Source of the DNA: Bdellovibrionia bacterium
Lineage (GTDB): Bacteria; Bdellovibrionota; UBA1018
Assembly: GCA_045805065.1 (NCBI GenBank)
Contig: JBJMMA010000066.1
Location: forward strand, 1-17,133
Direction of reading: 5' to 3'
Length of the DNA stretch: 17,133 nt
A model generated the notes under the pieces. It saw only the letters and a list, made by a program, of their open reading frames with translations, ran no database searches and was not told the DNA's origin. This document shows, piece after piece, positions 1 through 17,133 of this stretch. Position 1 is the stretch's first letter. Each line of letters begins with the position of its first letter. The translations under genes were made by a program, and so were the position numbers.

Positions 1-78
1 ACAAAATATCCATACAAAACAAAATTCCCAAAAAAACAATTTACATAACCAAGCAAAAAAGATGGATGGAAAAAAATT
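1..78. other. Low-complexity A/C-rich terminal sequence, probable read or library artefact
   Basis: There is no G until position 53, and the A-runs are unlike the balanced-GC coding sequence that follows. It mirrors the T/G-rich tail at the other end. The right boundary is approximate. Confidence 0.6.
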
Positions 79-559
79 TACCGTTGAATCATATGCTGAA
101 CTTCTATCTAAGATTCCGGGCAAGACTCCGGTGATCATGGGGACTCCAAAGGATTTTGAAAGTGTCGAACTTGTTCGATTGCTCGAGCAAAAGTGCGTGC
201 CTGTGATCTCGGCCGTAGGCTCGTGGAATCTGAAAGAAGTAGCGCAAATTATTTCAGGAGCATGGCGCTATCTGGGTAATGATACGGGACTTGGGCACTT
301 GGCAGAGGCTGTAGGGGTGCCAAGTTTTGTGGTCTTTGGCCCCACACGTGAGGATATGGGTTTTGGTCCTTGGCGTCCGGAGAGCCGCGCGATTGGAAAG
401 AGTTTAGCTTGTCGCCCTTGTGGAAAAGATGGCAGGTATTGTTATCGGCTTGGACAGCGCTTCGCTTGTATGACGGGCCTTAAGGCTCAAGATGTGATCT
501 TACAAGCACCTGAGTTGGCCGCTTTAGCTGAGAAGAAAGAGCTCAGTCGCTCGACATGA
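62..559 (+). CDS. Glycosyltransferase family 9 (ADP-heptose:LPS heptosyltransferase-like), C-terminal part, 5'-truncated
   Basis: GT9 signature 'YLGNDTGLGHLAEAVGVPSFVVFGPT' and a C-terminal 'CRPC...C...C' cluster. The N-terminal domain is missing and the listed ATG lies in the artefact-like end. It overlaps waaA by ATGA at 556-559. Confidence 0.88.
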   Translation: MDGKKFTVESYAELLSKIPGKTPVIMGTPKDFESVELVRLLEQKCVPVISAVGSWNLKEVAQIISGAWRYLGNDTGLGHLAEAVGVPSFVVFGPTREDMGFGPWRPESRAIGKSLACRPCGKDGRYCYRLGQRFACMTGLKAQDVILQAPELAALAEKKELSRST

Positions 560-2019
560 CGAAAACCGTGATCGATGCTTCTTCAGAAAAGCGCACAGGA
601 TACCGCAAGTGGAGCTTGCTTGCCCGGCTCTATAGCGTTTTCATGCGGTCCTTTGTTCAGCGAGTATTGATTCCTCGGTTCGCAAGCTCAGAACGTGTCC
701 GAGACGGTCGCAATCAATGGGCGTTCTTAAGTGAGCAGACTGGAATTAATCCAGCCGGTCTAAATCAATCTCAAAGCGAGGCTCACCGGATCTGGTGGCA
801 TGCCGCAAGCGTGGGTGAGCTTGAGATCCTTTGGCCGATCATGGTTCGAATTGCAGAAGAAGCCGCTCAAGAAAGAGAGCCTGGACAGGACTCGTCTAAG
901 TCTGCTGTGGAGTTTGTCGTCACAATCCTAAGTGAGTCGGCTAAAGAGAGGCTTGAGAAGCTGAACACCGCATTGAGCAAGCTTGGGATGCCGGTTGTGT
1001 TTTCAGGGTACTGTCCCTGGGAAGGCGATTGGACTGCGGCATTGAGTGTGCTTGAGCCGGATCTTTTTATTACGTCAAAATACGAAGCGTGGCCTGAGCT
1101 TTGGATGGGACTTGAGGAGCGGCAGATTCCGCTTCTTATTGTAAGCGCTAAAGATCGTCGCTCACTCAGGCTTTGTCGCGGCATCTGTCGAGCTTTAGGG
1201 GCGGCTCTCCCTGACATGAGTTTATTTGCGGCAATTTCGGAAGATCTGCCCGGGTTAAAAAAGAATTTCCCTCAGGCCAGAGTTGAAATGGTTGGCGAGC
1301 CTCGCTGGGATCAGGTTTGGAATCGCGCTCAGGCTGGAAGTCCAAGGGCGAAAGAGCTTGCAGCGGCTATGCAGGAGCTCCCAAGACCTTGGGGTGTCTT
1401 GGGAAGCGCATGGAGCGAGGATGTGGGCCTGTGGAACGGGTATCTTCAAAAAGTCGCCCGTGCTCCGGCTTATTCTTCAGCTCATACCTCCGACCAAGCC
1501 TTAATAGATTCCCTGGGAAGCGTCCTGATTGTTCCGCATCGAATTGATTCAGAGCATGTTCAGGAGATTGAAGATGTTTTGAAAAAAGGGAACGTAGAAT
1601 TTGTAAGGACATCTGATTTCAAGTCCGCTCAAGAGTTGAGAGAAGCCTTGAAGAGGCATTCTGCGGTCCGATGTTTAATTGTTAATGAAATGGGTTTTCT
1701 CTCTGAACTTTATTCGGTTGCTGACTGGGCTTATGTCGGAGGTGGGATCGGAAGACGTGGCGTTCACAGCACGATTGAGCCTGCTATTCATGGGATTCCA
1801 ATCTCATGCGGCACTTACCGGGCCCATCAGTTTGTCGAGATTGCGGAACTGAGAAGCACGGGACAGATGACTCTGATCCGATCGGAAGCGGAATTGGAAC
1901 ATTGGGTGAATGGACTGAAGAGCGCTTCCCAAAATCGTGATCGATGGAGAGCTGAGGCAATGCGTCGACTTGGGGCGACGGAGAGGCTCTCGCAGCGAGT
2001 ATTAGGAATGCTTCACTAG
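556..2019 (+). CDS. waaA: 3-deoxy-D-manno-octulosonic acid (Kdo) transferase, GT30
   Basis: Motifs 'IWWHAASVGE', 'YEAWPEL', 'LIVPH', 'MGFLSELYSVADWAYVGG' and 'HSTIEPA' match WaaA/KdtA. It is coupled to the GT9 gene. Confidence 0.9.
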   Translation: MTKTVIDASSEKRTGYRKWSLLARLYSVFMRSFVQRVLIPRFASSERVRDGRNQWAFLSEQTGINPAGLNQSQSEAHRIWWHAASVGELEILWPIMVRIAEEAAQEREPGQDSSKSAVEFVVTILSESAKERLEKLNTALSKLGMPVVFSGYCPWEGDWTAALSVLEPDLFITSKYEAWPELWMGLEERQIPLLIVSAKDRRSLRLCRGICRALGAALPDMSLFAAISEDLPGLKKNFPQARVEMVGEPRWDQVWNRAQAGSPRAKELAAAMQELPRPWGVLGSAWSEDVGLWNGYLQKVARAPAYSSAHTSDQALIDSLGSVLIVPHRIDSEHVQEIEDVLKKGNVEFVRTSDFKSAQELREALKRHSAVRCLIVNEMGFLSELYSVADWAYVGGGIGRRGVHSTIEPAIHGIPISCGTYRAHQFVEIAELRSTGQMTLIRSEAELEHWVNGLKSASQNRDRWRAEAMRRLGATERLSQRVLGMLH

Positions 2020-2023
2020 AACA

Positions 2024-2032
2024 TGTTATTGT
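2024..2032 (+). promoter_or_regulatory. Possible extended -10 element (TGtTATTGT) upstream of kal
   Basis: TGn-TAnnnT in an AT-rich 51-bp gap, followed by an SD-like GGAGA at 2057-2061. Confidence 0.35.
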
Positions 2033-2070
2033 AATTCTACTTTGAATCAGGGATCGGAGAGAAAAACGTT

Positions 2071-2532
2071 ATGGCAGCTGAAAACCAAAACAACCGGGAT
2101 AGAGGACAGAACTCAGGCGTAAACGCTGATGGCGTTGGCACTACCGCTACATTGCGCCTGAGAATGAGCTCACATGATGCTCACTATGCAGGTGGCTTAG
2201 TAGACGGTGCCCGCATGCTGGGCCTTTTTGGTGATGTTGCAACCGAGCTTCTGATCAAGCTCGATGGCGACGAAGGTCTGTTCCGCGCCTATCAAAGCGT
2301 TGAGTTTCTCGCGCCTGTCTTTGCCGGTGACTATATCGAAGTATCAGGAAAAATTACTCGTGTCGGAAAGACTTCGCGCGACATGGAATTTGAAGCCCGT
2401 AAGGTGATTCAGCCGCTTCCTGTTGAAAAAGGGGGCTTGGCGGTTTCGTCAGCTGAAATATTGCGTGAGCCTATTACGGTCTGCAGGGCTCGAGGAACTT
2501 GCGTCACGCCGGCAGAGCTTCAGAGAAAGTGA
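2071..2532 (+). CDS. kal: 3-aminobutyryl-CoA ammonia-lyase (hotdog fold)
   Basis: '[61 protein letters not shown]' and C-terminal '[11 protein letters not shown]' are characteristic of Kal. Confidence 0.88.
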
Positions 2533-2583
2533 CCGGCCCGAAGAATTAAGAAGGATTAAACGGAACCAAAGGGAGCGGCAAGG

Positions 2584-4179
2584 ATGCGCCTGCGGGATCA
2601 TTACGATTGGATTGTGCTAGGAGATGACCCTGGAGCTTTGCTCAGTGCAAGCCTTGCAGCCAAGCTTGGCCTATCGGTCTTGATTCTGCCTCTCTATCCC
2701 GCACCAAGTGTGCGAATCACGGGTGGAGATGATCGTTCAGATAAAAGTGTGCTCGATCTTGAGACCAACGCGATTCCGGGGTTTGGCTCGGGAGGCCTTT
2801 GGGATGCCTGCCTGGTGGGTGCTGGAATGGCGCCACAGGAACAATCGCAGATATTGAAATCCGGCTCAAGCCCCCAGGTGCTCACTCCACGGCGTCGAGT
2901 TTTGCTGGATTCCGACCGGACTCGCTTTCTGAGCGAGGTGGCTCGAGAGTGGGGCGCTGACCTCGTTGAAAGTTGTGGTATCACAGATGCATTGAAGCAT
3001 GCCGATCCATTTATCGAGAAGTTCTGGCTCGATCTTCCCGAGAGACTCACGCTTAAGGCGACACGGGCAGAGTTGGCAAAAAAGACCACACCCGATCAGA
3101 GTGACTCGCCTGAGTTTAAAAAGGCCGTTGCAGGTACTGACCTTGGAAAACTTGCGGACCAGCTTTCTCGCATCACCGGAAAAGAAAAAGGTTCCGTTAA
3201 AGATTGGTTTTCCACGAATACGGCCTTGGGGCAGTGGGAGGCAAGGAACTCGCAGTTCGACATGCTTGAGTTCTGTGAAGGTGTGCAAGCGGCAGTCGCC
3301 GACTCGCAGGGATCTTCAGAGACCGATCTTTTCTCTGTACTGCATCAGCTGGCACTTTCACGCACGACAGGGTCGTTTCTGGGAGGGATGAGTGCCTTCA
3401 GGGAGTATCTCCTCAGGCTTGCAAGGCGGAACGGAGCAGACATTCCTCCAAAAACTGATTGTCGACAGATCTTCATCCAAAATGGACGCTTTGCGGGAGT
3501 TCTGCCTTCAATCCGGGGCAGTATGATCAGCGGCACAGGCGGTATTCTGGGCGTTCCGCTGGAATACATTCAAGCCATGCTCACACAGAGTGGACGCGCC
3601 TGGGGCAAGGGTTTCAGAACCGCTCCTAGTCCGACGGGCTGGAAATTCACTCTGGCGCTGACGCTTCATCCTGAGGCGATCCCGCCCGGAATGGCTAGAC
3701 GTGTGATCTGGCAGGAGAAGGGCGCGCCATTTATCGAGCTAGAACGGGTTCACCCATCTGAGTATGGGCAAAAAGATGGTAATCGAGTCATTCTTTTCCT
3801 TCGCACAGTGATGCCCATGACTGAGGAGAGCCTGTCGCCTTCTTATCAGCGACTCATCAGTGCAAGGTTATTGAGAAAAGCGGCTCAGATCTCGCCGTTT
3901 CTCGAGTACCACATCAGGAAGATCTATCCTGATTTCAGAACTGAAGGAACGCGGGAGCTTCATGAGGTTTTCGGATTCAAGGCTTTGACCGAAATTCCAC
4001 CTCAGCTTCTGGTTTATTCAGGGAAGGGCATGGGCGCACAGTCTGGCGTTGAAGGATTGTTCTTGTCCTCAAGGGAATCTTTCCCTGCCATGGGCATGCA
4101 TGGCGGCGCAATCTCTGCTCTGGAAGGGGTTGCCTGGGTTGCGCATCGCTCGGGGCTTGCTGGCCCTTTGCAGGCTTAG
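2584..4179 (+). CDS. Phytoene-dehydrogenase-like / FAD-oxidoreductase-fold protein with degenerate dinucleotide-binding motif
   Basis: N-terminal beta-alpha-beta 'YDWIVLGDDPGALLSASLAAKLGLSVLIL', an internal 'GGMSAF' segment, and C-terminal 'GVEGLFLSSRESFPAMGMHGGAISA', which resembles the CrtI/COG1233 family tail. SD-like sequence upstream. Confidence 0.6.
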   Translation: MRLRDHYDWIVLGDDPGALLSASLAAKLGLSVLILPLYPAPSVRITGGDDRSDKSVLDLETNAIPGFGSGGLWDACLVGAGMAPQEQSQILKSGSSPQVLTPRRRVLLDSDRTRFLSEVAREWGADLVESCGITDALKHADPFIEKFWLDLPERLTLKATRAELAKKTTPDQSDSPEFKKAVAGTDLGKLADQLSRITGKEKGSVKDWFSTNTALGQWEARNSQFDMLEFCEGVQAAVADSQGSSETDLFSVLHQLALSRTTGSFLGGMSAFREYLLRLARRNGADIPPKTDCRQIFIQNGRFAGVLPSIRGSMISGTGGILGVPLEYIQAMLTQSGRAWGKGFRTAPSPTGWKFTLALTLHPEAIPPGMARRVIWQEKGAPFIELERVHPSEYGQKDGNRVILFLRTVMPMTEESLSPSYQRLISARLLRKAAQISPFLEYHIRKIYPDFRTEGTRELHEVFGFKALTEIPPQLLVYSGKGMGAQSGVEGLFLSSRESFPAMGMHGGAISALEGVAWVAHRSGLAGPLQA

Positions 4180-5195
4180 TTCTTAATTAGGCCTGAGTAA
4201 GGAAGAAGCGTTTGAGGCGAGCGATCTGTCAGTGACCGCGGAGGCTTTGTGGTCGGCGCAAGCGTGTGTCCGCCTAAGATTTTTTCATAGAGCGCAACGT
4301 AGGATCTGGCCATGTCCAAATGAGTCAGGCCGCGAAAGACTCGAGCGCGACAATCCTCCGGACGAAAGGACTTTTCACGAATGGCGTTCAGCAGGTCATT
4401 CGCATTCTGACTTAAATAACCCACGTCGGCTGTGACCAGCTCGGGAAGTGAGCCATAGGGGGTGCCAAAGACGGAGCATCCGCTTGCAAGAGCTTCAGTC
4501 ATTGCAATGCCAAAGGGCTCATGCCAGCGAACTGGAAAAAGCAGGGCACGAGCTTTGCGAAGCACCTTCTTTTTTTCCTCATCATCGACCATGCCCAGAT
4601 AGTGGACGCCTCGAAAGGCAGGAAGTTTTCTCTGGAGCCTCAGAGGCCATTCGCGGCTGCCCATGACATAGAGAGGGTATTTGGCTGCGCGAGCAAGCTC
4701 GATGGCGCCGGCAAGGTTCTTTACTTTCCAAGACGCCTTGGCGAGAAAAACTAAAAAGTCATCTCGCACTGGGTCACAAGGGTAATCGTTTGGGTTGATT
4801 CCATTATGAACAAAAACTGAAGCACCGTGGTTTTCAGCATGCTTCCGTGACAGAAAGACCGTGTTGGGAAGAAAGGTTTCGCCCGGCTGGCCATTTCCAT
4901 GAATGGTAACCAGATACGGTTTTTTTGGAGGCTCATGAGGCGTAGCCTGCAAGTGAATCAAATCAACCGATGCGGGCAGTTTCCGCTCCCAGTGGCTTAT
5001 CCCATCGATTTTCTGATGATGATCAGGGTCGATTTTGATCAGCTCTGCGCCATCGACATGACTGCCTGGGCGAGCGACAAGCGTGACCTGATGCCCAAGC
5101 TCAAGCAAGGCCTGCGCTAGCCAGAAAACGATTCGCTCGGTTCCTCCGTATTTGCCCGGAGGAATGATGGCATCGTGATAAAGGGCGATATGCAT
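4176..5195 (-). CDS. Glycosyltransferase family 4 (GT-B)
   Basis: 'MHIAL...PPGKYGGTERIV' and the 'FPVRWHEPFGIAMTEALASG' EX7E motif. The start is more likely the ATG at 5195 than 5231. The stop codon overlaps that of the convergent gene. Confidence 0.92.
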   Translation of the reverse strand: MHIALYHDAIIPPGKYGGTERIVFWLAQALLELGHQVTLVARPGSHVDGAELIKIDPDHHQKIDGISHWERKLPASVDLIHLQATPHEPPKKPYLVTIHGNGQPGETFLPNTVFLSRKHAENHGASVFVHNGINPNDYPCDPVRDDFLVFLAKASWKVKNLAGAIELARAAKYPLYVMGSREWPLRLQRKLPAFRGVHYLGMVDDEEKKKVLRKARALLFPVRWHEPFGIAMTEALASGCSVFGTPYGSLPELVTADVGYLSQNANDLLNAIREKSFRPEDCRARVFRGLTHLDMARSYVALYEKILGGHTLAPTTKPPRSLTDRSPQTLLPYSGLIKN

Positions 5196-5202
5196 GGTGA
5201 TG

Positions 5203-5231
5203 TTGCCTGTGGGCTGACTCAAGTGTACCAT
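5203..5231 (+). promoter_or_regulatory. sigma70-type promoter for purB (TTGCCT-N17-TACCAT), overlapping a divergent extended -10 (TGgTACACT, - strand 5230-5222) for the GT4 gene
   Basis: -35 at 5203-5208 and -10 at 5226-5231 with a 17-bp spacer. The opposite-strand -10 shares the TA at 5226-5227. Confidence 0.55.
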
Positions 5232-5241
5232 GAGCGCATCT

Positions 5242-6585
5242 ATGATCCCACGCTATTCACGTCCGGAAATTTCGAGAATTTGGGAAGACCGTAATCGATA
5301 CCTCACCTGGTTGAAAGTTGAGGTGGCAGTTTGCGAGGAACTGACCCGGGAAAAATATATTCCGGCGAAGGACTGGCGCGAGCTCAAGCGCAGTACAGAC
5401 CAATTGATTCGTGATGGTGGAGTGGATCCGAAGCGGGTCGACCATTTTGAATCTATCACGCGTCATGATGTGATTGCGTTCACCACCGCTGTGGCCGAGC
5501 GTATTGGCCCGATTTCTCGTTATATCCACTTCGGACTGACATCATCGGATGTGGTCGATACGGCTCTTTCTCTTATGATTCAGGAAGCGGGAAAAATCCT
5601 TCGCCAGGATATTGTCGAGCTTCTTGAGACTTTGGAAAAGCAGGCCAAGAAGTATCGGGATCTTCCAACCATTGGTCGCTCTCATGGAATTTTTGCGGAG
5701 CCTACAAGTTTCGGTCTGAAGTTCCTAGGATGGTACGCGGAGTGGGAGCGAAATTTGGAACGTCTTGATGAGGCTCTGGAGCGCTGCCGTTATGGAAAGC
5801 TCTCAGGTGCTGTGGGCGTAAACCCTCATTGGGGACCGCGTTTTGAACAGAGAGTGCTCGCAAGACTCGGACTGAATCGTGAGCCTGTCAGTACACAGGT
5901 GATTCCTCGAGATCGGCACGCAGAATTCTTAAGTGTTCTCGCCGAATGCGGATCCTCATTGGAACGCATCGCTGTGGAACTCAGACATCTTCAACGCACG
6001 GAAGTAGGAGAAGTCTTAGAGAGCTTTCAAAAGGGGCAAAAAGGCTCAAGCGCCATGCCTCATAAGCGAAATCCAATTTCGTCTGAAAATCTCACCGGCG
6101 CAGCAAGGCTTCTGAGAGCTTACGCGCAGACGGGGCTTGAGAACGTTGCCCTTTGGCATGAGCGAGATATCAGTCATTCGTCCGTTGAGCGGATCTCGTT
6201 TCCAGATGCGACGATCCTATTGGATTATGCTCTGGCGCGGATGAATCGCATTTTGGATGGACTTACTGTTCGCGAAGAAAACGTGAAAGCCAATCTGGAG
6301 AAAGCGGGACTGACTGTCTTTTCGGGGCACTTCCTGCTTGCATTGGTTAAGGAAGGCGCGACTCGCGAGGATGCCTATGCTTGGGTCCAGAGCTGTGCTC
6401 TGGCAAGTTTTGAGGGGCAGGGAGATTTCATTGAGCTGCTCGAGAAGCACGAAGAAATTCGCAGCTATCTTACCCCCGCGCGGATTCGTCAGCTGGGATC
6501 CATGAAGTTCCAGCTCCGCCACGTGAAAGAGATCTATGCCTCCGTGCTAGGTGGTTCCAAGAAAAAGCGTCGTAAATCAGTGTGA
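5242..6585 (+). CDS. purB: Adenylosuccinate lyase
   Basis: 'MIPRYSRPE' N-terminus, 'TRHDVIAF', 'IHFGLTSSD', 'GRSHGIFAEPT' and the fumarate-lyase signature 'GSSAMPHKRNPI'. Start placed at 5242 (the ORF track gives 5230). Confidence 0.97.
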   Translation: MIPRYSRPEISRIWEDRNRYLTWLKVEVAVCEELTREKYIPAKDWRELKRSTDQLIRDGGVDPKRVDHFESITRHDVIAFTTAVAERIGPISRYIHFGLTSSDVVDTALSLMIQEAGKILRQDIVELLETLEKQAKKYRDLPTIGRSHGIFAEPTSFGLKFLGWYAEWERNLERLDEALERCRYGKLSGAVGVNPHWGPRFEQRVLARLGLNREPVSTQVIPRDRHAEFLSVLAECGSSLERIAVELRHLQRTEVGEVLESFQKGQKGSSAMPHKRNPISSENLTGAARLLRAYAQTGLENVALWHERDISHSSVERISFPDATILLDYALARMNRILDGLTVREENVKANLEKAGLTVFSGHFLLALVKEGATREDAYAWVQSCALASFEGQGDFIELLEKHEEIRSYLTPARIRQLGSMKFQLRHVKEIYASVLGGSKKKRRKSV

Positions 6586-6591
6586 GCGGAT

Positions 6592-6621
6592 TTGCTCGCA
6601 CCCGTTGCTTTGCGATACACT
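6592..6621 (+). promoter_or_regulatory. Possible sigma70 promoter (TTGCTC-N18-TACACT) giving a leaderless prepilin mRNA
   Basis: The -10 ends 6 nt before the ATG at 6628, and there is no SD sequence. Confidence 0.45.
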
Positions 6622-6627
6622 TATCCT

Positions 6628-6852
6628 ATGGAAATTTTTCGCAGGGGAATCAGAAGTCAGCTGGGTCAGGCCACGACCGAGTACATTCTGGTTCTTGCGA
6701 TGGTGGTCTCAGTTTTTTTGCTGGTCTTCAAGGGCGTGCTGTTTCCGAAGCTTCAACAGCTGCAAACGCAACTCTCGAAAAGAATCGAGTCGATGTATTC
6801 AGGCGACAATCTGCATCAGCTGAATTTTAAGATTTCCGGCCCGAAGAAATAG
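6628..6852 (+). CDS. Small Flp/TadE-like prepilin with class III signal peptide
   Basis: 74 aa. A short basic leader is followed by 'G|QATTEY' (Glu+5, Tyr+6) and the hydrophobic helix 'ILVLAMVVSVFLLVF'. Confidence 0.75.
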   Translation: MEIFRRGIRSQLGQATTEYILVLAMVVSVFLLVFKGVLFPKLQQLQTQLSKRIESMYSGDNLHQLNFKISGPKK

Positions 6853-6854
6853 CT

Positions 6855-6949
6855 AGTCGGGGAGTTTGAAGGGGGAACAAACGGACTGGCTAGCCTCAGG
6901 GATTTTTGGGGGGTAGGGGGGTTGAGCCGCTAGCCAGTCCGTTTGTTGC
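6855..6949 (-). ncRNA. Putative sigma54-dependent small RNA (long hairpin with C-rich loop); 3' end uncertain
   Basis: Predicted +1 near 6949 from the sigma54 promoter, a perfect 19-bp stem (6947-6929 with 6894-6876), loop CCCCCCUACCCCCCAAAAAUCCC, and further C-tracts 3' of the stem. No ORF seen. Confidence 0.65.
6876..6947. repeat. Perfect 19-bp inverted repeat AACAAACGGACTGGCTAGC / GCTAGCCAGTCCGTTTGTT
   Basis: Arms at 6876-6894 and 6929-6947 are exact reverse complements. An inner CTCA/TGAG pairing (6895-6898 with 6923-6926) extends the stem. Confidence 0.95.
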
Positions 6950-6959
6950 CTGATAGTAA

Positions 6960-6975
6960 AGCAACGCTCGTGCCA
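6960..6975 (-). promoter_or_regulatory. sigma54 (RpoN) -24/-12 promoter TGGCACGAGCGTTGCT
   Basis: Exact match to TGGCAC-N5-TTGCW on the - strand, with GG at 6974-6973 and GC at 6962-6961. Confidence 0.85.
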
Positions 6976-7013
6976 TTCCTTATTAAAACAATACAGAATA
7001 CAAAACTCAAACA

Positions 7014-7026
7014 ATTCAATGAGTTG
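7014..7026 (+). promoter_or_regulatory. IHF-like binding site in an AT-rich tract
   Basis: ATTCAATGAGTTG has one mismatch to WATCAANNNNTTR, has A-tracts 5' of it, and lies between the sigma54 promoter and the palindrome. Confidence 0.5.
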
Positions 7027-7060
7027 CTGTCTTTCACTGAAGTCATTTCAGACGTTTTGT

Positions 7061-7079
7061 CTGTCTAAATTTTGGACAG
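7061..7079. promoter_or_regulatory. Palindromic operator / candidate enhancer (UAS) CTGTCTAAATTTTGGACAG
   Basis: 8 of 9 arm positions are complementary (TGTC-N9-GACA). It is centred about 120 bp upstream of the predicted sigma54 start, a typical enhancer distance. Confidence 0.55.
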
Positions 7080-7122
7080 GTGAGGCTAGATTTTTCAGGA
7101 AAATGACACTCTGCAAAATAAG

Positions 7123-7151
7123 TAGACACCCTTCTCTTGACTTGTTATAAC
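7123..7151 (+). promoter_or_regulatory. sigma70 promoter for the beta-barrel gene (TAGACA-N17-TATAAC with TGn extension)
   Basis: -35 at 7123-7128, TG at 7143-7144, -10 at 7146-7151, and SD-like GAGAGGGG before the ATG at 7199. Confidence 0.65.
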
Positions 7152-7198
7152 GCGCCGCATCTTACTCGGAATTCTTTCCTGATGAAAGAGAGGGCGTA

Positions 7199-8692
7199 AT
7201 GGAACGATCTAACTCGGTGTTCATGGTCAAGCCATGGACTGCAGCAATGACAGCAGGACTTTTGGCCTCGATCACCTGGCTTCCCCAGGCGGCTCGCGGC
7301 GAATTAGTCTATGAAGACAATCCAGCGGCATCAGCGGCGGCACCAGCGGATGCTGGTCGTGTTGAAGAGCGTGGAGTTTTAAGACAAGCCCTCGGTACTG
7401 CCGAGCGCGCACGCGATACCCGTCAAGCGGCTCAATATGCAGCACCAGTACAGCCTCAGGCTGTTGCGGTGCAGGCACCTGCTCCGGTCACTGTGGTTTC
7501 GCAACCCCAGGTGATTGCAGCCCCTCAAGCAGCGGTTGTTGCTGAGGCTGCACCTGAGCAGTATGCAGCGCCAGCTCGCCAAGGTGACTCAGTGGAAGAT
7601 ATTCGCCACATGAACAAATCGGAGCTGATGCGCCGTGAACGTGTCCGCGCAGAGCTTCGCAACGAAGATGCGCTTCAAGAGCGCTTAGAAGAGCTTCGAC
7701 TGCGCGACGAGAAGCGCCGCACGGATCAAATCTTAGGTGTTTCAGGTGCAACCGGCGCTACTGGCGCTGAAGGCTCCGGCGTCAATATGCCAGCTCCGCT
7801 TTACGGCGGAGTTCAAGAGCAGGCCGTAAGTGCTCCTGTGACGGATCGTCCAGGTGAAGCACCCCGCTCTCCTCAAATGGTTGCTCCAGCTCAAGCTGTG
7901 GCAGCTCCGAGCGGTGGCGTTCAGCTTGCCGGAATCTCCTCCGTCAATGCGGCAGATCAATCGGCATATCCATCTGCGATGACTGCATCCGTGGACCTCG
8001 ATAAGCCAAAAGACAAATCTACTTTCTATGTCAGCCCGCGTGCGGGTTTGGGCGGGATGTCCAGTCCTGATGGCTACGAGGTGAATCCACGATTTGCCGG
8101 TGGAGTCGCTGTCGGTGTTGCAACTTCGGAGTATCTCAGCTTCGAATTGGGTTATACCTATGCGGAATATGGAGTTGGCATTGGCAGCAATAATCCATAT
8201 GTGCAGCAGTATCTGATGTACCAAGCGCAATATGGAAATAGCCAGAACCTCAATACGCTCGCGATGAAGCAAAACGTCATTGATGCCGGAATCAAGCTGC
8301 ATCTTTTGGAGAGTGCCTCACGAGTGCGCCCTTTCCTGGGTGGCGGTGCGGGTTGGTCAAAGAGCTTTATCAACTACGATCAGAAGATCCTGAGCGCGAT
8401 GAAGCAAAACCCTTATCTGGCTAATTCGCCAGCCGTCAGCGACTATGAGGTGACGTCCTATCTTGGATACATTTCCACAGGTGTTGATGTGAAGATGACT
8501 CAGAATGTCAGCCTGGATATTATGGCGAGATATTATGCAGTGCTTTCTTCAAACGAAAGCAGCAACATGAACAACTACATGTTCTTTAATCCAGGATATG
8601 CTGGCCAATCTCAAGAAAAGCAGGTTGTCGGCGGGTCCATGAGCACGAAGAGCTTCTTCACCATCATGGGTGGAGTAACCTTCGCGTTCTGA
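7199..8692 (+). CDS. Outer-membrane beta-barrel protein (OmpA/OmpW-like barrel) with long Ala/Pro/Gln-rich and coiled-coil N-terminal region
   Basis: Signal peptide ending around 'AARG', amphipathic strands ('FYVSPRAGLG', 'LSFELGYTY', 'VRPFLGGGAGW', 'GVDVKM...SLDIMARY'), and a C-terminal beta-signal 'GGVTFAF'. Confidence 0.82.
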   Translation: MERSNSVFMVKPWTAAMTAGLLASITWLPQAARGELVYEDNPAASAAAPADAGRVEERGVLRQALGTAERARDTRQAAQYAAPVQPQAVAVQAPAPVTVVSQPQVIAAPQAAVVAEAAPEQYAAPARQGDSVEDIRHMNKSELMRRERVRAELRNEDALQERLEELRLRDEKRRTDQILGVSGATGATGAEGSGVNMPAPLYGGVQEQAVSAPVTDRPGEAPRSPQMVAPAQAVAAPSGGVQLAGISSVNAADQSAYPSAMTASVDLDKPKDKSTFYVSPRAGLGGMSSPDGYEVNPRFAGGVAVGVATSEYLSFELGYTYAEYGVGIGSNNPYVQQYLMYQAQYGNSQNLNTLAMKQNVIDAGIKLHLLESASRVRPFLGGGAGWSKSFINYDQKILSAMKQNPYLANSPAVSDYEVTSYLGYISTGVDVKMTQNVSLDIMARYYAVLSSNESSNMNNYMFFNPGYAGQSQEKQVVGGSMSTKSFFTIMGGVTFAF

Positions 8693-8748
8693 TTCGTTAG
8701 CATAACTAGTCGAGTTAGATAGATCGCGTCATTTCGTCCTACTACGCC

Positions 8749-8790
8749 AAAGGGGATGCTCCATCAACAGGGCATCCCCTTTCTATTTGT
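8749..8790 (+). terminator. Intrinsic terminator after the beta-barrel gene
   Basis: Stem AAAGGGGATGC (8749-8759) / GCATCCCCTTT (8772-8782), followed by T-rich CTATTTGT. Confidence 0.75.
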
Positions 8791-8836
8791 TCAGCTGAAA
8801 AAGAGGAGTATGATTTGTCCAAGGCTGGGACGATAT

Positions 8837-11074
8837 ATGACTACTCAAAACGCAAACTCTTCGGCTTTTAAACTGTCTGCTTTTAATTTGGTCGATATGA
8901 CCGCTCAAATGGGCGGCGCAAAAATCTGGACGCTGGTTTTTGATACTCCCGGCGAAAAAGTAAATAAGCTCTCCAAAGCGGCAATTCAGGAATTTGAGCC
9001 GCTTCTTGATCGGCTGGAGCAAATGGGCAAACAGGGACAAATTGAAGCCCTTGCTCTGGTTTCAGGCAAGCCTGGAAATTTCATTGCTGGCGCCGATATC
9101 AACATGTTTGAGGAAGCAAAAACTGCTGAAGAGGCAGAAGCCCTCTCCCGCACCGGCCAAAAACTTTTTGATCGCTGGGAAGATCTTCCGTTTCCAACGA
9201 TTGCAGTGATTGATGGAGCAGCACTCGGCGGCGGCTGTGAGTTGTCTCTCGCCTGTCGTGCGATTGTCATGTCCGATAGCCCACAGACCAAGGTCGGTCT
9301 TCCTGAGACGATGCTTGGGATCATTCCGGGTACGGGCGGATGCATTCGCCTTCCTGCAAAGGTCGGTCTGGCCACTGCTCTGGACATGATTTTGACCGGA
9401 AAGAATCTGAACGGTGAAAGAGCCTATAAAGCAGGTCTTGCTGAAGCGGTGATTCCGCGCCAGAACTTCCAGGAATCCGCACTTCGGTGGATCAAGACGA
9501 ATCTCTCTCGTCTTCGCTCAGGAGAGAGGATTGCGAAGGAACCCAAGCTCGGTGGCTCCGGCGGCATGATGGGCGCAGCTATGGAAAAGACCCCAATGGG
9601 TCGCGCTTTGATCTTCTCTCAAGCCAAAAAAGGCGTGATGTCCAAGACCAAAGGTAAATATCCTGCTCCGCTTGAAGCCATTGCGGTCATGCAGGAAACG
9701 GGAACTCACTATGGTTCGCATTTTCGTGGAAAAGACCGCGACCGTGCGATGGCCCGCGAATCAAAAGGCTTCGGAAGGCTTGCTGTGACGGATGTCTCGC
9801 GCAATCTGGTTCGCATTTTCTTCATGACTGAAGGCGTGAAGAAGTCCAAAGGGCTTGCAGCTGGAAAATCTGCCAATGCGCATTCGGTCAAGCACGCAGC
9901 AGTGCTGGGTGCAGGTGTGATGGGCGGAGGGATTGCTCAGCTTTACGCTGAAAAGAACATCCCCGCGCGCATGAAGGATATCACTACTCAGGCCCTTGCG
10001 CTTGGGATGCAGTCGGCTTCGTCAATTTTCAAAAAACAGGTTCAAAGGCGCCGAATCAACAAGCGTCAGTACATGCAGAAGATGACCTTGATCAGCCCAG
10101 TGCTGGATTATTCCGGCTTTAAAACGACGGATGTCGTGGTTGAGGCAGTCGTTGAAAACCTGGATGTAAAGAAGAAGGTCATCGCAGAGCTTGAGGGGTA
10201 TGTAAAAGATGATTGCATCATCGCTTCCAACACTTCCTCGCTCTCCATCACCAAGATGCAAGACGCTCTGAAAAAACCTGAGCGTTTTGTCGGAATGCAC
10301 TTCTTTAATCCGGTGAGCAAGATGCCACTGATTGAAGTCATTCGTGGCGATAAGACTTCGGATGAAGCCGTGAGCACGATTTTTCAATTCAGTAAGCAGC
10401 TTGGAAAAACGCCTATTGTCGTGAAGGACGCTCCGGGCTTTCTTGTAAATCGTTTGCTGGCCCCCTACCTGAACGAAGCATCCTACATGCTGGGTGAGGG
10501 AGTTTCGATTGAAGATCTGGATCGTGCGATGCTTGCGTTTGGTATGCCGATGGGTCCAGTGGAGCTGATCGATGAAGTGGGTATCGACGTGGGCGCAAAG
10601 GTCGCTCATATCCTGAACGATGCCTTTGGTGCTCGCATGGATCCTTCTCCGCTGAACGACAAGCTTGTCTCGGCAGGCTATCTCGGAAAGAAAAACAGCA
10701 AGGGCTTCTACCAATATCAAAATGGCAAGAAGGGCGAGATCACTTCGAATATCTATGAGCTTTTGGGTGTGAAGCCTCAAAACGGCAAGGTTTCTGACGA
10801 GGAAATTGTCGAGCGCTGCGTGCTTCCGATGATCAATGAGGCGACTCGTTGCTTGGATGAGCAAGTGGTCGCGTCGCCTGAAGAAGTCGATCTTGGAATG
10901 ATCATGGGCACAGGTTTTCCTCCGTTTCGTGGCGGATTGATGCGCTATGCGGATGAGCTGGGTGCGCAAAACATTGTGGATCGTCTGCGGAAGTATGCTG
11001 AGAAGTATGGCGCTCGTTTTGAGCCGGCGCCGGGCTTGATTGCTCGCGCGCAAGCGAAGAAGAGCTTTTACTAA
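8837..11074 (+). CDS. fadJ: Fatty-acid oxidation multifunctional enzyme alpha subunit (enoyl-CoA hydratase / 3-hydroxyacyl-CoA dehydrogenase), FadJ/FadB family
   Basis: 'FIAGADI', 'GAALGGGCEL', 'GLPETMLG', 'VLGAGVMGGGIA', 'ASNTSSL', 'GMHFFNP', 'GFLVNRLL' and 'GTGFPPFRGG'. The ORF-track start at 8756 lies inside the terminator, so the ATG at 8837 is more plausible (8810 is an alternative). Confidence 0.93.
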   Translation: MTTQNANSSAFKLSAFNLVDMTAQMGGAKIWTLVFDTPGEKVNKLSKAAIQEFEPLLDRLEQMGKQGQIEALALVSGKPGNFIAGADINMFEEAKTAEEAEALSRTGQKLFDRWEDLPFPTIAVIDGAALGGGCELSLACRAIVMSDSPQTKVGLPETMLGIIPGTGGCIRLPAKVGLATALDMILTGKNLNGERAYKAGLAEAVIPRQNFQESALRWIKTNLSRLRSGERIAKEPKLGGSGGMMGAAMEKTPMGRALIFSQAKKGVMSKTKGKYPAPLEAIAVMQETGTHYGSHFRGKDRDRAMARESKGFGRLAVTDVSRNLVRIFFMTEGVKKSKGLAAGKSANAHSVKHAAVLGAGVMGGGIAQLYAEKNIPARMKDITTQALALGMQSASSIFKKQVQRRRINKRQYMQKMTLISPVLDYSGFKTTDVVVEAVVENLDVKKKVIAELEGYVKDDCIIASNTSSLSITKMQDALKKPERFVGMHFFNPVSKMPLIEVIRGDKTSDEAVSTIFQFSKQLGKTPIVVKDAPGFLVNRLLAPYLNEASYMLGEGVSIEDLDRAMLAFGMPMGPVELIDEVGIDVGAKVAHILNDAFGARMDPSPLNDKLVSAGYLGKKNSKGFYQYQNGKKGEITSNIYELLGVKPQNGKVSDEEIVERCVLPMINEATRCLDEQVVASPEEVDLGMIMGTGFPPFRGGLMRYADELGAQNIVDRLRKYAEKYGARFEPAPGLIARAQAKKSFY

Positions 11075-11075
11075 G

Positions 11076-12371
11076 ATGAGCGATTTCGCATTTTTCAGGC
11101 ACCTCTGGTCCAGCCCGTGGACGGGCTGGATCGGTGTCCGTTATTTGAAATCAAAGAAGAACTCGCGCTTTCTGAGTTTTATTACCATTCTCTCCGTTCT
11201 GGGCGTCGGGCTTGGTGTTGCTTCCATGATCGTCGTGCTTTCTGTCATGGATGGTTTTGAGGCCGAGCTTAAAAAACGTCTCATGGGAACGGATCTTCAT
11301 ATTCTGATTACCCCAACCACTCTTGTATCGGGATTTGAGGGGGGGATGGTACCCGATGATTCGCTGGATCTGGAGCGTATAAGATCTGGTATTTCTGATC
11401 GAGCGCAAATCGATACGATGTATCCGGTTTTATCGACTGAAGCGATTTTAAAAGCTGGACGAAAAGTCACGGGAGTCATCTTCAAGGGTGTTCCGGGGGA
11501 TCGCCTGGACAAAGTCCAGCAGCTTGTTGTTGAGCGAGCTAAGCCCGAAAGCTTTCGGGACGGGGGATCTGATTCGCAGGTAAAACTTCCGGGAGTTCTT
11601 GTCGGGCAGGAGCTTGCGTATGAGATGGGGCTCATTGCTGGCGATCATGTGACCCTGATCTCTCCGACGGAGACTGAAGGACCCATGAGCTCGGTTCCTC
11701 GGCTCAAGCGCTTTGTGGTGGAGGGGATCTATCATTCAGGGCTTCCTGATCAGGAACTCCACACGATCTTTGCGACCGATGGGGCCGTGAGTTCTTTTCT
11801 TCGCCGAGCGAAGATCGTTTCTCAATGGGAAGTCACGGTCAAAGATTTTGATCAGGCACCGTTAGTTGCGGATGAAATCAGAAAGCAGAATCCACAGTTC
11901 AAGGTTCAGGACTGGATCCAGCTCAATTCCAATCTGTTCTGGTCGCTCAAGCTTGAGCGGGTCTCAATGTTCGTGATCCTGGCTTTCATTGTGATTGTCG
12001 CTTCCTTCAATATCGTGACGACTCTGACGCTGATGGTTCTTGAGAAGAAGCGAGAGATCTCGATTTTACGTGCGATGGGAGCTCGCGAAGGGGCGGTTGC
12101 TGCCATCTTCTTGTCTGAAGGGCTTCTGATCGGAGGGCTAGGCATCGCGGGCGGTATGGCGCTCGGATTTGGTGTTTGCGTGATTCTCAGGAAGTATGAA
12201 TTTATCCAGCTTCCGGATGTTTTTTACGATCGGACCCTTCCCGTTACGTTTGATGCTCGTTACTATATTGGCGTAGGTCTTTGTGCGCTTATTATTGTTC
12301 TCGTGGCATGTCTTTATCCAAGTCGACGTGCGGCGCGACTGGAACCATTGGAGGGAATCCGCTTTGGCTAA
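11076..12371 (+). CDS. Lipoprotein-releasing ABC transporter permease (LolC/LolE/LolF family)
   Basis: 'RYLKSKKNSRFLSFITILSVLGVGLGVASMIVVLSVMDGF', 'VASFNIVTTL...EKKREISILRAMGA' and 'YPSRRAARLEP.EGIR'. The ATG follows the fadJ stop after a 1-nt gap. Confidence 0.9.
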   Translation: MSDFAFFRHLWSSPWTGWIGVRYLKSKKNSRFLSFITILSVLGVGLGVASMIVVLSVMDGFEAELKKRLMGTDLHILITPTTLVSGFEGGMVPDDSLDLERIRSGISDRAQIDTMYPVLSTEAILKAGRKVTGVIFKGVPGDRLDKVQQLVVERAKPESFRDGGSDSQVKLPGVLVGQELAYEMGLIAGDHVTLISPTETEGPMSSVPRLKRFVVEGIYHSGLPDQELHTIFATDGAVSSFLRRAKIVSQWEVTVKDFDQAPLVADEIRKQNPQFKVQDWIQLNSNLFWSLKLERVSMFVILAFIVIVASFNIVTTLTLMVLEKKREISILRAMGAREGAVAAIFLSEGLLIGGLGIAGGMALGFGVCVILRKYEFIQLPDVFYDRTLPVTFDARYYIGVGLCALIIVLVACLYPSRRAARLEPLEGIRFG

Positions 12372-13179
12372 TCAGAACCTGGTAAAATCGATTTCGATGT
12401 TGAGCCTGAGTCTAAGTCTAAGCTTGATGCTGGGCTTATCCGCCAATGCCGATCAGTCAGGAGCTACGGTTAGAAATGCCGTTCCTGGACCTCTGGCACT
12501 CCGTGCTCCTGCATCTCAGCCTAGCGCTACTTCAAGCGTGATTCGCTCAAAGACTTACGAAGCAGGGTCCAATCGCACAAAGCCTCTGTTTGACATGGTT
12601 CGTGAGGAAAAAACGGACGGTGATCAAACCACAATCATCGAGAGCTATACTGATCTCCAGGGAAATGAAGTATTTCGCGGTGAAACAAAGCTTCAAGGCG
12701 GAAAAATCGCAAGCTACGATCTTCAGCAGAAACAGCTGCACGAATCGGCCAAGATTCTGGTCAAAGACGGCAAGATCTTTTTCGAATACACGAACCGCGA
12801 TGGAAAAGTGAAAAAGGACGAAGAGAAGTGGCACGATAACTTTGTCCTCGGCGCAACCTTGTTACGATACATCAGGGCCCATTCGGATGATCTGATGGCG
12901 GGAAGAGATATTGATATGCGCTTTGGCGTTCCGGATCGTTGCGAGACCGTAGGTTTCAAAATCTTTAAAGAAGAAGAGAAGAAGATCGATGGACGCGATG
13001 TGATCATCGCTAAGATGAAGCCTACGAGTGTCATCATTGCAGCACTGGTGAAACCGCTTTATTTTTATATCGATAAAGCGAGCGGCAAGTTGCTTGAATT
13101 TCGCGGGCGCGTTCTTCCAAAACAAAAGGATGGCGATCGGTTCAAGGATCTGGACGCTGAGACTGTTTATTCTTACTGA
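12364..13179 (+). CDS. Secreted/periplasmic hypothetical protein, beta-rich
   Basis: TTG start at 12364 with SD GGAGGG at 12350-12355, overlapping the upstream stop. Signal peptide ends in 'LGLSANA'. The mature part has many short amphipathic strands. Confidence 0.7.
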   Translation: MANQNLVKSISMLSLSLSLSLMLGLSANADQSGATVRNAVPGPLALRAPASQPSATSSVIRSKTYEAGSNRTKPLFDMVREEKTDGDQTTIIESYTDLQGNEVFRGETKLQGGKIASYDLQQKQLHESAKILVKDGKIFFEYTNRDGKVKKDEEKWHDNFVLGATLLRYIRAHSDDLMAGRDIDMRFGVPDRCETVGFKIFKEEEKKIDGRDVIIAKMKPTSVIIAALVKPLYFYIDKASGKLLEFRGRVLPKQKDGDRFKDLDAETVYSY

Positions 13180-13182
13180 AAA

Positions 13183-14490
13183 TCAGACTTGAGCTGTTTT
13201 CCGGCAGAGATGAATCCAGCGCCAGACAAGGCACGCTGCGACCGCAGTAAGTCCCAGGGCTAGTCCTGTCCATAAACCGGTCAGGCCTCGTCCGTAAGAG
13301 AAGCAAAGCGCTATGCCGATGGGGATTCCAATTCCCCAATGGCCCAAAAGATTGGCGATCATCGAGGTTTTGGTATCCGCCAGGCCTCGCAGGGCGCCAG
13401 ACGCGACGACTTGAGCGCCGTCAGAAAGCTGAAATAGCGCGGCAATCAGGAGAATGTTCATAGCCATCGCATGGACGCTGGGGTTGGTCGTGTAAAGTTC
13501 AATAAGTCGTGTTGAAAAAAGAAGGAGGCAAAGACTGGAGATCGCCATGAATCCCACTCCCATTGCCAGGCCTTTCCAACCCACTTTTGCCGCAGCGCTT
13601 TTATCTCCGCGGCCCATTTCTCTGCCTACCAGGACGGCCGTAGCTGAGCTGATTCCAAGCGGGACCATGAAAGTCATGCTGGCGATGTTCAGAACGATCT
13701 GGTGCGCAGCCAGGGCTTCCGACGCAAGGCGTGCGGCGAGAGTCGTGGAGAAGGCGAATCCACCGACTTCAAAGGTCATTTGAAGGGCTGAAGGGATTCC
13801 CAGTTTGAGAAGTTTTCTCATGGATTCGCGGTCGAAGGGGATGCCGTATTTTTCGAAGTGATGGTCTTTGCGGCGATCGTACAAGTAATGAACGCCAAAC
13901 ATCGCGGCAACCATAAAGACGCGCGCGATCAAGGTTGCGTAGGCCGATCCAGTGGCGCCCATCGCCGGAAATCCGGCATGTCCAAGGACAAGCACCCAGT
14001 TTGCCAGGGCATTCATGACATTCGACAGGATAAGAATTACGGCAGCGGGACGAGCAATGCCTTGGGCTTGGAGGAACTGCCTGCTGGATGCAAAAAGATA
14101 AACGGGGATGAGGCTCAATGAGAGGATAAAAAGATAGTCCCGACTCGGCGCAATCACCTCAGGGTTGATCCCAAACCATTCCAGATGGTGGGAGACATAG
14201 AGCAGCGCCAAAGTCATCGGGGCGCCGAGGATCCAGCTCACCCAAAAGCCCTGTGCCCAGGAGAGGTGGGCGTCATGCTTTTTTCCGGCCCCATAAGCAT
14301 GAGCCACCAGGTAATCAAGCCCGGTTAAAAGCCCCATCCCAAAAATCATGAACCAGGAAAAAATGGAGGTTCCCACTCCCACTGCTCCCAGCGCAGCCGG
14401 GCTGACGCGTCCCACGCAGATCAGATCGACCAAACCCATGGTCATGATACCGAGATAAGAAATGATGACGGGCAGTGCGAGCTCAAACAT
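13183..14490 (-). CDS. MATE family efflux transporter (NorM-like)
   Basis: About 12 hydrophobic segments in two repeats. Motifs 'LALPV', 'GLVDLICVGR', 'LGIPSALQMTFEV', 'ALAAHQIVLNI', 'FQLSDGAQVVASGALRG'. Confidence 0.93.
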   Translation of the reverse strand: MFELALPVIISYLGIMTMGLVDLICVGRVSPAALGAVGVGTSIFSWFMIFGMGLLTGLDYLVAHAYGAGKKHDAHLSWAQGFWVSWILGAPMTLALLYVSHHLEWFGINPEVIAPSRDYLFILSLSLIPVYLFASSRQFLQAQGIARPAAVILILSNVMNALANWVLVLGHAGFPAMGATGSAYATLIARVFMVAAMFGVHYLYDRRKDHHFEKYGIPFDRESMRKLLKLGIPSALQMTFEVGGFAFSTTLAARLASEALAAHQIVLNIASMTFMVPLGISSATAVLVGREMGRGDKSAAAKVGWKGLAMGVGFMAISSLCLLLFSTRLIELYTTNPSVHAMAMNILLIAALFQLSDGAQVVASGALRGLADTKTSMIANLLGHWGIGIPIGIALCFSYGRGLTGLWTGLALGLTAVAACLVWRWIHLCRKTAQV

Positions 14491-14501
14491 GATGTTTTCG
14501 C

Positions 14502-14530
14502 AGCATATCGAACATGACGCCTAACATCTA
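14502..14530 (-). promoter_or_regulatory. Possible promoter for the MATE gene (TAGATG-N17-TATGCT), very short leader
   Basis: The -10 at 14507-14502 ends 11 nt before the ATG at 14490, with no SD sequence. Confidence 0.4.
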
Positions 14531-14552
14531 GATGAACTTCTGACCTAACAGT

Positions 14553-14594
14553 CCGGGCGAGAAAAGTGTGCGTCGCGGAGGGCTGCTCGCCCGG
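14553..14594. repeat. 9-bp GC-rich inverted repeat CCGGGCGAG / CTCGCCCGG with 24-nt loop
   Basis: Arms at 14553-14561 and 14586-14594, followed by GTTTT on the + strand. Confidence 0.6.
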
Positions 14595-14642
14595 GTTTTG
14601 CAAAGTCCCCCCTCGAACCGAACAGGCAGAGGCTTCAAGACA

Positions 14643-15845
14643 ATGAAAACTTTTCAAAACAAAATTTTGAATCCAGTTTTAGGTTGGGTGGCGATTTCCG
14701 CGCTCGTATCGGGCTGCGATCTGACATCGTTAAGGTCTTCATTGTCGGGTGACTCGTCGCGCTCAACGACTTCTTCTGCAACCAACACGACACCCACGCT
14801 TCCTTCTTTCGGAGCGGGAAGTGAGGCGTACGGGGGTGGTGGTAGCTACGGCGCCGGTACTGGAACCGATACCGGTTACGGTAAGAAAAAGGGCGATAGT
14901 TACGGCTCGGGATACGGAAGTGGAGCTGAGTTCGGTGGGCACTCTTCCAAGAAACAATCTCAGCAAAAAACATCGTGGTCTGATTCGAGTCCTTCTGATT
15001 CTTATCCTTCTTATCCGGACCATCATTCGTATCCGTCTTGGGGAGACGATGACGGATGGCCAAATCAAGGCCCGCTGCCGCCCTATTCTGGAACAGGGAA
15101 TTCGGGACATGGTCATTCTGGCGACGGCTACGGAACCACGCCTTACTCGCGTACAAATGCGCGGAATGGTACTCACGCTGCGGCAGCAGCAGCTGCGACG
15201 TCGACTTCAGCTGCAGCCTCAGCTTCTTCGGGGAGCTCTGAAGCGACTTCGAGTGCAAGGCATCAATCCATTGGCGAATCGTGCTCTGGCGCTCAGGGGC
15301 CTAAAGGGATTTGTCTGGCAGTGAAATACGTTTCCTATGTGGACGGCTATGGAGATGATGTCGAGTCACAAAAGGATGCGGTTCGCGATATCGAATATGC
15401 CAACCAGATCTGGCGTGATTGCGGGATCCAATTCCAATTGGAAGAGTACCAGAACGTTCAGCCTCAAAACTTCGATTTAAGATACCGCACTCGTAACTAC
15501 GAGGAGCTCAATCAGATTCGGGGTACTTTTTCTGACCAGGACAAGCTTCTGGTTGTCGCTACGGGAAAATGGGATCGCTCGGGAAGCTTGGGAAATAGCT
15601 GGGCTAACGCTTGGACGAATCTTCCAGGTGAGCGGACCTATGGCGTCGTCTTGGAAAGAACCGTCACGAGCTATCCACAAATTCTGGCCCATGAGCTTGG
15701 CCATTATCTGAGCCTGGATCATAAAAACGACGTGAATTCGCTGATGAATCCTATAGTTGCCCGTCAATCGGTGGAGCTCACCCGCCAGGAATGTAAGGCT
15801 GCAAGGTGGGCAGCTCAGAGCTACTGGCGCGAAATGATGAGATAA
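14643..15845 (+). CDS. Lipoprotein with low-complexity Gly/Ser/Tyr linker and C-terminal metzincin (matrixin-like) zinc metallopeptidase domain
   Basis: Lipobox LVSG-C (Cys25), HELGHYLSLDH (HEXXHXXGXXH-like) at 15690-15722, and Met-turn 'SLMNP'. ATG at 14643 with GAGG upstream. Confidence 0.82.
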   Translation: MKTFQNKILNPVLGWVAISALVSGCDLTSLRSSLSGDSSRSTTSSATNTTPTLPSFGAGSEAYGGGGSYGAGTGTDTGYGKKKGDSYGSGYGSGAEFGGHSSKKQSQQKTSWSDSSPSDSYPSYPDHHSYPSWGDDDGWPNQGPLPPYSGTGNSGHGHSGDGYGTTPYSRTNARNGTHAAAAAAATSTSAAASASSGSSEATSSARHQSIGESCSGAQGPKGICLAVKYVSYVDGYGDDVESQKDAVRDIEYANQIWRDCGIQFQLEEYQNVQPQNFDLRYRTRNYEELNQIRGTFSDQDKLLVVATGKWDRSGSLGNSWANAWTNLPGERTYGVVLERTVTSYPQILAHELGHYLSLDHKNDVNSLMNPIVARQSVELTRQECKAARWAAQSYWREMMR

Positions 15846-15892
15846 ATAAGAGCTGGCGCTTTACCTGACTCCGATGGTATCTCTGTCTTACA

Positions 15893-17133
15893 GTGAATTG
15901 GGAAGATTTGAAGTTATCGCCGGAGACGTTGGAGTTCGTTCATAAAGCAGGTTACGCAGAGCCGACACCTGTTCAAGCAGGCGCCATACCTGTTGCCATG
16001 GAAGGAAAGGATGTCATTGCCTCAGCCCAAACGGGCACAGGCAAGACGGCAAGCTTTGTCCTTCCAATGGTGGAAAGGTTTGTGGGCAAGATAGGGACCT
16101 ATGGTTTGATCCTTGCGCCGACCCGTGAAATCGCTCAGCAGATTCAGGCATCGTTTGAACTCTTTGGCGCACCTCGCGGCGTACGCTCCATCGTTCTGAT
16201 TGGCGGCATCGATATGAAAATCGATGAGGCGGCCATCCAGTCCTATCCTCAGGTCATCGTCGCAACACCTGGCCGTCTTTGCGATCACTTGGATCGCGGA
16301 AACATCTGGCTTGAGTTCATTCAGATGGTAGTTTTGGACGAAGCAGACCGCATGCTGGATATGGGCTTTACGGATCAGCTCAATCGGATCATGCAGGATG
16401 TTCCAGCGAACCGTCAGACGCTGCTTTTCTCGGCGACTTTCACCGCGCCAGTGGAAAAGCTTGCGCGCAAGATTCTTCAAGACCCTGTTCGAATTTCGAT
16501 TGGTAAGCCCCAGTCGACAGCTACAAATATCGAACAATCCATTCGCTGGATGAGCGAGAGCGAAAAGAATCGCGAGCTCAGAAAGATTATTCAGGAAGAA
16601 AAAGGAAGCATCATCGTCTTTACGCGCTCAAAACAAGGCGCGACCAACGTCTGGCGCTCTTTGCATAGCAGCGGCGTTTACGATGCGACTTATATTCATT
16701 CGGATCGCCTGCAATCGCATCGCGAGCAGGCCCTGGCCGAATTCAAGGAAGGCAAATATCGGATCCTGATCGCAACGGACGTTGCTGCTCGCGGAATCCA
16801 CGTGGACGCAGTGGCGCATGTCGTGAATTTTGATCTGCCTATTGAGCCGGAAGATTACGTTCATCGTATTGGGCGAACGGGCCGCGCAGGCGCGACAGGT
16901 AAAGCCACCACTTTCGTGACTCCTCGCGATCGCGGAATTCTGAAGCAGATTGAGAAGCTGATTGGCTTCCGGTTGGGAAATGCAGCTCCAGCGGGACAGG
17001 AGAGTGCTCCTGCAGCTCCAGAGTCTCTGGCCGCTCCATCTCAGGGTGTGGCACCTGTTATCACTCCGGTAGCTGCTTTGCCTGTTGCATTGCCTGCCGA
17101 TTTTCTTTTTTTGTTTTTTTATGTAATTTGTGT
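15893..17133 (+). CDS. DEAD-box ATP-dependent RNA helicase, 3'-truncated (absent from the ORF track)
   Basis: Manual translation from GTG 15893 gives the Q motif 'GYAEPTPVQ', 'AQTGTGKT', 'APTRE', 'ATPGRL', 'LDEADRMLDMGF', 'SAT', 'ATDVAARGI' and 'HRIGRTGRAG'. There is no stop before the window end. Confidence 0.95.
   Translation, partial: MNWEDLKLSPETLEFVHKAGYAEPTPVQAGAIPVAMEGKDVIASAQTGTGKTASFVLPMVERFVGKIGTYGLILAPTREIAQQIQASFELFGAPRGVRSIVLIGGIDMKIDEAAIQSYPQVIVATPGRLCDHLDRGNIWLEFIQMVVLDEADRMLDMGFTDQLNRIMQDVPANRQTLLFSATFTAPVEKLARKILQDPVRISIGKPQSTATNIEQSIRWMSESEKNRELRKIIQEEKGSIIVFTRSKQGATNVWRSLHSSGVYDATYIHSDRLQSHREQALAEFKEGKYRILIATDVAARGIHVDAVAHVVNFDLPIEPEDYVHRIGRTGRAGATGKATTFVTPRDRGILKQIEKLIGFRLGNAAPAGQESAPAAPESLAAPSQGVAPVITPVAALPVALPADFLFLFFYVIC
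17101..17133. other. Low-complexity T-rich terminal sequence, probable artefact
   Basis: Abrupt switch to T-runs with a single C. Its reverse complement resembles the 5' end in composition. Confidence 0.6.

What the first reader, a model, noticed from the sequence alone, without database searches (positions are those of the whole stretch)
6855..6975. Candidate undescribed sigma54-dependent small RNA with a C-rich loop
Seen: a perfect sigma54 consensus on the - strand (TGGCACGAGCGTTGCT, 6975-6960) points toward no protein-coding gene. Counting 12 nt from the -12 GC puts +1 near 6949, 2 nt before the 5' arm of a perfect 19-bp hairpin. The RNA would read GCAACAAACGGACUGGCUAGC-GGCUCAA-CCCCCCUACCCCCCAAAAAUCCC-UGAG-GCUAGCCAGUCCGUUUGUU-CCCCCUUCAAACUCCCC, about 75-100 nt. 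Known: sigma54-driven sRNAs exist (Vibrio Qrr, enterobacterial GlmY), and exposed C-rich loops are used by sRNAs to pair with G-rich ribosome-binding sites. Inference: this is a regulatory sRNA that represses G-rich SD sequences or titrates a C-binding protein. I do not recognise it as a named family.
Basis: partly seen in the sequence, partly recalled or inferred. Interest (0 to 1): 0.85.

Follow-up and report, generated by a model that had tools for sequence, protein, structure and literature searches.

The report
Conserved sigma-54-driven small RNA gene
This is very probably a real, previously undescribed gene for a short regulatory RNA, switched on by a sigma-54 promoter and kept across a whole class of uncultured Bdellovibrionota, though what the RNA acts on is still only inferred.

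Summary
A consensus sigma-54 promoter (TGGCACGAGCGTTGCT, 6975-6960, minus strand) sits 11 nt upstream of a perfect 19-bp hairpin (arms 6876-6894 and 6929-6947) whose 34-nt loop carries C-runs on the minus strand.

The module is single-copy in this genome. A covariance model built without the promoter found it in 54 of 127 genomes of the class. All 30 family loci examined keep GGCA-N7-TGC, 24 of them at an identical distance. All 19 stem pairs show compensatory changes. G·U cells outnumber A·C cells 54 to 16, which points to the minus strand as the RNA.

A palindrome, TGTC-N9-GACA, lies upstream in 22 of 29 loci (about 1.6 expected). In this genome it also precedes other sigma-54 promoters, mostly upstream of secreted proteins.

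The RNA converges on a small Flp-like pilin gene (23 of 29 assessable loci) and diverges from an outer-membrane-protein gene.

No Rfam family matches, and four literature searches found no description. No RNA-seq run was available. Pairing of the C-runs with G-rich ribosome-binding sites, as in Xanthomonas sX13, is inferred; my target scan did not discriminate.

Verdict: new member of a known kind.

The parts
6960..6975 (-). Sigma-54 promoter, TGGCAC-N5-TTGCT. The -24 GG is at 6974-6973 and the -12 GC at 6962-6961.
   Evidence: GGCA-N7-TGC is kept in 30 of 30 family loci, at an identical distance in 24 of 30, although model R1 did not contain it.
6876..6949 (-). Core of the predicted small RNA, from the inferred start (about 6949) to the end of the 3' arm. 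It has no ATG and no ORF.
   Evidence: The start is inferred from the 12-nt rule. The 3' end is not determined.
6929..6947 (-). 5' arm of the 19-bp stem (AACAAACGGACUGGCUAGC).
   Evidence: Helix is 92.7% paired over 43 sequences, with 19 of 19 pairs changed on both sides.
6895..6928 (-). 34-nt apical loop with the C-runs CCCCCC-UA-CCCCCC...UCCC. The inner CUCA/UGAG pairing is not supported by relatives.
   Evidence: The inner helix is only 33.5% paired.
6876..6894 (-). 3' arm of the stem, ending in UUUGUU. Together with the 5' AACAAA and the G+C-rich upper stem, this gives the build of a bidirectional intrinsic terminator.
   Evidence: Relatives G006, G009, G086, G078, G023 and the f13 loci add a plain U-run straight after the stem.
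6859..6875 (-). C-rich tail CCCCCUUCAAACUCCCC after the stem. It may or may not be part of the RNA.
   Evidence: Tail CCCCC is seen in many family loci.
7062..7078 (.). Palindrome TGTCTAAATTTTGGACA, a candidate binding site for an enhancer-binding protein, 87 nt upstream of the -24 GG.
6628..6852 (+). Convergent small ORF (74 aa) for a Flp-like or class III signal peptide pilin-like protein (G|QATTEY). Its stop lies 23 nt from the stem.
7199..8692 (+). Divergent outer-membrane beta-barrel protein gene. The intergenic region holding the palindrome is shared with the RNA promoter.
5230..6585 (+). purB (adenylosuccinate lyase), a conserved neighbour with its own terminator-like site at 6580-6601.

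Best explanation
The locus is a gene for a short non-coding RNA of about 72-95 nt on the minus strand.

Shown by comparison of genomes:
- A sigma-54 promoter and an upstream TGTC-N9-GACA site are conserved at fixed positions.
- Both sit in front of a covarying 19-bp hairpin.
- The large loop of that hairpin always displays two to four runs of C.
- The unit is single-copy and non-coding.
- It is kept across a class of uncultured Bdellovibrionota.

Inferred:
- An NtrC-type enhancer-binding protein bound at the palindrome activates sigma-54 RNA polymerase. One candidate is the response regulator of a CHASE2 kinase operon on contig C134, which carries the same site.
- Transcription starts at about 6949.
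- The hairpin (A-tract, G+C-rich stem, UUUGUU) is the RNA's own terminator. It also terminates the convergent Flp-like gene.
- The single-stranded C-runs pair with G-rich ribosome-binding sites (GGGGGAA type) of mRNAs elsewhere in the genome and lower their translation. No Hfq gene was found, so this pairing may be Hfq-independent, as for sX13 of Xanthomonas.
- A side effect on the Flp-like mRNA, whose 3' end would be fully complementary, is likely where both genes are present.
For: Promoter
- GGCA-N7-TGC is present in 30 of 30 family loci, and 24 of 30 have the same 22-nt offset. The search model excluded the promoter.
- It is also kept in 7 of 14 further hits from other families or weaker hits, and in 6 of 7 loci of a second order by eye.
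- rpoN is present once, with about 17 strong Sigma54_activat genes.

Enhancer site
- A TGTC-N9-GACA site with at most 1 mismatch lies at -220 to -30 in 22 of 29 loci, against 1.6 expected from shuffles. Preferred positions are -70 and -165.
- In this genome spacing 9 gives 82 sites, against 23-46 at five other spacings.
- 25 of the 82 sites face a sigma-54-like motif, often exactly 51 nt away.
- The exact motif occurs in 53 of 75 family genomes. The reversed control pattern occurs in 2 of 75.

Structure and strand
- The 19-bp helix is 92.7% paired. All 19 pairs change on both sides. 0 of 500 shuffles reach the observed values.
- G·U cells number 54 against 16 A·C cells, or 35 against 7 in the inner 15 pairs.

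Distribution
- Family: 33 of 75 genomes.
- Class, with model R2: 54 of 127 genomes.

Not a leader
- No minus-strand ORF follows.

Trans rather than cis action
- The C-rich loop is kept in 6 family loci, and in G120 of the second order, where no Flp-like ORF is adjacent.

Target pool
- Runs of five or more G lie 3-14 nt before in-frame starts 171 times, against 46 for C-runs.
- Hfq was not found and CsrA is present.
- The sX13 precedent for C-rich loops pairing with G-rich RBS motifs without Hfq comes from the abstract of PMC3771888.
Against: - No expression data could be obtained, so start, end and even existence of the transcript are inferred.
- The duplex scan of 3760 crude start regions gave 137 sites at or below -20 kcal/mol with the real loop and 123 with the reversed loop. 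There is no enrichment.
- The best candidate, a deoxynucleoside kinase, keeps a run of four to seven G at its RBS in 5 of 5 RNA-positive relatives. Two of 4 RNA-negative relatives also have a G5 run there.
- The neighbouring OMP gene has ordinary AAGGAG sites.
- The window's own hairpin lacks a plain U-run after the stem.
- Seven of the 14 further hits lack a canonical GG-N10-GC: G114, G110, G038, G030, G031, G064 and the second G086 copy.
- Gene starts were called crudely by my own script.
- Related genomes are not independent samples.
Confidence: 0.55

Rival explanations
1. The RNA is mainly a cis-encoded antisense partner of the convergent Flp-like gene. The two transcripts share the terminator hairpin, so their 3' ends are fully complementary. 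The C-rich loop would kiss the G-rich loop of the Flp-like mRNA. The duplex would then be cut, for instance by RNase III, or convergent transcription would interfere, so that sigma-54 activation lowers Flp-like expression.
For: - The Flp-like ORF ends -19 to +31 nt from the 3' end of the RNA model in 22 of 30 loci.
- An HMM finds it adjacent in 23 of 29 assessable family loci, in 6 of 7 loci of the second order, and in G031, G038, G030 and G064.
- The pairing of the two genes is therefore as old as the class.
- The ORF matches Class_IIIsignal in 12 of 21 members and Flp1_like in 7 of 21.
Against: - Complementarity in cis is automatic, so it does not explain why the loop must be C-rich.
- The RNA keeps its promoter and C-runs in G003 (second copy), G086, G006, G023, G089, G009 and G120, with no Flp-like ORF beside it.
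- Four of 5 RNA-negative genomes keep the Flp-like orthologue with no hairpin or promoter downstream.
- Where a U-run follows the stem, the RNA would not reach the coding region.
Confidence: 0.2
2. The RNA is a decoy that binds a protein recognising single-stranded C-runs, such as a KH-domain protein or Rho, and titrates it when the enhancer-binding protein is active.
For: - Several evenly exposed C-runs in one large loop resemble multi-site sponge RNAs.
- The target scan found no enriched mRNA partners.
Against: - No C-binding regulator was identified here, and no search for one was made.
- The known bacterial sponge RNAs that I recall display GGA or CA motifs, not C-runs.
- G-rich RBS sites are common enough in this genome to serve as targets.
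Confidence: 0.08
3. The functional strand of the loop is the plus strand. The hairpin would be the 3' end of the Flp-like mRNA, and its G-runs (GGGGA repeats, which contain GGA) would bind CsrA or form a G-quadruplex. The minus-strand promoter would be secondary.
For: - On the plus strand the loops read as repeated GGGGA/GGGGGA.
- CsrA is encoded in the genome.
Against: - The sigma-54 promoter and its enhancer site face the other way and are the best-conserved features.
- G·U cells favour the minus strand 54 to 16.
- The element persists where no Flp-like gene lies upstream on the plus strand.
Confidence: 0.05
4. There is no functional RNA product. The hairpin is only a bidirectional terminator between convergent units, and the promoter only makes an abortive or insulating transcript.
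For: - The hairpin has A-tract, G+C stem and U-tract symmetry and lies between convergent genes.
- The 3' end is undefined in this window.
Against: - A plain terminator does not need a conserved 34-nt loop of C-runs.
- It does not need a conserved sigma-54 promoter at a fixed 22-nt offset, or conserved enhancer sites.
- Stem sequence and loop motifs are kept over two orders.
Confidence: 0.05

Closest known systems
sX13 of Xanthomonas campestris pv. vesicatoria (PMC3771888; abstract and section headings seen)
   Same: - Exposed C-rich loop motifs.
- Its repressed targets carry G-rich motifs at the translation start.
- Its activity does not need Hfq, and no Hfq was found in this genome.
- G-rich motifs sit at the RBS of about 5% of Xcv genes. 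Here 171 starts among 3825 crude gene calls carry a run of five or more G.
   Different: - sX13 has three stem-loops, each with a C-rich apical loop. Here one long hairpin carries all the C-runs in a single 34-nt loop and doubles as the terminator.
- No sigma-54 promoter appears in the sX13 text I read.
- There is no sequence or covariance-model similarity to any Rfam family.
- The phylum is different.
GlmY/GlmZ of Enterobacteriaceae with GlrR (PMC3045617; passages seen)
   Same: - The sRNA gene is driven by a sigma-54 promoter.
- A response-regulator-type activator binds repeated TGTC...GACA palindromes about 100 bp or more upstream.
- In some lineages the sigma-54 promoter is replaced or overlapped by a sigma-70 promoter. 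G031 here looks like TTGACG-N18-TATAAC by eye.
   Different: - The GlrR site is TGTC-N10-GACA. Here the spacing is N9.
- The RNA structures are unrelated, and Rfam gives no match.
- GlmY acts as a decoy for RapZ, not through C-runs.
Qrr1-5 of Vibrio with LuxO (recalled, not checked in a paper here)
   Same: Short sigma-54-dependent, enhancer-dependent regulatory RNAs.
   Different: - Qrr RNAs are Hfq-dependent and have several stem-loops (recalled).
- Rfam gives no match here.
Sigma-54-driven C-rich-loop sRNA candidates noted earlier in this scan (e1-3842928 in Gemmataceae; e1-5258589 in Pseudomonadales)
   Same: A sigma-54 promoter, an upstream enhancer, and hairpin loops displaying C-rich motifs, all in uncultured or little-studied lineages.
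   Different: - Those candidates have arrays of several hairpins (about 225 nt and about 142 nt) in other phyla.
- They share no detectable sequence with this window.
- They are AI notes that I did not re-test.
3'-overlapping antisense RNAs of type I toxin-antitoxin pairs such as SR4/bsrG of Bacillus subtilis (recalled)
   Same: A small single-helix membrane protein gene and a short RNA gene converge and share a terminator region.
   Different: - The small protein here has a class III (Flp-type) signal peptide motif, and nothing indicates toxicity.
- The RNA is enhancer-dependent.
- Each partner occurs without the other in some genomes.

Membership tests
Sigma-54-dependent small RNAs (functional class) | -24 GG / -12 GC promoter correctly spaced in front of the RNA | tested here: met
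   TGGCACGAGCGTTGCT at 6975-6960. Kept in 30 of 30 family loci.
Sigma-54-dependent small RNAs (functional class) | Upstream activator sites, and rpoN plus enhancer-binding proteins encoded in the genome | tested here: met
   TGTC-N9-GACA in 22 of 29 loci against 1.6 expected. rpoN is present. About 17 strong Sigma54_activat genes are present.
Sigma-54-dependent small RNAs (functional class) | A discrete non-coding transcript whose level depends on rpoN | not testable with these tools
   No RNA run was listed.
Any Rfam family, including those for the named sigma-54-dependent sRNAs if held in Rfam 15 (I did not check which are held) | Match to the family covariance model | tested here: not met
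   0 matches at gathering score in the window. At E up to 10 there were only chance miRNA-precursor hits, the best at E = 0.055.
GlmY/GlmZ-GlrR system | GlrR sites TGTC-N10-GACA | tested here: not met
   Spacing here is N9: 82 sites at N9 against 30 at N10 in the genome. The GlrR consensus is taken from PMC3045617.
sX13-like C-rich-loop sRNAs (works-like class) | Single-stranded C-rich motifs exposed in loops | tested here: met
   Loop CCCCCC-UA-CCCCCC...UCCC. C-runs are nearly invariant over 43 sequences.
sX13-like C-rich-loop sRNAs (works-like class) | G-rich motifs at the RBS of target mRNAs that depend on the RNA | tested here: inconclusive
   G-runs are enriched at RBS positions, 171 against 46. 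The duplex scan equals the reversed-loop control, and the best candidate does not co-vary with RNA presence.
sX13-like C-rich-loop sRNAs (works-like class) | Three stem-loops, as in sX13 itself | tested here: not met
   A single 19-bp hairpin. The inner helix is unsupported.
Bidirectional intrinsic terminator | G+C-rich stem flanked by an A-tract and a U-tract, between convergent transcription units | tested here: met
   AACAAA - CGGACUGGCUAGC...GCUAGCCAGUCCG - UUUGUU. A convergent Flp-like ORF lies in 23 of 29 loci. The tool's own terminator scan did not list it, because its loop exceeds the scan's 3-8 nt limit.
Flp / class III signal peptide pilins (the neighbouring ORF) | G|xxxxEY processing motif followed by a hydrophobic helix; match to the Pfam model | tested here: inconclusive
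   The motif G-Q-A-T-T-E-Y is present, with Q, E and Y invariant in 21 sequences. PF04021 hits 12 of 21 members (best E 1.3e-6) and PF16982 hits 7 of 21. The window's own protein has no hit at E up to 0.01.

The most novel reading that the evidence does not exclude
The RNA is the post-transcriptional arm of a family-wide sigma-54 'secretome' regulon in these probably predatory bacteria.

One enhancer-binding protein, acting through TGTCTAA-N3-TTAGACA, would switch on a battery of secreted hydrolases and unknown exported proteins. The same protein would switch on this C-run RNA. The RNA would then shut down the roughly 4-5% of genes that use GGGGGAA-type ribosome-binding sites, and would silence the Flp-like pilin gene through the shared terminator hairpin by loop-loop kissing.

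Taken with the sigma-54-driven C-rich RNAs noted in Planctomycetes and Pseudomonadales, this would point to a recurrent, independently evolved design: sigma-54 promoter, C-run sRNA and G-run RBS.
Probability: 0.15. Interest if true: 0.8.

Novelty: new member of a known kind. Interest (0 to 1): 0.6.

Why it matters
Almost nothing is known about RNA regulators in Bdellovibrionota outside Bdellovibrio itself. The lineage that holds this window is known only from metagenome-assembled genomes.

This gives a well-delimited sRNA family with:
- its promoter type,
- its likely activator site,
- co-regulated genes: secreted phospholipase D-like, lytic transglycosylase and subtilase proteins, plus many unknown exported proteins,
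- a conserved gene partner.

It can be added to RNA family libraries. It offers a handle on an enhancer-dependent regulon that may relate to prey attack. It is also a further case of C-run sRNAs in a genome where no Hfq gene was found.

Tried and rejected
1. RNA evidence. The look-up of sequencing runs listed no RNA holder for window 6300-7500, so nothing could be laid.

2. Rfam. Nothing at gathering score. Only chance miRNA hits at E up to 10.

3. Repeat or mobile element. Rejected, because the element is single-copy in the genome.

4. Leader or riboswitch of a minus-strand gene. Rejected, because no minus-strand ORF follows here, and purB lies downstream on the opposite strand in 26 of 36 loci.

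5. Inner 4-bp helix CUCA/UGAG. Not supported, at 33.5% paired.

6. Target prediction with duplexfold on 3760 crude start regions. No better than the reversed loop, 137 against 123.
   - The top hits include a deoxynucleoside kinase and a thymidine kinase.
   - The kinase's G-run RBS is conserved, but not specifically in RNA-positive genomes.
   - 15 of 171 G-run starts have two or more G-runs, with no coherent function visible by eye.

7. OMP gene as target. Its start regions carry AAGGAG, not G-runs.

8. Cognate regulator by co-occurrence.
   - The CHASE2 kinase orthologue is present in 5 of 5 RNA-positive and 3 of 5 RNA-negative genomes.
   - The palindrome lies upstream of it in 3 of 3 positive and 0 of 3 negative genomes examined. 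These numbers are too small to conclude anything.
   - The palindrome itself is family-wide, including RNA-negative genera.

9. Literature. Four full-text searches gave no paper describing this RNA. The terms were Bdellovibrio / small RNA / sigma54; RpoN-dependent / sRNA / C-rich; Bdellovibrionota / sRNA; and Bdellovibrio / RpoN / enhancer-binding. Only listings and abstract starts were seen.

10. Hits discarded as not members. G013 is a long unrelated inverted repeat. G253 is a plain terminator with a C9 loop. G101 and G033 (family f10) are hairpins with C10-17 loops but no clear sigma-54 motif; they are left open.

11. Alignment A2 contained one wrong-strand row and was not used. A3 was made instead.

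Full report
**Observation**

- On the minus strand, 6975-6960 is TGGCACGAGCGTTGCT, a full sigma-54 -24/-12 consensus.
- With the -12 C at 6961, the expected start is at about 6949. The stem begins two bases later.
- The repeat finder gives arms 6873-6894 and 6929-6950 (22 nt, 95%) with 34 nt between them. This is the only strong inverted repeat in 17 kb. The perfect core is 19 bp, 6876-6894 with 6929-6947.
- The minus-strand RNA folds at -39.3 kcal/mol, z = -7.2, and 0 of 200 shuffles fold as well. The plus strand also folds (z = -3.4), as any palindrome must.
- The strict promoter pattern occurs only 12 times in the 4.22-Mb genome.
- The hairpin is single-copy.

**Surroundings**

- Pfam identifies purB at 5230-6585 (+). 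It has its own terminator-like site at 6580-6601.
- A 74-aa ORF lies at 6628-6852 (+).
- An outer-membrane beta-barrel protein gene lies at 7199-8692 (+).
- No minus-strand ORF follows the promoter, so this is not a leader.

**Conservation**

- A DNA search of 41 relatives found the block, and only that block (window about 6865-6975), in seven other genomes of the same family at 72-76% identity. The flanks did not match.
- I built covariance model R1 from nine sequences. It starts at 6952 and so excludes the promoter.
- R1 found the element in 33 of 75 genomes of the family, covering 26 of 48 genera. There is usually one locus per genome. The second listed 'match' is the other strand of the same hairpin. 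G003 has two loci.
- R1 also found it in 44 of 116 genomes of the order.
- Model R2, built from 43 sequences, found it in 54 of 127 genomes of the class, including 7 of 9 genomes of a family in a second order.
- In an even sample of the phylum, 13 of 151 genomes had hits. Three lay outside the class:
  - G164 carries a sigma-54 promoter, a hairpin with CCC repeats and a separate terminator. It may be a distant relative.
  - G253 is a plain terminator.
  - G179 was not inspected.
- Record titles of eight exact-pattern matches name uncultured Bdellovibrionota MAGs.

**Promoter test**

- In all 30 family loci extracted, the 50 nt upstream of the model hit contain GGCA-N7-TGC. In 24 of 30 the offset is the same 22 nt, while the spacer bases vary.
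- Fifteen further hits, from other families or weaker, were examined. One (G013) is a false positive.
- Of the other 14, seven keep GG-N10-GC: G112, G028, G035, G034, G027, G115 and G049.
- Seven do not: G114, G110, G038, G030, G031, G064 and the second copy in G086.
- G031 looks like a sigma-70 promoter by eye.
- In the second order, six of seven loci show a sigma-54 motif by eye. G124 has TGGTAT...TGCA.
- So the motif is not universal, but it is the rule. Replacement by another promoter type is what happened at glmY/glmZ (PMC3045617, passages).
- The genome encodes one rpoN and about 17 strong Sigma54_activat proteins.

**Enhancer site**

- Upstream of the promoter a palindrome TGTC-N9-GACA recurs. 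In the window it is TGTCTAAATTTTGGACA at 7062-7078.
- Allowing one mismatch in the eight half-site bases, 22 of 29 loci have a site at -220 to -30, against 1.6 expected from shuffles. Positions cluster at -70 and -165. There was one site in all the equal-length downstream control regions.
- In this genome spacing 9 is over-represented: 82 sites against 23-46 at other spacings.
- Of those 82 sites, 25 face a sigma-54-like motif within 230 nt, often exactly 51 nt away.
- The exact motif TGTCTAA-N3-TTRGACA occurs in 53 of 75 family genomes. The reversed control occurs in 2 of 75. RNA-negative genera are included.
- The site therefore belongs to a family-wide regulon that is older or wider than the RNA.
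- Of 18 first ORFs behind such promoters in this genome, three have Pfam domains: PLD-like phospholipase, SLT lytic transglycosylase and subtilase. Fifteen have none. Most start with signal-peptide-like sequences by eye.
- One further such promoter precedes a CHASE2 histidine kinase followed by a REC-AAA+-HTH_8 response regulator (contig C134). Another lies just downstream of a second enhancer-binding protein gene (contig C176). These are candidates for the cognate activator, nothing more.
- GlrR sites have the same half-sites but N10 spacing.

**Structure and strand**

- On the 43-sequence alignment A3 the 19-bp helix is 92.7% paired.
- All 19 pairs show changes on both sides.
- 0 of 500 column shuffles reach the observed values, and sliding the partner by 1-3 columns collapses pairing to 22-43%.
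- The inner CUCA/UGAG helix is not conserved (33.5% paired).
- G·U cells, allowed only if the minus strand is the RNA, number 54. A·C cells, which would be G·U on the plus strand, number 16. In the inner 15 pairs the counts are 35 and 7.
- Two caveats apply. Related genomes are not independent, and the orientation of each hit was set by the C-rich loop.
- The loop always shows two to four runs of four to six or more C, often preceded by U: CCCCCUAnCCCCC...UCCCC in the family, and CCCCUCCCCAUCCCCCUCCC in the second order.

**Ends of the RNA**

- The lower stem is AACAAA/UUUGUU and the upper stem is G+C-rich. That is the build of a bidirectional intrinsic terminator.
- In G006, G009, G086, G078, G023 and the second-order loci, a plain U-run follows the stem on the RNA strand.
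- In the window the stem is followed by CCCCCUUCAAACUCCCC.
- The RNA is therefore about 72 nt if it ends in UUUGUU, and longer if not. This is not determined.

**The Flp-like neighbour**

- The 74-aa ORF belongs to a conserved small-protein family of 61-92 aa.
- It has a leader, then G-Q-A-T-T-E-Y (Q, E and Y invariant), a hydrophobic helix and a C-terminal LHxFP(V/I)xR motif.
- Twelve of 21 members hit Pfam Class_IIIsignal and 7 hit Flp1_like. The window's own protein has no hit at E up to 0.01.
- The ORF converges on the RNA. Its stop lies -19 to +31 nt from the model's 3' end.
- An HMM finds it adjacent in 23 of 29 assessable family loci and in 6 of 7 second-order loci.
- The pair is not obligate:
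  - Six family loci and G120 have the RNA without the ORF.
  - Four of five RNA-negative genomes have the orthologous ORF with no hairpin or promoter behind it.
- The arrangement purB -> Flp-like -> <- RNA | OMP -> holds for purB in 26 of 36 loci and for the OMP in 26 of 36.

**Mechanism**

- I commit to a trans-acting, base-pairing sRNA whose C-runs bind G-rich ribosome-binding sites.
- Supporting context:
  - No Hfq gene was found in a 94%-complete genome.
  - Runs of five or more G lie 3-14 nt before in-frame starts 171 times, against 46 for equally abundant C-runs. That is about 4-5% of 3825 crude gene calls.
  - The sX13 paper reports G-rich RBS motifs in 5% of genes and Hfq-independent repression through C-rich loops (abstract).
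- The direct test was negative. Duplex energies with the real loop are no better than with the reversed loop.
- The best candidate's G-run RBS is conserved in 5 of 5 RNA-positive relatives, but a G5 run is also present in 2 of 4 RNA-negative relatives.
- The OMP gene is not an obvious target.
- The cis-antisense reading, acting on the Flp-like mRNA through the shared hairpin, is the main rival. It may well be an additional effect.

**Comparison and novelty**

- No Rfam family matches.
- The four searches named under Tried and rejected found no description.
- The element works like known kinds: sigma-54-dependent sRNAs such as GlmY, and C-rich-loop sRNAs such as sX13. It is a member of none of those families.
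- Earlier notes of this scan describe analogous sigma-54-driven C-rich RNAs in two other phyla. I did not re-test them, and they share no sequence with this window.
- I rate it a new member of a known kind.
- It has an unusual compact build, in which one hairpin is both the body of the RNA and a shared terminator.
- Its regulatory context is well defined.

Noticed in passing
Own genome, e.g. C34:41464, C55:23968, C134:8174, C137:8031, C176:17563, C201:20153, C234:42630, C237:11593, C245:5661; window 7062-7078: A regulon marked by the palindrome TGTCTAA-N3-TTRGACA, placed 51 or about 73-89 nt upstream of sigma-54-like promoters. The first ORFs are mostly exported proteins. Three of 18 have Pfam domains (PLD-like phospholipase, SLT lytic transglycosylase, subtilase) and 15 have none. 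The motif is present in 53 of 75 family genomes, against 2 of 75 for the reversed control.
   Followed up: partly
G000:C134:8000-12300 (locus L093: 331-2373 and 2400-3929): An operon of a CHASE2 sensor histidine kinase and a REC-AAA+-HTH_8 enhancer-binding response regulator, behind the same palindrome and a sigma-54-like promoter. It is a candidate autoregulated master of the regulon. The palindrome is also upstream of the kinase orthologue in 3 of 3 RNA-positive relatives examined and in 0 of 3 RNA-negative ones.
   Followed up: partly
window 6628-6852 and loci L016-L044: A distinct subfamily of small Flp-like or class III signal peptide proteins, with a conserved C-terminal LHxFP(V/I)xR (FYYFPLK in the second order). 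It lies away from the genome's main cluster of flp paralogues on contig C35. No obvious Shine-Dalgarno sequence precedes the window's ATG at 6628.
   Followed up: partly
window 7100-7150: By eye, a sigma-70-like promoter for the OMP gene (TAGACA-N17-TATAAC). Its -35 overlaps a degenerate second palindrome (plus strand 7112-7128, two mismatches). The same bound activator might therefore also affect the divergent OMP gene. GCGTTATAAC recurs in G001, G081 and G014.
   Followed up: no
G003:C323:3685-3778 and G003:C246:9336-9431; G086:C97:8152-8227: G003 carries two copies of the RNA gene. One is in the usual purB context and one is elsewhere, without the Flp-like ORF. G086 has a second, shorter hairpin with the same loop motif but no canonical -12 element.
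   Followed up: partly
L080 (G164:C20:6077-6168): In another class of the phylum: a sigma-54 promoter (TGGCATGACTCTTGCT), a hairpin whose loop repeats CCCUUAAAA and CCCCUCCCC, then a separate GC-rich terminator with a U-run. It is a possible distant relative or an independent analogue.
   Followed up: no
L078, L079 (G101:C6:108181-108283; G033:C20:10019-10125): Members of family f10 have a hairpin with a loop of 10-17 consecutive C, but I saw no sigma-54 motif upstream. Whether they belong to this RNA family is unclear.
   Followed up: no
G000:C224:21575-22264 and G000:C1:5922-6623: A deoxynucleoside kinase gene and a thymidine kinase gene both have G-run leaders. The first has three G-runs of five or more before the ATG. 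Both rank in the top five of the loop-duplex scan. The RNA gene itself sits next to purB. This may be coincidence.
   Followed up: partly
window 6580-6601: A terminator-like hairpin with a T-rich tail overlaps the purB stop. This suggests the Flp-like ORF is transcribed on its own.
   Followed up: no
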